Part shown: positions 1-64,000 of the stretch, piece after piece
Numbering within the stretch: position 1 is the stretch's first letter
Layout: the number at the start of each line of letters is the position of its first letter
The notes under the pieces: generated by a model
What the model was told of the DNA's origin: nothing
Database searches by the model: none
The model's input: only the letters and a program-made list of their open reading frames with translations
IMG/VR virus record: IMGVR_UViG_3300028887_000002
Location: 64,001-128,000 of that record
DNA length: 64,000 nt
Source of the DNA: a virus
Taxonomy: Duplodnaviria; Heunggongvirae; Uroviricota; Caudoviricetes
Direction: 5' to 3' (one strand)
Made by a program: the position numbers and the translations under genes

Positions 1-116
1 CCCCACTTGTTGGTTGTAATGTTCCCAGTCTCCTTGTAGGTTATATAGTAACTTTCAATCCTGCCAGTGGCTTCCTGGCACTTCTCAATAAATTCGTATA
101 AGAGTTCCTTTTTCAT
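1..116 (-). CDS. hypothetical protein, N-terminal part (runs off window edge)
   Basis: ATG at 116 (MKKELYTNLL...), open to position 1, 12 bp after the previous stop. Confidence 0.6.
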   Translation of the reverse strand, partial: MKKELLYEFIEKCQEATGRIESYYITYKETGNITTNKW

Positions 117-128
117 AATAGTGTAATT

Positions 129-602
129 TTATTTCCAGTATTCCAAAATCTTCTTTGCCCTTTCAATGAAATGTTGTTCATCCTCAACCATTAGGTTGGT
201 ACAACTTCCACCGTAATTGCAATCACATATAATATAGTATAACTTGAGGGCTTTTACAAGTGTTTCGAGTGAAGGCGGTTCTGCGTCGCCTAAACACCCG
301 TTATTCTGCTGGATTGAATTGGCGATGCACTTATCGGTAGTTTTCTCAAAGTTTTCCTTTTCAAACCGCTTTATCGCCTCGTTTTCAATCTCAATGGATG
401 CATTAACCAAATCAATCGTCTTTTCTCGGTCTTGAATGGTCGGATAAACTAAGTCAGGCAACAGTTCCTTTATTTCCTCAAGTTCCTTCTTTGCTTGTTC
501 ACATTTCTCAATGTCAGTCATATAGTCCGACGAAATAAGGGAACCTATTGTTAAATACAATAGATTCTCCTTCTGTAGGTTTCTTAAAAATTCAATGTCC
601 AT
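129..602 (-). CDS. hypothetical phage protein
   Basis: ORF track 129..614; likely start MDIEF; tightly packed in a minus-strand early operon. Confidence 0.7.
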   Translation of the reverse strand: MDIEFLRNLQKENLLYLTIGSLISSDYMTDIEKCEQAKKELEEIKELLPDLVYPTIQDREKTIDLVNASIEIENEAIKRFEKENFEKTTDKCIANSIQQNNGCLGDAEPPSLETLVKALKLYYIICDCNYGGSCTNLMVEDEQHFIERAKKILEYWK

Positions 603-606
603 AACG

Positions 607-1110
607 CTATTCAATCATTAAATAATCTTTCACCAAATCTTCGTTTTCTTGAGTAAACAAATTTCTTTGTTGTGGTGTATGGAATGAGAGAAAATAATAG
701 TCGTAAAATTCTAAATTATATTCAATGCTATTACCACGCCTTGTGATGGCATATTTGTGTATTGACCCATCAACCCATTCCTCGTCCGTAACAACGCCAC
801 CAAACCTCTTGTCGTGTTCCATTATTTGACTGATTCTTGCCATTGCAATGGCTGACTTGGCTTGTTTTTCAGTCGCAAAAACATTGTAATTACATTTAAA
901 ATTACGTAAGTCACGTGTTGGTTTGATTTCGCTTATATCTGTATCAATATAATATCCATCAAATCTTGTTTCTTTATCATTTCTCCACCTATAAGGCTTC
1001 GTTTCGATTTTCTTAAACACAATATGTTCCAAGGTTGAATTTTCCTTGTCAATCTCATAGCCTTCTGGCGGTACGATTGTGATTTCCTTCCTGTTGTTAG
1101 TTTCTTCCAT
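607..1110 (-). CDS. hypothetical phage protein
   Basis: 167 aa ORF; N-terminal PEGYEIDKENST..IVFKK segment resembles Bacteroidota-phage hypotheticals (from recall). Confidence 0.75.
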   Translation of the reverse strand: MEETNNRKEITIVPPEGYEIDKENSTLEHIVFKKIETKPYRWRNDKETRFDGYYIDTDISEIKPTRDLRNFKCNYNVFATEKQAKSAIAMARISQIMEHDKRFGGVVTDEEWVDGSIHKYAITRRGNSIEYNLEFYDYYFLSFHTPQQRNLFTQENEDLVKDYLMIE

Positions 1111-1137
1111 TGTTGCTAAAAGTTTTTAAATTAATTT

Positions 1138-1401
1138 TTATAATAATTTCCGATAATGTTTGCCTAGTTCATCCCATTCGTCAAAAGTAAACTTTGGTGC
1201 TTCGGGTGAATCGGGTTCAACAAAAACATATTCGGGGTTGTTATTGTTTTCTGTGTTTCTAATTTCAATGTTCCATGATTCTGTACTTTCAACAAATGTA
1301 TCTCCGTCAAATATGTTGTGAACATCACAAGCATCATTCACAAGGTCGAATAGTATTTTTCCGTCTGATTTTCTTTTTAGGATGTCTAATGAAAAACTCA
1401 T
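1138..1401 (-). CDS. hypothetical protein
   Basis: 87 aa ORF in operon context. Confidence 0.65.
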   Translation of the reverse strand: MSFSLDILKRKSDGKILFDLVNDACDVHNIFDGDTFVESTESWNIEIRNTENNNNPEYVFVEPDSPEAPKFTFDEWDELGKHYRKLL

Positions 1402-1419
1402 AGTTGTTAAATTTTTTGG

Positions 1420-2847
1420 TTAAACATTTTCTTCTGCATTGTATCTGTCAGCCATTTCAATATCGTCAATTTCGCCCTTGTCAATCATTTCAGCCTCCTT
1501 GCCAAGGAACTTTAGACATTTCAACTTAAAGGCTTCTGCAACAGGGTCGCCGTCAATGCGAACAACTATGCCCTCGCGTGGAACCTTGTTCTTGCACATC
1601 GGTTCGTTCTTCTCCATACCGAACTTTTCCTCAGTCTTGAGCCTTGCAAGGACATTCTCGTGCCAGTGTGTCTCCGTCGGTATATCTGGATATAAATCCT
1701 GCAATGTTCCGTGGTATAGAATGTTGATAGGTCTGATTTTTGATGCAACTTCCGAACCTTCGTTCTTTTCAATCTCATCGTAAAGTTCAAGGGTGAAATT
1801 CTTTACCTCCTCAACATCATATTCCTTTGTGATATGTTCATCATGATACTTCACCCTATATATCATAAGGTAGTTCTGTCCTTCCTTGCAACCATAGTCA
1901 TACCCCTTCTGTATCATCTTCTGTGAACCGCCAGTGTATCCGACAATTTCTCCGTAGATAGTGATATTTCTTGGGATGTAGTCCTTTAGCAGATTGTAAT
2001 ATTCACCCCATACGTCAGTTCCGTAGTATCCGTCAGTAACATTCTCGTTGATGGTTGAGTTCTTGATAACTGACCTTGATGAATATATTACATCATACCC
2101 TTCCTTTGTGAACTGCAACCATTTGGGGAGTTTGTTGAATACCTTCTTGTATAAACCGTTCCACTTGGGCATCTTAACCTTTACATTTCCGATACACATG
2201 GAAGTCCCATGAAGTTTTATAGTAACTACCACATTATCAGTAGGTTGAAATCTATGCATATTCCTTTCAAGACCTGCGGTGTCATAATGGAACGAGAATT
2301 GTCCGTCAATCATTCGGTTGAATTTCTTCAACTTCTTGTTTCTTTTTCCCTCACCCCTGCTTCCGTGTCCATTGGAAGGCATTGGCGGAACATAAGCCTT
2401 TATGAACAACTTTCCGTCAACCTCGTCAAAGTCGGTGTCAACAAGTTTTTCAAGTTCTGCCTCGGGAATGTCTACTGGTATGAAGTTCTTTAATTCTTCA
2501 AGGGAGAATATATAACCCATTGAAACAACCCCACGGAGTTTGACCATACGAACACGCCCGTACTTGTTGAAGTAACCCTTCCTTTCGGTATCGGCGTTAA
2601 GCGACTTGTCATCATACAGCGAGTTTGCATAGAGGAATCCTCCATTAATCTGTGTTTCGTTTGAAGCATAGAACATAACGTCACCTTCCTTTACCTGGTC
2701 TTTGCGAACCACGATTGTACGTCCGTTCAGTTCTGTTGTTGCAAGAAAGTCCGAGTTCTCAATCGGTACAATCTCGCCAATGCGGACAATGGTACAGCAG
2801 TATTCTGCACTCATGTCCTTTGACTTTGTGAAAATTTCTTTTGTCAT
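1420..2847 (-). CDS. RNA ligase, Rnl2/DRB0094-like, with N-terminal OB-like domain
   Basis: Nucleotidyltransferase motif I TIKLHGTS, motif III YGEIVG, motif IV REGIVVR, motif V FKLK; N-terminal IVPIENSDFL OB-like segment. Confidence 0.85.
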   Translation of the reverse strand: MTKEIFTKSKDMSAEYCCTIVRIGEIVPIENSDFLATTELNGRTIVVRKDQVKEGDVMFYASNETQINGGFLYANSLYDDKSLNADTERKGYFNKYGRVRMVKLRGVVSMGYIFSLEELKNFIPVDIPEAELEKLVDTDFDEVDGKLFIKAYVPPMPSNGHGSRGEGKRNKKLKKFNRMIDGQFSFHYDTAGLERNMHRFQPTDNVVVTIKLHGTSMCIGNVKVKMPKWNGLYKKVFNKLPKWLQFTKEGYDVIYSSRSVIKNSTINENVTDGYYGTDVWGEYYNLLKDYIPRNITIYGEIVGYTGGSQKMIQKGYDYGCKEGQNYLMIYRVKYHDEHITKEYDVEEVKNFTLELYDEIEKNEGSEVASKIRPINILYHGTLQDLYPDIPTETHWHENVLARLKTEEKFGMEKNEPMCKNKVPREGIVVRIDGDPVAEAFKLKCLKFLGKEAEMIDKGEIDDIEMADRYNAEENV

Positions 2848-2887
2848 TGTTTATTCTTTTTTAATTTTTTTATATTTGAAATTTCCG

Positions 2888-2918
2888 CAAAAGTACCATA
2901 TATTTTTGAAACCGCAAA
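2888..2918 (-). promoter_or_regulatory. Bacteroidota sigma-A type promoter (-33 TTTG / -7 TACTTTTG)
   Basis: Minus strand TTTG-N19-TACTTTTG upstream of the RNA ligase operon. Confidence 0.75.
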
Positions 2919-2966
2919 ACTTTTTTGAAAGTTTTTGATATTTATTATATAAAAAATTTAATTCAT

Positions 2967-3953
2967 ATGGAGACTGATAACAATTTGACTCAGAACATTG
3001 AAGATAATGAACTTGAACATACACCTACGAATGACCGTATACATAAGGGTATTGTGCTTATGAAGTCGGCTATCAAGAAATACGAGGAAGGTAACTTCAA
3101 TATGGCGGACAACGACCGTAAGGAAGCAAACCGCAACTTCGACATTGCTATGAGGGAAATGTCAACCGAAGACGGAATGGATGATATGATGTACGGCGAG
3201 TGCCGTAATTTCGGACTGCTCTACAACGTGCTTGAGAGTAATACACATAACCTTTATCCCGACAAGGCTGACGTGTTGCAGGAATTTGTAACACTCATAA
3301 GGGGGAACAAGGTTTTGTCGGAAGAATTCAATGCCTATAATGCTTTCGTATCACCCGTGAACGTTGAAGACAACGCAAAGTATGTCAACGAGGCGATTGC
3401 CCTTGTACCACACTATTCAAAGAAGGTGTTGCGTGAAAACAACAACAAGTTCCTCAAACTTATAAGGAAGCACAACCTTAATGAGAATGTCGGTGTTGAT
3501 GATGATATGGTTTCGGTATTTGAAAGCGTTGAATATGCAATGCTGAACGGCAAGGACTTGTCCAATATCAACGAATTCGCAAAGGTGGAGAAGATTCTTG
3601 AAAACTGCGTAAGGGAAAACAACCGCATTGTCGAAGAAGAAACCGACCACGAGGCAATATATGAGGAGAAGGTTGATGAACTCGCAAAGAAATATGACAA
3701 GATTATGAACGAGGACGAAAAGTCGTTGCTCAAGAAGATGTCATTGAGCGAAGCAAAGAAAACCTCACTGTTTGAAGAGACAAAGCAGTTGGCACTTGAA
3801 GCGTTGAGAACCGAAATTGACAAGTCGGATAACGACGAAAAGAAGGAATGGAATGAAATATTCGAACAGATTTCAAGCACAACATACAACCCAGATACAT
3901 TCCTTGTTGACCTTTCAAAGATGATTGAAATAAAGGATAGTTTAAGTGAATAA
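2967..3953 (+). CDS. hypothetical helical, acidic protein (possible head/core protein)
   Basis: ATG 2967 preceded by TATTTAT late motif at 2939-2945; E/K/N-rich. Confidence 0.75.
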   Translation: METDNNLTQNIEDNELEHTPTNDRIHKGIVLMKSAIKKYEEGNFNMADNDRKEANRNFDIAMREMSTEDGMDDMMYGECRNFGLLYNVLESNTHNLYPDKADVLQEFVTLIRGNKVLSEEFNAYNAFVSPVNVEDNAKYVNEAIALVPHYSKKVLRENNNKFLKLIRKHNLNENVGVDDDMVSVFESVEYAMLNGKDLSNINEFAKVEKILENCVRENNRIVEEETDHEAIYEEKVDELAKKYDKIMNEDEKSLLKKMSLSEAKKTSLFEETKQLALEALRTEIDKSDNDEKKEWNEIFEQISSTTYNPDTFLVDLSKMIEIKDSLSE

Positions 3954-5832
3954 CAGGACTTTCTATATAACTGAAGAACAGCAGAGACGGTTGTTGAACG
4001 AGTCGGCTGCCGACCGTTTCATTGACAAGTTGATACTGAAAAACCTTCCCGAAAAGGCTAAGGGACTGATAAACACACCATTGAATGTGATTGCGAAGGA
4101 ACACCCCGAAGCACTGAACGGTGTGGCGTTGAACGGCACACCAGAAGTGATGGAAAAATACGGCAACCTGCCGTTGAAGGACTTCATAAGGGTTTCGATA
4201 ATGCAGATGTTCGACATCGGTCACGGGAAAGGCCCGAAAAAATACCTGCGTGGCATCTTCCGCATAATGCTTGACGAGATACGTTGCCTGTCAAACCCTG
4301 ATATGAACCGCATTAACCAGTTGAAGGACGATGTGATGTACATCATGCAAGCGTCACAGAACGGCTCCGACCCAGAGGCAGCACAGATGGACGGTGACCT
4401 CAACGGAATGTCCTTGACACAGATAAACCAGACGTTCAAGGAGAAGCGCAAGGCGTTCTTCGCGAACATCCGCAACAAGTTGTCCAGCACCTTCAAGGGC
4501 AAGTCAAATGCACCAAGGTACGAGAAGGTCGTCATTACAAATCACGACCAGTGCGTGAAATATGCGCCTTACGTTGGGTGGTGCATAACATTTAATAGTT
4601 CAGCAAACTACGATACTTATACCCAGGGCGGTAGAAGGTTCTACCTGTTTTTAAGAGACGGGTATCAGAATGTTGAACGCAAGGCTGGCGAGAACTGTCC
4701 GTTCGATGAATACGGAATGAGCATGGTATCCGTTCTGGTTGATATGGATGGAAACATTAGCATCATAACGACAAGGTGGAACCACGAGCATGACGGTGAG
4801 TTGAACAATCCGTCGCAGGAGCAGATAGAGATGGTGATGAACCTTATGGGCGTAAACTTGTATAAGGAGTGTCCCCCGTATACAAGGGACGAATTAAAGG
4901 CGATGGGCATTATACCTTTTGAGGACGTACCCGAACTGCTTGCCCAGGGGGTTGAACCTAAGGAGATATTTGGTGCTGTTAGCGATTTAGGATATGGCTT
5001 TACGAAGGTTTACCTTAATCGTAAATATAACCTTATCAATAAGGAAGGCCAATTGGTATCACCACAATGGTTTGATTATGTATGGTATTTTAGTAATGGT
5101 TTTGCAATTGTTGAACTGAATGGCAAACGGAACTTCATCAATACTGAAGGACAACTTTTATCATCCCAGTGGTTTGTTGGTGCAAGTAATTTTTCTGAAG
5201 GTTTTGCTAGGGTTGAACTGAATGGTAAATGGAACTTTATCAACACGGAAGGTCAAGTCCTATATAAACCTAACGAACCAGACCAGTGGTTTGATAGTGT
5301 AGGTGGTTTTTTTAACGTTTTTGCTACTGTTCAACTGAATGGTAAATATTATGTTTTACGTTCAGATGGTGTTCTATGCGACTATAATACTTATCAACCC
5401 GTCCCTGAACTGAACGAGGGTAAATCAAATAAACGCGCATTCTACATACCAGAAACAAGATTGAATGAATTTTCGGAGAATATGCTGACCGAATCGTTCA
5501 TTATCCCCAAGCACGAGCAGGTGAGGGTTGTAAGGGAATACCTTGACAAGAACTTCCTGCGTAGCGAAAGCGATGACATTGACGAGAATGGTTACCCCTG
5601 CAAGGTGAAGAGTGTTACATTGGTAAGTTCTAACGGTCAGCCGTTGAAGCCTATGACAATTGCGGAACTCTTTATGATGCTTGACGACAAGTTCAACCGT
5701 ATCATAAGGGACAAGGACAAGAGACAGGTGTTCCTTAAACAGGTTATAACCGACTGGTATTACAAGCGTATCAGCAAGGAGGGAATATTGTCATCAAATG
5801 TAATACAAGTTAGTGGAAAAAAGAAAAAATAA
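3946..5832 (+). CDS. multidomain protein: PcfJ-like WCIT domain plus WG repeats, flanked by 'FYI.E..LNE' segments
   Basis: GWCITF..NYDTY motif; repeated V.LNGKWNFINTEGQ..S.QWFD (WG repeat) units. Confidence 0.7.
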   Translation: MNNRTFYITEEQQRRLLNESAADRFIDKLILKNLPEKAKGLINTPLNVIAKEHPEALNGVALNGTPEVMEKYGNLPLKDFIRVSIMQMFDIGHGKGPKKYLRGIFRIMLDEIRCLSNPDMNRINQLKDDVMYIMQASQNGSDPEAAQMDGDLNGMSLTQINQTFKEKRKAFFANIRNKLSSTFKGKSNAPRYEKVVITNHDQCVKYAPYVGWCITFNSSANYDTYTQGGRRFYLFLRDGYQNVERKAGENCPFDEYGMSMVSVLVDMDGNISIITTRWNHEHDGELNNPSQEQIEMVMNLMGVNLYKECPPYTRDELKAMGIIPFEDVPELLAQGVEPKEIFGAVSDLGYGFTKVYLNRKYNLINKEGQLVSPQWFDYVWYFSNGFAIVELNGKRNFINTEGQLLSSQWFVGASNFSEGFARVELNGKWNFINTEGQVLYKPNEPDQWFDSVGGFFNVFATVQLNGKYYVLRSDGVLCDYNTYQPVPELNEGKSNKRAFYIPETRLNEFSENMLTESFIIPKHEQVRVVREYLDKNFLRSESDDIDENGYPCKVKSVTLVSSNGQPLKPMTIAELFMMLDDKFNRIIRDKDKRQVFLKQVITDWYYKRISKEGILSSNVIQVSGKKKK

Positions 5833-5889
5833 TTAACCTTGTTTTTATATTCATTTCAAACTATTTTTTGTTTCAAAAAATTTAATGCA

Positions 5890-6237
5890 ATGATTTACAA
5901 TTTGGAATCCATAATAGAGGAAGGAAAGTACAAGGGGCAGAAGGTTGCCGATATTATTACAGAAGACAAGAAGGCTGTATGGCAGATGATTGTCAAGGAG
6001 CACTTGCAATTCACTGATGATGTCTTGTCGGCAGTGAATATCAAGAAGAAAGTCAGTGACGTACACGTTGAATCCGTGGTTGTTGAACATAAGAGACAGA
6101 AGCCGTTAGCAAAGAAGGACACCAAGAAGGAAGCCGACGATGTGATGCGTGAACTTGAAGTTATCGAGAAAAATGTAATAAATGCCGTCACTGACGAGGA
6201 ACTTGAACAGACAGAAGAAGAAACTCCGATTGAATAA
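5890..6237 (+). CDS. hypothetical protein
   Basis: ATG 5890; stop overlaps next start (TAATG). Confidence 0.7.
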   Translation: MIYNLESIIEEGKYKGQKVADIITEDKKAVWQMIVKEHLQFTDDVLSAVNIKKKVSDVHVESVVVEHKRQKPLAKKDTKKEADDVMRELEVIEKNVINAVTDEELEQTEEETPIE

Positions 6238-6572
6238 TGTCAAAGAAAGGGAATGTCTACTTATTATATGACATTGATAATGACTTGTATAAGATAGGTT
6301 TCACAAGAGGAACAGTCGAGAAACGCCTATCGCAGTTGCAGACAGGTAATGCTACTAAACTGGCTATAATCAGAACCTTTGAGTGTGAACACCCGTCACT
6401 GGTGGAACATCATCTACACGCGAAATTTAGCGGTAAGCAAGTCCTTAACGAGTGGTACGACCTTGAGGATGAAGATGTCTTTTCCTTTTTGGAGTATTGT
6501 GAGACAGTAAATAATTCATTGGAAAGTGTTTCGGAAAATCCGTTCTTCAAGAAGCATCTTGGTCTGACTTGA
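6237..6572 (+). CDS. GIY-YIG nuclease, T5orf172/MUG113-like
   Basis: VYLL..YKIGFT...KRLSQLQTGN...EHHLH...NEWY. Confidence 0.85.
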   Translation: MSKKGNVYLLYDIDNDLYKIGFTRGTVEKRLSQLQTGNATKLAIIRTFECEHPSLVEHHLHAKFSGKQVLNEWYDLEDEDVFSFLEYCETVNNSLESVSENPFFKKHLGLT

Positions 6573-6933
6573 TTTCATCGACCTTTGATTTGAGAGACCT
6601 TGAAATCAGTTTTTTCTTTATTATGGGTGAGTAATCAAAAGAATCCTGCTGTATTCTATGCATTCCCAAATAAATCGTTTCATACTTTAGATAGGCGACA
6701 AATAACGTGTCGAAGGCATTCCTAAACGTTTCGTCCGCCATGTAACACCTGTCAAAATAGGCTTCGTACCATTCAAGACCTTCGTTTTCGTCCTTGACGT
6801 GATACAGGTTTTTACGGCGGTTAGTCTTGCCCAGTGTGAACGGGTTGCCAAATATTGTGCTGTTTGAAATGTCAAATACATTTTCACCTTCTATGTTTTC
6901 AATGTTTTTGTTAAAAATAACAATTCTTTCCAT
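6547..6933 (-). CDS. DUF4326-like protein
   Basis: S.IFGNPF motif followed by helical Y..YF segment. Confidence 0.55.
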   Translation of the reverse strand: MERIVIFNKNIENIEGENVFDISNSTIFGNPFTLGKTNRRKNLYHVKDENEGLEWYEAYFDRCYMADETFRNAFDTLFVAYLKYETIYLGMHRIQQDSFDYSPIIKKKLISRSLKSKVDEIKSDQDAS

Positions 6934-6978
6934 ATCAATTTTACATTTTGCTACTATTTATAATAAAAATTTTGTACG

Positions 6979-7323
6979 ATGAATAGTATATTAGAAAACT
7001 TGAAGAGATTTATTGATTCCGAAGTTCGCAGAACATTGAACGAGGAACGCGAAACCATATATGAAGTAGTCCTTAATGAAAAGAAGACAAAAACCAAAAA
7101 GAAAGATAGTTCAAAAGTTAAGCGTAGACAGGTGCTTGCTATGATGAACCAGGACAAGATTGACCTTGCAGCATTGGGGCGTAAGTTATATCCCGACATG
7201 GATGATGATACTTCACGTTCATACATAAGCAAGAAGGCTCGTGGTGAAAGAGAACTCAGTGACAGCGAAGTCAATAAACTCTATACTATTCTTCATTCAA
7301 ACAAGGATAAACAAATTCGTTAG
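6979..7323 (+). CDS. hypothetical late protein (possible HTH-like C-terminus)
   Basis: TATTTAT at 6955-6961; N-terminal ..EVRRTLNE segment. Confidence 0.7.
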   Translation: MNSILENLKRFIDSEVRRTLNEERETIYEVVLNEKKTKTKKKDSSKVKRRQVLAMMNQDKIDLAALGRKLYPDMDDDTSRSYISKKARGERELSDSEVNKLYTILHSNKDKQIR

Positions 7324-7350
7324 TAGTACGTATCAACATAAAAGTGTACT

Positions 7351-7385
7351 AAAACGGTCACCTTTCCCCAAGGATTGACCGTTTT
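7351..7385. terminator. bidirectional intrinsic terminator
   Basis: AAAACGGTCA...TGACCGTTTT inverted repeat between convergent genes. Confidence 0.8.
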
Positions 7386-7399
7386 ATTTATATATTCTA

Positions 7400-7777
7400 C
7401 TATTCTTTTGTTTCTTCAACTTTCCAAATGTGCTCATTGTCCTTGCACCAGTAGGTGGCATTCGGCTTTATCCCGTCAGTAACAAACTGATGGAGAATCT
7501 CTTCAATGTTCACAATATTCTTCATGAAGAAATCGTAGAGTTCGTCGATGTGCTTCGTTATATCGGGCGGGAATTTCGGTCCGTCGAAATCCTCAAGTGT
7601 GTCAGAATAAGCCTTGTCCATGTATCCCAATGCATATGCGACATCCTCATATAGGAAATCACCACCCCACATTGAATAGACATCAATGCCGTAAATGTCG
7701 TCGTTAATCTTCGTAAATCTCAATCTCTTGATTAGTTCAATCTGTTCTTCAGTAAATGTTAATTTAATCTTTGCCAT
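7400..7777 (-). CDS. hypothetical protein
   Basis: 125 aa ORF, last gene of the dnaJ-infC operon. Confidence 0.75.
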   Translation of the reverse strand: MAKIKLTFTEEQIELIKRLRFTKINDDIYGIDVYSMWGGDFLYEDVAYALGYMDKAYSDTLEDFDGPKFPPDITKHIDELYDFFMKNIVNIEEILHQFVTDGIKPNATYWCKDNEHIWKVEETKE

Positions 7778-7782
7778 ATCAA

Positions 7783-8340
7783 TTAGTTTTTAGATTTTCT
7801 TTTCAAAATAACACTTGTCTTGGTTGTATCTCTCTTTGGCATACTTTCAGCGACGCCAACGCTCTCGCATAGCATTATGAACGCATATAGTTGTTTTTCG
7901 GATTCGTCCCTACGTTCCAGTTCCCTGCGTTTCATTGCCATTACAACCCTAACCTTGTTGTTGTCTTCTATAAATTCCATAGCCTTGCGAGCCTTTATTT
8001 CAAGGTCATGATTGGATATGTTAGGCGACAGTTGTATTTCCTTTACCTCGGTTGTCTTACGGTTCTGCAATTTCTGTGATTTCTTCAGTTCATACATATA
8101 CTTTGAATAGTCACATAGTTTTAACACTGGCGGTTTGGCTTCGGGGTTTATTTCAACTAAATCCAGTTCCATTTCCCGTGATAATCTTTTTGCTTCATTC
8201 AGCCCCATTATGCGGGTAAAATCTTCTTCACTCTTCTCGAAGTTATTCTTGCGGTATACGACTCTCGCTTCGTAGTAACCAGTAATCTCGTTGTTGATTC
8301 TTGGTTCAGTTACTTGGTTGTTTCTTTTTTCTTTTTGCAT
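7783..8340 (-). CDS. infC: translation initiation factor IF-3 (phage-encoded)
   Basis: PRINNEI; LDLVEINPEAKPPVLKLCDYSKYMYELKK; KEIQLSPNISNHDLEIK..FIEDNNKVRV. Confidence 0.92.
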   Translation of the reverse strand: MQKEKRNNQVTEPRINNEITGYYEARVVYRKNNFEKSEEDFTRIMGLNEAKRLSREMELDLVEINPEAKPPVLKLCDYSKYMYELKKSQKLQNRKTTEVKEIQLSPNISNHDLEIKARKAMEFIEDNNKVRVVMAMKRRELERRDESEKQLYAFIMLCESVGVAESMPKRDTTKTSVILKRKSKN

Positions 8341-8930
8341 CTGTTCTCGCTGTAATATTCCAAATATTGTTCTCTAAAAATTCTATCTTGGTTTTCTAAA
8401 AGTTCTCGACCTTTTTCATAGCCGTGCAATTTGCCATAGGTCAGCATCTTCCCTCTTATTTTGTAACATTCGTCACGTTTTCGTAGTTGGACATAGTCGT
8501 AAATTGTAAGGTTCATGTCTGTGCACGTGCGGTTGATTATATCCAATACTTTTTCTCTGTCGCCATTGCCATCGAATATGCTTGTTCCGAGTATGGTTGT
8601 CATTACATTCTTACCCTTGAACTCCTCGTTTGCGCTTACAAGACATTTTTCCAATGCTTCATAGTCAAGTGTTTCCCGATTGCTTCTTGGAAACTTACAA
8701 ATATACATAAGTGAAACTATCGGTTTCTCACCTACATTCAAACGTTTTCCTAACTTACGCGTATCGCCATAGTTGGTCGACTTGTTTGCTACATCCAGTT
8801 CTGGGTATTTTATACGCATCTTCGACTGTAGGCCGTTTGTCAACATATTGTTGATTGATGTACCGAGCAACACGACATCATAGTTGTCGGTCTCCCATAT
8901 GGCATCCTTGTCCTTAATAAATTGAATCAT
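8310..8930 (-). CDS. macrodomain-like protein (Poa1p/DarG-like ADP-ribose hydrolase fold, diverged)
   Basis: KYPE..GD.RKLG, LDYEALEKCL..N..FKGK, ILG...GNGD..V..II pattern; the usual N..G.G motif is degenerate. Confidence 0.6.
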   Translation of the reverse strand: MIQFIKDKDAIWETDNYDVVLLGTSINNMLTNGLQSKMRIKYPELDVANKSTNYGDTRKLGKRLNVGEKPIVSLMYICKFPRSNRETLDYEALEKCLVSANEEFKGKNVMTTILGTSIFDGNGDREKVLDIINRTCTDMNLTIYDYVQLRKRDECYKIRGKMLTYGKLHGYEKGRELLENQDRIFREQYLEYYSENRCKKKKETTK

Positions 8931-8933
8931 ATA

Positions 8934-10025
8934 TTATTGGAAATTTTTACATTTTGATAATTTTTCGAGAAGTTTCTTTTCTTCCGAATTTATTTGTTTT
9001 GGCATCTTGTACTTTATAATTACCACGAGGTCGCCATAATTGCCTTTGGTATCAGGTAACCCCTTACCTCTAAGAATCAATCTCTTGCCATCAAACGTAC
9101 CCTGTGGAATTGTTATGTTGTACTTCTTGTTTCCAACACCAATTATCTCACAACTGCCACCCATAAGGCATTGTGGTATTGAAACTTCCTTTGTTATTTC
9201 AATGTCGTATGGATTTCTGTCAGACATATTCATTCCGTTTTCTGGAACAATCTTGAAAATAACATAAAGGTCACCGTTTATACCATCGTTGACGCAATGC
9301 CCCATACCTTCCATTGTAATGTATGCACCGTTGATGACACCTTGTGGTATGTTTATGGTAATTGATTCGTTTTCAACACTAAGACCTGTTCCGTTACAGG
9401 AAGGACATGGGTTGACAATAATCTCGCCAGTACCACCACACTTGTCGCATACGGTGGTTTGTTGTATTACAGTAAAACCATTTCGTCTTGTTTCAGTAAA
9501 GTGACCACGTCCGCCACATTTTGGACAAGTTTCCTTGTGTCCGTGTTCTGATAAACCCGTTCCGTGACATTTGCTACACGGCTTACGTCTTCTATAACCA
9601 AATGTCTTTTCGGCCTGGCTATATGCTTCATTAATAGTTATTTCGAGTGTTATCTTGATGTTTTCGCCTCTTTGGATTGTGCGTCTTCTACCGCCAAAGC
9701 CGTTAAAATCATCATCACCGAAACTGAAGCCATGCATATTCGCAAAGTATCTGAACATATCGTCCATATTCATATTGTCGAACTGCATATTGCCGTCAAC
9801 AGTACCAAACTGGTCATATTGCTGGCGTTTGGCCTTGTCTGACAATACACTATATGCTTCGGATATTTCCTTGAACTTTTCCTCTGCTTCCTTCTTTTCG
9901 GCTTCCGACTTGTTTACCAGACGGTCTGGATGAAACTGCATTGCAAGTTTCTTGTATGCCTTCTTGATGACATCTTCACTTGCATTCTTTTCAACACCTA
10001 ATATTTTATAGTAATCTTTAGTCAT
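8934..10025 (-). CDS. dnaJ: molecular chaperone DnaJ (class A)
   Basis: [10 protein letters not shown]-domain with HPD, G/F region, four CxxCxGxG repeats. Confidence 0.95.
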
Positions 10026-10094
10026 ATTTTTCTAAATATAGTAAAAATTGCCCGCAAATCCAAGACTCACGGGCGTGAAAATGTTTGTTTTTTG

Positions 10095-12026
10095 TTATTG
10101 CGGTTTCTGTTCTTCACCTTCTGGCATGTTACTACCTTGTGAGAAATTACCACCATTGAACATGTCGCCGAAGTTTGCACCGAACGGATTTGACGTTGGG
10201 TTGGTTTGTGGGTTTGCTTGTGAATAAGCCTTTCCACTTACAGCATACATACGTTCCTGCATTGCCTTGGTGATTTCTTCCATCTTGTCAATGTCATCGG
10301 TTTTCTTTACTTCCTTGAGTTCTTCAATCTTTTCTTCCAAGAACTTCTTATCATCATCAGTCATGACTTCGGGTTTGTCCTTGAAATCCTCAATAATCTT
10401 TTCGGCCTGGAACAATATGCTCTCGAAACTATTGAGTTTGTCGGCACGTTCATTTGCCTTAGCATCTTCCTCAGCGTGTTCTTCAGCCTCTCTCTTAATT
10501 CTTTCAACCTCCTCATCAGTAAGGCTGTTCTTGTTTTCGATGGTAATGTGCTGTTCCTTGCCAGTCGCCTTATCCTTTGCTGTTACTGTAAGGATTGAGT
10601 TAGCATCAATATCGAATGTAACTTCAATCTGTGGTATACCATGTCTTGCGGGGGCAATACCGTCAAGATTAAACTCACCAACAACCTTGTTGTCTCTTGC
10701 CATAGGTCTCATACCGTTAAGAACCTTGATGGTTACTGCGGGCTGGTTGTCCTCTGCGGTTGTGAATATCTGCGACTTTCTGCAAGGTATAGTTGTGTTG
10801 GCTTCAATAAGTGTTGTAGCAACGCCACCCATAGTTTCAATTGAATAGTTCATAGGGCATACGTCAAGCAACAATATATCTCCAGCACCCTCACCGCCGA
10901 CAAGGGTGTTAGCCTGTATAGCCGCGCCTTCCGCTACTGCAAGGTCAAGGTTGGATGATTTTATGAGTTTTACTCCGAATTCCTTTGTAAGCGCTTCTTG
11001 TACCATCGGGATACGGCAAGAACCACCGACAAGCAATATACCGTCAAGGTCTGACTTTGTAAAGCCCGATGCTTCCAACGCCTTCTTTGCACATTCTATA
11101 ATGCGGTCAACAAACCATTGGATAAGTTGTTCAAACTTAGCCCTTGATAAGTTACAAACCAAATGTAGTGGTGCGTTGTCCTTTGAAGTAATGTAAGGTA
11201 GGTTGATTTCGGTCATACTTGAAGATGAAAGTTCAATTTTAGCCTTTTCAGATGCTTCAATTATACGAGACATTGCCTGTGCATCACCAGAGAGGTCAAT
11301 ACCATTTTCTTTCTTGAATTCTGATATCACATATTCAGCAATCTTCTTATCAATATCACTACCACCAAGATAAACATCACCGTTGGTTGCTTTTATTTCA
11401 ACAATATTATCGCTAATATCAGCAATGGACAAATCGCTGGTCGCGCCACCTGTGTCTACCACCATGTATTTTCCACCCTTATCCATATCAATATTAGATG
11501 AAAGGATTGCGGCTGTTGGTTCAGCAATAACCCTAAGAACATTCAACCCTGCAAGTTCACCAGCCTTCTTTGTGGCACTTCTTGCATTGTCAGAGAAAAA
11601 TGCTGGAACTGTAATAACAGCGTCAGTAACCTCTTCGCCAATATAATCTTCGGCGGTTTTCTTTAATTTAGAAATAATCATTGACGATATTTCTTCTGGA
11701 GAATATTCCTTACCTTCTACCGAAACTCTCGGTTGTCCGTTGCGGTTTACCACGTCATATTGCACGTGTTTAATATCCTTTTCCGATTCAGCATAAGTTG
11801 CACCCATAAACCTCTTGATAATGTTAACGGTTTCTTTGGGATTAACAATCATCTGTCTCTTGGCTGAATTACCGACCTTGCGTTCTCCATTCTTCAACGC
11901 AACTACTGACGGGGTGGCGCTTGAACCTTCCTCGTTTACTATTACTACAGGTTTTCCTGCTTCAATTACTGCGACTTCTGATAATGTACTACCTAAGTCG
12001 ATTCCAATTGCTTTACTATTTTTCAT
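10095..12026 (-). CDS. dnaK: molecular chaperone DnaK/Hsp70 (divergent)
   Basis: GIDLG, TVPAFF, EPTAA, LVGGS.RIP, DILLLDV linker, PQIEVTFDIDAN. Confidence 0.95.
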   Translation of the reverse strand: MKNSKAIGIDLGSTLSEVAVIEAGKPVVIVNEEGSSATPSVVALKNGERKVGNSAKRQMIVNPKETVNIIKRFMGATYAESEKDIKHVQYDVVNRNGQPRVSVEGKEYSPEEISSMIISKLKKTAEDYIGEEVTDAVITVPAFFSDNARSATKKAGELAGLNVLRVIAEPTAAILSSNIDMDKGGKYMVVDTGGATSDLSIADISDNIVEIKATNGDVYLGGSDIDKKIAEYVISEFKKENGIDLSGDAQAMSRIIEASEKAKIELSSSSMTEINLPYITSKDNAPLHLVCNLSRAKFEQLIQWFVDRIIECAKKALEASGFTKSDLDGILLVGGSCRIPMVQEALTKEFGVKLIKSSNLDLAVAEGAAIQANTLVGGEGAGDILLLDVCPMNYSIETMGGVATTLIEANTTIPCRKSQIFTTAEDNQPAVTIKVLNGMRPMARDNKVVGEFNLDGIAPARHGIPQIEVTFDIDANSILTVTAKDKATGKEQHITIENKNSLTDEEVERIKREAEEHAEEDAKANERADKLNSFESILFQAEKIIEDFKDKPEVMTDDDKKFLEEKIEELKEVKKTDDIDKMEEITKAMQERMYAVSGKAYSQANPQTNPTSNPFGANFGDMFNGGNFSQGSNMPEGEEQKPQ

Positions 12027-12081
12027 TTCGTTAAATTTTAATTTCGTTATTTTTGCATTCTATTTATCTAATTCCGTACCA

Positions 12082-14265
12082 TTAGTATTTTACTGTCATT
12101 TTGTCAGTATTTTCTGCCAATTCCTTAACTTTATTAAGGAAGAATCCGTCTTTATGTGACACATTGATACTTCTTTCCCTAATAGTTTCGGGAATTTCGT
12201 CATAAAGTTTTTGCATTACGTCCTTTGGCATATTAGTATGTTTTGTTAAATAACTTGCAGAGGAAACTAACATATTACGCCACTCTTCACTTTCAAATGT
12301 GCGCCTTACGTCATTTTCGCAGGTCTTGATTATGTTCTTGATTTCAGTATTGACTGAAATTTCGTTTGATGGGTCGTTTATTAATAAACCGCCATTTGTT
12401 ACTGGTTCAGTCTTAAGGTATGTGGTAGTATAGCCATTTGCACCCAAACCATACCTGCGTATCATTGCTGAAGCCAATTTGGTTGCTTCCATAAGGTCGC
12501 TTTGTGAACCAGCAGTTCTGTATTCTGTACCAAATACTATCTTTTCAGCCATATACCCACCCAAAGCAACACGTATCCTGTCCATAAGTGCGGTTTTTGT
12601 ATCGGTTGTATTATTATCAAGATTAATCTCCCATAGCATAAAACCTTCAGTGTTTGAAGATGCTGTCCGTGAACATAACTTTTCTGGCATCTTGCCATAG
12701 AGTTTAGCATACATTACAAAGTGACCGCTTTCGTGTACGGCTGTTATTGCCTGTTCGTCATTATTCTTTTCCTTGCGGAGGTTGTCTGTGCGCAATACTT
12801 CAGTGAACTCTATACAATCCACAGGTGCGTATTTGTCGGGTTCGTCAATATAAAGTGGTTCGTTGTAAAGTTCAATTACTGTATGGTTGTTTTCATACTT
12901 GAAATTAATACGTTTCAAATCAATACCTCTATCTTCGGCATATTCAACAATCTTGGCAAACTTTGTCTTTACTATTTCGTAAGTGGAAGAAAAGACTGGC
13001 CTTGTACCTTGTGTCGGAAATACAGAATCATTGTATATAATATCAACAATGCTTTGGTCGTATGTAACCAATATGTCATAGGTGGATTTTATTGCATTTG
13101 CATACCTATCAATATCCATCTTTATTATTTTTCTGAAATCTTCAGTAGTGAATGATGGGTATGTAATCATTATGTTGCCCAAACGTGAAATTTGCTCGTT
13201 TCTGAATCTTTTTTGCAATGATGATTTTATATCTACTATGCTAATCTTCTTGGTTATCTCGTGGAACTGGTCGGGAGACATGTCGGGGTCAACATCATAT
13301 GACATTGTATATGCTTCGTCAATGTTCGCAAGGACGAAAATAAGACAGTTCTTATAATTCATTGTAATACCTTTAATAGATTCTGTCACTATCTTGTAGA
13401 TAATGTCAAAAATGCCTTCTATGTCCTTGTCTGTAAAGTAGGCAACAAAGTCTGAAAACGTTTCAAACCTCTTGTCAATCTTGCTTTGGTATGCAACGAA
13501 TCCGTAGAGTCTTTTTAACGTGCTGACATTAAGGAAAAATTTACCCAAGTCACACCTCCAAGGTGTTGGAAGACTACACTCATCATCATAATCATATTGT
13601 TCTATTTTATTTAGTTTTTCATTCTTGTCGTCAATGTTGAAATATTCCTTTATTTCTGATATGCTTGCGGTGTCGAACGCTTTTAAACATTCCTCAGCAT
13701 TAACCCATTCACCGTTAACTAACTTAATGTCACAGTTATTCATAAGTCTGTCACACCAAGTAATCAAACTACCGAAATATCTTGCATCGTAATAGGACAT
13801 ACGTTTCTTTAATATTCCATCATCCAGTAACTCCCAGAAGGTTTTGAGACCAGACCTGTTGTCTTTTTCCTCACCGTCCTGTGATTTTGTGGCAGCATAT
13901 TGGAACTCGTCATAAACAAATACGATATTGGACTTGTCAATCGGAACTTCATTGTCGAACATTTCCTTTACCTCCCAGTTGGTATTCTCACTAATCTGGG
14001 CAAAGTTGAAATATACCATATCCTTTTCGATGTCCAGTAATTGCATAAGTCTCTTTACGAGAGATGTCTTTCCACAACCAGTCATACCGAAAAGGTTTAT
14101 GACAATAGGCTTGTCTATAAGTTGCGGAAACAAATACCAGGTACGCATATTGTTTATTACCTGTTCAATGATTGGGTCTATTCCTACATATTCTTCCTTG
14201 AGAACCTTCTCGGCATTATTAAGAAGTTTCTTCTTCGCTTCAATTTCCTTTGTGTTAATTTGCAT
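12082..14265 (-). CDS. AAA+ ATPase (Clp-like) fused to M41 (FtsH-type) metallopeptidase, no transmembrane segment
   Basis: Walker A GMTGCGKT, Walker B VYDEFQ, HESGH, LGGYMAE, SDL..AT; GGAGGA upstream of ATG 14265. Confidence 0.8.
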   Translation of the reverse strand: MQINTKEIEAKKKLLNNAEKVLKEEYVGIDPIIEQVINNMRTWYLFPQLIDKPIVINLFGMTGCGKTSLVKRLMQLLDIEKDMVYFNFAQISENTNWEVKEMFDNEVPIDKSNIVFVYDEFQYAATKSQDGEEKDNRSGLKTFWELLDDGILKKRMSYYDARYFGSLITWCDRLMNNCDIKLVNGEWVNAEECLKAFDTASISEIKEYFNIDDKNEKLNKIEQYDYDDECSLPTPWRCDLGKFFLNVSTLKRLYGFVAYQSKIDKRFETFSDFVAYFTDKDIEGIFDIIYKIVTESIKGITMNYKNCLIFVLANIDEAYTMSYDVDPDMSPDQFHEITKKISIVDIKSSLQKRFRNEQISRLGNIMITYPSFTTEDFRKIIKMDIDRYANAIKSTYDILVTYDQSIVDIIYNDSVFPTQGTRPVFSSTYEIVKTKFAKIVEYAEDRGIDLKRINFKYENNHTVIELYNEPLYIDEPDKYAPVDCIEFTEVLRTDNLRKEKNNDEQAITAVHESGHFVMYAKLYGKMPEKLCSRTASSNTEGFMLWEINLDNNTTDTKTALMDRIRVALGGYMAEKIVFGTEYRTAGSQSDLMEATKLASAMIRRYGLGANGYTTTYLKTEPVTNGGLLINDPSNEISVNTEIKNIIKTCENDVRRTFESEEWRNMLVSSASYLTKHTNMPKDVMQKLYDEIPETIRERSINVSHKDGFFLNKVKELAENTDKMTVKY

Positions 14266-14284
14266 TGTTATTCCTCCATTATTG

Positions 14285-14551
14285 TTATTTAGTGTATTGT
14301 TCACAACAGTTGCCGATATCTTCACTCTCATTATCAAGTTCGTAAATGCTGATATAATATTCTAAATCCCAAAACAACCAAGATAAAGTTATGTAATTAA
14401 GTTTATGGCACCATTCACCATTCACCATTATTTTAGGGATATCAATCATAAGTCTCGGCAATATTTCACAAGTTCTTTCTTGTCTAAAAGTTATAGAACT
14501 GTCTCTTTTATTATTAAAATTAATTCTTTTGATAATTCGTCCTATTCCCAT
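14285..14551 (-). CDS. hypothetical protein
   Basis: 88 aa ORF in operon context. Confidence 0.55.
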   Translation of the reverse strand: MGIGRIIKRINFNNKRDSSITFRQERTCEILPRLMIDIPKIMVNGEWCHKLNYITLSWLFWDLEYYISIYELDNESEDIGNCCEQYTK

Positions 14552-14554
14552 AAT

Positions 14555-14776
14555 TCATTCCTCCATGTCAATGTGTTTTTGCACCTTGTTGACTGTAAGT
14601 CTAATATTGTTCTTAACGTCCATAAAAGTTCCATGTATTTCCGTTTCCTTGAAACCTTCACTGGTAAGATATGCTTTCGCAGCATCTTCGCTATCAAAGT
14701 AGCCAATCTGTCCAATTCTATATGGGACTGTGCCGAGACGCATGTTGCGTTCAAATATTAAGTAAATTTCTTCCAT
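14555..14776 (-). CDS. hypothetical protein
   Basis: Likely start MEEIYL; operon context. Confidence 0.6.
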   Translation of the reverse strand: MEEIYLIFERNMRLGTVPYRIGQIGYFDSEDAAKAYLTSEGFKETEIHGTFMDVKNNIRLTVNKVQKHIDMEE

Positions 14777-14783
14777 ATGTAAA

Positions 14784-15710
14784 TTATTTATTAAGTTCGT
14801 TAAAAATTTCACCCATCTCGTGCAACGTTAACCTGCGTCCGATTGTTATCTTTCGTCCGCAGACCTTGGTGTCGTTATCGTTTATTTCATTCGACCTGTC
14901 TTCAAGAACGACCTCGTGAAAGACTACATTTTCACCCGAATAGTAGTTGAAGCAATCCAACGGGTTCAAACAACCATGGAACCCGTGCCTGCATAATTCT
15001 GCCTCATCACAGGTATAGGTTTCCCCTTCCTTGTATTGGAAATTAAAGCAGGTCATATCAGAGTTAAAGCCTTTATAGGCGATATGACCTTGTGGTTGTC
15101 TCTTTATTCTCGTGTTATAAAATGCAAATTGGTGAATACTTGTTACCGAATCTGGGATGTTAATAGAGGTAAGGTTGTAGCAACCAGAAAACGCACCCCA
15201 TTCAATTTTCGTCACCGAATCGGGAATGTTGATTGAGGTAAGGCCGCGGCAACCTCTAAATGCATCATCGCCAATTTCCGTCACAGAATCGGGGATGTAG
15301 ACTGAGGTAAGACTTCTACATTCCAGAAATGCACCATTGCTAATGCTTTCAACTGAATTGCCGATTGTTACCGATGTCAATCCACTACAACCTCTAAACG
15401 CCTCATAATCAATATATGTAACAGAATTGGGGATTGTCAATGTTCCTCTCAGTCCGCTGCAACCTTTAAATGCACCCCAACCAATTTCTGTCACTGAATC
15501 AGCAATTGTAACCGATGCCAGTCCGCTGCAAAAAGAAAATGCACCATCGCCAATGCCAGTAACAGAATTGGGAATTGTCACTGATGTCAGACCGCTACAA
15601 AAAGAAAATGCACCATCGCCAATTATTCTCACACTATCAGGTATTACAACATCGGCACCATTGCCTTTGTAGTCTATAAGTTCGCCGTTTTTTATTATAA
15701 AATCTTCCAT
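14784..15710 (-). CDS. BspA-type leucine-rich repeat protein with C-terminal YKGF/GFH.C (DUF7666-like) domain
   Basis: About 8 x 23-aa C..LTSV.IP.SVT.IG..AF repeats; C-terminal AYKGFN.DMTC..FQY..G.TY..LC..GFH.C.NPLD..NYY. Confidence 0.85.
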   Translation of the reverse strand: MEDFIIKNGELIDYKGNGADVVIPDSVRIIGDGAFSFCSGLTSVTIPNSVTGIGDGAFSFCSGLASVTIADSVTEIGWGAFKGCSGLRGTLTIPNSVTYIDYEAFRGCSGLTSVTIGNSVESISNGAFLECRSLTSVYIPDSVTEIGDDAFRGCRGLTSINIPDSVTKIEWGAFSGCYNLTSINIPDSVTSIHQFAFYNTRIKRQPQGHIAYKGFNSDMTCFNFQYKEGETYTCDEAELCRHGFHGCLNPLDCFNYYSGENVVFHEVVLEDRSNEINDNDTKVCGRKITIGRRLTLHEMGEIFNELNK

Positions 15711-15736
15711 AAAAAAATAATCTTTGTTTGACAGTG

Positions 15737-15767
15737 CAAACATATAACATTTCTCCGAAAGTACAAA
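15737..15767 (-). promoter_or_regulatory. Bacteroidota sigma-A type promoter
   Basis: Minus strand TTTG-N19-TATGTTTG. Confidence 0.7.
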
Positions 15768-15814
15768 ACTTTTTTTTATTTTTTCTTTTTTCTATTTTTT
15801 AATAAAAAAAACAT

Positions 15815-16813
15815 ATGATAAAAGTTTTTACTTCATTTAGTGGTTATGACAGCCAGTGCCTGGCACTTGAAAGGGCTGGTATTGAATATGACCTTGTGGG
15901 TTGGTCGGAAATTGATAGTTATGTCATTCGGGCGCACAACGCATTGTTTCCTCAATGGAAAGATAGGAAATATGGTGATATTAGAAACATCAATTGGGAC
16001 AATGTCCCTGACTTTGATTTATTCACCTATAGTTCTCCATGCCAAGATTTCTCAAAGGCTGGTAAACTGGAAGGCGGTGAGAAGAATAGCGGTACGAAGT
16101 CTTCGTTGTTATGGGAATGTGAAAAGGCGATTTCAGCCAAAAAACCAAAAATATTGCTTATGGAGAACGTGCGAAATCTGACTTCCCCTAAATTTATACC
16201 ATTATTCAATAATTGGTTATCGGTATTGGAATCCTGTGGGTATAAGAACTACTGGCAGATAATGAGCGCCAGGGATTATGGCGTCCCCCAAAATCGTCCA
16301 AGGGTGTATGTGGTTTCTGTTAGGAATGACTTGGTGGAAACTTATGGTGATTTTTCATTTCCAAATCCAATTGAACTAAAACAGCCGTTATCTAGTTATA
16401 TTCAGACAAATGTTGATAAAAAATATTATTTATATGAGGATAATGCTGAATTTGTTATATCAAAATGTAAAAAAATCGAAGAATATCCGTCAGTACTTGG
16501 GTGGACACGTGATAGGGAAGGGAAGATTGTGAACTACCACCCAGTGGAATCTGCTAATTGTCTAACTGCAACCAAACGTGATAACACACAGAACTATATA
16601 CTTGAATTGGTGGACGGTGTGCAACGTGTTAGAAAACTCACAGAATGGGAATGTTTTGCCTTGATGGGATTAACCGATACAGAAATTAAAACTATATTGG
16701 AATCAGGCGTTCCAAAAACATTTCTTCATAAAATGGCTGGAAATTCCATAGTTGTTGATGTTTTGTGCGAAGTTTTTCAGAATATCAACTATTTATACTT
16801 TAATGGCAACTAA
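15815..16813 (+). CDS. DNA (cytosine-5)-methyltransferase
   Basis: FSGYD motif I, SPCQDFS motif IV, MENV, PQNRPR, MAGNSIVV. Confidence 0.93.
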   Translation: MIKVFTSFSGYDSQCLALERAGIEYDLVGWSEIDSYVIRAHNALFPQWKDRKYGDIRNINWDNVPDFDLFTYSSPCQDFSKAGKLEGGEKNSGTKSSLLWECEKAISAKKPKILLMENVRNLTSPKFIPLFNNWLSVLESCGYKNYWQIMSARDYGVPQNRPRVYVVSVRNDLVETYGDFSFPNPIELKQPLSSYIQTNVDKKYYLYEDNAEFVISKCKKIEEYPSVLGWTRDREGKIVNYHPVESANCLTATKRDNTQNYILELVDGVQRVRKLTEWECFALMGLTDTEIKTILESGVPKTFLHKMAGNSIVVDVLCEVFQNINYLYFNGN

Positions 16814-18707
16814 AAAAGAGGAATATATTAAATGTGCTACCGACAAGACGCGAAAGTACTTTATAGAGACTTACTTGTCCACCTTCAATGCTGATGAACG
16901 CACTGAGGTGGCATTTAAATTGTTTCCGCGCCAACTTGTATTCTTGGATAGTCTAGTTGAGAATCCAAATACTATAGCAATCAAACATCGTCAGGCTGGT
17001 ATAACAACAGTGTCGGCTGCCTGGATTACTGGCCAGATAGTCTTTGCGAACCGCAAGTCCCCCGAAACAGTGCTTTGCATAGGAAACAAACTTGATATTT
17101 CGCAACAGTTGCTTGAGAAAATTGCTGGATTCCTTGACCAGGTACCCAGATGGATGTGGGGCGCGGATTATTATTCGCCAGACCCGACAGACCCAAAGAA
17201 TAGGCGGTCTATATACATAACTCGAAATAAGGCTAAACTGGAACTCTTTAATGGGTGTACGGTACACGCTAGGTCAAGTGGTGAAAATGCTGCCCGTGGT
17301 ATTTCTGCCGTATCAATACTGATATTTGACGAGGCTGCTTTTATTCAGAACGGTATGACTGTTTATGCACAGGCAGTTGCTGCCACATCATCTGTTCGTA
17401 ATGCAAAGATAATTATGGTTTCAACCCCTAACGGTAAAGACCATTTGTATTACAGGACATACAATAATGCATTAAAGGGCGAAAATAACTATCATCCTGT
17501 GGAATTTAAGTGGTTTCAAGACCCAAGATACAACAGAAGTCTCTACTGGTCGAAGAAGAATCCTGAAACTGGTGAGATTGAACTTGAATACGACCCTGTT
17601 ATTGACAAGAGGGGTAATATAGAATATAACGAGGGCAGATGGCGTAAACTTGAAAAGGATGGTTGGATACCCAACAGCCCTTGGTATACTTCAATGTGCA
17701 AGTCATTCAATAACGATGAAATGAGAATTGCACAGGAATTGAATGTATCATTCCTTGGGTCATCGGATAACGTCATACCGCCAGAGGTTATTGAGGCACA
17801 CCTTAACCAAAATGTGATTGAACTTCCTGAAGACTGGCCACTAAAAGACCCGCTTATGAACGAAACGTGGATTTGGGAAGACCCGATACCTGGTCACAGA
17901 TATATATGCGCCTGTGATATAAGTTCTGGGTCTAGCGATGATAGAACTGCTATAGAGATTATTGATGTTGATGCTATAGATGAAAATGGTAGACCTTATT
18001 TCAATCAAGTCCTTGAATATTATGGTAAAAGAACTGCTGATGAAGTGGGAGAAATGATATTCCATTACGGAACAATGTATAACGATGCATTGGTTGTAGT
18101 TGAATGTATTGGCGGTTATGGTGACGGGGCAGTATTGCAACTCAAGAATATGAAATACCCCAACCTTTATTACGATGAGCCATCACTCAAGACTTATACT
18201 GCACAAACGACTTATGCAAGGTTTAAGATGAATGATACTGAGAAACTTCCAGGGTTTAGGACTAATTCATTGAGAATACAGTGTATATCAACTTTCGTTG
18301 CAATGCTTAAGGATAATTCCTTTAGAGTAAGGAGTTCAAGGATTATAAGTGAAATGGAGACTTGGATATGGAAAAGTGGACGACCAGACCATATGGACGG
18401 TTGTCACGATGATACGCTTACCTGTCTTTCTATGGGACTTTTCATATTACAATACTATATGATACGTTCAGACAAACAGAAGGCGAAGGATAAGGTTATG
18501 GTGAGTTCGTGGCGGACAAGCAGTGGCGTAACTACACCGAAACACGAGCAGGATAACGTGTCAATGCACGATATGTCAAAGAAAAATCCTCCGTTCTATA
18601 CATCAAGTTACCTCAACAAACAGAAGGACTCAAACCTGATGGCTATGTTGATGTTGGGCGGATATTATAAACAATATAAAGAGAAATATAATGGTAAAAA
18701 GAGTTAG
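16803..18707 (+). CDS. terminase large subunit (T4 gp17-like)
   Basis: IKHRQAGIT Walker A, LIFDEAAF Walker B, VSTPNG, RNase H-like CDISSG and HDD. Confidence 0.93.
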   Translation: MATKKEEYIKCATDKTRKYFIETYLSTFNADERTEVAFKLFPRQLVFLDSLVENPNTIAIKHRQAGITTVSAAWITGQIVFANRKSPETVLCIGNKLDISQQLLEKIAGFLDQVPRWMWGADYYSPDPTDPKNRRSIYITRNKAKLELFNGCTVHARSSGENAARGISAVSILIFDEAAFIQNGMTVYAQAVAATSSVRNAKIIMVSTPNGKDHLYYRTYNNALKGENNYHPVEFKWFQDPRYNRSLYWSKKNPETGEIELEYDPVIDKRGNIEYNEGRWRKLEKDGWIPNSPWYTSMCKSFNNDEMRIAQELNVSFLGSSDNVIPPEVIEAHLNQNVIELPEDWPLKDPLMNETWIWEDPIPGHRYICACDISSGSSDDRTAIEIIDVDAIDENGRPYFNQVLEYYGKRTADEVGEMIFHYGTMYNDALVVVECIGGYGDGAVLQLKNMKYPNLYYDEPSLKTYTAQTTYARFKMNDTEKLPGFRTNSLRIQCISTFVAMLKDNSFRVRSSRIISEMETWIWKSGRPDHMDGCHDDTLTCLSMGLFILQYYMIRSDKQKAKDKVMVSSWRTSSGVTTPKHEQDNVSMHDMSKKNPPFYTSSYLNKQKDSNLMAMLMLGGYYKQYKEKYNGKKS

Positions 18708-19047
18708 CGAAGAATATATTACTTCAATAGTACGTCAAGTTATTAACGAAAGTCTTTCGGAAGGTTTCTTTGGTGACGCATTGAATTTCAGCCGTTATGA
18801 TTATACATTGTCAGTCGGTTCAAACCTTATTGATAAGTTCATTGATGACCTCAAGTCCCGTAACATTAGGTTCAAACTTGGTCGACCAATAGAAGGTGGT
18901 GGTAATTTTGTCCATTTCAAATCTGAGAAAGATTATGACCGAGCAAGTGAAATATACGATAGCGAACTGATGAATACCTACGGGCGTAGTATCGCCGAAG
19001 GTTGTAAAAAATCGAAAAAAGGACTATTTTCTAAATATATAAATTAA
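18691..19047 (+). CDS. hypothetical protein between terminase and portal
   Basis: N-terminal SEEYITSIVRQVINES segment. Confidence 0.7.
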   Translation: MVKRVSEEYITSIVRQVINESLSEGFFGDALNFSRYDYTLSVGSNLIDKFIDDLKSRNIRFKLGRPIEGGGNFVHFKSEKDYDRASEIYDSELMNTYGRSIAEGCKKSKKGLFSKYIN

Positions 19048-19057
19048 GTTTTAGACT

Positions 19058-21046
19058 ATGGCATCAACTAACAGACCAACAATATACCAGCGTCTATCCA
19101 ATGTGTTTGGTAACAGTACGGTAATACCAGTTGACTATAATGGAAACAACAAGCGTGTAAACCGTTATGAACTGAATAACAGTGATGTATTATTCACCAC
19201 GACAAACAAGGATGAATATGAACGCAAGAAACTTGAACTGAAACAACAGCATTTACTTGCAAGGCAGTGGAAAAAGGCACAGTACGACATATCGTTTATG
19301 TCACTGGCAAGTCTCAGTAACGTACAGATGATGTACCGTGAGGCCGACCTTATGGACCAGTTTCCTGAAATCGGTACGGCACTTGATGTATTTATGGAAG
19401 AATCAACATATACACCAAACAAAGGGTTTATGGTTAACATATCTTCCAAGTCGAATCGTATCAAATCAATACTTTCGGATTTGCTTGTCAACAGGCTTTC
19501 GATTAATGTTACCCTTCCGATGATTTGCCGTAGCACCTGTAAGTACGGTAATACCTTTATGCTTTTGAATATTGATAAGGATAATGGTATTATCGGATGG
19601 CGGCAACTCCCAGTATATGAGATGCAACGGTTTGAAAACGACAATGAAAATCCTTATGCTTCGGCATTTATACCTACTAACCCAGACATTGATACAGATA
19701 AACCTGATACAACTAAATTTGTGTGGGTTGGAAAAAGTGAGTTTACCCCATATAGAAACTGGCAGATAGCACATTTCAGACTGCTCTATGATTCCATATT
19801 CTTACCATATGGCATGTCAATTTTGAACAAGGCACGTAGACACTGGCGCATGCTATCAATGATGGAGGATATGATGCTGTTATATAGACTTGAAAGGTCA
19901 GTGGAGCGTAGGGTATTCAAGGTTTATGTCGGCGCAATTGACGATGAAGACGTCCCTGCATATGTTGACGATATTGCAAACAGATTCAAGAGGACACAAG
20001 TAATTGACCCCGAAACTGGCCAGTTGGATTTGAGGAAGTGTGTACTTAACCAAGGCGATGATTTCTTTATCCCTACCCGCGACGAAAACGCATCAAGCCC
20101 TATTGAAACACTTCCAGCAGCACAGAATCTTACCGCTATGGACGATATAAAGTTTGTTCAGAATAAATTATGCACCGCATTGAGGGTTCCAAAACCGTTC
20201 CTTAACTTTGAGGAAGAGAAGGGCGAAGGAAAGAACCTTTCATTGCTTGACGTAAGGTTTACAAGAACAGTCAATATGATACAGCAGATGATACTGCTAG
20301 AACTCAACAAGGTTTGCGTTATACACCTGTATCTTTTAGGGTTCACAGATGACCTTACTAATTTCTCCCTTTCAATGAACAACCCGTCGTCACAGGCTGA
20401 GATGCTTGAGATTGAAAACATCGCCAAGAAGGTTCAGACCGCAAAGGATGCTGTTTCCGACCCAGGTGGCGGTATACCGCTTATGTCTATGACACGCGCA
20501 TGGAAGGAAGTTATGGGTTGGTCTGAAAAGGAAATTGAACAAAACTGGAACGAAATGCGACTTGAAAAGGCATTGGCACAGGAACTTGCACAGACCAGTG
20601 CAATCATTAAGCGTACTGGTGTATTCGATAGTGTTGATAACATCTATGGTGAACCTGGCGCCGAATATCCTGAAGGACAACAAGGTGGCGAAGGTGGTGA
20701 GGAAGGTGGTATGCCTGGTGGTGGCGGAGGAGGCTTCGGTGGTGGCCTTGACTTCGGTGGCGACATGGGTGGTGACCTTTCTGGTGCTGAAGGTGAGATG
20801 GATATGGGTACTGCCGCAGGTGAAGATATGGGTGGTGCTCCTGATATGGGCGGTGGAATGCCCGAACCTCCTGCTGGCGGTAAAGACGGTGGTAATGAAC
20901 CCCCACAACCTATGATGGAATCTAACGGACAAGTTTCATTGTTTGATAAGGCGTTTTTGGTCAATGAGGAACTTAATTCGGTGGCAAACGGTCTTAGGAA
21001 ATATCTCAGCGAAACAAAAGAAAATGACAATATATTCGATAAATAA
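19058..21046 (+). CDS. portal protein (T4 gp20-like) with Gly/Met/acidic low-complexity tail
   Basis: YGMSIL..ARR.W..L.MMED.ML.YR..R..ERRVFKV.VG, DDFFIP.R, IETLP.AQNL, ALRVPK. Confidence 0.93.
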   Translation: MASTNRPTIYQRLSNVFGNSTVIPVDYNGNNKRVNRYELNNSDVLFTTTNKDEYERKKLELKQQHLLARQWKKAQYDISFMSLASLSNVQMMYREADLMDQFPEIGTALDVFMEESTYTPNKGFMVNISSKSNRIKSILSDLLVNRLSINVTLPMICRSTCKYGNTFMLLNIDKDNGIIGWRQLPVYEMQRFENDNENPYASAFIPTNPDIDTDKPDTTKFVWVGKSEFTPYRNWQIAHFRLLYDSIFLPYGMSILNKARRHWRMLSMMEDMMLLYRLERSVERRVFKVYVGAIDDEDVPAYVDDIANRFKRTQVIDPETGQLDLRKCVLNQGDDFFIPTRDENASSPIETLPAAQNLTAMDDIKFVQNKLCTALRVPKPFLNFEEEKGEGKNLSLLDVRFTRTVNMIQQMILLELNKVCVIHLYLLGFTDDLTNFSLSMNNPSSQAEMLEIENIAKKVQTAKDAVSDPGGGIPLMSMTRAWKEVMGWSEKEIEQNWNEMRLEKALAQELAQTSAIIKRTGVFDSVDNIYGEPGAEYPEGQQGGEGGEEGGMPGGGGGGFGGGLDFGGDMGGDLSGAEGEMDMGTAAGEDMGGAPDMGGGMPEPPAGGKDGGNEPPQPMMESNGQVSLFDKAFLVNEELNSVANGLRKYLSETKENDNIFDK

Positions 21047-21070
21047 TAATTAACATAAATTTTTTGAATT

Positions 21071-21283
21071 ATGAACTGGAAGAAATGGGTTGCTGTTGGG
21101 ATAGCAACAGCAATAGTTATTACGGGAATTGTTTTGCATCTCGTACAACCGACAATCAGTTTCGCATGGACTGAACTGATGTGTACAGGTACATTCATCG
21201 GCGGTGGTATCGCTGGATATTTGTTCGGCAAGAACAATCCAGTTGTTGAACCGAAAGAAGAAAAACAGATTCTGAACGACTAG
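21071..21283 (+). CDS. small two-helix membrane protein (holin-like topology, unproven)
   Basis: Two hydrophobic segments and a charged C-terminus. Confidence 0.6.
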   Translation: MNWKKWVAVGIATAIVITGIVLHLVQPTISFAWTELMCTGTFIGGGIAGYLFGKNNPVVEPKEEKQILND

Positions 21284-21293
21284 AATTAAAGAA

Positions 21294-21367
21294 GACCACG
21301 TGCTAGAATTGGTTAATAGGTCGGTCTGCAAAACCGATTTTTAGTGGTTCAAGTCCACTCGTGGCCT
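21294..21367 (+). tRNA. tRNA-Cys(GCA)
   Basis: Cloverleaf; TCGGT-CTGCAAA-ACCGA; T-loop TTCAAGT; U discriminator. Confidence 0.9.
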
Positions 21368-21380
21368 CAAGTGAAACAAG

Positions 21381-21407
21381 AAAAGCCTGACGTTTGCCAG
21401 GCTTTTT
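21381..21407. terminator. bidirectional intrinsic terminator
   Basis: AAAAGCCTG...CAGGCTTTTT between convergent RNA transcription units. Confidence 0.8.
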
Positions 21408-21455
21408 GCGTTGTGAAAACACAACAGGGTTATTAACTGTTGTTTTAGAAAAAAA

Positions 21456-21516
21456 GTCTCAGGGACTATCACAAAACCACGTTTAGCCGACACTTAATGG
21501 TGTGAGAGTTTGAGAC
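21456..21516 (-). ncRNA. structured hairpin RNA at the 3' end of the tRNA operon
   Basis: GTCTCA...TGAGAC closing stem, TCACA/TGTGA inner stem, followed by a T tract. Confidence 0.4.
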
Positions 21517-21521
21517 ATTTG

Positions 21522-21603
21522 CGGAGAGGACAGGACTCGAACCTGCAAGTCCAGAGGACGGTGGTTTTCAAGACCACTGCATTACCAATTATGCTACCTC
21601 TCC
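21522..21603 (-). tRNA. tRNA-Ser(TGA)
   Basis: GTGGT-CTTGAAA-ACCAC, long variable arm, G discriminator. Confidence 0.92.
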
Positions 21604-21622
21604 AGTTAGCAAAGTAATGCTT

Positions 21623-21715
21623 TGGCGGAGAGAGGGAGGCTCGAACTCCCGCGCCAGATTTCTCTGGCCTATCGGTTTAGCAAACCGACCCCTTCACCAA
21701 CTTGGGTATCTCTCC
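21623..21715 (-). tRNA. tRNA-Ser(GCT)
   Basis: TCGGT-TTGCTAA-ACCGA, long variable arm, encoded CCA. Confidence 0.93.
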
Positions 21716-21730
21716 ATTAATAAATCGTTG

Positions 21731-21801
21731 TTATCCCTGGAGGAATCGAACCTCCACGACCAGAACCAAAATCTGGTGCACTACCATTATGCAAAGGGAC
21801 A
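21731..21801 (-). tRNA. tRNA-Gln(TTG)
   Basis: CCAGA-TTTTGGT-TCTGG; T1-A72. Confidence 0.92.
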
Positions 21802-21808
21802 TTTTAAG

Positions 21809-21883
21809 CACTCTGGATGGGACTCGAACCCATAAATCTCCACCGTGAAAGGGTGGTGTCCTAACCTATTAGACGACCAGAGC
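21809..21883 (-). tRNA. tRNA-Glu(TTC)
   Basis: CCACC-CTTTCAC-GGTGG. Confidence 0.9.
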
Positions 21884-21890
21884 AAAAAAG

Positions 21891-21977
21891 TGACAGATTT
21901 CTTCAAGTTTTTTAATTTTTTGTTCTAGCCAGTGTTTTAAAACTTGGTGCGTGGCCAGCACTTTACCAGTTCTGTCA
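21891..21977 (-). ncRNA. unassigned structured RNA (junction with possible kissing loops)
   Basis: TGACAGA/TCTGTCA closing stem; GTGC/GCAC and CAAGTTTT/AAAACTTG hairpins; CTGGCCA complementary to TGGCTAG. Confidence 0.4.
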
Positions 21978-22030
21978 AACATTCCATAAAACAGTTCACT
22001 GCCTCAACCTCTCTTTAAACATTTACAGAA

Positions 22031-22118
22031 GACTTATCGCTTTCTTGTTCTTGCTGGGCGCCAATCCAACAAGGAAAACTTGCTCCTATGTTCCGTGGAA
22101 TAGCCTCTACCACGAGTC
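22031..22118 (-). ncRNA. unassigned structured RNA
   Basis: GACT/AGTC closing stem; CGTGG/CCACG and CTTGTTGG/CCAGCAAG hairpins. Confidence 0.35.
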
Positions 22119-22160
22119 AAAATTTAGATTAGAAACGTCTTAGTGACCACCGACGTTTTG

Positions 22161-22234
22161 CGGTGTGTATGGGACACGAACCCATGACCCTCGGCGTGAT
22201 AGACCGATATTCTAACCTACTGAACTAACACACC
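22161..22234 (-). tRNA. tRNA-Asp body with non-canonical ATC anticodon
   Basis: TCGGT-CT-ATC-AC-GCCGA; Asp-like D arm and G discriminator; T-loop TTCGTGT. Confidence 0.85.
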
Positions 22235-22241
22235 ATAATAA

Positions 22242-22375
22242 AATCCTCATCAGGACTTGAACCTGAACTTCCTTCTTGCTTGCACACAGGATTACTTTTA
22301 CGGTTGCCTCACCAACCTCTCTGTACTGATGTTATCTCGGAGCGAGGGTTTACCAGTTCCCCTTCAGTTTGGATT
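22242..22375 (-). ncRNA. tRNA-like RNA with about 70 nt of structured insertion in the anticodon region
   Basis: D-like GGG-AACTGGTAAA-CCC, T arm TCAGG-TTCAAGT-CCTGA, AATCC/GGATT ends, inner GGTTG/CAACC hairpin. Confidence 0.55.
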
Positions 22376-22393
22376 GTTGTGTGTTCGCCATTG

Positions 22394-22465
22394 TAGCCTG
22401 ACCAAGAATCGAACTTGAATCTGCGGTTTAGAAAACCGTCGTTCTATCCATTGAACTATCAAGCC
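22394..22465 (-). tRNA. tRNA-Arg(TCT)
   Basis: ACGGT-TTTCTAA-ACCGC. Confidence 0.9.
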
Positions 22466-22489
22466 ATATCGAGAGTTTCTTTTCACTCC

Positions 22490-22628
22490 CAAGCCACTAT
22501 CTTCTATATTTAGAAGGTCGCGAGTACGGAGACGACCATTGGTGTTTCACCGAGGGCAAGCCCGCAAACCACTCGCTTGACCGCAAGCATCTCCCGTTTT
22601 TTTACGGGGCTTCCGTCGCAGTGACTTG
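22490..22628 (-). ncRNA. unassigned multi-stem RNA (about 140 nt)
   Basis: 10-bp closing stem CAAGTCACTG/TAGTGGCTTG; GCGA-CGGA/TCCG-TCGC; hairpins GCTTG/CAAGC, GGTG/CACC, CCCGT/ACGGG. Confidence 0.55.
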
Positions 22629-22639
22629 AACGCATAATT

Positions 22640-22772
22640 CCGTTTTCTACGGAAATTCATAGAAAACATTCTTTTCCTGCTTCGCCGAGCCACAACTTCT
22701 TAGGCCACTCGCGTGACGGTCGTCCATTGGAGGGTTCTCCACAGGCGTAAATTCGGGCGAACTCAGCCCTAC
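22640..22772 (-). ncRNA. orphan TnpB-type omega-RNA / IS607-family right-end scaffold
   Basis: GAATTTACGCCTGTGGAG...GAAGCAGGAA...AAAACGG; one frame reads VGLSSPEFTPVENPPMDDR..LRS..KQE, like a TnpB C-terminal tail; no tnpB ORF upstream. Confidence 0.7.
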
Positions 22773-22779
22773 TCACAAT

Positions 22780-23045
22780 ATTTTTAGCCCTTCGTCCCTG
22801 ATATTAAGGGTGGCGTTTGTTTTCGGTGGATTCTCTTTGTTCATCTCGGCAAGTCCATCCACCAGCAGATACCTGCAAGCCTTCCTTGTTTAGAGTCGCT
22901 ACGGTTAGAGGCTGTCATATCCGTCCACGACTTGATGGTGGCTGCCACTTAACGATGTAGTGCTTTCTGTCGGCTTTCACAACCACCATTACGTGTTATT
23001 ATCCGACCGCCAGCCTACGTCTACCTCACGGCAGTTGTCTGGTTT
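22780..23045 (-). ncRNA. large ornate, probably pseudoknotted RNA (about 265 nt), unassigned
   Basis: GC-rich non-coding region with ATGGTGGTTG/CAGCCACCAT, AGTCGT..ACGG/CCGT.GCGACT, AGGCTG/CAGCCT, GTCGG/CCGAC and GGTGGAT/ATCCACC pairings. Confidence 0.55.
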
Positions 23046-23052
23046 AAGTTCG

Positions 23053-23134
23053 TAGCGGAGGCGGGAATCGAACCCGCGAGGCACAAGGGCACGAGATTAT
23101 GAGACTCGCCAGCTACCACTACTGACACTCCGCA
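23053..23134 (-). tRNA. tRNA-Met(CAT), initiator-like, with atypical long variable region
   Basis: T1:T72 mismatch, GCGGAG/CTCCGC acceptor, CTCATAA loop, 14-nt variable region. Confidence 0.8.
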
Positions 23135-23140
23135 ATATCG

Positions 23141-23217
23141 CCGCACCGCCTCGACTCGAACGAAGACCTCATAACGCTTTTAACGTCATTGCACTACCAG
23201 TATTATGCTACAGTGCG
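23141..23217 (-). tRNA. atypical tRNA, loop TT-AAA-AG (nominal Phe(AAA) or undetermined)
   Basis: Intact acceptor, D and T arms; 6-bp anticodon stem ATGACG/CGTTAT. Confidence 0.65.
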
Positions 23218-23229
23218 TTTTTTTAATCA

Positions 23230-23330
23230 AATGGTCGGTGTTGGATTCAAACCAACTCGATGAGTTCTTAGTATCATCTTAACCGCATTACTGGCGTACC
23301 GACTGTTCAACTATTCGGCAACCGACCATT
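23230..23330 (-). ncRNA. non-canonical tRNA-like RNA (GTA-containing loop)
   Basis: 10-bp terminal stem AATGGTCGGT/ACCGACCATT, GCCGA/TCGGT arm, CGC-CAGTAAT-GCG, GATGA/TCATC variable arm, GTTGG-TTTGAAT-CCAAC. Confidence 0.6.
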
Positions 23331-23367
23331 CTCCTAAGAAAGGAGTAGCATGAAAAGTAAAATTGTG

Positions 23368-23449
23368 TGGGAGGAGGAGGACTCGAACCTCCGAAGGTGT
23401 TACCCGCCTGATTTACAGTCAGGTGCAATTGCCACTATGCGACCCTCCC
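23368..23449 (-). tRNA. tRNA-Tyr(GTA)
   Basis: CCTGA-CTGTAAA-TCAGG, variable arm, A discriminator. Confidence 0.93.
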
Positions 23450-23460
23450 GTTAAAAAAAA

Positions 23461-23515
23461 CAGAACCCTTTGATTTAACCCGTGCATAGTAAATTGTTTG
23501 CTGTTATAGGGTTCC
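23461..23515 (-). ncRNA. ACAGCAAA small RNA, copy 3 in transcript order
   Basis: GGAACCC-TATA-ACAGCAAA...GGGTTCTG. Confidence 0.65.
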
Positions 23516-23524
23516 ATGAAAAAA

Positions 23525-23603
23525 CAGAAGTCTGGTGATGTTCCTTTTGTGTTTAACTTAAAAAATGCAGAAAGTTTTAAAAGTTTTGCTGTAAATGACT
23601 TCC
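23525..23603 (-). ncRNA. ACAGCAAA small RNA, copy 2
   Basis: GGAAGTC-ATTT-ACAGCAAA...GACTTCTG. Confidence 0.65.
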
Positions 23604-23605
23604 AT

Positions 23606-23671
23606 CATTGGGGAACCCGCTAAGAACCGTTGTAAAAATAAATGTAACGGTGAGAACATCAGCCCTCAATG
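23606..23671 (-). ncRNA. long bulged hairpin between ACAGCAAA copies
   Basis: CATTG.GGG/CCCCAATG, GCTGA/TTAGC and ACCGTT/AACGGT stems. Confidence 0.4.
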
Positions 23672-23679
23672 TTTTAGAA

Positions 23680-23742
23680 CAGAAGCCTAGAATTTTGGAT
23701 TAACAGTCCAGTCCTTAAAAAGGTTTTGCTGTAATGGCTTCC
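23680..23742 (-). ncRNA. ACAGCAAA small RNA, copy 1, carrying a tRNA-Asn-like anticodon hairpin
   Basis: GGAAGCC-ATT-ACAGCAAA...TGGA-CTGTTAA-TCCA...GGCTTCTG. Confidence 0.7.
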
Positions 23743-23768
23743 TTAAATATATTTTTTTTTTCAAATCC

Positions 23769-23783
23769 AATATGTCAAAGAAC
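23769..23783 (-). promoter_or_regulatory. boxA-like antitermination element
   Basis: GTTCTTTGACATATT about 30 nt downstream of the promoter, ahead of a 2.3 kb untranslated RNA operon. Confidence 0.6.
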
Positions 23784-23815
23784 TTTGTCAACTTTTATTT
23801 TGTGGATTGACGACA

Positions 23816-23847
23816 CAAAGGTAAATATAATTATTGAGACTACCAAA
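23816..23847 (-). promoter_or_regulatory. Bacteroidota sigma-A type promoter for the tRNA/ncRNA operon
   Basis: Minus strand TTTG-N20-TACCTTTG. Confidence 0.78.
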
Positions 23848-23862
23848 AAAAATTATTTTTTT

Positions 23863-25203
23863 TTACTTGATATTTTTCTCGTATTCTACGAGTAATTTAT
23901 CAAGAAATTTTTGTCCGTCAAATCCAGCCTCCAAGAAGTTAAGAAGCATTGGGTTATACCCTGACATAAAGATATTGCCGTTTCTGTCCATTTCAGGACA
24001 AGTGATGTTACGGCTATTCAAGTTCCACCAAACAATCTTGGTTATATAACCCTTTTCTTTCCAAAGTTTTTCCAGTTCATCCTTCTTATATTTGGAACCT
24101 TCGTCAAATTCCATATCAGAAAGTATGACAAGAAATTCTGGGAGTTCATCCGTATCAAGCAAGAGTTCCATGACTTTTGCGAGGTCGGTATTGGAACAAT
24201 CACCAGTTATCATCGAACCGATTTCCTTGCTATAATTGGAGGTTCTGTCACCTATTGGCCTATCATCTGTATGATGGCATATGTGTTTGTGTTTTTCATT
24301 TCCCAATTCTATGATATGCGGGTAAGATGAAAAAGTGACCACGTGGTTGTTAAGGTATGTACTGCACTTACCAAGATAGTGACCGATAGATAAAGCCTTG
24401 CCAATTGAATCGTTTCGGTCGTACATACTTCCTGATGTATCAACTATAGGCATACAACTTATTGAAATCTTTTCCATCTGGTCAAAGACAATGTCTGCAT
24501 CAATCTTGCTGGCGTTCTTATAAATGTCGTATACGGTAGCCGTTGAGACATTCATCTTGGAAGTACCTTTCTTTACGCTATCAAGGTATTCGCTATATTT
24601 TGGGTTTATATCCTTGCGTGTATTAAAACACTTAGCATATTTTAACATTGCCAGTGACGGTATATGTTCAAACTCGATGTTTTCAACCTCGTTTCTTGAC
24701 AAAGTGTTCTCAATGGTATTGCATTTTATGAACTTACCATATGTCTGTTTATTCATGCCCCACTTTTTTGCAATTTGTCTTGCAATTAAGAGGTTTTTTG
24801 ATGCATAGCGTGGCATCCACTTCTTAATGAGTTCGTTTCCTTTTTCAATTTCAGACTTGAGGAACGAAAGAACTTCATCGGTTAGTCCGAATATAGCCAA
24901 AACATCGTCTGCGCGTCCTGATTTAACAATGCCCTCAATGTTGCACTGAGCAAGTTTCATAAGTCTTCTACCAAGGTCGCGTCTTCCTAAACCATAACGC
25001 GGGTCACGAATGAACCTTGCGAAGATTTTATCCTTTTCGGTTGTACCAATAAGGTCTTCGGTTACTTCACCCAAGTGATTCTGATAATATTCAGACAAAA
25101 ACAACAAGTTTATAAGGTTATTGTTGTTTGATACTTTGGTGTATGCAATGTCACCATTTTCAGTAGTCTTCACGTTAGCAAATGCTTCCATAATGTTTGT
25201 CAT
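23863..25203 (-). CDS. DUF2828-family helical + vWA protein (Ro60/TROVE-like architecture)
   Basis: TTENG..AY, RDPR.G.G.R, KWMPR, IPSLAM.KY, MIDAS VDTSGSM, NTDL, ILSDMEFD, IVWWNL. Confidence 0.85.
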   Translation of the reverse strand: MTNIMEAFANVKTTENGDIAYTKVSNNNNLINLLFLSEYYQNHLGEVTEDLIGTTEKDKIFARFIRDPRYGLGRRDLGRRLMKLAQCNIEGIVKSGRADDVLAIFGLTDEVLSFLKSEIEKGNELIKKWMPRYASKNLLIARQIAKKWGMNKQTYGKFIKCNTIENTLSRNEVENIEFEHIPSLAMLKYAKCFNTRKDINPKYSEYLDSVKKGTSKMNVSTATVYDIYKNASKIDADIVFDQMEKISISCMPIVDTSGSMYDRNDSIGKALSIGHYLGKCSTYLNNHVVTFSSYPHIIELGNEKHKHICHHTDDRPIGDRTSNYSKEIGSMITGDCSNTDLAKVMELLLDTDELPEFLVILSDMEFDEGSKYKKDELEKLWKEKGYITKIVWWNLNSRNITCPEMDRNGNIFMSGYNPMLLNFLEAGFDGQKFLDKLLVEYEKNIK

Positions 25204-25348
25204 ATTTTTTCCCTTTCTAAAATTTTCTATAAGTGAACGATTTGATTAACAACGGTTCTGATGGTTCATAGTTATTGTACTCCTTTGTTGGATGCAAGTT
25301 GACAATGATATTCATACTTTTTCTTTCATAGTTATTTTTTATTGGGTG

Positions 25349-25379
25349 CAAAGGTAAATCATTTTTTTGTAACTGCAAA
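25349..25379 (-). promoter_or_regulatory. Bacteroidota sigma-A type promoter
   Basis: Minus strand TTTG-N19-TACCTTTG upstream of the DUF2828 gene. Confidence 0.78.
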
Positions 25380-25955
25380 ACTTTTTTTAATTTTTTTTCG
25401 AGGTTTATATGCGCCACTCTTTTTACCATTCCTCCAATCCCAAATCGTCTTATAGTTAAAGACTTGTGGAACGGTATAGATATAATACAAACAGTCCAAA
25501 ATCTTCTTCTTCATCCATTCGGTGTTAGCGAATCTTGAATTAAATCCATATTCTATCACTACCACATCATTAACTGTATAAACTCTTGGTTGTGGTGATG
25601 TCGCCTTGTTTGACATGTCGCCCTTGAATCTTCCAATCCAAACTGAAAATCGGATGTCGGGTTTTCCATTGCCCTCGTGCTTGCGCCATGTCTCAACTTT
25701 GGAGGGGTGATTTGATAAACGTATCTTTATTGTGAAGGTCTTGTCACTTGAAACAACAACATCATAGAAACTGTTACCTTCTCCACCCATTTCCAGTGAA
25801 TCTGCTAAAAATAACAGTAGGCTGTCATCCGTTCCGTTCTCGTTGTGTTCCTGATTTCTGTAGTGCTTGATGAATTTTAGGGCATTCCATCTTTTCTTGG
25901 CAAACCATTCAACCGTTGCCTTGTCCAATCTGTCAAAATATCGTCTATTTGCCAT
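25359..25955 (-). CDS. hypothetical protein (IRLSNH motif)
   Basis: Likely start MANRRY; TATTTAT late motif at 25980-25986 on the minus strand. Confidence 0.7.
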   Translation of the reverse strand: MANRRYFDRLDKATVEWFAKKRWNALKFIKHYRNQEHNENGTDDSLLLFLADSLEMGGEGNSFYDVVVSSDKTFTIKIRLSNHPSKVETWRKHEGNGKPDIRFSVWIGRFKGDMSNKATSPQPRVYTVNDVVVIEYGFNSRFANTEWMKKKILDCLYYIYTVPQVFNYKTIWDWRNGKKSGAYKPRKKIKKSFAVTKK

Positions 25956-26009
25956 AGGCTGAAAAATATTTCTACTATTATAAATAGTTTTTCGGACGCC
26001 TATTGGAAT

Positions 26010-26042
26010 AAAAAAGGGCTGGGATTTTTGCAACTCCCAACC
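26010..26042 (-). terminator. intrinsic terminator
   Basis: GGTTGGGA...TCCCAGCC-CTTTTTT. Confidence 0.75.
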
Positions 26043-26059
26043 GTCTAATTCTGAATGAT

Positions 26060-26161
26060 GTCAACTGCTTTACTTGCTTTCGCCTCGGTTTTTATGCTTC
26101 GGACACGGCGCGTTGACTGCGCTCTCACACCATTTGGATATTAGTCCAATCTGGCTTGCGA
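26060..26161 (-). ncRNA. structured 3'-UTR / small RNA
   Basis: TCGCA..CCA..TTGGA/TCCAA..TGG.TGTGA hairpin and GTCAAC/GTTGAC domain with inner CGCC/GGCG. Confidence 0.45.
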
Positions 26162-26842
26162 CTATTTCTTTTTTGCCTTGTTCTTGCCCTTATATACCAT
26201 CTTGCATTCGTATACATTGTTGTCCGAGTCAAGGAACATGAACTTGTCGGCCAGTTGCATAACACCTAACTTTGGGGTATTGTTACCGCCGTGAGAAATA
26301 TTTTCGTTAAGAAGTACCTTTGTAATTGCAGCAAGTTTTGCATCTACGGTTTCGTCTACAATCTGACGTATTTTATCATAGTCTATTGTTCCCGTATCTT
26401 CATCAAGCGCAGGTAACATTGATTTTTTCGAATTTTCCTTCTGCTGGTCGTATTCCTCAAGTTGCTCGTTGATGCGTGATATGTTATCAATGCCTGAAAT
26501 ATTGGCAAGTCTATTGGTAAATTCATCCATCCTTGGGTCTGAAGGTGACATTTCACACGGATTCTTCAGTATGCTTTCCAATATCGCCTTCGGTACACCA
26601 CACTTGTCAAGATTCTTTGGTTTTCGACCATTCTTGATTTCTTCAAGTTCCTTGTCGGCGCTCCAACTGTCGTCATCTTTCGGTACGTATTTGCCGAATA
26701 CCATCTCGTTGAGTTCTTCCACACTACCCGTTACCATCTGTGGCGCATTTCTCTTTTGTGCTGCTGTTGCTTGAACCCCACCGCTTTTCTGTAGGTCTTT
26801 ATATAATGCTAAGGTTTCTGCTAATGATTTGCTGTCTGCCAT
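26162..26842 (-). CDS. hypothetical phage protein
   Basis: 226 aa; PKAILESILKNP segment. Confidence 0.8.
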   Translation of the reverse strand: MADSKSLAETLALYKDLQKSGGVQATAAQKRNAPQMVTGSVEELNEMVFGKYVPKDDDSWSADKELEEIKNGRKPKNLDKCGVPKAILESILKNPCEMSPSDPRMDEFTNRLANISGIDNISRINEQLEEYDQQKENSKKSMLPALDEDTGTIDYDKIRQIVDETVDAKLAAITKVLLNENISHGGNNTPKLGVMQLADKFMFLDSDNNVYECKMVYKGKNKAKKK

Positions 26843-26880
26843 AATTCTAGAATTTTTATATGTAATATAGAGGTTGAAAA

Positions 26881-27864
26881 TTATAAAACCAACTTCTTGT
26901 CAAGTTTTTCTATGCGTTCCATAAGTGAAAGGACTTTCTTGACGCTTTCGTCCATAGTCTCAGCGTTTTGGTCTACCCACTGGCCACTCATATACTCTTT
27001 TTTCTTTGCTCTCTTTTCACGAGCCAGTTGATTTTTCCTTTCCCTTTCACGTTCCTTCTTTTGTTTCTCAATGTCGTTAAGGATTTCCTCGGTATCATCG
27101 TGAACCATATTGCCAGTTTCTTCACGCTCTTTCCATCTGCGTTCCCTGTCCTTGAGATTACGGATGTCCATTTTCTCTCTGCGTTCCTTCTCCTGCCAAG
27201 CCTTTTCCATTTCAGCCTGCTTCTGTGCTTCGGCTTCTGCTTCTTGCGCTTCAACGTCTGCCCATATGTCTTTCTCTGGTTGGGTTGGTTTCGGTCCTGT
27301 CGTTGGTTCGTCCGATGGAGTTTCCTCCTTCTTAGTATCAAAAGCCTTTGAGGTTTTTAATATATCCATTGTAATTGGTGATTTCAAAAGTTCAAGGTTT
27401 GATTTGCCAACATCGAGGCTCTTTTCCGCCGAGGTCATCTTTGGATTTGTTGCATTGTCGACCTGCGGCACTTCTGCATTTTTGAATGACACAATCTTGT
27501 GAACTGTAGCCATTGTCTTGTCACCGTTAGGGTTGAATTTTCCATACTTTGGGCTTGGTGGATGATTGAACGTCTGACCAGTTTCCTTCCATGATGAAAT
27601 CCTATCGGTTCTGAAGAACTTCCAGTGGGGAACGGTTGTGGTTGTGTCGCCGTAAGGTTCAAAAGCCCTTATGACATCGTGACCATTCTTGTCCTGTCCA
27701 TAAGCATATACCTCTATCACTCTTGCGCCAGTATGTTTGTCCTCACCTTTCGAGTGGTAGTTAATGATAACCCTGTGGCGATTGTCAATGGCACTTCCGA
27801 TTTCAGTCGGACTTACTGTTGATTCTTCCAAGAGTTCTCTGAATATGTGTTCAAGCAATGTCAT
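26881..27864 (-). CDS. WYL-like (Sm/SH3 barrel) domain protein with charged C-terminal coil
   Basis: I.Y...G.R.IEVYAYG....IRA.....WKFFR.DRI..W. Confidence 0.7.
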   Translation of the reverse strand: MTLLEHIFRELLEESTVSPTEIGSAIDNRHRVIINYHSKGEDKHTGARVIEVYAYGQDKNGHDVIRAFEPYGDTTTTVPHWKFFRTDRISSWKETGQTFNHPPSPKYGKFNPNGDKTMATVHKIVSFKNAEVPQVDNATNPKMTSAEKSLDVGKSNLELLKSPITMDILKTSKAFDTKKEETPSDEPTTGPKPTQPEKDIWADVEAQEAEAEAQKQAEMEKAWQEKERREKMDIRNLKDRERRWKEREETGNMVHDDTEEILNDIEKQKKERERERKNQLAREKRAKKKEYMSGQWVDQNAETMDESVKKVLSLMERIEKLDKKLVL

Positions 27865-27870
27865 TTCTTC

Positions 27871-28236
27871 CTAAAGTGTAAATTGTCCCTCATAAAGTTC
27901 ATCATTATATTCAGGATACGGGAAATCTACATTGTATAGACTCCTAATCATAGACTGCCTCCTTGCATAGTTGTCAGTGTTGGGGGTATCTATGTTACCA
28001 TTACCAGCGTTTGAATCGATATCAGTATCGAAATTGGAATAGTATAACCCCCTCGGTTGTCTTGGGTCTGGTAGATAGAACCCGTGTCCTGGATGTCCTG
28101 TACCCTTACCTTGCCAGTCTCCGTCAGCAAGCGCATCGGGGTGGGTCGAACTATACTGGTTCGTCCTTTGGTAGTCACTACGGACTTCCATCTCGTGACG
28201 TGCGTCCATTGACCGTATTTCAAGGCAGGTCTGCAT
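27871..28236 (-). CDS. hypothetical protein, paralog B
   Basis: HPDALADGDWQGKGTGHPGH; N-terminal half nearly identical to the upstream gene. Confidence 0.8.
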   Translation of the reverse strand: MQTCLEIRSMDARHEMEVRSDYQRTNQYSSTHPDALADGDWQGKGTGHPGHGFYLPDPRQPRGLYYSNFDTDIDSNAGNGNIDTPNTDNYARRQSMIRSLYNVDFPYPEYNDELYEGQFTL

Positions 28237-28253
28237 AACTCACTAAATATGAT

Positions 28254-28703
28254 TTAGGTTCTTGCTACTGCTGAATAACCACCAACATTACCTCTTTCGG
28301 TTCTTGCCCTCATTGATGCTATTGATTCAACATACTGTCCCTCGTTAACATTTGCTGAGGTGTCAATTATATTTTCGGTGTAAGGATTTACACTGCTGTA
28401 GAGGCTTCTTGTCATCATCTGCAACCTTGCCCAGTTGTCAGTATTCGGTGTGCGTTCGTCACCGTTACCAGCATGGCTTTCGTATGCAGTATCGAAGTTC
28501 GAATAATTGAACAGTCCTGTAGGCAAAGTGCAGTCAGGCAACCAGTGCGAATGACCTGGATGTCCCGTACCTTTACCCTGCCAGTCACCGTTTGCAAGAG
28601 CATCAGGGTGGTTGGCGTTATATTGGTTGGTTCTCTGATAGTCACTGCGGATTTCCATCTCGTGACGGGCGTCCATTGACCTTATTTCCAAACAAGTGCG
28701 CAT
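28254..28703 (-). CDS. hypothetical protein, paralog A
   Basis: HPDALANGDWQGKGTGHPGH; TATTTAT at 28737-28743 (minus strand). Confidence 0.8.
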   Translation of the reverse strand: MRTCLEIRSMDARHEMEIRSDYQRTNQYNANHPDALANGDWQGKGTGHPGHSHWLPDCTLPTGLFNYSNFDTAYESHAGNGDERTPNTDNWARLQMMTRSLYSSVNPYTENIIDTSANVNEGQYVESIASMRARTERGNVGGYSAVART

Positions 28704-28760
28704 ATTGTTAAAATTTTTTGTTCTTTATTTTACCTAATAAATAGTTCGGTTTATTGTTTT

Positions 28761-30167
28761 TTATCTGATTTTGTACCAAAAGTTCTCATACAAATTCACA
28801 TCCCTCATAATTGAGAGTTTGGATTTTTTGAACCTAACGATAATCTTTCCGATTTTCTTGTATGCTATTTTCAAAGTTCTCTTCAATCTATTAATGAGAT
28901 ATTTCTTTGAAAAATTGTATTTTATTGCATATGGCTCGGCATATTTATCACCGTCAGAAGATGATAATATTTTCAATGCCTCTTCCGTATGTGAAATCAT
29001 TTGATATAAGGCTGATTCTTTTACTATCTTGTCCACCTCGTTGGGTTGTGGGTCGGATTCTTTAAGTTGTCCATATAATCCATTGAGGTAACCATCTAGT
29101 TCATAGTCAAATGAAAGATATAACCCTGTTGCCACAGTTCGTTCTTCTAATGTTTCACCATTATACATTATACCTTCAACAAAGCGATAGAAATCATCAT
29201 CTTTTCGGTCTTGAAAGTTCAACTTTGTCTTTTCCTGCTGATACAGGTATTCAACCTCGTGGAAGATAGAATCATACAAATCATTTGAAACCAAATGTCC
29301 CGAAAGGTAGCATAATGCAATATTTATAAACCTCATTCCTTTATATGAAATACTGTTTGCTGGCTTATGGGGTTTTTCTTTCTCATATTCCTCCCTACTA
29401 TTGAAATAATAGTTAAAGCAACTAACTAAAATATCACCGACTTTAAATGAGAAATTCTCTTCATCTTTATCAAATCCATGCTTCTTGATGTTTGAAAATA
29501 TTTCAAAACTAATATCCTCTACATCCTTGCTTATGGATAATTCTTCATTGATTATTGAATTTATGTTTTTTTTTATTACTTCTTCATTTAACATATTTCT
29601 TTTCAATTTTTCAGTTTGTTCTTCTGTTATATAAAAAGTCCTTCCTTCATTTACTGAACTCTTCACCTTGTTGGGTTTTGTGATTTTGAAACCAGACTCA
29701 GCAACATTCAACAGATTCTTGTTAATATCACTCATCTTAATCTTGGTTTCCTTTGGCGGTTTTACAATTCTATCCTTTGTATGTTCTTTTCTAAAAGAAT
29801 TATTTAAACCACCCATGGCCTTTGCTTGCTTGAAACCTTTTACTGTTTCAATTGCGGTATTCAAGGTATTTCTCACCCAGTTTTCCATAGGTTCGCCACC
29901 GTTAAGAATATAGTTTACAGAATCCCTGCTACCATTGTAGTTATCAAAGAAGTTCTTTATACGTTTCATTTCATTGTAGAGGATACCACCTTCGTTGTCA
30001 TTCATATTGATTATGTTGACAAGACGCTTATAACCTTCCACGGACTTGTCGCCCTTGTACTTGTCGAGGGTTTCTTTCAAATGTGCATATATGTTCTTTC
30101 CCAGTGGAAATCTTCTTCCTTTGAGTTCGCTGTTGCCGTCACCCGATTCAAACAATAAGTGTAACAT
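28761..30167 (-). CDS. two-domain late protein; C-terminal zincin-like domain with degenerate HExxH (HEVEY)
   Basis: N-domain MKRIKNFFD..LNGG..W; internal NEGRTFYITEEQ..MLNE linker; IFHEVEY..EL.GY. Confidence 0.7.
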   Translation of the reverse strand: MLHLLFESGDGNSELKGRRFPLGKNIYAHLKETLDKYKGDKSVEGYKRLVNIINMNDNEGGILYNEMKRIKNFFDNYNGSRDSVNYILNGGEPMENWVRNTLNTAIETVKGFKQAKAMGGLNNSFRKEHTKDRIVKPPKETKIKMSDINKNLLNVAESGFKITKPNKVKSSVNEGRTFYITEEQTEKLKRNMLNEEVIKKNINSIINEELSISKDVEDISFEIFSNIKKHGFDKDEENFSFKVGDILVSCFNYYFNSREEYEKEKPHKPANSISYKGMRFINIALCYLSGHLVSNDLYDSIFHEVEYLYQQEKTKLNFQDRKDDDFYRFVEGIMYNGETLEERTVATGLYLSFDYELDGYLNGLYGQLKESDPQPNEVDKIVKESALYQMISHTEEALKILSSSDGDKYAEPYAIKYNFSKKYLINRLKRTLKIAYKKIGKIIVRFKKSKLSIMRDVNLYENFWYKIR

Positions 30168-30176
30168 GAGTGTAAA

Positions 30177-30515
30177 TTAGTTTTTAGGGTTGATATTTCT
30201 ACTATTTTCAATATCCTTATTAAGTTCGTCATAGTTGCTGAATGAAACATCATCATATATATCAACACAATCATCGGCAGAGGTTGGTCTTGAAGCATAA
30301 CTGAATGAAGCATATCTTCCCCACATCTGCGGGCAAATCATATTTGCATACTGGTCGGTTGTGGACGGGTTTCCATTCTCACCTGGTTCAATATATCCAT
30401 CTGGTTTTATAAACCTCTGTCCTCCATATTCGGGCGTATCGCTTGGATTCTCCGTGTTATATATAATACCGTTCAGTTGGTCTTCCGTTATTCTGAATAT
30501 TCTTTTTGGCTTCAT
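30177..30515 (-). CDS. hypothetical late protein
   Basis: MKPKRIFRITEDQL N-terminus; divergent TATTTAT motifs at 30533-30550. Confidence 0.7.
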   Translation of the reverse strand: MKPKRIFRITEDQLNGIIYNTENPSDTPEYGGQRFIKPDGYIEPGENGNPSTTDQYANMICPQMWGRYASFSYASRPTSADDCVDIYDDVSFSNYDELNKDIENSRNINPKN

Positions 30516-30570
30516 AATTTTTTCAATTATACTATTTATATTTATAAATATAGCATAGATTTGATTTTAG

Positions 30571-32745
30571 ATGTCAAACATTCTTAACCATAACCGACTT
30601 GACTTTGATTTTGCCCTTAACAAGAGTGAATACTGGGACTTTCATCTCGCAAAGACCCGTCAGTTCCTTCCGTATATGTTCGAACTGACCGACAAGTGTC
30701 TCTTATCATACATTGATACCAACGACAAGGCTTGCTTGGTGGATGTATCTCTTTTTTCAAAGGACAAGTTTGTTTGGAATGACGCAAGGAATAATGGCTT
30801 GACTTTGGAGAATATCGGTTATACAGGTATTGATAACGGACTTATAACATATAATAAGAATGAAATATCGAACCGTCAGTTCCTTGAAATATTCGAGAAC
30901 TCCACGTATTCGATTCCGCAAGACGACTACAGATTCAAGGTAAATCCAGTGGATGGTAATAACCTTATATACGATTATGATAGTGAAATTGGTACTTTGA
31001 ACGGTATTGAGGTTGCAAAACTTAATGGCGGTTTCTATCAAGGGTTCTTCAGGACTGATGATGGTTGTGACTACAGGGTTTTGCCGTCAAGTCTTGAAAA
31101 TGGTATAACACTGGAGTTCGTATTGTGCCGTAACGACTTTGAGGTTGATTATGATGAGTGCCGTTATACCTTGAACGACAAGTATCAGGGTAACAAGGGT
31201 ATCTTCTTCTATATGGGAACCCGTGCGGAGAACAAGTGGTGGAAATACTATGATACCGATGAGAAGTTTGAAAAATCTGGCAACCATTACTTTATTGATG
31301 GATATAAGGTTGACGGGTATGAACTTGATGAAAGCACTGAAACGGATGCACAATACTTTGCATTAAGAGACAGGACTTCCTACTTTGCTGACAATTATGC
31401 TGTGGGTGATTATATTACAAGGGAATTTGACGAAAGCGAATATGACTATACCTATATAATTAATGAAGGATATTACCTTGAGGACATCACCTTTGGTAAC
31501 GGCAAACCTTTCTGGACTAAGGACGGACATTTGCTTTCACAGCCAAACATTATTGAATATAAGACCGACAACAAGTACCTTATGTTTGATAGGACTAAGG
31601 AAGGTACTACTGCAAGCACTTGGGAGGAAGGAACTATAGCGATTATCACTGATATTAAGGTTGACTTGAAGGAAAATGGGTTCTTGCTATTCAACAGGAC
31701 TAAGAAAGGTTATACAGCAAAGTCTGTCGGTGAGTTGTACGAGAAGGAATCTAAGCATTACAATGTTGTCAATGATATTATCAACAACGCTTTCGGTTTG
31801 CAGATAACTGATGATGGCCGAATTGGTTATAAATATATTGTCAGGGATTGTGAGGCTGAACTCAAATACAAGGTTGAGAGTGAATATTCCTTTGAAAATG
31901 TTGTTCCCTACGGAAGATGGTGTGTTATAGATTTAAGAATATTGCCTAATTCAATCCCTGGGATTGCTGGTTACCACGCATATAGGAAGGAAGGGCATAA
32001 AATGAGACTGATGTTATATGTAAACGGCAGACTTGTAATGGTTTCCCGTGAACTCCCGATGTTAGACCTTCGTATACTCAACGATATGTATGACAAGCAG
32101 GAGGCAGTTCCCTTCAATATCTCATTGGGTGGTGGTACACAGGGGTTATGTGATGTGGTATATGCAAATTTCAGGCAGTTACCTGAATATGCATTGCCAC
32201 TTGAAGAAGCATTTGGCGGTAGTTTCATAGGTTATTTCAAATCCTTCAAGTTCTACAACTGTCTCCTTAACTACAATGAGATAAATGAGAACTACGAATA
32301 CGAGATGAACCTTCTCCGTGGTTATGTTCCTGGATTTGACATTGACAATATTCCGATTTCGGTTGACGAGGCTAAGGAAACCCGTGAGTGTGGTAATGTA
32401 ATCAAGAAGATTGCTGTTGATGCGGGCGGCTATATACTGGATACACAAAATCTTGTATATTCAAGCGATAACGATGGCAAGGTTCTTGGCGTTGAGAACG
32501 GTGAACTTGCATGGGTAAGCAAGGGTGTAGGGAAATATAGCGGATATATTCCAGCACACATATTAATTAAGACTATTCATGCGACAACCCATAATATGGG
32601 GCGTGACATCAATGTGCAGGTATTTGAAACTGTCAATCATCAGAGACGCATGGTTCTTGCTGATACTTCGGTTAATGAGAACGGTGATGTCACAATAAGC
32701 GTGAATGTCAATCCGAACGGACTTTATTATAATATAATAGGTTGA
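30571..32745 (+). CDS. putative virion structural protein (LamG/ConA-like C-terminal part)
   Basis: First gene of the fibre cluster; LYVNG.L..IS.GGG..F.G..KSFKFY..L...EI. Confidence 0.6.
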   Translation: MSNILNHNRLDFDFALNKSEYWDFHLAKTRQFLPYMFELTDKCLLSYIDTNDKACLVDVSLFSKDKFVWNDARNNGLTLENIGYTGIDNGLITYNKNEISNRQFLEIFENSTYSIPQDDYRFKVNPVDGNNLIYDYDSEIGTLNGIEVAKLNGGFYQGFFRTDDGCDYRVLPSSLENGITLEFVLCRNDFEVDYDECRYTLNDKYQGNKGIFFYMGTRAENKWWKYYDTDEKFEKSGNHYFIDGYKVDGYELDESTETDAQYFALRDRTSYFADNYAVGDYITREFDESEYDYTYIINEGYYLEDITFGNGKPFWTKDGHLLSQPNIIEYKTDNKYLMFDRTKEGTTASTWEEGTIAIITDIKVDLKENGFLLFNRTKKGYTAKSVGELYEKESKHYNVVNDIINNAFGLQITDDGRIGYKYIVRDCEAELKYKVESEYSFENVVPYGRWCVIDLRILPNSIPGIAGYHAYRKEGHKMRLMLYVNGRLVMVSRELPMLDLRILNDMYDKQEAVPFNISLGGGTQGLCDVVYANFRQLPEYALPLEEAFGGSFIGYFKSFKFYNCLLNYNEINENYEYEMNLLRGYVPGFDIDNIPISVDEAKETRECGNVIKKIAVDAGGYILDTQNLVYSSDNDGKVLGVENGELAWVSKGVGKYSGYIPAHILIKTIHATTHNMGRDINVQVFETVNHQRRMVLADTSVNENGDVTISVNVNPNGLYYNIIG

Positions 32746-32752
32746 TTGTAAA

Positions 32753-33466
32753 ATGGTGAAAGTTCTAAGCAATACTAACATAGTCGGACAGAGCACAAGT
32801 CTTGTGTTCAAGACCTTCAAGGGCGATATAATTGGTCACTACACGATAAAGGACGATTCTATTGAAACCTTATACGATGGCATGACCCTTAGGGTAATGC
32901 TGACCAAACAACTTGACGATACTAACAATTATCTTTCAGTAATTGGTGCCAATGGTATAAAGATTGGTAACGAGACATTGATATATAAGTCCGAAAATGA
33001 AAAACTGACAAGCAAGCACTTGAAGAAAAACTCCGTTATTGATTTGACATATCTCGTTATTGACGGAAGGACTGGTTGGTTTATGGACGCAAACATACTT
33101 ACAACCCCCGAAATATCAATAGAACCTGCCAGCATAACAATCAATTCAAGGGTGACAAACCAGGGAACTATCAGGGCTATTACAAACACAACCGAACCGA
33201 ACTACACACCTACTGGTACGGTGACGATACAATTGTCCGCGCCAGTCAGTGGTGAGCAGGGTGATGTTGTTACTGAAGCATCAGCAGTTCCTTTTGTTGA
33301 CAATAATGCAAGTCCAGAGAATTTAATTTTCAAAAAAGCGGAAAAGAAACGCATTGCCGCGATATTTAAAGGTAAGGGTGTTAAGTTTGTGCATGAAGGT
33401 ACTGCGGTTACAACGACAGCCGAACCTCATACACATAGGGTTAATATGATAATTGACAATAATTAA
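32753..33466 (+). CDS. putative tail-associated protein
   Basis: Thr-rich, TPTGTV and PHTH motifs. Confidence 0.6.
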   Translation: MVKVLSNTNIVGQSTSLVFKTFKGDIIGHYTIKDDSIETLYDGMTLRVMLTKQLDDTNNYLSVIGANGIKIGNETLIYKSENEKLTSKHLKKNSVIDLTYLVIDGRTGWFMDANILTTPEISIEPASITINSRVTNQGTIRAITNTTEPNYTPTGTVTIQLSAPVSGEQGDVVTEASAVPFVDNNASPENLIFKKAEKKRIAAIFKGKGVKFVHEGTAVTTTAEPHTHRVNMIIDNN

Positions 33467-33483
33467 TAGAAAAATAATATATT

Positions 33484-34626
33484 ATGCCAACATATGATTT
33501 GATAAGTAAAGTTACGATACCCAACAGCGGTGGTACTAATGTAACCTACGAAATAAAGGACGAATGGGCACGAAATGCTATAAGCGCACTTGGCGACGTG
33601 ATGGAATTTATCGGTGTTCCCACTACCCCTATCAGTGACGGTTCAACCACAAACCCAATAGTTATTGACGGTGTAAGCGTTACGGCTAAGAAGGGTGATG
33701 TTGTTCTTCAGAATAACAAGGAGTTTGTCTGGGATGGAACTGCTTGGCGTGAGTTCGGTGATATTGGTACTATTTCAGCCACAGACTATACCAATGTTAC
33801 AGTATATTCATCAAACACTTCGTGGGATGTTGGTAGTGGTAGCGGTGAGGTTGATATTACAGCCACTGGTGCCAATGTTCTTCCTGCCAATGCTACATTT
33901 ACTACGACAGTTACACCAACCTTGAAGAAATTGTCAACGGCAACGATTACAGGCGTTACGGGCAGTACAACTACGCATGATACCCCAACCCTTAATACAA
34001 CAAGTTATGCAGTTCAATCCATTGATAACTTTGGAACTGATGCAACGGTTGGTAGTGCTTCTGGGTGGAGTGCAGGTTCTTTCCCAACATTGGCTACAAG
34101 CGGAAGTGATAACAGTTCAAATGTTGCAACGGCAACTTGGAATGGTGGCCTTAGCGGTGCTTTGGATACAAACGATTCTGAAAATCTTATAATATCATAT
34201 AGCAACGGTAATAATATTTCGGGTACTGTTTCAAGTGCAACACACACAACCTATTCGTTGAGTGGCGGTTCGTTGCCTTCGTTAACTGTTACAAACACAA
34301 CGGTTGCTACAAAGGGCAACACTTCAACGAGGGTAATAGGTGCTCCATCAACTGGCGATACAGTTGCGTTGGGTACAAGCCTGACTGCTGGTTCTTCCGT
34401 TACGGTTCCCGTTGCCGATGTAAGTGCTACAACTGTTGCTACGGGTATAAGTAATGATGCTCCTGGTTCGGGTGAGACTGGCGTGGCAACTGGTATTACA
34501 AGCGCATCTACTACGGCTTCTGGAACAGTTGCTGTTATGACAGATATTAGCCATATCACATTACCACAGATTACATCAGCTGAAAGCGGTAGCGGACATA
34601 TGCACACAATTGGTCAGAGCAGTTAA
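33484..34626 (+). CDS. Ser/Thr/Gly-rich tail fibre-like protein
   Basis: N-terminal ISKVTIP..TYEIKD..AR; EFVWDGTAW.E.G; HMH end. Confidence 0.65.
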   Translation: MPTYDLISKVTIPNSGGTNVTYEIKDEWARNAISALGDVMEFIGVPTTPISDGSTTNPIVIDGVSVTAKKGDVVLQNNKEFVWDGTAWREFGDIGTISATDYTNVTVYSSNTSWDVGSGSGEVDITATGANVLPANATFTTTVTPTLKKLSTATITGVTGSTTTHDTPTLNTTSYAVQSIDNFGTDATVGSASGWSAGSFPTLATSGSDNSSNVATATWNGGLSGALDTNDSENLIISYSNGNNISGTVSSATHTTYSLSGGSLPSLTVTNTTVATKGNTSTRVIGAPSTGDTVALGTSLTAGSSVTVPVADVSATTVATGISNDAPGSGETGVATGITSASTTASGTVAVMTDISHITLPQITSAESGSGHMHTIGQSS

Positions 34627-34652
34627 TATCATTAACACAATTTTTATTGAAT

Positions 34653-34883
34653 ATGGCAGATATTAATAAAATAACAATACCAGACAGCAACGGTACGCCA
34701 CAGACGTATGACCTGAAGGATTCACGCATTGAGTTCAATGGCGCTTCGGGGGAGTTCTTGGCGAGTGACGGCACATGGCAGACACCCCCTGGTGGTGGAA
34801 GCACCTATACCGCAGGTGATGGAATTAATATAGATGCTAACAATGAAATTTCAACTAACAATATAATTTGGAGGACTTGGTAA
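34653..34883 (+). CDS. short fibre-module protein
   Basis: INKITIP..TYDLKD; FLASDGTW; TYTAGDGINI. Confidence 0.65.
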   Translation: MADINKITIPDSNGTPQTYDLKDSRIEFNGASGEFLASDGTWQTPPGGGSTYTAGDGINIDANNEISTNNIIWRTW

Positions 34884-35707
34884 TGGGACTATATGTTGGA
34901 AATACAAGAGTTTCGCCAGTAATTATGGCAACACCTATTTATAGAGGAAGTTATAATATAGTAACTGATTTGGGGTTGACTACTGACTCTTCACAATCAG
35001 ATATTATCACAGCATTAGAGAGTGAAATATCCACACCGCAATATGCAAATTATTGTTTCGTTGATATACCTTATGCCAACTATTCTGAAGTAAGCGGTTA
35101 TGATGAGTTTACCACTACTGATGATTATGTAGGCTATTATGTGTTGGTTAGTGATGTCTATACATTGGTAACTGCTGACAATAAAGATTCATTGAATATC
35201 ACAGCTGGTACTACCGTTGCATATTCAGTATCATATACAAGTTATTTTGAGAAGATACAGAGATATAGATACAACGGCAATAGTTGGGAATATGAATATG
35301 ATGTAGATTTTAGTGGTTATGCCACTGTCAATGCCGACAATTTCACTGATGCTGGAACAACATTTTTAAGTGGACTTGGAATGCCTGATTGGACACATTA
35401 TGATATTGTATCAGTTTTAGCTTCTGGTTCAAAATATACAGCACCTGCAAATGGCTGGTTCTTTGCATTTGGAAGAACATCCGCATTATCTGGGGCAAAT
35501 ATTAATATGTTTTATAGTGATAATTCCGTTTTTAACGCAAGAACTATTTCTTGGACTTATACAATTTCTTTTGTAGGGGTATATTTACCAGTTAAGACTG
35601 GTGATGAAATTCAAATAAACTATAGTGCATCTATTACATTTACAACATCGGGAGATGGAATTGTTTTCATTTATGCCGAAGGCAATCCAACACCGCCGCA
35701 ACCATAA
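34883..35707 (+). CDS. tail fibre / receptor-binding-like protein
   Basis: C-terminal YTAPANGW...LPVKTGD beta module. Confidence 0.65.
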   Translation: MGLYVGNTRVSPVIMATPIYRGSYNIVTDLGLTTDSSQSDIITALESEISTPQYANYCFVDIPYANYSEVSGYDEFTTTDDYVGYYVLVSDVYTLVTADNKDSLNITAGTTVAYSVSYTSYFEKIQRYRYNGNSWEYEYDVDFSGYATVNADNFTDAGTTFLSGLGMPDWTHYDIVSVLASGSKYTAPANGWFFAFGRTSALSGANINMFYSDNSVFNARTISWTYTISFVGVYLPVKTGDEIQINYSASITFTTSGDGIVFIYAEGNPTPPQP

Positions 35708-35749
35708 CTAATGTTCCATAATAACTAATTAAATAAATTTGATACGATT

Positions 35750-36139
35750 ATGTTAAAGATATACCAAAACGGCTTATTGAAGATAGTTAAAGATGAATGG
35801 ACAGAAACCGATGCCAAGTTCATCAAGAATGTTGAGATAGTGGAAGACAGCGAGCATACTATTGATGATTTCATTGTATGTGGTACTGAATATCTTTTAA
35901 AGACTGATGAACGTGCGATAGAATTTTATAAGAACTACACACGACAGATAAGGAACAGTTATCTTGAACAGTATGTTGATTCGGTTGTATCAAACCCATT
36001 GAGGTGGGCTGATATGACGGATGAACAGAAACAGCCATATATTGACTACAGAAGATACTTGTTGGACTTTACAGAACAAGATGGCTGGTGGTATATGATG
36101 CCAGTTACGCTGGAGGAGTGGAAAAATACTATTGAATAG
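35750..36139 (+). CDS. tail fibre assembly chaperone
   Basis: R..RN..L...D...PLRW..MT.EQKQ....YR..LLD. Confidence 0.75.
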   Translation: MLKIYQNGLLKIVKDEWTETDAKFIKNVEIVEDSEHTIDDFIVCGTEYLLKTDERAIEFYKNYTRQIRNSYLEQYVDSVVSNPLRWADMTDEQKQPYIDYRRYLLDFTEQDGWWYMMPVTLEEWKNTIE

Positions 36140-36175
36140 ACTATATTTATAACGCAAACTAAATTTTTGAATATT

Positions 36176-36844
36176 ATGGCTGTAAGATATGCTGTTGCAA
36201 CGGGCAATTGGAATACTGAATCAACTTGGAATAATGGAACTACCCTTGGTATCCCCACAAGTGGTGACGAGGTGTATTTGAACGGCTTTAATGTTACCGT
36301 AAGTACGACCAACATAACCTGCGGGACAATCCGTAACGACCTGTTTGCTGATACTGGGAATAGTGGGGGAAAATTGATAGTTTCTTCTTCAAGTAACACA
36401 ACAATATCATCAAACCTTATTGCTGAGAATACAATTGTAACATTGGATAACAACATTACCCTAACGGTTAATGGTGATATAACTTGCTTGCATTCGTCAG
36501 GTACTGCGGCAATTGCAAGGAGTGGGTCTGCAACAATAGTAATCAACGGCAACGTAACCTCTAACGGCGGGTATCTGTATTCTGCAACTGGTAACGATTC
36601 AACCTCAATAACTATCAACGGCAATATAACGATTAGTGGCGGTACATTATTGTCCTATGCTACGGCACCTACGGTGTTGTTAAATAATGGAACGATAACA
36701 TTGAACAGTGCGAACATAATAAACATAAGTGCCATCATAAATATTAATAGTTCTGTTCTTCCCCAGTCGGCAATTTCAAGGATGCAGAATGCCTTGACGG
36801 TTGATATTTTCCAGCAGATACTTGATGCACATTTGAATAATTAG
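36176..36844 (+). CDS. beta-helix-like hypothetical protein
   Basis: ATGNW...TW..G..P..GD.V; repeated I.INGN.T. Confidence 0.65.
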   Translation: MAVRYAVATGNWNTESTWNNGTTLGIPTSGDEVYLNGFNVTVSTTNITCGTIRNDLFADTGNSGGKLIVSSSSNTTISSNLIAENTIVTLDNNITLTVNGDITCLHSSGTAAIARSGSATIVINGNVTSNGGYLYSATGNDSTSITINGNITISGGTLLSYATAPTVLLNNGTITLNSANIINISAIININSSVLPQSAISRMQNALTVDIFQQILDAHLNN

Positions 36845-36861
36845 CAAAAATACATAAAATT

Positions 36862-37164
36862 ATGATTATCTTCAATTTGATAAAGGACAAGAGACCGAAC
36901 GGCAAGGTTGCGAAGTTCTATAATAATTATGAGAAGTTGAACTGGTTCGGAAAGATGATATGGCATATTGCATTTGTCAACTGGATTCCTATGGTGGCAT
37001 CATTGGGTTTCCTGTTGTTGGTAGGAATATTGTGGAACTTTGTTGAATGTGGAACATTGTTCTATATTGCCCTTGGTATTGTGGGCGTTGTATTTCTCCC
37101 GTGGATTATATATGGACTTGTTTCAATCATCAAGGAATGCAACGATGACGGAAGGACTTTGTAA
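36862..37164 (+). CDS. membrane protein
   Basis: Two or three hydrophobic helices. Confidence 0.65.
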   Translation: MIIFNLIKDKRPNGKVAKFYNNYEKLNWFGKMIWHIAFVNWIPMVASLGFLLLVGILWNFVECGTLFYIALGIVGVVFLPWIIYGLVSIIKECNDDGRTL

Positions 37165-37179
37165 TTTAGAAACTGAATT

Positions 37180-37551
37180 ATGCAACTGACGACTGTTTTC
37201 ATATTGATGCTATTGTTTGTTGTCGCCGATGCGATGCAGGATGGGATTACTCACGACTTTGAGGGAACTGTGTTCAGAAACCTAAATCCAAAGTTCTTTA
37301 ACCCTGACGTTTCGTGGGTGAACAAATATAAGGATGACAATCCACTGGAAGGGGAAAAGTTCTTTGGTAGCACAACCTTCCTTGTGTGGCTTACCGATTT
37401 TTGGCATCTGTTGAAGTTTATAAAGATGAACTGTGTGTGGATAGCATTATCCGTTGCAAGCGGTACTTGGTGGCTGTACTTTGTCGGTATGACATTTCAC
37501 GGGGTGGTATTTGAAGTCGCATATAGACTTATAAGAAGGAAAAAGAAATAG
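37180..37551 (+). CDS. membrane protein
   Basis: Hydrophobic; NKYK..GEKFFGSTTFLVWLTD.WH. Confidence 0.7.
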   Translation: MQLTTVFILMLLFVVADAMQDGITHDFEGTVFRNLNPKFFNPDVSWVNKYKDDNPLEGEKFFGSTTFLVWLTDFWHLLKFIKMNCVWIALSVASGTWWLYFVGMTFHGVVFEVAYRLIRRKKK

Positions 37552-37557
37552 AAACCT

Positions 37558-37680
37558 ATGTTAACCCCAATGCCGTTAAGTACTTTTCTTGCTGTGTTGT
37601 TCGTCGCAATAATTGGCGTTGTCGCGATTGAGGAATATTTCAAGGACAATGATGATAACAAGGGTGGGCAATGTGCCTAG
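37558..37680 (+). CDS. 40-aa single-helix membrane peptide (not in ORF track)
   Basis: MLTPMPLSTFLAVLFVAIIGVVAIEEYFKDNDDNKGGQCA*. Confidence 0.5.
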   Translation: MLTPMPLSTFLAVLFVAIIGVVAIEEYFKDNDDNKGGQCA

Positions 37681-37732
37681 TTCTTGTTTTTGCACTATTT
37701 TTAGTAGTGGTGAAAATGATGTGAAAATATAA

Positions 37733-38266
37733 GTGAAAATATTATCTTTCAATATGTTAACAGAAGAAATTGTTAAAGAAAAAATCAATAAAAGGATTAA
37801 CAAGGAATTAATAAACACTAAAAATTCCCAAAGGAAATATATTGAAATGAGTTCTATTGCATCAAATAATGGAAAGTCTCCTGAAGAAAGAAAAATAGCC
37901 ATGGCAATGCGATTTTCAAGTCCGTTTGAACTTTATAATATTATCAATGAATTGGATAAGCAACTTATTGAAGAATTTTCATCATTAGCCGAGGTTAATT
38001 CTATTGTGAAGAAATCACCGCTATACAAGATGATAATGTTGAGCGAGGAAGCAATCGCTTTGTTGAATAGTCCGAACGGCGAAAAATATGTAACGCCATA
38101 TATAGAATACGGGTTTACGAAGGAGAAAATGATAAAACGAATCAGGGGTGCATTAAAGATTGCATATAACAAGTTAGGGAAGATAATTGTTAAGTACAAG
38201 CAGGATTTTCTTATGGAATCAACGGCACGTAATATTTATTCGCCAATACATTATCTATTTGATTAA
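37733..38266 (+). pseudogene. internally deleted paralog of the C-terminal domain of 28761..30167
   Basis: NMLTEEIVKEKIN vs NMLNEEVIKKNIN; LKIAYNKLGKIIVKYK vs LKIAYKKIGKIIVRFK; the middle about 120 aa are missing. Confidence 0.55.
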
Positions 38267-38314
38267 AATTTCAAATTTCCCAACTATTTATTTAATAAAA
38301 AAATATTTTGACAA

Positions 38315-40180
38315 ATGGTTAACGGTATAACATACTTTAGGCTTGTATCGAACTACTATGAGGGCGATACTACGAAGAGGTCGGGTCTTGAAGGGTGTGA
38401 CATTGACAGGAACTTCTATTTTATTGAAGGAAAGACAATAAAGGAGGTTTTTGTTTCCGAGGACAGACGTGACCTGGTGATAAAACTTATGGACGGCACT
38501 GAAATAGTTGCCGAAAACGCATTCGGTTCAATATCTGACAACTTCTCATTCGATTTCGATGAGGAAACTGGTACTTTGACAATAAAGTATCTTGGCGAAA
38601 TTCTTGATGAACTTACTGGCTTTGTAAGCCGAGGCATAATGGAGGAATATGTTTCCGAAAGCAACAGTATCTACACTGACAATACACTTGTAGGCAACGG
38701 CAATATGAGAATGCCTCTTGGTATTCATCCGATGCACCGCACTGGTCTTTATCGTGCTGTTGACAGGTTTATAGATTCGCGTATAGGTGAAACATTGCCT
38801 TCCCCATCGGAAATCGGTGTAGGAGACAGGTTCCTGACCAACGAGGAATTCTCGACCTTCGGCATACTCTACAATTTTGACGGAGTAAAGAGATTGAAGG
38901 AACGTCTTGCAGAAGCGAATTCGCCTTGGAGGATTCCGACAAAGGAAGATTGGGATGATATGCTGAATGCAATTGAACCAGACCCAGAATATGCAAATCA
39001 CGATTCTTATTCGTGCAACAGGTACTTTGGGCAGATGGCTGGTGCAATATTGAGGCAGAACGGAATGTGGACGCTTGTGAATCCAGTTCCGAACATTCCA
39101 GTTGAACAGAATGTAAACAGTAACGATGAAGATGAGGATGGTATCGGCGGTGACTACAGCAACAGTCCGTATTGCCCTTCACCAATAAGCGACAACCCCG
39201 ATTTCCTCTGCTTGAACGACTATGGTTTTGACGCTTTGCCGTCTGGCTATTCAAACGACTCCAAGGACTTGGTTTATTTTTACGGGGACATTTACGGCGA
39301 CCCAGGCGAGGTTGTTGAACGGACTGGGTTCTGGACTTCAACTACAAGAAACGACAACAGTGCATACATCAAGCGTATTGACAATATGTCGGACAAGATA
39401 TATCAGGACATTGTTGACGGGTCGGACTATTACTCAATAAGGCTTGTAAAGGATTATACCTATGACAACTATTCCGAGAGTGAGGAAATCCTTGACGAGA
39501 CCTACACTACCTGCCTGATGCCTTCAAAGACCAGCGGTCATAAGGTTTGGACTTCGATGAATATTTCAATCGGCGTTGGAAAATGCAGGTGCTTCAGACC
39601 TTCAAAGTATGATGGTGTCAATGTGAGGTATTTTATTTGGGAATGGGACGGAGTTAAGTGGATGCGTAATGAACTCAGACGTGGCGAGGCTGTCTATATT
39701 GACCAGATGGATGAATATACCTATGTTTCTTTTGAACCGACTGACAGTGAGGTTCCAGAAATGGAATGGGAATGCTTCAATACAGTTGAGGAAATGCCAA
39801 AGGCAAGCGCAGTTTCTTCCGAATATGTTGCAGTTGGTAACTGCGTGTTTCAGTATCAGAAATTAAGCGGGACAGATTACCCCGAAGCAGTTGAAGTTTC
39901 AGATATTCCCGACCCGATTACTATTGATTCTCCACGATATATCAAGATATTTGTAAGTGAAGGTACTTTGTGCTATTACAAGTACTTCGAAAAGGTTCTC
40001 ATTGAAGCCGATGAATATTACAAGAAGGAAACCACTACAACCTTTGACAGCGGTATCTACCTGTTGAAGAAGGTTAAGGTTGGCGACAAGTACACTATGG
40101 AACTCATACTAATCACTGGCGGTGGAACTGGAACCGACAAGACGTTCGAAGATATTCCTTCCGACTGGATGGGTAACTAA
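38315..40180 (+). CDS. virion protein with FISUMP (Fibrobacter succinogenes major paralogous)-like domain
   Basis: WRIPTKEDW, NDYGFDALPSGY, FWTST, YSIRLVKD; late motif at 38285. Confidence 0.75.
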   Translation: MVNGITYFRLVSNYYEGDTTKRSGLEGCDIDRNFYFIEGKTIKEVFVSEDRRDLVIKLMDGTEIVAENAFGSISDNFSFDFDEETGTLTIKYLGEILDELTGFVSRGIMEEYVSESNSIYTDNTLVGNGNMRMPLGIHPMHRTGLYRAVDRFIDSRIGETLPSPSEIGVGDRFLTNEEFSTFGILYNFDGVKRLKERLAEANSPWRIPTKEDWDDMLNAIEPDPEYANHDSYSCNRYFGQMAGAILRQNGMWTLVNPVPNIPVEQNVNSNDEDEDGIGGDYSNSPYCPSPISDNPDFLCLNDYGFDALPSGYSNDSKDLVYFYGDIYGDPGEVVERTGFWTSTTRNDNSAYIKRIDNMSDKIYQDIVDGSDYYSIRLVKDYTYDNYSESEEILDETYTTCLMPSKTSGHKVWTSMNISIGVGKCRCFRPSKYDGVNVRYFIWEWDGVKWMRNELRRGEAVYIDQMDEYTYVSFEPTDSEVPEMEWECFNTVEEMPKASAVSSEYVAVGNCVFQYQKLSGTDYPEAVEVSDIPDPITIDSPRYIKIFVSEGTLCYYKYFEKVLIEADEYYKKETTTTFDSGIYLLKKVKVGDKYTMELILITGGGTGTDKTFEDIPSDWMGN

Positions 40181-40280
40181 TTGAAGAGACATTTGGTTCA
40201 GGCAGGAAGATTTTTCTTGCTTGAACTTTTTTAAGAAGAAACATTGAAAATAATTTGAAATACCAAAATTTGAAAAACAT

Positions 40281-43271
40281 ATGAACGGCATAACATACTA
40301 CCAGACACGTTCGCCTTACAGGGGTGACTTTACCAAGAACTGTAGCCTTAATGGTTTTGAGATAGATTCCAACTTCCTCAACCTTGAGGGTAGGGATATA
40401 AGACGTATGTATACGAGGGGTTGTACCTTGTATGCTGAACTGTATAACGGCGAAACCATCAGCACGACAATTGATTCCTGCGGGGGCGGAAGTGGTAGCG
40501 GTTCGTGCGACTGTGAAAGGGAAATTAACTATCTGGAAGGTGAACGGGATGTTGTTGTAAGATATAACTATTCAATTGATGGTATTGGTAACTTTGATAT
40601 ATCAGTCGAATGCAGGCTTACCATAAGCGGATTAACAGATATTGGTGAAGCGTCATCGTCCCAAATAAACAATTTAACCTTCACACCACTTGGGGAGGAA
40701 GAGCCATATAATAGTTTTGAAATTAGCGGAACATATAATAATATACCAATACATATATATACAAGAGGTGCTTTGCTTACTCAGGGTATATTTAGTGATA
40801 GCCAATTTCAAACAAGAATCGGTACTTGTGATGTAATGGTAATCCGAGGTACATATAGTGGGGCTTTAAACGCAGATAAGGAAAATATATTTAGGTTTCC
40901 AATACTTGACATTGATGGAAGTGGTGAAGAATTAGTCTTTAATGAAAATAGTAGATTTACTTACTCCGACAATGATTTTGAAATAATGTCTTCAACTTCA
41001 AACTACATAATAATAGCACTATCCGACCGTATTGGGAATGTTATTAATACTTGTTATTTAATGGAAGACGGTCATTTCCAAATCAGTATTTTTTGGTTAC
41101 CACAGGAGGTAGACCTTATGACCTCTATTACCTGGTCGGAATTAAAGTCACTTAGGGATAACTCGCAACTTATCCCTGGGATGCAATATAGGATAATAGA
41201 TTATGACTGCACAACAGTACAGGAAGACACTGATTCTGCACATCATCCGTTCGATATTATAGTGTTTGCTGATGATGAACATACATTGAATGAGAATGCA
41301 AGGGCATGTAAAAGTGAAAGTGATTATCCATCATTAATAATTGAACGAAGTAATGGAGTGCAAGTACTTCTTAAATATAGTCAAATGTATACCTATGATG
41401 GTATAGAATATGCTTTATTAAGTGATGATGGTAGTGTCGGGTTTGCTTGTCTGTATAAATATGGTAATTTCTATTTTATAATCCAAATAGAACCCGAAGG
41501 CGCTCAATTGGTTGATTTTGAAACTTTTAAAGAACGGTTTAATACTGAATTTCCCCAAGCGCCACAGATTGTTAGTATGGATATAATTAATAGTTATTTT
41601 TCAAATTCCAACCTGAATGCATGGGAGTTAAAATACTGCTTGGACAATGATACCAATAGGTTTGGGTGGGCGGCCAAAATGAATGCAACTATAATATTTG
41701 AGAGTAAATACATGTATAATAATAATGGTTATACTATTGTATTAGGACTTAAATTTATTAAAATGGAAACTATTAATGATGAAGATTATTTTGTTTTCCA
41801 ATATGATGATTCTATTGTGACTCCAATCGTACAAACACCATTTTATATTAGCGGTTCAGGTGCATATAATATTGAAAAGTTATATTATAAGACACAAAAC
41901 TTATCTGATTCGCCATTTGATGAATATGGTCATTTGTTACAAGGGAAACTCTTTATTTATGATGAAACTACTACTGATAGTATGATAGATATTTTAAGTA
42001 TAATTGATGCAGGTAGTTTTTTTGAGGGGAGATATATTGCGGATACCAACGAAGGTAAAGGTGTAATATATTATATGAAAGATGAGTGGAATAATGAATG
42101 CCCTTATGATTTTAAGAACATTCAGTTTAAACGGCATTATCTTACTGATGAACTTAGTGTTTTAAATGGATTTATTTCATTTGATGGGAATGTACCAGAA
42201 AACATAAGTAGTTTAAATATACCTATATCAACAAGTGCAAGTTATATTGATTTGGATAGTGAACAATACCCGTATTCTACTCATAATCCATATTATAGTA
42301 CGGGTAATACCATAATAATACAATCACAATTATATTATAATTGGTCCTATTCTGAAGGTGGTAATGAATTCTCGGTTTACACTGAAAATGAAATACCTAC
42401 TGCTGGTGATAAGGTATACAACCATAGTGGTACTGAAATTGGCGAAGTTAAAGGCTATACACCTGCAACATCGGTCTATAGATTTGAAGTTGATAAAAAT
42501 GAATCATACTTGTATACTTTCGATATATTTGTGAATGATGTACATTATGACAAGTCCGTTTATAACAATAATATTCTTTATTGTTCCAATAATATATTAG
42601 GATTATTAAATAACGGTAATAGTTTGCCTATACTTCAAATTCTTAACAATACAGTTTTTTCAACATTCTCAGAAACAAAATATGTTGTTGGAAACAAATT
42701 TGGAGTTGCAAACAAAGACAATACATTTTCACAAGAAACTGTTGAAAATAATTTTGGTGATAACTGTATTGGAAATATTGTATTTGTTACTAGGTTTAAC
42801 ACTTTCGGGGATAATTTCAATAATAATGTTATAGGCCGTTCTGATGGTTTTAATAGTAATATCATAGGTAATGATTTCAGTGAAAATCTTATTATGGTAA
42901 ATGAGGATAATGGAAAAACTTTTTTCCTAATGAATGTATTTGGCAATAGTGTGTATCAAAATACATTCGGGAACGATGTTTGCAATAACACATTCGGGAA
43001 CAGTGTGTACCAAAATACATTCGGGAACTGTGTACGGCAACTTACTGTTTTTGATGGTGTTACTTATGTATCGGTTACTGGAGGAAGTTCGGCAAATTCG
43101 TATATTCAAAATGCTCAAATTCTCAACGGAACATGTGGGTCTGGAACTGGTACTGATGCTTATTTACCAATAGATTTTGCACCGAACTTATCTTGTACGC
43201 AAATCGCTGGACTTGATAGTAATGATGTTTTACGGATTTGGAAACCAGCGGATTTGATACCAGCACCATAA
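40281..43271 (+). CDS. large tail fibre/adhesin-like protein with NTFGN beta-helix repeats
   Basis: N-terminus shared with 38315; ITWSELKSLRD..LIPG.QYRIIDY; GVIYYMKDEWNNECPYDFKN; N.FGN repeats. Confidence 0.75.
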   Translation: MNGITYYQTRSPYRGDFTKNCSLNGFEIDSNFLNLEGRDIRRMYTRGCTLYAELYNGETISTTIDSCGGGSGSGSCDCEREINYLEGERDVVVRYNYSIDGIGNFDISVECRLTISGLTDIGEASSSQINNLTFTPLGEEEPYNSFEISGTYNNIPIHIYTRGALLTQGIFSDSQFQTRIGTCDVMVIRGTYSGALNADKENIFRFPILDIDGSGEELVFNENSRFTYSDNDFEIMSSTSNYIIIALSDRIGNVINTCYLMEDGHFQISIFWLPQEVDLMTSITWSELKSLRDNSQLIPGMQYRIIDYDCTTVQEDTDSAHHPFDIIVFADDEHTLNENARACKSESDYPSLIIERSNGVQVLLKYSQMYTYDGIEYALLSDDGSVGFACLYKYGNFYFIIQIEPEGAQLVDFETFKERFNTEFPQAPQIVSMDIINSYFSNSNLNAWELKYCLDNDTNRFGWAAKMNATIIFESKYMYNNNGYTIVLGLKFIKMETINDEDYFVFQYDDSIVTPIVQTPFYISGSGAYNIEKLYYKTQNLSDSPFDEYGHLLQGKLFIYDETTTDSMIDILSIIDAGSFFEGRYIADTNEGKGVIYYMKDEWNNECPYDFKNIQFKRHYLTDELSVLNGFISFDGNVPENISSLNIPISTSASYIDLDSEQYPYSTHNPYYSTGNTIIIQSQLYYNWSYSEGGNEFSVYTENEIPTAGDKVYNHSGTEIGEVKGYTPATSVYRFEVDKNESYLYTFDIFVNDVHYDKSVYNNNILYCSNNILGLLNNGNSLPILQILNNTVFSTFSETKYVVGNKFGVANKDNTFSQETVENNFGDNCIGNIVFVTRFNTFGDNFNNNVIGRSDGFNSNIIGNDFSENLIMVNEDNGKTFFLMNVFGNSVYQNTFGNDVCNNTFGNSVYQNTFGNCVRQLTVFDGVTYVSVTGGSSANSYIQNAQILNGTCGSGTGTDAYLPIDFAPNLSCTQIAGLDSNDVLRIWKPADLIPAP

Positions 43272-43276
43272 ATATT

Positions 43277-43510
43277 TTATGTGTTAGTTTTTCGCTTTTT
43301 TGACCTGACTGAAATCTCCAATTCCTTGTTAAGTAGCATATCAAAAATTTGATGTTCACCTTCCAAATTCACGGAGGTTATGGTAATTGAAAGGATTTCT
43401 GGGTTCTTGCCGTTCATATTGTATATTTCGGTGGATTTTATAGTCCCATCGTCATTACAATGCAATAGTTCATTTGTCAGTCCTCTAAATTCTATAGTTT
43501 GCCCTTCCAT
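43277..43510 (-). CDS. hypothetical protein
   Basis: 77 aa, TAATG coupling. Confidence 0.65.
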   Translation of the reverse strand: MEGQTIEFRGLTNELLHCNDDGTIKSTEIYNMNGKNPEILSITITSVNLEGEHQIFDMLLNKELEISVRSKKRKTNT

Positions 43511-44298
43511 TAGTCGTTCAAACTCCTTACCTCGTATATTGTAAGCAACGGGTTTCCTTCAATGGTTGAAATGAAGGTATCGTAATAGTTCTTAACCCAT
43601 TCCTTGTCGCTTATATTGTAGTTCAACTCGTGGTATTCGCCGTACTTGTCAATAACCCCGTAAGTCCAGAAACTGCATGAATGTAAAACATAATCCTCCT
43701 TGCTGTCAAAGTTTACAAAATATGAAGACCTGTTAATCATATTGTCGCGCAACTTGACTTCATAGTCAGTCTTGGGTTCTCTGCCTTCAACACATAGTTC
43801 CCATACTGTTTCATATACATTCCGTCCGTAAAGGTGGTTCTTTGGCCAATCTATATCATTGAACCTTGCGGAATATGATTTACTTCCATCCTTCAATTTG
43901 AAAGGTGAACTGAATTCAGCCTCAGTGCCTTCCTTTATTAATCTGTCCTGGTAACATTTGGGGCTTCGATAAAAAGCCTGCGGGTTACTGGTGGTATAAG
44001 CATTGTGGTTTTCATCATATTCACATCCTTCGGTGAGGTAGTCGAAATATTCGGCGTCACTCATATCAGTCAATACTTGATAAAGTTTTCCGTAACGTTC
44101 AAGTTGGACTTCCGTAAGTTTCAAAACCTTTGAATCAAGGATATCCTTTATCAGGGCTACGTGATGGTTATGTAGTGACTTAGCCATATCAAATGGATAT
44201 AGCATATATTTATCAACAGGATGCTCAAGATTGTATTTCTGTATAAGTTCCTCGTGGCAGTCTCCTATTACGAGGACGGTTCTCATTACGCTTCTCAT
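43510..44298 (-). CDS. hypothetical protein
   Basis: 262 aa ORF. Confidence 0.8.
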   Translation of the reverse strand: MRSVMRTVLVIGDCHEELIQKYNLEHPVDKYMLYPFDMAKSLHNHHVALIKDILDSKVLKLTEVQLERYGKLYQVLTDMSDAEYFDYLTEGCEYDENHNAYTTSNPQAFYRSPKCYQDRLIKEGTEAEFSSPFKLKDGSKSYSARFNDIDWPKNHLYGRNVYETVWELCVEGREPKTDYEVKLRDNMINRSSYFVNFDSKEDYVLHSCSFWTYGVIDKYGEYHELNYNISDKEWVKNYYDTFISTIEGNPLLTIYEVRSLND

Positions 44299-44304
44299 AA
44301 TTCA

Positions 44305-44535
44305 CTAATAGATTTTTCCAACGTTAGTTCTGAATGGGATTTCCTTTAAATAGTGCGGTTTTTCCAATTCACTCTTTATAAAATCCGAAAAGAATTCATA
44401 TAACCATGGTTCCACTGGTACACAGTTGAACAGTATTCTATTGTCAATGATACAGATTTCAGCATTTGCAGGTATTTCACCCATCTTGCACGAAAATGGC
44501 CTTACAAATACAAAGTTATGTGCGTTAGTTGTCAT
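44305..44535 (-). CDS. hypothetical protein
   Basis: 76 aa, operon context. Confidence 0.65.
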   Translation of the reverse strand: MTTNAHNFVFVRPFSCKMGEIPANAEICIIDNRILFNCVPVEPWLYEFFSDFIKSELEKPHYLKEIPFRTNVGKIY

Positions 44536-44554
44536 AGTTCAAATTAAATTTCTG

Positions 44555-44767
44555 CTAATTATTCAACCTTACGGTTATTGACGGGTCAACGAATGTAAAT
44601 TCACTCTCATTGTATTCCATATATACACCGAAAGGTATGCTTTCTATTCCGCTGTTCTGTATGCAAATACCCTTGTTGGGTTCACAGAACATCACTACTG
44701 CGTTCTTATTGTCTTCCGTCTTGCCTCCGAGGTACGGATATGTTCTATTTTCTACGTTTGATTCCAT
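44555..44767 (-). CDS. hypothetical protein
   Basis: 70 aa, operon context. Confidence 0.65.
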   Translation of the reverse strand: MESNVENRTYPYLGGKTEDNKNAVVMFCEPNKGICIQNSGIESIPFGVYMEYNESEFTFVDPSITVRLNN

Positions 44768-44788
44768 GTCTGTTAATTGTTTTGATTG

Positions 44789-44983
44789 TTATTTTTCTTC
44801 TTGACGCTTAACAATATCCTGCGACATAACTATATATTCGGGCGGTTGTGGTAGTTCGTTAAAATATTTCTCAAATTCAATGCACTTGTCACACTCAAAC
44901 ACAACATTTTCCTTGTTGCCGTCATTCAATTCTACGCAGTATGTGTTATAATTTTTGTCAAAAGTCACTTTTATCTTCTTCAT
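44789..44983 (-). CDS. hypothetical protein
   Basis: 64 aa, operon context. Confidence 0.55.
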   Translation of the reverse strand: MKKIKVTFDKNYNTYCVELNDGNKENVVFECDKCIEFEKYFNELPQPPEYIVMSQDIVKRQEEK

Positions 44984-44994
44984 ATTATTTGAAA

Positions 44995-45897
44995 TTATTT
45001 GTTTTCGTTAATTTCATTTAAATATAAATCTCTCAATGCAATTCCAAGATATTTTGCACCGCTTTGGCCGAACCAGTATTTTTTACTGAAAAGTTGCCCT
45101 TTTCCGTCAACAAAGTTATAACCTTTGTCCTTTATGAATATCTTTCCGAACCCATTTTCAAATGGGAAACACTCATCATACCAGTTTTCGTGTCCCATAT
45201 ATTTTGCATCATCATTAATGTATTTACCTTCCTTGTTAATATACATCCATTTCAAATATTTTCCACCAGAACCGTCCATTACTGAGAAAATCATACATAT
45301 TCCTGCATAATCATTATGGAATGCGGTTGCATCAGTAAAGAAACGTCCACCAAATGCTTTTTCTAAATTCTTGTCATAATAGTACCACATATTATATATT
45401 TTCACCAAAGAATATCCACAGGAGAAATTGTCAATATATTCAGCCTTATCAATGAAGGTTATATTTCCCTTTGTGTCAGCATATCCCCACTTAGTGTCAT
45501 ACCTTACTGGCGCATAATCCCCTTCTGTGAAGTCGCCGACATTGTTAGCCCATTCCTTTAACAGGAACTCACCGTTCTCATTCATAAAGTTCCAGCGGTT
45601 CTTATCGTTGCAGATAGGAATAAAACCATTAATAAATTCACCAGTCAACAACATATGGGGATATTGTGACATATCAGCCTCAGTAGTTACAGTTGCAGTA
45701 TGAATATGAAAAACACCCATGCGATAGGTTGGTTCTACCATATCAGTCTCCAATATATACCAGTGCTTGCTGTTCTTATATGGAACATATTGAAAACTAT
45801 GGGGTATAGTATCATATACAGCAATTATGTTGGCATCATTACCAACTACCGACCCGTAGGGCAGTGTGTTTTCTGTAACTAATATGACTTGTATCAT
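44995..45897 (-). CDS. WG-repeat protein
   Basis: Repeated F..G.A.V....KW.Y.D..G units. Confidence 0.75.
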   Translation of the reverse strand: MIQVILVTENTLPYGSVVGNDANIIAVYDTIPHSFQYVPYKNSKHWYILETDMVEPTYRMGVFHIHTATVTTEADMSQYPHMLLTGEFINGFIPICNDKNRWNFMNENGEFLLKEWANNVGDFTEGDYAPVRYDTKWGYADTKGNITFIDKAEYIDNFSCGYSLVKIYNMWYYYDKNLEKAFGGRFFTDATAFHNDYAGICMIFSVMDGSGGKYLKWMYINKEGKYINDDAKYMGHENWYDECFPFENGFGKIFIKDKGYNFVDGKGQLFSKKYWFGQSGAKYLGIALRDLYLNEINENK

Positions 45898-45954
45898 CTG
45901 TGAGTAGTTTTCTTAAAATATAGGGATGATGGGGAAGAAAAACAATATCAAGCA

Positions 45955-47115
45955 TCAATCTTTGAAACTAAGATATGGAAAATATATCGTTGGCTTCTGA
46001 ACTTCATCAACACCATATTGTGTTATATCCATTTGTTTCAATAACGCAATCAAGACATCAACAACAATTGAGTTTCCTGCTTGCTGGTACATCGCGGTGT
46101 CTGAACAGACTATCTTGAAATCATCACGAAAGCCCATAAGTCTTAAACATTCGCGGGGCGTTAACTTTCTAAACCTCCCTGTGTGAGAGACATAGTTATC
46201 AATTCCTGCGCGGTGCATCTTATGCATTGAGTGAAGCAACGGCCTTGCAACATCAAGGTCGGTTTCGGTTGAAGTCTTGAAGTTCTTTGTACCTTCCGTC
46301 TTTATGAACTTGGTCATCTTTTCGGAAAGGTAGTATTTTTCAAGAACATCCTTGACTGGGAATACAAACTCATCAAATCTTGGATTGTTATAGTCGCCAT
46401 TGTCGCGTGGAGTTATAAATTTCTGATTTTCACCTTCAATATAAAACCTGTCATCCTTGAAATCCTCAAGAAAATCATACATTCTGCATTTCAGTTCAAT
46501 TGGTTTGGGGTATTGAAACTCTGTTTTCTCTTTAAATCCCAAACAATATAACCTTCTTCGGTTCTGCGGAATTCCATAATCACAACTATTCAAGATTCTA
46601 AACTTCACATCATAGCCAAATTCTTCAAATATATCGTGGATGACATTCCAAGTCCTACCATTGTCGTGAGTTAACAAACCACGGACGTTTTCAAACAGAA
46701 AGACTTTAGGCTGAGTCTTCTTGATAACTCTTGCAAACTCATAGAACAATGTACCTCTTGCATCCTCAAACCCTAACTTGTGACCGACACTTGAAAATGC
46801 CTGACAGGGAGCACCACCTACAATAAAATCAACCTTACCCTTATATTTGGTTGCATCAAAGTCCCTAATGTCAGTGAACCAATCGCCTTCGTTAATATCA
46901 TAGTTTGCGAAATAACTCTTCTTGACGTTCAGTTCAATGTCGCCAGCAAAAACAATCTTGTGTTTAAGTCCCAGCCTTTGGAAAGCATGTTCTATTGCTC
47001 CAATCCCGCTGAACAACGTACCAACACGTACAATCCTTTCGGGGAACTGAAAAGGTTTTTCCTTCCAGTTAGTGTTATAGTCAATTGCAGTCTCCTTCAG
47101 TTCTTGAAATTCCAA
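45955..47115 (-). CDS. DNA (cytosine-5)-methyltransferase, second domain; in frame with the upstream MTase across a single TAG
   Basis: LFSGIGA, GAPCQAFS, FENV, PQNRRR, QAGNSIVV; only a TTG start is available. Confidence 0.9.
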   Translation of the reverse strand: MEFQELKETAIDYNTNWKEKPFQFPERIVRVGTLFSGIGAIEHAFQRLGLKHKIVFAGDIELNVKKSYFANYDINEGDWFTDIRDFDATKYKGKVDFIVGGAPCQAFSSVGHKLGFEDARGTLFYEFARVIKKTQPKVFLFENVRGLLTHDNGRTWNVIHDIFEEFGYDVKFRILNSCDYGIPQNRRRLYCLGFKEKTEFQYPKPIELKCRMYDFLEDFKDDRFYIEGENQKFITPRDNGDYNNPRFDEFVFPVKDVLEKYYLSEKMTKFIKTEGTKNFKTSTETDLDVARPLLHSMHKMHRAGIDNYVSHTGRFRKLTPRECLRLMGFRDDFKIVCSDTAMYQQAGNSIVVDVLIALLKQMDITQYGVDEVQKPTIYFPYLSFKD

Positions 47116-47211
47116 TTGTTCGGAATGTTCCCTTATGACTTTCTTTGCTTCAACTATCTTGTCGGATGTTTCACTGATGTGGTCGTCAATCTTTGTTATA
47201 ATATCTTCTTT

Positions 47212-48246
47212 CTATTTCAAATCACCTTTTGAAAAACGTACCGCCAAACCTATTGCTTTTCCTAATAAGCAAGGAACTGCATTACCGATTTGAACCAATT
47301 GTTTGGCTTTTGTCCCCTCGAAAATAAAGTCATCGGGAAACGATTGCAATCTAGCCATTTCCCTTGCAGTCAATACACGTGGAAGTTTTGAATGAACATT
47401 CACTCCGCCGTGATTTTCCTTTATGGTACAGGACGCTTCGTTCCAAGGACATTTCTTCCAAGCATCGGAATATCCTTTATATAGGCTTTTTCCTTCGGGG
47501 CATTCTATCATTCGCTGTTGCATTTCCTCACTATGTTTGGTTGGGACGTGATTAAAACCAGGGTCTTCAGGATGATTTATCAAGTCGCCAATCGCTTCGC
47601 CAGTTGTAATATATTCATTTGGCGTTAGTATTGGTTTGGGATGATAATTCGTTGCGCCAATCCGATTTCCAATAAAAATCACTCGTTCCCTTTTCTGTGG
47701 CGTGTAATAATCAGCAGCACAAAGTGTGGTAACATTCATTTCGTAGCCAATCTCCTTGTAGTCGGAGATAATTTTCTTCTCCACTTTGCCACCAAGCATA
47801 CTGCGAAGTCCTTTTACGTTTTCACATATAACAAAATCTGGTTGCAAAGTCTTGACAATTTCAAGCATTTCCTTATATAAGGAGTTACGTGGGTCGTCTG
47901 CAATACGGTTGCCCGCCATACTGAAACCTTGACAAGGAAATCCTCCAGCAATAATATTCAATTTTCGTCCATTAAGTTTTTCTTTTACCGCTTGATAAAA
48001 CTTATCTTTTACATCTTGTTGTTTAATATCGCCCTCAACAAAAGGATGATTAAAGTTACGACGATAGGTCATCCCTGCCTCTTTGAACCAATCAAGCCCA
48101 CAAATACCTTGCAAGCCAGCCAATTCAAGTCCTTTACTAAGTCCTCCAGCTCCGCAAAACAAATCAACAAATGTCATATCAGATTTCGGAACATTATCCC
48201 AAACTTCACTGATATCAAACCAATTAACAATATCTTTCTTTCGCAT
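47212..48246 (-). CDS. DNA (cytosine-5)-methyltransferase, first domain
   Basis: DLFCGAGG, GFPCQGFS, CENV, PQKRER, QIGNAVP. Confidence 0.93.
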   Translation of the reverse strand: MRKKDIVNWFDISEVWDNVPKSDMTFVDLFCGAGGLSKGLELAGLQGICGLDWFKEAGMTYRRNFNHPFVEGDIKQQDVKDKFYQAVKEKLNGRKLNIIAGGFPCQGFSMAGNRIADDPRNSLYKEMLEIVKTLQPDFVICENVKGLRSMLGGKVEKKIISDYKEIGYEMNVTTLCAADYYTPQKRERVIFIGNRIGATNYHPKPILTPNEYITTGEAIGDLINHPEDPGFNHVPTKHSEEMQQRMIECPEGKSLYKGYSDAWKKCPWNEASCTIKENHGGVNVHSKLPRVLTAREMARLQSFPDDFIFEGTKAKQLVQIGNAVPCLLGKAIGLAVRFSKGDLK

Positions 48247-48251
48247 AATAG

Positions 48252-48635
48252 TTATATAAATTTTCCGTTTTTCAACATCAAGTTGATTCTTTTCCAGTCA
48301 ACGCCATATTGGTTTCTTGGACAACCTAGGTTTGCGTCATCAATATAGATATGGGCATAAACCTTCGGTGAATCAGTCCATCGCCTTTGTGTTGGATTCT
48401 CATTAACTGCATATAGCGGGATATTCCTGTCATTGAACCATTGAACCGCATCATCCAGTACGGTTTTATCTTCATTCACTGGTGAAGGTTCGCTTCCTCG
48501 CATTGTGAGCAGTATCAGTTGGTGGCCGTTATCAGTCAAAGCCTTCAATGTCTCAACTGCACCCTCCAAATCCTGTCCAACATTTGGATAGAGGTGTTCT
48601 ACGCAGGTTCCATCAAAATCAATCGCAAATATCAT
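48252..48635 (-). CDS. HAD-superfamily phosphatase (BT0820-like)
   Basis: IDFDGT, LLTMR, SPKV, YIDD. Confidence 0.85.
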   Translation of the reverse strand: MIFAIDFDGTCVEHLYPNVGQDLEGAVETLKALTDNGHQLILLTMRGSEPSPVNEDKTVLDDAVQWFNDRNIPLYAVNENPTQRRWTDSPKVYAHIYIDDANLGCPRNQYGVDWKRINLMLKNGKFI

Positions 48636-48882
48636 ATTCTAACTTTTCAATTTCGTTATTCAATTTATCTATAATTTCCTTCTTGTTCGCAAAGAGTTCC
48701 GTTTCCTTGGCTGACGCACTAACCATAATGCCTTCGGAGTTGACAGCACTTATGGAATATACTGGTGTTCCGACTTCAACCTTAACTGCTTTGACCTCGC
48801 ATTTGAACGGCAGAGTTGAACCGAATTCCTTTCGTCCGAACATATATGCGATGTCACCTATCTTAAACCTATTTGCAATCAT
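48619..48882 (-). CDS. hypothetical protein
   Basis: 87 aa, FKIGD N-terminus. Confidence 0.65.
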   Translation of the reverse strand: MIANRFKIGDIAYMFGRKEFGSTLPFKCEVKAVKVEVGTPVYSISAVNSEGIMVSASAKETELFANKKEIIDKLNNEIEKLEYDICD

Positions 48883-49267
48883 ATTCAGCCTCCATTAGAA
48901 TATTTCGGTATATAGCCTCCATAGCGAAAGTAAGTTTGCTGACAATCTCAAATCGTTCCTTGTTAGACATGACATCATTTTTTTCTGGACTGAACAGCAT
49001 TGAGACAGGATAGTTGTACTCGTCATCGTATATAACTTCAATATAAGTCATTACACGCTTTCCTTTCTGATGTATGGCATAAGGTACGGTGTAGGTTTTC
49101 TTGTTATTTTCAATTGTGAATGTCCCATATACCTCATCGTTATCGTCACAGAGATACTTGACATCAGCATTGAAGAAAAGCCTATCTTCTTCAAGTCGTA
49201 TTGATTGGGAGTTGGCTGAAATAATTGTAGCCAGCATAAATGTTAATGTTAAAAATATTGCTTTCAT
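48869..49267 (-). CDS. hypothetical protein with signal peptide
   Basis: MKAIFLTLTFMLATIISANS-Q, Bacteroidota-style Sec signal. Confidence 0.7.
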   Translation of the reverse strand: MKAIFLTLTFMLATIISANSQSIRLEEDRLFFNADVKYLCDDNDEVYGTFTIENNKKTYTVPYAIHQKGKRVMTYIEVIYDDEYNYPVSMLFSPEKNDVMSNKERFEIVSKLTFAMEAIYRNILMEAEYDCK

Positions 49268-49443
49268 TATCTATTAATTAAATTAAAATTCGGGTCGTTG
49301 TCAACATCATAAAGGAATCCACACATAAAGGCTGATGAAACCATTGCCCATGTCGGTTGTTCCTGTGTGTTCGCTTTCATTGCCTTGATAAACCTTTCGG
49401 TTGCATCAATGACATTTTCTTTTTTCTTGTTGTTAATTTTCAT
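49267..49443 (-). CDS. 58-aa hypothetical protein (not in ORF track)
   Basis: MKINNKKKENVIDATERF...; fills the gap and its stop overlaps the next ATG. Confidence 0.55.
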   Translation of the reverse strand: MKINNKKKENVIDATERFIKAMKANTQEQPTWAMVSSAFMCGFLYDVDNDPNFNLINR

Positions 49444-49451
49444 CGTATCTG

Positions 49452-49793
49452 TTATTTTAAAACATAAAAAATGCGTTCAAGCAAATCTATTCGTCTAATC
49501 GGGAGTATTTCAAACGGAACGGGGTGTTTGTCTTTGTTGGTTTCTAAAAAGTGTAAATCATTATTATTGAAATTATATTCAATATAGGTAACATGCACTT
49601 TCTCTTCATTTTCAATATTATATTTTGATATGTCAACCGATAATTCATTTTCCCGTGAACCAATGCGAGGCTTACCGTATTCTTTGATATATTGTATGAC
49701 ATATGACTTATATTTTTTCCAAATGATACGACGTAATTGGTGAATGATTTCAATTGTTTCATCTCTAAGCCATTCAAGTTTGTTTTCTTCCAT
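49452..49793 (-). CDS. hypothetical protein
   Basis: 113 aa, first gene after an early promoter. Confidence 0.7.
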   Translation of the reverse strand: MEENKLEWLRDETIEIIHQLRRIIWKKYKSYVIQYIKEYGKPRIGSRENELSVDISKYNIENEEKVHVTYIEYNFNNNDLHFLETNKDKHPVPFEILPIRRIDLLERIFYVLK

Positions 49794-49837
49794 ATTATTT
49801 CTCCTTTCCTTTTAGTTAAACATTAAGTTTGATGTTG

Positions 49838-49868
49838 CAAACATAAATACTATTTTTGAAACTGCAAA
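49838..49868 (-). promoter_or_regulatory. Bacteroidota sigma-A type promoter
   Basis: Minus strand TTTG-N19-TATGTTTG. Confidence 0.75.
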
Positions 49869-49896
49869 ATATTTATTGAAAAAATATTTCAAAACT

Positions 49897-50838
49897 ATGC
49901 GAATGCCCAGACCAGTATATAGACTTGCGACAATTGAACAATGTCACTCGTTGCTGAACGAAACAATGCACGTCTCCACTGAAATTGACCCTCTGAAAGA
50001 AAAGGTGTGTGATTTCATAAATTCCAAGATTGTTGAACAAATTGAAAATGTTGAAGAATATGGGGAATATACTTTTGTTATCAATAATGAATGGTTTGAG
50101 AAACTGAAAATCAATCTATATTTGGAATTTGTCATGCAACAGACCTTGGACGATAGGGGCAATGCAAACTATTACAATGAAAATGGGATTGATAACAATG
50201 GAAAACTAATCTCACCTGAACTGAATGTTCAAGTACAAGTTGACAAGTTAGGAAAATATGATAAGGGCTTATTATGGACAGTTGTGACTCACGAACTGAT
50301 GCACCTCTATGATGACTGCCGTTGGATTAGAAGGGGACACGATAGTCTGTGTGTGCAACCTTCAACAGTCAGTGACTACGGTTTGAAGATATTGGCGGAC
50401 AATTACAATATAGGACTACTGAAAGCAATATCGTTGGGTTGTTATCTTTCACAGTTCTCGGAAGAAAATGCCTTTGTCACAATGACGGTTGAAGAATTGA
50501 GAGCAATGAATGCGAGGGATGTTAATATCAAGAAGAAGATGAGAACAACCAAGGCATTCCGCAACTATAACAAGTTCGTTATTGATATGAGATATTATCT
50601 TAACAATACAAATGATAGGGAGTTAGTATTTATCAATAACCTTTTGTTAACGAAATTCAAGGATTCTCATGTTCCGAAGATGAGTGGTAACAATTTCAAT
50701 CCATCAGCATACAAGGAAAAGTTGTCTAAGTGGAGCAATGAGGTCAAGGTTCATTTTATGAGACGCTTTTGTGGTGCGGTGCAGTATTATTTGGAAGAGA
50801 GGGGACTCCGTAGATTCACTTGTTTAGGGATTCAATAA
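49897..50838 (+). CDS. zincin-like metallopeptidase-domain late protein
   Basis: VTHELMHLY with downstream EENAF; N-terminal ..SLLNE; TATTTAT at 49870. Confidence 0.65.
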   Translation: MRMPRPVYRLATIEQCHSLLNETMHVSTEIDPLKEKVCDFINSKIVEQIENVEEYGEYTFVINNEWFEKLKINLYLEFVMQQTLDDRGNANYYNENGIDNNGKLISPELNVQVQVDKLGKYDKGLLWTVVTHELMHLYDDCRWIRRGHDSLCVQPSTVSDYGLKILADNYNIGLLKAISLGCYLSQFSEENAFVTMTVEELRAMNARDVNIKKKMRTTKAFRNYNKFVIDMRYYLNNTNDRELVFINNLLLTKFKDSHVPKMSGNNFNPSAYKEKLSKWSNEVKVHFMRRFCGAVQYYLEERGLRRFTCLGIQ

Positions 50839-50869
50839 AAAAATCCCCGTCAGTTATCGGCGGGGAATT
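50837..50869. terminator. intrinsic terminator between convergent genes
   Basis: TCCCCGTC/GGCGGGGA stem with an A tract on the left. Confidence 0.7.
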
Positions 50870-50881
50870 GAATGATTGTTG

Positions 50882-51352
50882 TTATTCCTTGTCTTTGTTG
50901 TCATCAACATCCTCAAGAATCATGTCCCGTGCCTTGCGTGGCAGTGAGAAAAAGTCCTTCGGCAAACATTCAAAGTTATTTTTCTTGAACTTTTTGAATT
51001 TTTCATCGTTCTTCCAGCAATGTTCAAAATCACATTCGTTACACCCATTGTCTGCTGGTTCAATCCATTGTGTTTCAACATTCACAGCACCATTGTCGTA
51101 ATCGTAAGTAACGTTGAGTACTTTATAAAGAGCACCACCTGATTTGATATTTTCACCAATTCTCGGTATAGTTTTTAAATTTTTGGTGGTTAATAATGGG
51201 CAACGTAATGCGCCTTTTCCGTCCTTAAATTCAAAAATAATGTCTTTGCCGTTATTGTCTTTCGGATAATAGAAGATATTCATCTCCCATTTTAAGTCAT
51301 CCTTAATATATTCACAACAGGAATAATTGCTTTTGCTAGTTTCTGTACACAT
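50882..51352 (-). CDS. hypothetical protein
   Basis: 156 aa. Confidence 0.7.
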   Translation of the reverse strand: MCTETSKSNYSCCEYIKDDLKWEMNIFYYPKDNNGKDIIFEFKDGKGALRCPLLTTKNLKTIPRIGENIKSGGALYKVLNVTYDYDNGAVNVETQWIEPADNGCNECDFEHCWKNDEKFKKFKKNNFECLPKDFFSLPRKARDMILEDVDDNKDKE

Positions 51353-51363
51353 AGTTATTCAAA

Positions 51364-51789
51364 TTATTTAATCTCCTTATTATCCACCATAAAGCATTGT
51401 TCTTCATCAAACCCCAGCACAAGTTCATGAAAACGGGTGTTCTCACTATCATAATCACCGTCACCTGGGTTGAAAGCCTTTATGAAACAACCAACATAAT
51501 ATAGGCGGTATATTACATTCCCCTTGTCGTCAATCATATCATAGGAAGAATCAAAACGTTTGTTCCAATCACAATTCTTCACCTTGTATGGTATTGATGG
51601 CTCGTTGCCACGCATAATGTCATAAACGGTAAGTCGTATTTCCTTGCGTTCATTATCAACTTTCACTGTCTTGAAGTACCAGTATGGTATGTATAGTTCT
51701 GTGTTGGTCACCAAGTCAAAGACAAAGCGGTTCTTTCTTCCAACGAATTTTACTTCTGAATCTGTTATTACTTTTATATCCATAGTCAA
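51364..51789 (-). CDS. hypothetical protein; weak resemblance to the tail tube fold
   Basis: RKNRFVF N-terminus and GD.DY.S C-terminus echo the tube protein at 62290. Confidence 0.55.
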   Translation of the reverse strand: MTMDIKVITDSEVKFVGRKNRFVFDLVTNTELYIPYWYFKTVKVDNERKEIRLTVYDIMRGNEPSIPYKVKNCDWNKRFDSSYDMIDDKGNVIYRLYYVGCFIKAFNPGDGDYDSENTRFHELVLGFDEEQCFMVDNKEIK

Positions 51790-51900
51790 TTAATTTTTTT
51801 ATCAATATAGACCACTTTCTAAAAAAAAGCAATAAATAATTGTTTCTTCGGACTATTTATAATAGAAAAAATAATAACGAAATAAAAATAATTTTTGAAT

Positions 51901-52209
51901 ATGGCAAAGCAAGTTATTAGACTTAACGAATCAGACCTTGCAAGAATGATTGGCGAGGCTGTAAAGGAACTCAAGAAAGAAGGTAAGTCCCACAAGAGAG
52001 GTGAAGATTGCAGAGGTGGAAACTGTGACGGTCACAAGACCAAGATGAAACCCTACAAGGAACCGAAGTATCGCGATTTCAATTTCGATGAAGAGGAAGA
52101 CGAAGTAATAGTAAATGAAAACGTCAAAAAGAAAAACTCTCGTTTAACCGACAATATGATTTCGGAAGCAATCAGACATACAATAAAGGACTATATCCGC
52201 AAGAAATAA
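51901..52209 (+). CDS. small late protein
   Basis: KQVIRLNESDLARMIGEAVKE; TATTTAT at 51854. Confidence 0.75.
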   Translation: MAKQVIRLNESDLARMIGEAVKELKKEGKSHKRGEDCRGGNCDGHKTKMKPYKEPKYRDFNFDEEEDEVIVNENVKKKNSRLTDNMISEAIRHTIKDYIRKK

Positions 52210-52242
52210 CATTTCTTTTCTTTTTCCATAGGCAAACAAATG

Positions 52243-52274
52243 AACGAGTGTGGTGTCCGCGCTCGTTTTTTTTT
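52243..52274 (+). terminator. intrinsic terminator
   Basis: AACGAGTGTGG/CCGCGCTCGTT followed by a T tract. Confidence 0.75.
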
Positions 52275-52277
52275 ATG

Positions 52278-52691
52278 CTATATATATTTGAGGACTAATC
52301 CTCTCTCTGACAACATATCTTCAACATCCCGCAGGTTATTACCGAAATGGATTACAATCCTGTATGGTTCGGGATATTCTTCATATCCGTTTATATCCTC
52401 ATATGCCAATGCAACCACCCCGTCACGGCAGTCCTGCATCGTGAAACAGTTGTTATCCTGTGCAAGTACCAGGTTTATACTAGTCTTAAGTTCCTTTACA
52501 TACTGATATTGACTCCTATCAGGTATTAGTATATCATTCCTTATATTACCAGCAGGGCAATCATCCCAGCCTTCAGAAAAGACATCCTCGTCATTCTCGG
52601 CAAGCAGGAAATGGTAGACATTCAAACCGTCAACATCCATACCGATATATGATATGTATACAACTTTCAAATCATTATTAGGTTCTTCCAT
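52278..52691 (-). CDS. hypothetical protein
   Basis: 137 aa. Confidence 0.75.
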   Translation of the reverse strand: MEEPNNDLKVVYISYIGMDVDGLNVYHFLLAENDEDVFSEGWDDCPAGNIRNDILIPDRSQYQYVKELKTSINLVLAQDNNCFTMQDCRDGVVALAYEDINGYEEYPEPYRIVIHFGNNLRDVEDMLSERGLVLKYI

Positions 52692-52698
52692 ATGAAAT

Positions 52699-53256
52699 TC
52701 AATCTTTCTTAATTATAAATTGTGTTAATTGATATAAATCCTTGTTTGGAACTAAAACATTCACATCTTTATGCCCATAAGACTTCCGTTGATATGGGAC
52801 GTATGGTTTTTGGGGATTCTTGAATACTATTTCTTTTCCTTCAACTTTATCCTTTACAAACTTTGTGAGTTTTTCTCGTTGCAGAAATAAGAAGTCGTCA
52901 TATGTTTCAATCATAAGGTAGTCATTGGAAGGTTTGATTTCAAACCCGTATTTTGCAAGATTCTCCGTCTGTGGGGTTGCCGAACCAGGAAATCCTGTAT
53001 TGCCCACCAGTTCAATCCATGTCATTTCATTGGAGGCATTCTTGCTGGAACGACTGACTTTTTTTATCAACTTCTTGTCAATCGAACAGACTGTATTGTT
53101 AGTGCTTATCCATATGAAGTCTGTATGACAGTTGATGTCCAGTTCCTTGGTGGTCTTAATACACTTGCCACCGATTTTTTCCTCAATCAGTCGCATGGCT
53201 TCATCCTCGTCCTTGCTACCTAACTCTAAATATTTCCCATACTTCTCCAAGTCCAT
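52699..53256 (-). CDS. putative PD-(D/E)XK nuclease
   Basis: H.DF......IDKK and downstream WIEL....G..G pattern. Confidence 0.5.
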   Translation of the reverse strand: MDLEKYGKYLELGSKDEDEAMRLIEEKIGGKCIKTTKELDINCHTDFIWISTNNTVCSIDKKLIKKVSRSSKNASNEMTWIELVGNTGFPGSATPQTENLAKYGFEIKPSNDYLMIETYDDFLFLQREKLTKFVKDKVEGKEIVFKNPQKPYVPYQRKSYGHKDVNVLVPNKDLYQLTQFIIKKD

Positions 53257-55148
53257 TATTTGTCCTTTTCTGACTTTATTGTTTCATTAGCAATCATTTC
53301 CTTGTAGATTACCTTGTCAAACATATCCTCACTGACTGAATCTGTAAAGAGTTGATATATGCATTGTATATCCCTTGTCTGTGTAATACGGTAGATACGG
53401 TCTTCCGCCTGTTTATTTACTGCGGACGACCAGTCATAACTGTTAAACGCGAGAAAACGTGCAATCGGAAGGCTAATGCCCACACCGCTTGCAGCCACGT
53501 TGCCTATAAAAACCATTACTTTAGGGTTATTCATAAACTCATCCTGCGCCTTATCCTTTGCCTTGGTTGTCATCTTGCCGTTATAATAGACACACTTCTT
53601 TCCATAATGTTTAACAAGAATATCCATCTCTTCCTGAAATGTTGTCATAATAACAACCTTTTCGCCCGACTCAATCAGTTCGTCCACCAAGTCAATCGTA
53701 TTTGATGTCATTTCCTTAGCCAAGAACTGTCTAACAAGCATACCCTCAACCAACTGACGGTATTCTTCCGAATCGTTATTACCCATCTGTTCCTGCGCTT
53801 CCTGATATTCCTTCCACAACTTGTCATAATGTGCTTTCTGCTTATCATTGAGGTCGTAACGCTTGGTAATAATCTCCTTCTTTACCATATCACCGATTTC
53901 ATCGGCGGTTCGTCTTACATAAACATGCTTTATCTTTTCTCGTAGTTCGTCAAGGTTGGTAGCATCACCCATCTTCATAATGGTTCTACCGTCCCTTAAT
54001 CTCATTTCCTTACCACCGCAGAATTGTTTAACATAGTAGAAGTAGTCGTTTGTTATTTCGGCATTGATAAGTTTTAGGATATGATAGAGGTTGATAGGTC
54101 TGTTGGTTAATGGAGTACCAGTTGCAAGGAAAACATATGAAGGTTTGCTTTTTTGTAGGAAGTCCGCAATAGTCTTGTAACGTATTGATGTGTTATTTGA
54201 AAGTTTATGCGCTTCGTCGATAATAACACAATCAAAATGGTTAGTAAATAATGGAGATTTCATTAGTGCTTCGTTAATTTTATCCTTGTTGCGTGACTTG
54301 ACGGTCTTCTGAACCATCTCACCAGTTGACTTGGATTTAACCATTACAGGCACTTTCATTACCTCAACAACATTTCCGTCTTGGTCTTTGACTTCAACGT
54401 TTTCGTATAGGGGGTCAGTTGCTATTTCATAGAAGTTTTGGACTATATCGTAGTTGATTATAGTAAATTTCTTTATATCTCCCCATTTTGAACCATTAAT
54501 AATTGTTATGTTGTCAGGACTTTCGTAAAGTTCAATCTCCTTTTGCCAATTTGACTTCAAAGATGCTGTTGTAATAACAAGAATATGCTCAACACCAGTC
54601 TCCATTGATGCAACTATTGAAGAATTCGTTTTGCCAAGACCCATACCATGGGCTAAAATACACTTCTTGTTTGCAAGCATAAACTTTACAGCTTCTTTCT
54701 GATGTTCCTTGATTTTACGTCCATGGGTTTTCTTGTCATACTTGTCAAAATCAACCTCAATGCTACTGCTGTCAACAACATTCAATGGTGATAGAAGGCT
54801 TCGCTTTGACACATACATAAGTTGAGGTTCTACAGACTGACGGTACTGAACGTAGCAGTGGTAGCAGTCGTTTATTTCGCCTATAACTTTTCCAATCTTT
54901 ATCTTTGTTGGTAGGAAATCAATGAAATACTTTTCTTTTATCTTTTCAGCAAAAGCCTTTGTGATTCCAATTACCCTATTTACTTCAAATGGGACATAAT
55001 CCTTGTTTTTCATTATGTAGTCAATAGCAAAATCGTCCAACAACAAGTCACCTTTCTTGTATTTGGACTTGAAGTAACGGATGAGGTTGTTTTGACCTTC
55101 ATAATCCTTTACTATCGAATATGCTTTCGTTATTCGGTCTGTTGCCAT
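53256..55148 (-). CDS. SNF2-family (SMARCAL1-like) helicase
   Basis: MGLGKT, IIDEAH, TGTP..NRP, GVGISL, QAEDRIYRI. Confidence 0.92.
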   Translation of the reverse strand: MATDRITKAYSIVKDYEGQNNLIRYFKSKYKKGDLLLDDFAIDYIMKNKDYVPFEVNRVIGITKAFAEKIKEKYFIDFLPTKIKIGKVIGEINDCYHCYVQYRQSVEPQLMYVSKRSLLSPLNVVDSSSIEVDFDKYDKKTHGRKIKEHQKEAVKFMLANKKCILAHGMGLGKTNSSIVASMETGVEHILVITTASLKSNWQKEIELYESPDNITIINGSKWGDIKKFTIINYDIVQNFYEIATDPLYENVEVKDQDGNVVEVMKVPVMVKSKSTGEMVQKTVKSRNKDKINEALMKSPLFTNHFDCVIIDEAHKLSNNTSIRYKTIADFLQKSKPSYVFLATGTPLTNRPINLYHILKLINAEITNDYFYYVKQFCGGKEMRLRDGRTIMKMGDATNLDELREKIKHVYVRRTADEIGDMVKKEIITKRYDLNDKQKAHYDKLWKEYQEAQEQMGNNDSEEYRQLVEGMLVRQFLAKEMTSNTIDLVDELIESGEKVVIMTTFQEEMDILVKHYGKKCVYYNGKMTTKAKDKAQDEFMNNPKVMVFIGNVAASGVGISLPIARFLAFNSYDWSSAVNKQAEDRIYRITQTRDIQCIYQLFTDSVSEDMFDKVIYKEMIANETIKSEKDK

Positions 55149-55396
55149 TATATTACACTCATTATTTCATCACTACCTAATATGATACCACCAAAAGCCA
55201 AAGGGCTTATACGTAACAGAGTGGCAGCTACGGGATTTTTCTTTTCACAACTTACTAGCAATGAATTATTATCACTTTTATCCGTAGTATCCGTAATTAT
55301 TTCCATATCCCAGTCTTCTATCCTGTATGTTGCACCGCCCCTGATAATTTCAAGGCTCTTAGTGTTAAATTCTTCTCCGTTAATCTTCACTATCAT
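55148..55396 (-). CDS. hypothetical protein
   Basis: 82 aa, first gene after an early promoter. Confidence 0.6.
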   Translation of the reverse strand: MIVKINGEEFNTKSLEIIRGGATYRIEDWDMEIITDTTDKSDNNSLLVSCEKKNPVAATLLRISPLAFGGIILGSDEIMSVI

Positions 55397-55420
55397 AACA
55401 TATAAAATTCAAAAACTCCG

Positions 55421-55452
55421 CAAAGGTAGGAACTATTTTTCGAAAAACCAAA
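55421..55452 (-). promoter_or_regulatory. Bacteroidota sigma-A type promoter
   Basis: Minus strand TTTG-N20-TACCTTTG. Confidence 0.78.
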
Positions 55453-55476
55453 TATTTATTAAAAAAATATTTTTTA

Positions 55477-55995
55477 ATGCCAAACAACAATGCACGAGTA
55501 ACCCGTAACAACCTGTTCTATTCAGAAGAGGATTTCAAACTTGAAACTGACATTGTTATGGGATATATGGAGGAGGACTTAAACCAGACGGTTGTTGTAT
55601 ATGAAGTTGACAGGGTTGCAACCCAAAGTGATGACATATACAAGGACAGCGTAGGTGACATACGGTTTAAGATGCCGTGTGAAATACCCTGCTTGTACGA
55701 GATTAAGGACTCGCAGATGAAGTCATATAGTTCCAAGACACAGAACGGCGCTTATTCGATAACTGGAAATCTGACGGTCTACACAATGCCGAAGATTCTT
55801 GAAAAATATGACTGTGACATCAAGAGGGGTGATTATATTGGCGTACTGGTCGAGAACGGACGTATGATATACTTTGCAGTTGTTGATGATGGCAAGGTAA
55901 ATTACTATAACCAGTCATACATCGGAGCATTTAAGCCAGCATATAGGGTTATACAGGCAGCCCCAGTGACTGATGAAGAGTTTAAGGGTATTTAG
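55477..55995 (+). CDS. putative head-closure/neck protein
   Basis: Y.VD...T..DDIY; DIKRGDYI; position before terminator and sheath. Confidence 0.55.
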   Translation: MPNNNARVTRNNLFYSEEDFKLETDIVMGYMEEDLNQTVVVYEVDRVATQSDDIYKDSVGDIRFKMPCEIPCLYEIKDSQMKSYSSKTQNGAYSITGNLTVYTMPKILEKYDCDIKRGDYIGVLVENGRMIYFAVVDDGKVNYYNQSYIGAFKPAYRVIQAAPVTDEEFKGI

Positions 55996-56006
55996 TTTTT
56001 GAAGTT

Positions 56007-57053
56007 ATGAAGCATACTAGGGATAACATAGTGAAAGTTGACCTGTCGCATTATTATGACGGGGACATCAAGCGTTTTATGAACCAAAGTGAAATACTTG
56101 AAGGCGAACCTAACTTTCCACAGCCAGTAGAATATGTCGATATTGACAAGGCGATGATAGATTTTGTCAATGAAAGAATACCGATGTATGCTGACGAAAA
56201 ACTTATCCCAACTTTCACTCTGTACAGCAATCAAAGATTCTCTGAATATTCGCAGACATGGGAACATACTGATGAGGATGGTAATCTTTTGATGAATTTC
56301 AAGACGGTTACAAGAGGTACTTCGCCTAAGGCTGGCTCGTTACTAGGTGGTGCAAGGAATATTCCAGGTGATAGGAAATACACTTTGAGGATTAAGAACG
56401 TACTTGAAGACAATGGTAATGAAGCGTATGAGATTTATTCAATGAAACAACCGTTTACGATTGATATGGACTATTATGTAGCATTTGTTACTTCAAAATA
56501 TGAACATTTGAACTTATTTAACACTTTAATCAATGATTTGTTCAAATCGTTGCAGTGTTATCTACAGGTCAACGGACATTGGTTTCCATTACTGCTTGAT
56601 GACATAAGTGATGAAACTGAATATTCGATTGATAGTCGAAAGTTCTTCGTTCAAGCAGCCGCAATAAAGGTTAGGGCATATATCATACGGAGAGAAGACT
56701 TTGAAGTGAAGAAATACCCGAAGAAAATGAGGGTCAATCCTATTCTTGACAGGAAAAAGCCTCATATATCGTTCTTTGAAACGGAAGAACACGGAGAGGG
56801 TGCATTCAATGAACTGAACATTGATTTTGTCAGGGGGATTGACAAGGTTTCTTTTGATGTAAACTTTGATATGGATGTATGTGACATATCAACCACGAAT
56901 GTTAGGGTGTTCAAGATATATGCAGATGGCGAACTTCTTAATTTGAAGGACAATCAGATGAAAATATTTGAAGGAACAACACTCAAGGTTGTGATTATAC
57001 GATTCGACAAATCCCAAAAGTCAACCGTCACTTTCAAGGAACGAAATTTTTAG
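56007..57053 (+). CDS. putative tail terminator/sheath-stabiliser protein
   Basis: DID.A..DF, QP..ID..Y; immediately upstream of the sheath. Confidence 0.55.
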   Translation: MKHTRDNIVKVDLSHYYDGDIKRFMNQSEILEGEPNFPQPVEYVDIDKAMIDFVNERIPMYADEKLIPTFTLYSNQRFSEYSQTWEHTDEDGNLLMNFKTVTRGTSPKAGSLLGGARNIPGDRKYTLRIKNVLEDNGNEAYEIYSMKQPFTIDMDYYVAFVTSKYEHLNLFNTLINDLFKSLQCYLQVNGHWFPLLLDDISDETEYSIDSRKFFVQAAAIKVRAYIIRREDFEVKKYPKKMRVNPILDRKKPHISFFETEEHGEGAFNELNIDFVRGIDKVSFDVNFDMDVCDISTTNVRVFKIYADGELLNLKDNQMKIFEGTTLKVVIIRFDKSQKSTVTFKERNF

Positions 57054-57080
57054 TCTCAAAAACGCACGTTCAAAAATTTC

Positions 57081-57188
57081 TATAGTCTATAAGACGTTAT
57101 ATATTAAAAAACATAAAAGTTTTTAATTTACTTTTATGTTTTAAAGTAGAATATTATTATAAGACGTCTTATTATATATTAGACTATA
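57081..57188. repeat. nested AT-rich inverted repeats/palindromes
   Basis: TATAGTCTA/TAGACTATA; AAAACATAAAAGT/ACTTTTATGTTTT; ATAAGACGTCTTAT palindrome; TATAAGACGT twice. Confidence 0.8.
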
Positions 57189-57279
57189 TATGTCCATTGT
57201 TCAAGTTGAATGGGCTAGGTGTGAAAATCCCCACTTATCAAAAATTGAAGAAAATTTGCATTTTTGGATTTGAGTTGAC

Positions 57280-57286
57280 TATTTAT
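57280..57286 (+). promoter_or_regulatory. TATTTAT putative late promoter (representative copy)
   Basis: Same motif about 15-45 nt upstream of at least 10 late/structural genes. Confidence 0.6.
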
Positions 57287-57320
57287 TAAGTAAAATAACT
57301 ATATAAAAATTTATTGAAAT

Positions 57321-60300
57321 ATGGCAATAATGAACAATACTGGACGTAAACACTCAACACCTGGTGTTTATTTTAGTGAAGTTGATATGACATATGCTTC
57401 AAAGTCACTGGGTATCACTACGCTGGGCGTTACTGGTGAAACACTCCGTGGTCCTGCCTTTCAACCGATGATGATTGAGAACTGGAGACAGTTCCAGACT
57501 TATTTCGGTGGTACTTCAGTTGAAAAGTACAGAGGCAGTCAGTATCCAAAGTACGAACTTCCGTACATAGCAAAGACCTACTTGGAGCAGTCACAGCAAC
57601 TTGAAGTCGTAAGGGTATTGGGACTCAGCGGTGTTAACGCAGGTCCTGCTTGGGTACTCACAGCAACAAAGCATAAGTTATACACGGGTTATTCGTACAC
57701 TGAGATTGAAAAAGAACCCGAAGTACCAGAAGGATATTGGGATGACAAGACTTTCCCGTCAGACGCAGATGTACCTCAGATTCCAAACGTAACCGAAATT
57801 GACCCCGACTATGTAAGGGTTCTTGAAGGCTACAAGTGGAAAACTGACTGCTACTACGAACCGACTGTTACATTTGACGAAAACGAGACCTACATTGACG
57901 GTGAAACTCTTCCAGAACCTTACGAGAATGGCTTGATGAGAATCGTTAACAGCACAAGAATCGTTGACGTTAAGGTAGTAAATCCTAACGATGCACAGGC
58001 TTACCAGGAATACCTTGAAGAATACAACCTTGATGCTGAAACAAGGGCTAACATACTTGCCCACGGTGCAATGGTTGCAAAACTTGGTGTACCTACAAGT
58101 GATGTTACCTACTGGATGGTTAAGTTTGATGAAAATCCTGCTACTACAAGCAGTCCTGCTGCAACTATTCAGATGTTGAACGACAATGCTGAATATGTAC
58201 AGGACGAAAACAGCGGTGTTATCACATTGCCTGCTGGCAGTGAATACTTCCTGTTGAGTTTTGACCAGATAGCAGATTTCCCGACTGAATTTGATACCCT
58301 TGATTCAAGCAATTTCTGCGTTGTAACAATCGATTCAGCAGACTTGGATATTACTGGTTCAAGCGTAACGCCAAAGTACATCTACTATCATTCAGAACCA
58401 TACTACGCATACTACAAGAAGGTTTACAAGGTAAATGTTCAGACCGAAGAGGAAGATACCTGTTCAAATTACCTTAACACGGTAATCGGTGTATTGCGTT
58501 CACGTGGCGAACACAAGAAGGCTAAACTCTTGAGAACTCCGACTGAAAGCGACATTGAAAACGGTATCTGTGAAGATGTTTATGAATACGATGGTATCGA
58601 ATACTATGCTAAGGAAGTTAAATTGGTTCCTTCAAGCACTCTTAAACTCGGTAGTTCATGCAACCCAGGCTTCTCGGCAACAACTGGCGATTTCAGCATT
58701 GACGCTAACAACTACGGTACTTTCACAATCGAAGTTACTTATGCTTACGATGATAATAACGAACCATTGATACATCGTTATCCTGTAACTCTCAACAAGG
58801 GTGACAAGAACTATATCTACAACGTAATCGGCGGTGACCCAGAGGTTGGCGAATCCGAAGTTTATGTTGAAGAACTTTATGATGTTTCACTTGAACAACT
58901 CATTGAAAGCGGTGAAGTAAATGCAATCAATAGCGAATTGGTATCATACCCAGAAGTGTACATCGTTCCAGACCTCAAGCCTGTTAATGACTTGCTGACT
59001 ATGCCTGAATCAAGCCTTACAAAGAAGGACTTGGGTAAGAGATTCCTCTACAGCGCCAACGAATCGGTTGTTGAAGAAGAAGGTGTAGTTACTCCGATAA
59101 CAGTTCACTATTCATTTGACAACGGCAACACTTGGGTTGAAGCAGAAGGCAAGACTGGATACATCTACACGGTTGTAAGTCACCTCAAGACTGATGGTAA
59201 GAAGGAATATTTCTATGGAGCATACGTTGCTAACATTGAATTCGGCTACGAAAAGACAAGTTGTCTTGATATTCCTAAGTCATATGAATGGTTCAAGTGT
59301 ACTGAATCCATATCGGGCGCAGTAAAGAACACTTTCGGTTATGATGATGGTTTTGATGAGACCAACTTTGAAGAGTTCCTTGCTAACTACGACACGACTG
59401 TTGAGTCTCCGCAGTACATGAGACTTGTAATCGGTGGTTTGACAACTACTGACGAGGGTGACGATACATTTATGTGCTACAAGAAGGTTATAACAAGCCT
59501 CGTTGATTCGACCAACGCAACCTACAAGACTGAATACATTACCCCGTTCAACTACAAGACTGACGTAGAGGCTGAGGGTACTCGTATTTTCAGAAATACG
59601 GTTGAAGTTCTTGCCGACAGGATGTACTACATTTACCTTGAAGATGATGATGTTTATCCTATCACACTTGACTTCAACAACTACAAGGAACAGTACAGAT
59701 ATGCTTCGACTCCTTGGATACTTTCCGAAATCAAGGGTTCGGCTACTGATATTGAATTGAACAGACTTTTCAGATTCCACACCATTTCTGATGGTAGTGA
59801 TTCTTCTGTAGAAGTTAAGATTTCAATTGAAAACATTGACCCTGACAATGGTGTATTTGACGTAGTTGTTCGTGATTTCAATGACAATGACTACAATATC
59901 AATGTTCTTGAACGTTATGGTAAGGTTAACCTTACCCCAGGCGACCCAGATTACATTGCATTGCGTATCGGTTCGTTTGATGAAACTTACGAATCTGTTT
60001 CAAAGTACATCACGGTTGAAGTCAACGAAAACGACAAGACTAGAAAATCGATACCTTGCGGTTTCTTGGGTTATCCTGTAAGAAACTACTACGGACTTGG
60101 TGTTTACGAAAGTGAGATGCATTATAAAAAGGTTGCTGAATCAAAGGTAACTGTTGATGATTCCTACTGGACTGAACATCCTGAATATACCAAGCAGAGC
60201 GAGGAAGAAATCATTTCAATTGAACCTACTTATGACTCACCTGAATACTTGAGATACCCAATCAACTCAACAAGTTATGTATACTATGAAAAGGTTGACC

Positions 60301-61760
60301 AGATTCGTCCTACACAACCTTATTTCAGATACAACACAACTGTTGACGAGGATGTAAGAATCAAGAAGCAGTACTTTGGTCTTTCTGATATTTCGGGTAT
60401 TGACGAGGATATGTTAAAGTATAAGGGTGTTGAGGCTTACAATGGTTTACCTGATGGTATGACTGCTGCATTCCACCTTGATGCTCGTATTTTCAACGGC
60501 AAGCCAGACCCAGACGGGTATATCTACGATGGTGAATTGAAACAGAAGGTTACAGTTGATGGTATTACTGGTTATAGTTGGGTTACCGTATCGAAGAACG
60601 AAGTTACCAGCGCAGGTGAAGAACCAAGAATGGGTACTTCCGAAACTATGATGGGTACTATCTATGAAGACAAGAAATACCGCAAGTTCACTTGCTGCTT
60701 CTACGGCGGTTGGGATGGATGGGACTACTACCGTACATCACGTTCGAACTCTGACGAATACCGTTACAGCAAGTATAAGGGTGCTATCAACAAGTCAAGC
60801 GGACACGGAACAATGTTCAACGTTCTCAGCAACCCAGAGGCTTTTGGTTTCAGTGGTGAGGACAGAATCATAACTTCCGACTACTATGCTTACCTTGCTG
60901 GTGTTAAGCAATTCTCCAACCCGAAGGTTATTGAAATCAATGTACTTGCAACTCCTGGTATTGACTATGTTAACCAGCCAGCACTCGTTGATGAGGTAAT
61001 TGAAATGGTTGAGGATGAAAGGGCTGACGCACTTTATGTTGTAACTACACCTGACAAGCCGTTTGGCGCTTCTGACAACGAAAGTGAAATGTACACCCCA
61101 GAAGATGCTGTTTACAACCTTGAGGATACTGGTATTGACAGCAACCATGTTTGTACTTACTATCCTTGGGAGAAGTATTTCGACAGTGCAAACAGCCAGT
61201 ACATCTACTTGCCTATCACCCGTGATGTTTGCCGTAGCATTGCCTACACAGACAACATTGCTTATCCGTGGTACGCCGCTGCTGGTTGGAACCGTGGTAA
61301 CTTGAGCGGTGTCCGCCCAAGAAAGAAACTGAAACTCGGCGAACAGGATACCTTGTATGATGGACGTATTAATTTCATCAACTCGTTTGCTAACGAAGGT
61401 GATAAGATTTGGGGTGACAAGAACCTCCAGGTTGCTGAATCACAGATGAACAGGATTTCAAAGAGGAGACTTATGCTCCGTATTAAGAAACTCTGTGAAA
61501 ACGCTTGCATCAGCCTGATATTCGACCCGAACGACCCGACAGCAGGAAAAACCTTCCGTACTGTTGTCAGCGACATTCTCGACAATATCAAGTCCAACCG
61601 TGGTATCACTGACTACAGGATTGAAATTGACGACAGCCCTGAGGCTCGTGAAAGATTAGAACTCAATGCGACAATCTACATTAAGCCGACACAGTTGTTG
61701 GAATATATTGATATTCAAGCAGTTATAACCCCACAATCAACAAACTTCTCAATTGGTTAA
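57321..61760 (+). CDS. tail sheath protein with large insertions
   Basis: STPGVY..E.D, G.T..GP..P, V.RVLG; C-terminal PWYAAAG..RG, LY..RIN, WG.K.LQ, FDPND, IYIKPT..LEYI. Confidence 0.92.
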   Translation: MAIMNNTGRKHSTPGVYFSEVDMTYASKSLGITTLGVTGETLRGPAFQPMMIENWRQFQTYFGGTSVEKYRGSQYPKYELPYIAKTYLEQSQQLEVVRVLGLSGVNAGPAWVLTATKHKLYTGYSYTEIEKEPEVPEGYWDDKTFPSDADVPQIPNVTEIDPDYVRVLEGYKWKTDCYYEPTVTFDENETYIDGETLPEPYENGLMRIVNSTRIVDVKVVNPNDAQAYQEYLEEYNLDAETRANILAHGAMVAKLGVPTSDVTYWMVKFDENPATTSSPAATIQMLNDNAEYVQDENSGVITLPAGSEYFLLSFDQIADFPTEFDTLDSSNFCVVTIDSADLDITGSSVTPKYIYYHSEPYYAYYKKVYKVNVQTEEEDTCSNYLNTVIGVLRSRGEHKKAKLLRTPTESDIENGICEDVYEYDGIEYYAKEVKLVPSSTLKLGSSCNPGFSATTGDFSIDANNYGTFTIEVTYAYDDNNEPLIHRYPVTLNKGDKNYIYNVIGGDPEVGESEVYVEELYDVSLEQLIESGEVNAINSELVSYPEVYIVPDLKPVNDLLTMPESSLTKKDLGKRFLYSANESVVEEEGVVTPITVHYSFDNGNTWVEAEGKTGYIYTVVSHLKTDGKKEYFYGAYVANIEFGYEKTSCLDIPKSYEWFKCTESISGAVKNTFGYDDGFDETNFEEFLANYDTTVESPQYMRLVIGGLTTTDEGDDTFMCYKKVITSLVDSTNATYKTEYITPFNYKTDVEAEGTRIFRNTVEVLADRMYYIYLEDDDVYPITLDFNNYKEQYRYASTPWILSEIKGSATDIELNRLFRFHTISDGSDSSVEVKISIENIDPDNGVFDVVVRDFNDNDYNINVLERYGKVNLTPGDPDYIALRIGSFDETYESVSKYITVEVNENDKTRKSIPCGFLGYPVRNYYGLGVYESEMHYKKVAESKVTVDDSYWTEHPEYTKQSEEEIISIEPTYDSPEYLRYPINSTSYVYYEKVDQIRPTQPYFRYNTTVDEDVRIKKQYFGLSDISGIDEDMLKYKGVEAYNGLPDGMTAAFHLDARIFNGKPDPDGYIYDGELKQKVTVDGITGYSWVTVSKNEVTSAGEEPRMGTSETMMGTIYEDKKYRKFTCCFYGGWDGWDYYRTSRSNSDEYRYSKYKGAINKSSGHGTMFNVLSNPEAFGFSGEDRIITSDYYAYLAGVKQFSNPKVIEINVLATPGIDYVNQPALVDEVIEMVEDERADALYVVTTPDKPFGASDNESEMYTPEDAVYNLEDTGIDSNHVCTYYPWEKYFDSANSQYIYLPITRDVCRSIAYTDNIAYPWYAAAGWNRGNLSGVRPRKKLKLGEQDTLYDGRINFINSFANEGDKIWGDKNLQVAESQMNRISKRRLMLRIKKLCENACISLIFDPNDPTAGKTFRTVVSDILDNIKSNRGITDYRIEIDDSPEARERLELNATIYIKPTQLLEYIDIQAVITPQSTNFSIG

Positions 61761-61776
61761 CCAAAAATTTTCTCAC

Positions 61777-61816
61777 AAAAATAGGCGCATTATCTAATGC
61801 GCTTATTTTTTTTTTT
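61777..61816 (+). terminator. intrinsic terminator
   Basis: ATAGGCGCATT/AATGCGCTTAT followed by a T tract. Confidence 0.8.
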
Positions 61817-61900
61817 CACTCCTTATGAAAAATAGTTTACCAAAATTATCATTTCCCACTAATTATAATTGATAATAAGAAGAAAAAATATTTTTTCGAT

Positions 61901-62266
61901 ATGAAAAAAAATTATAGTAATATTTCACGCATCAACAAGATGCTTACGGAAAATGCCAAGAGACGTATGACATTGGAAAACCTCATTATGGATAACGGTG
62001 AGTACGATGAATATGACAATGGTGAAGATATGGGGTTTGAAGAAGATGGAAATGTTGATATACCAGAAGGCGGTAATAATACCAACGCAAAGGAATTAAT
62101 AAATGATATCAGACAGATTGCATTGCAGGGTGTATCTTCATTGGCAAGTAATGTTACTGACCCAATGTACGAAGTATTCAAGAAGATTTGGAATATTTGT
62201 GACAGCAGTGTAAATATTGAAAACAAGAATAAGATGTCCAAGGATGGACAAAATGGTATAAAATAA
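61901..62266 (+). CDS. hypothetical acidic late protein
   Basis: 121 aa between sheath and tube. Confidence 0.75.
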   Translation: MKKNYSNISRINKMLTENAKRRMTLENLIMDNGEYDEYDNGEDMGFEEDGNVDIPEGGNNTNAKELINDIRQIALQGVSSLASNVTDPMYEVFKKIWNICDSSVNIENKNKMSKDGQNGIK

Positions 62267-62289
62267 ATTGAAATAAAAAACATACAATT

Positions 62290-62778
62290 ATGTCAGATTT
62301 ATTGATAAAAGCGCCTATTGAATACGAACTTTTAAGAAAGAATCGTTTCTTGCTCCGTTTCCCGTCAGACTTGGGAATACAGGAATGGTGGGTGGATAGT
62401 GGCAACAGGCCTCATTTTTCACAGAACTCAACTGATATACATTTTCTGAATACTCAGACCTATGTAATCGGTAAGTACAAATGGGAAACCATGTCGTTTA
62501 CATTACGTGACCCAATAGGTCCGTCGGCATCACAGGCTGTGATGGAATGGGTACGTCTTCACTCCGAATCAATCACTGGCCGTCAGGGTTATGCTTGCGC
62601 ATATAAGCGCGACCTTATCCTTGAAATGCTTGACCCTACTGGAACTGCAATTTCACAGTGGATTATCAAGGGTGCGATGATTACTGATGTAAACTTCGGC
62701 GACCTTAACTATAGTAGTGATGATTTGGCTACAATTGAAATGACAATTCAGCCAGCATACTGTATCTTGTCGTTCTAA
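62290..62778 (+). CDS. tail tube protein (T4 gp19-like)
   Basis: YE..RKNRF, RP, GKYKWE....LRDPI.PS..QAVMEW, YKRD..LEMLDP.G, FGDLNY. Confidence 0.9.
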   Translation: MSDLLIKAPIEYELLRKNRFLLRFPSDLGIQEWWVDSGNRPHFSQNSTDIHFLNTQTYVIGKYKWETMSFTLRDPIGPSASQAVMEWVRLHSESITGRQGYACAYKRDLILEMLDPTGTAISQWIIKGAMITDVNFGDLNYSSDDLATIEMTIQPAYCILSF

Positions 62779-62894
62779 GAATTGGTTTTGGAACATTCGA
62801 TAATGTAAGCGGATATCTTGTTATATACCGCTTGCATTTCTATTTTTATAAGAAATATTATGAAAAATATAACCAATATCATTTATATAAACTT

Positions 62895-63434
62895 ATGCGA
62901 CAGCCGATAAAGGGAGAACACAAGAAACCTAAAACCATAATTCCTTCAAGACGTAAGGTAGTGAAGAAATATGGAACATCGAAACTTGAAACTTTTTTTG
63001 CTCATGAATACCTTGACCGTTTGGGGTTGAAATACATATACGAATACAACGCCAAAGATATCGGTAGGTTTTTTGATTTTGCGATAACAATCTATGATTA
63101 TGATTATATTATGGAATCGAAGAATGATATTGTTGGCGTTCGGCAGGAGAAACAGATAGTACCGATTGCCTTTATGATTGAGATTGATGGTGACTGGTAT
63201 CATGGAAACAAGGAAGTTTTAGGTGAAAAGAAATTAACCAAAATGCAGTTAAGGAATAAGGTTGTTGATGCTATCAAGGATAAGTGGTGTGCAATGCATC
63301 ACATTCCAATATTAAGACTTTGGGAAAATGATGTTAGGAAAAATCCTAAGAAGATATTTGATGAACTGAATGCTTTTATCGATGAAGCCAAGAGGCAACG
63401 TCGAATTCTTGAAACAAAACAAAGGCCTCATTAA
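62895..63434 (+). CDS. DUF559/Vsr-like endonuclease
   Basis: S.LE, FFDF, IEIDGDWYH, D..K..W, ILRLWE. Confidence 0.8.
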   Translation: MRQPIKGEHKKPKTIIPSRRKVVKKYGTSKLETFFAHEYLDRLGLKYIYEYNAKDIGRFFDFAITIYDYDYIMESKNDIVGVRQEKQIVPIAFMIEIDGDWYHGNKEVLGEKKLTKMQLRNKVVDAIKDKWCAMHHIPILRLWENDVRKNPKKIFDELNAFIDEAKRQRRILETKQRPH

Positions 63435-63492
63435 AAGTTGGTTTTATTTTATTATTCCACTATTTTATTTGGAGAAAAAAAAATACAAGTTT

Positions 63493-64000
63493 ATGAATGC
63501 AGTCGGTAAAAAAGAATCAACCTATACGCTTATGGTTCCTTATAATTACGGGGATGCCATAGAAGATTACAACTATAATGGGCGTGATTTTACAAAAGAA
63601 GAATATGCCAAGATGGTTATTGACAGTTACAAAAAATACAAGGGCGGTATTATTGAGACGCTCAATCAGAGAGGTATTGGTCACAATCTTGCATTAAACA
63701 ACTTAAAAAAAGAGAATGTAAGATTTAAGGCAACTGCCAACTATTTTGTCGGGACGAAGATAAACCTATACGACTTGAACAACCAGGAGCCGAGCATTGA
63801 CGCATTAATACATTACTATCAAACGGGTGAACCTTTTATTCTTATGATTAATATGTATCATTTAGGTGATATGGAACTTGCTGACCTTGAAAGTGATATA
63901 AAGAATTGGGGGCGAGAAAGCCGTAAGATTATGAACTCAAAGAAGTTTACTGAAGCAGAAAAGATTACAGGTCTTTCAAAGAAGGACTTGAAGTTGAAGT
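63493..64000 (+). CDS. hypothetical protein, N-terminal part (runs off window edge)
   Basis: ATG 63493 (MNAVGKKESTY...), open to the end of the window. Confidence 0.65.
   Translation, partial: MNAVGKKESTYTLMVPYNYGDAIEDYNYNGRDFTKEEYAKMVIDSYKKYKGGIIETLNQRGIGHNLALNNLKKENVRFKATANYFVGTKINLYDLNNQEPSIDALIHYYQTGEPFILMINMYHLGDMELADLESDIKNWGRESRKIMNSKKFTEAEKITGLSKKDLKLK

What the first reader, a model, noticed from the sequence alone, without database searches (positions are those of the whole stretch)
22621..22772. Orphan TnpB omega-RNA scaffold embedded in a tRNA operon
Seen: the minus strand reads GTAGGGCTGAGTTCGCCCGAATTTACGCCTGTGGAG...GAAGCAGGAA...TTTCTATG/CGTAGAAA-ACGG, and one frame gives VGLSSPEFTPVENPPMDDR...KQE. 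Known (from recall): IS607/IS1341 right ends overlap the tnpB 3' end, have this pattern, end in GG and form the omega-RNA, with the next ~16-20 nt acting as guide. No tnpB, transposase or left end is visible in 64 kb, the pairings look intact, and the RNA sits in a strongly transcribed stable-RNA operon. The predicted guide is AATTATGCGTTCAAGTCAC (22639-22621). Inference: a domesticated trans-acting guide for a TnpB/TldR-like protein encoded elsewhere, or a decoy for host or competitor TnpBs.
Basis: partly seen in the sequence, partly recalled or inferred. Interest (0 to 1): 0.8.

Follow-up and report, generated by a model that had tools for sequence, protein, structure and literature searches.

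The report
Leftover TnpB guide-RNA module in phage tRNA array
A 180-base piece inside a giant phage's tRNA gene cluster is the surviving guide-RNA end of a jumping gene whose nuclease gene was deleted; an intact copy of that nuclease sits elsewhere in the same phage, so the orphan guide may still work, but that is not shown.

Summary
Window 22634-22811 (minus strand) is 90% identical to the last ~180 nt of an intact 409-aa tnpB gene and its right end at 264.8 kb of the same 339-kb jumbo-phage genome. It keeps every base pair of a covariation-supported omega-RNA fold.

Origin is well supported. It is the solo right end of an IS607-like TnpB element. One close relative (L092) has the empty site, GGTAT|GCGTTCAAGTC. 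Four other insertions of this family also follow GTAT, and five right-end junctions all end in ...AAAACGGAAYTAT. The left junction lies in a 6-7 nt microhomology (AACGCCG). This fits normal insertion followed by a deletion that removed the TAM (the motif the nuclease needs beside its target), the left end and most of tnpB.

It is simply the ancestral flank, not a new target.

Present function is open. A nuclease-competent cognate TnpB acts in trans, the scaffold is intact, and no orphan-specific change falls in the 105-nt core (P about 0.01). This favours a selfish homing guide against the empty allele of related phages. No expression data could be obtained, and the one relative lacks the element.

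Verdict: a member of a known kind, of moderate interest. Earlier scan notes concern this genome only.

The parts
22773..22811 (-). Remnant of tnpB codons about 358-371 (..TLNIRDEGLKIL*) 5' of the structured scaffold. It has a TGA at 22775-22773 where intact copies have GGA. The left junction microhomology AACGCC lies at 22812-22817.
   Evidence: Alignment to tnpB264k and to relative L092. Three of the five orphan-specific substitutions lie here.
22668..22772 (-). Structured omega-RNA core: stem 1 (GGGC..GCCC) and the RAGATH-18-like domain CCUGUGGAG...GAAGCAGGAA.
   Evidence: One difference in 105 nt from the tnpB264k copy and none specific to the orphan. In the family fold, 18 of 25 pairs show compensatory changes, and the orphan keeps them all. 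RAGATH-18 hit at 22674-22745, 23.4 bits, below threshold.
22634..22667 (-). Guide-proximal terminal hairpin GUUUUCUAUG-AAUUUC-CGUAGAAAAC, then the right-end terminus GGAATTAT.
   Evidence: Folding. The hairpin differs from the 264k copy by compensatory pairs and matches the allele of intact copies L156 and L157. Five independent junctions end at ..GGAAYTAT.
22618..22633 (-). Predicted 16-nt guide GCGTTCAAGTCACTGC (20 nt would reach 22614). It is ancestral flanking DNA.
   Evidence: Homology to all tnpB copies stops at 22634 and homology to the empty site in L092 starts here.
23052..23134 (-). tRNA-Met, the upstream neighbour in the same transcription sense.
   Evidence: ARAGORN and Rfam.
22393..22465 (-). 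tRNA-Arg(tct), the downstream neighbour in the same sense.
   Evidence: ARAGORN and Rfam.
21381..21406 (-). Terminator-like hairpin with a T-run just after the last minus-strand tRNA. No terminator-like site was found on the minus strand between the tRNAs (23449-21521).
   Evidence: Consensus scan. This is a pattern match only.

Best explanation
The feature is the solo right end, that is the omega-RNA module, of an IS607-like TnpB insertion sequence.

Origin (shown or strongly inferred). A full element inserted into the spacer between tRNA-Met and tRNA-Arg, immediately 3' of a GTAT motif (TAM), at ..GGTAT|GCGTTCAAGTC... A deletion between two copies of AACGCCG then followed. One copy lay 16 nt upstream in the spacer, the other in the tnpB codons for ..LNAALNI.. 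The deletion removed the TAM, the left end and codons 1 to about 356 of tnpB. About 178 nt remain, ending at the transposon boundary. The remnant has no left end, so it can no longer transpose.

Present function (inferred, not shown). It lies in the sense orientation inside the tRNA array, so it is probably transcribed with the tRNAs. Its scaffold is intact and almost identical to that of the phage's own nuclease-competent TnpB at 264.8 kb. That protein can therefore be expected to load it in trans. The complex would recognise GTAT followed by GCGTTCAAGTC..., which is the un-inserted allele carried by related phages. In a mixed infection, cutting that allele and repairing it from this genome would copy the module. 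This is the standard TnpB homing role, now run by a guide-only passenger. It is a selfish leftover, not a retargeted or host-serving guide.
For: Homology and structure:
- 90% identity to the tnpB264k 3' end and right end.
- The family fold has 18 of 25 covarying pairs, all kept by the orphan.
- The covariance model finds only three scaffolds in the genome: those of tnpB264k and tnpB38k, and the orphan.

Boundaries:
- Five independent right-end junctions end ..AAAACGGAAYTAT and then diverge.
- Four independent left-end junctions start TATAA.. right after GTAT.
- The native site of the 264k copy, rebuilt from homologues of the gene it splits, reads CTGTGTAT|AGGTCAT.

Empty site:
- Relative L092 (88-97% identical flanks) has 13-16 nt in place of the 175 nt and reads GGTAT|GCGTTCAAGTCGCAGTGACG.
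- The left junction shares AACGCC(G) with both the L092 spacer and tnpB.

Trans partner:
- TnpB264k has HTH_OrfB_IS605, OrfB_IS605 and Cas12f1-like_TNB domains. D189, E273, D355 and four zinc-finger cysteines are invariant in the alignment.

Constraint:
- None of the 5 orphan-specific substitutions falls in the 105-nt core (P=0.012 if uniform).
- The one substitution in the hairpin stem turns U-A into U-G.
- Intact copies do carry 1-2 private core changes.

Context:
- Same sense as nine tRNAs, with the only minus-strand terminator-like site after the array.
- The same family is polymorphic (filled or empty) among related phage contigs.
Against:
- The single close relative lacks the element, so there is no evidence of long-term retention.
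- Most differences from the 264k copy are synonymous or match intact alleles (L156, L157). They arose in intact genes and say nothing about selection on the orphan.
- The orphan-specific changes could also predate the deletion.
- The L092 target differs from the guide at positions 12, 14 and 16, so cleavage of that particular allele is uncertain.
- GTAT as the TAM of the nuclease is inferred from insertion sites, not measured.
- This genome and its relatives hold other TnpB remnants of several sizes, which shows that plain decay is common here.
Confidence: 0.5

Rival explanations
1. Inert young scar. The origin is the same (insertion, then microhomology deletion), but the RNA has no role. It looks intact only because the deletion is recent and the family's core was nearly invariant to begin with.
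For: It is absent from the only close relative. The 105-nt core is nearly identical in all intact copies sampled, with only 1-2 private changes each, so its intactness in the orphan is expected for a recent derivative. Most orphan-versus-264k differences are synonymous or allelic. Other remnants exist: five 45-50 bp scars of the 38k element, a partial 294k-type fragment at window 26.1 kb, and a frameshifted 15k-type piece in L092.
Against: The five orphan-specific substitutions all avoid the core, and the one in a stem preserves pairing (P about 0.01). A cognate active-looking TnpB is present in the same genome. The module sits in the sense orientation in an RNA operon, so an intact scaffold would by default be made and bound.
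Confidence: 0.4
2. Domesticated trans-acting guide or decoy. The module would have been recruited to steer a TnpB or TldR-like protein to a host, phage or competitor target, or to soak up foreign TnpB.
For: The scaffold is intact and a TnpB is encoded elsewhere in the genome. Relative L092 carries an orphan scaffold of a different TnpB family in its own tRNA array, also in the sense orientation and also starting at the end of the TNB domain.
Against: The guide is the unaltered ancestral flank. No other match to it was found in the 339-kb genome, IMG/VR or INPHARED. The partner keeps its catalytic residues, so it is not a TldR. The module is not conserved in the relative.
Confidence: 0.07
3. 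Not a transposition product. The scaffold alone would have been copied in, for example by reverse transcription of a processed omega-RNA or by illegitimate recombination at both ends.
For: The retained piece starts close to where the omega-RNA region begins, at the end of the TNB domain. The same is true of the orphan in L092.
Against: The right junction coincides exactly with the transposon boundary seen at four other insertions. It abuts a site that carries the family's GTAT motif in the empty allele. A copied RNA would have brought a foreign guide, but the sequence after the boundary is the local flank.
Confidence: 0.03

Closest known systems
IS607-family TnpB/omega-RNA elements acting as homing endonucleases (bioRxiv 10.1101/2023.11.20.567912; IS605 counterpart PMC10055086)
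   Same: The scaffold overlaps the tnpB 3' end and stops at the right-end boundary, and the guide is the adjacent flank. The same dinucleotide (here AT) lies at both ends, with a short motif (here GTAT) 5' of the left end. Full copies carry a serine recombinase next to tnpB.
   Different: This copy has lost tnpB, the left end and the TAM, so it cannot move and depends on a TnpB 178 kb away. It sits inside a phage tRNA array.
PATE-like protein-less IS200/IS605 elements that encode omega-RNAs used in trans (discussed in PMC10055086)
   Same: It is a guide-RNA-bearing element without a nuclease gene that would need TnpB supplied from another element.
   Different: PATEs keep both ends and can still be mobilised. 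This remnant has no left end, so it is not a PATE.
TldR-associated guide RNAs (PMC10705468)
   Same: It is a TnpB-type scaffold considered for a role other than transposon maintenance.
   Different: TldRs are nuclease-dead and their guides point at host promoters. Here the partner keeps D-E-D and the guide is the local flank.
RAGATH-18 RNA motif (Rfam RF03064)
   Same: The CCUGUGGAG ... GAAGCAGGAA closing helix and inner stem align over the full 71-position model.
   Different: The score is 23.4 bits against a gathering score of 44.9. A tnpB-linked relative (L020) also scores below threshold at 31.5 bits.
Homing endonuclease SegB in the phage T4 tRNA gene cluster (from my own knowledge, not checked here)
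   Same: It is a selfish DNA-cutting system lodged among phage tRNA genes that biases inheritance of that region in mixed infections. This is a functional analogy for the proposed role.
   Different: SegB is a protein-only GIY-YIG enzyme encoded on the spot. Here only the RNA guide is on the spot and the nuclease is elsewhere. Activity is not shown.

Membership tests
TnpB omega-RNA scaffold (right-end-encoded guide RNA) | Sequence homology to the 3' end of a bona fide tnpB gene plus its downstream right end | tested here: met
   90% identity over 184 nt to tnpB264k, E=3.5e-66. 93-95% identity to intact copies L156, L157 and L159. tblastn gives 49 of 52 residues.
TnpB omega-RNA scaffold (right-end-encoded guide RNA) | Conserved secondary structure supported by covariation | tested here: met
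   RNAalifold on 7 sequences (5 tnpB-linked relatives): 25 pairs, 18 with compensatory changes. The orphan keeps all of them.
TnpB omega-RNA scaffold (right-end-encoded guide RNA) | Scaffold ends at the transposon boundary and is followed by a variable guide | tested here: met
   Five junctions share ..AAAACGGAAYTAT and diverge directly after it.
TnpB omega-RNA scaffold (right-end-encoded guide RNA) | Transcribed, processed and bound by TnpB | not testable with these tools
There are only weak consensus promoter and terminator matches.
Rfam RAGATH-18 (RF03064) | Score at or above the curated gathering threshold | tested here: not met
   23.4 bits against 44.9.
Complete IS607/IS1341-type element | tnpB ORF overlapping the scaffold | tested here: not met
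   Only codons about 357-409 remain, with an in-frame TGA. There is no PF07282 hit in the window.
Complete IS607/IS1341-type element | Left end (TATAAAYATTCRCTGATTTATTAG..) preceded by GTAT | tested here: not met
   The left end of the 264k copy has no match near the orphan. In L092 the GTAT lies in the 16 nt that are missing from the window.
PATE-like non-autonomous element | Both transposon ends retained without a protein gene | tested here: not met
   Only the right end is present.
TldR-type domesticated system | Nuclease-dead partner and a guide matching a host or foreign regulatory target | tested here: not met
   D189, E273 and D355 are invariant in the TnpB264k alignment. The guide equals the local flank and has no other match.
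IStron (group I intron fused to an IS) | Group I intron ribozyme at the element's 5' side | tested here: not met
   No Rfam hit at E<=10 in 22466-23051 other than RAGATH-18. The upstream spacer is present in L092 without the element, so it is not part of it.

The most novel reading that the evidence does not exclude
The orphan is a minimal gene drive: a guide-only, immobile omega-RNA module that borrows a TnpB encoded 178 kb away. With it, it cuts the un-inserted allele of co-infecting relatives and gets itself copied in. tRNA arrays of jumbo phages would then be preferred, highly transcribed homes for such modules. Two related phages carry orphan scaffolds of two different TnpB families in their tRNA arrays. 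Both are in the sense orientation and both are trimmed to about the start of the omega-RNA region.
Probability: 0.25. Interest if true: 0.7.

Novelty: new member of a known kind. Interest (0 to 1): 0.42.

Why it matters
The case gives a clean natural example in which the filled, empty and truncated states of one TnpB element can all be read in related jumbo phages. From these states the TAM (GTAT), the core dinucleotide (AT), both element boundaries and the guide can be inferred from sequence alone.

If the orphan guide is active, RNA-guided homing can persist after the nuclease gene is lost, provided another copy supplies the protein. TnpB would then shape competition between phages, much as homing endonucleases do in T-even phages. 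If it is inert, it is an ordinary IS scar. The value of this work is then to stop a "domesticated guide" reading from being carried forward.

Tried and rejected
- Rfam at the gathering threshold gave only tRNAs.
- INPHARED phage searches with the 586-nt spacer and with the guide region gave nothing useful.
- IMG/VR exact searches with the scaffold core, the orphan-type hairpin and an 18-nt guide found nothing.
- The metagenome scan with the flank pattern returned only the L092 contig.
- A suspected second, older scaffold relic at about 22540-22585 was rejected. The local alignment score was reached by 67 of 300 shuffles, and the covariance model does not find it.
- The idea that the 234-nt upstream spacer is a decayed tnpB was rejected (284 of 300 shuffles score as well).
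- Aligning the left end with distant TnpB relatives was uninformative. The left end was resolved only with the copies at 96% identity.
- The portal protein found 43 related phage loci. Only L092/L101 has the tRNA array, and none has the scaffold.
- Single-sequence folding z-scores were weak (-1.3 to -1.4) and were not used as evidence.
- A 13-nt match at G000 236239 includes 6 nt of the right end and only 7 nt of the guide, so it was set aside as probable chance.

Full report
**What is there**

The window is bases 64001-128000 of a 339,287-bp virus record with terminal repeats, that is, a jumbo phage. Nine tRNA genes lie on the minus strand between 21521 and 23449. A terminator-like hairpin follows the last of them at 21381-21406. 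The finding lies in the 586-nt spacer between tRNA-Met (23052-23134) and tRNA-Arg (22393-22465).

The quoted sequence is present. Rfam gives a full-length but sub-threshold RAGATH-18 match at 22674-22745 (23.4 bits; gathering score 44.9).

**Homology to a tnpB gene in the same genome**

Searching the phage's own genome with the spacer gave one second copy. Window 22634-22817 is 90% identical to G000:264766-264950 (E=3.5e-66). That stretch is the 3' end of a 409-aa ORF. The ORF carries the HTH_OrfB_IS605, OrfB_IS605 and Cas12f1-like_TNB domains. Its RuvC D-E-D residues and zinc-finger cysteines are conserved in the alignment.

The orphan's frame reads 49 of 52 residues of the TnpB C-terminus, with one in-frame TGA. 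The genome has seven tnpB-type genes, none in the window. It has one Y1 transposase and no serine recombinase.

**It is a genuine omega-RNA scaffold**

An alignment of the orphan, the 264k copy and five tnpB-linked relatives from viral and bacterial contigs gives a consensus fold of 25 pairs. Eighteen of these show compensatory changes, and the orphan keeps all of them. A covariance model built from that alignment finds three scaffolds in the genome: those of tnpB264k and tnpB38k, and the orphan. It finds none in 47 loci from related phages.

**Element boundaries**

A protein search found copies of this TnpB at about 96% identity in other contigs. L156, L159 and L160 are solo tnpB elements. 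L157 and L158 have a serine recombinase gene directly upstream of tnpB, so the family is IS607-like.

- Right end: five independent junctions all read ..AAAACGGAAYTAT and then diverge.
- Left end: four independent junctions start TATAA.. directly after GTAT.
- Native site of the 264k copy: the gene it splits has homologues ending ..PISMTYTEMNRIA... These let me rebuild the native site as CTGTGTAT|AGGTCAT.

The family therefore inserts after GTAT, with AT at both ends. This parallels the core dinucleotide and TAM logic described for IS607 (10.1101/2023.11.20.567912).

The orphan's right end is at 22634.

**The empty site and the origin of the orphan**

One close relative was found, contig L092 (= L101 and L097), with 88-97% identical flanks. 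It lacks window 22637-22811. In that place it reads ..AAACGCCG AGCGCAGGTATGG TAT|GCGTTCAAGTCGCAGTGACG... This is a GTAT motif followed by the sequence that forms the orphan's guide.

At the left junction the window switches from spacer to tnpB sequence inside AACGCC(G). That motif occurs both in the L092 spacer and in the tnpB codons for ..LNAALNI...

The simplest history has two steps. First, a full element inserted canonically at GGTAT|GCGTTC. Second, a deletion between the two AACGCCG copies removed 16 nt of flank (including the TAM), the left end and most of tnpB. A copied RNA or a double illegitimate event is unlikely. The right junction is the exact transposon boundary and the following sequence is local flank.

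**Is the remnant still under constraint?**

Against the 264k copy, the differences are distributed as follows (Fisher P=0.0009 for the first against the second):

| Region | Length | Differences |
|---|---|---|
| 5' extension | 45 nt | 7 |
| Core | 105 nt | 1 |
| Terminal hairpin region | 29 nt | 10 |

The hairpin pairing is preserved despite those ten differences.

Most of this is not decay of the orphan. Most of the 5' differences are synonymous (four of seven by my reading of the codons; the rest are GCC to ACC, AGA to AAA and GGA to TGA). The orphan's hairpin is the allele carried by the intact copies L156 and L157.

Counting only substitutions unique to the orphan against four intact copies leaves five: 22811, 22791, 22775 (the stop), 22650 (U-A to U-G in the stem) and 22637. 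None is in the core (P=0.012 if uniform). Intact copies carry one or two private core changes.

This is modest evidence for continued structural constraint. The timing of those changes relative to the deletion is unknown.

**Targets**

The guide has no other match with up to 4 mismatches and a suitable motif in the 339-kb genome. It has no exact match in IMG/VR and nothing meaningful in INPHARED. Its only known target is the empty allele in L092.

That allele matches guide positions 1-11, 13 and 15. It differs at 12, 14 and 16 through inversion of the 5-nt loop of a small hairpin (GTC-ACTGC-GAC against GTC-GCAGT-GAC). In the window itself the guide-matching DNA is preceded by TTAT, not GTAT.

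**Context that cuts both ways**

This phage lineage holds many TnpB remnants:

- Five scars of about 50 bp from the 38k element lie elsewhere in the genome.
- A partial 294k-type fragment lies at window 26.05-26.15 kb.
- L092 carries its own orphan scaffold between tRNA-Gln and tRNA-Ser. It belongs to the large-TnpB family of the genes at 15 kb and 282 kb. It is in the sense orientation, frameshifted, and starts at the end of the TNB domain, as the window's orphan does.

The recurrence in tRNA arrays could mean that spacers tolerate insertions. It could also mean that guide-only modules do well there. With two cases I cannot tell.

Filled and empty polymorphism of the 264k family among related phage contigs shows that the family is or was recently active in this phage population. 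One example is G000 18.7 kb, an empty GTAT site for the L157 element.

**Verdict**

Origin as the truncated right end of an IS607-like TnpB element is well supported (about 0.9).

Use in trans by the phage's own TnpB, as a selfish homing guide against empty alleles, is plausible and slightly favoured over an inert young scar. It remains unshown because no expression data could be obtained.

The concept of omega-RNAs used in trans by TnpB from another element has already been put forward for PATEs (PMC10055086). I therefore file this as a new member of a known kind, of moderate interest.

Noticed in passing
L092:3452-4083 (relative contig IMGVR_UViG_3300028832_002581); the equivalent place in the window is the 12-nt spacer at 21716-21727: The relative has a 632-nt insertion between tRNA-Gln and tRNA-Ser(gct). 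Its first ~200 nt are 83-85% identical to the 3' ends of the large tnpB genes at G000 15.7 kb and 283 kb. This is a second orphan omega-RNA-like piece, in the sense orientation, frameshifted, and starting at the ..NIRN.. motif. The remaining ~420 nt match nothing in G000.
   Followed up: partly
window 26046-26145 (-), between ORFs 26162-26842 and 25359-26033: About 60-100 nt resemble the 3' end of tnpB at G000 294 kb (a 33-nt core at 94%: GTGTGAGAGCGC..GTCAACGCGCCGTGTCCGA), and both end in GTTGAC. This is probably a more decayed orphan scaffold of a third TnpB family.
   Followed up: partly
G000 36385, 206552, 287038, 297548, 299322 (outside the window): Five copies of about 50 bp read TTTAA|TAATACGGGCAAGAAGT-CCCCTTCCTTCAGGTGGGGG-TAGTTCAT. 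They share the terminal hairpin of the tnpB38k right end and are each followed by different sequence. They look like collapsed left-end plus right-end scars or mini-elements.
   Followed up: partly
window 22614-22624 (-) compared with L092 2789-2799: GTC-ACTGC-GAC in the window is GTC-GCAGT-GAC in the relative. This is an exact inversion of the 5-nt loop of a small hairpin. It creates all three mismatches between the orphan guide and the empty-site target.
   Followed up: no
window 22160-22234 (-) and 22238-22441: tRNA-Asp has anticodon ATC here but GTC in the relative. The relative also lacks tRNA-Arg(tct) and its spacer, with the breakpoint inside the tRNA 5' parts.
   Followed up: no
G000 18750-18884 (outside the window) compared with L157 3337-5249: Related phage contig L157 carries a full IS607-like element (serine recombinase plus a 445-aa TnpB). 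In the corresponding place G000 has 133 nt bounded by two GTAT motifs. G000 keeps GTAT|ATATTTACCAACAAC, which is a target for that element's guide.
   Followed up: partly
window 23461-23514, 23525-23602, 23680-23741 (-): Three hairpin-like stretches upstream of the tRNA array give weak, sub-threshold hits to one unrelated Rfam model (Dicty_Class_I_RNA, 23-30 bits). This suggests a repeated structured element.
   Followed up: no
G000 266019-266120 and upstream of tnpB38k, tnpB294k and the Y1 tnpA (37936, 293077, 338081): The 80-100 nt upstream of several tnpB/tnpA genes share a 72-84% similar AT-rich element (..AAAATATTTTTGAAAATTTCTTGAAAAATATTTT..). It is possibly a phage promoter carried inside the elements.
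   Followed up: no
window 23863-25203 (-): The gene just upstream of the tRNA array encodes a 446-aa protein with DUF2828 and DUF7788 domains. It is 95% identical in the relative.
   Followed up: no
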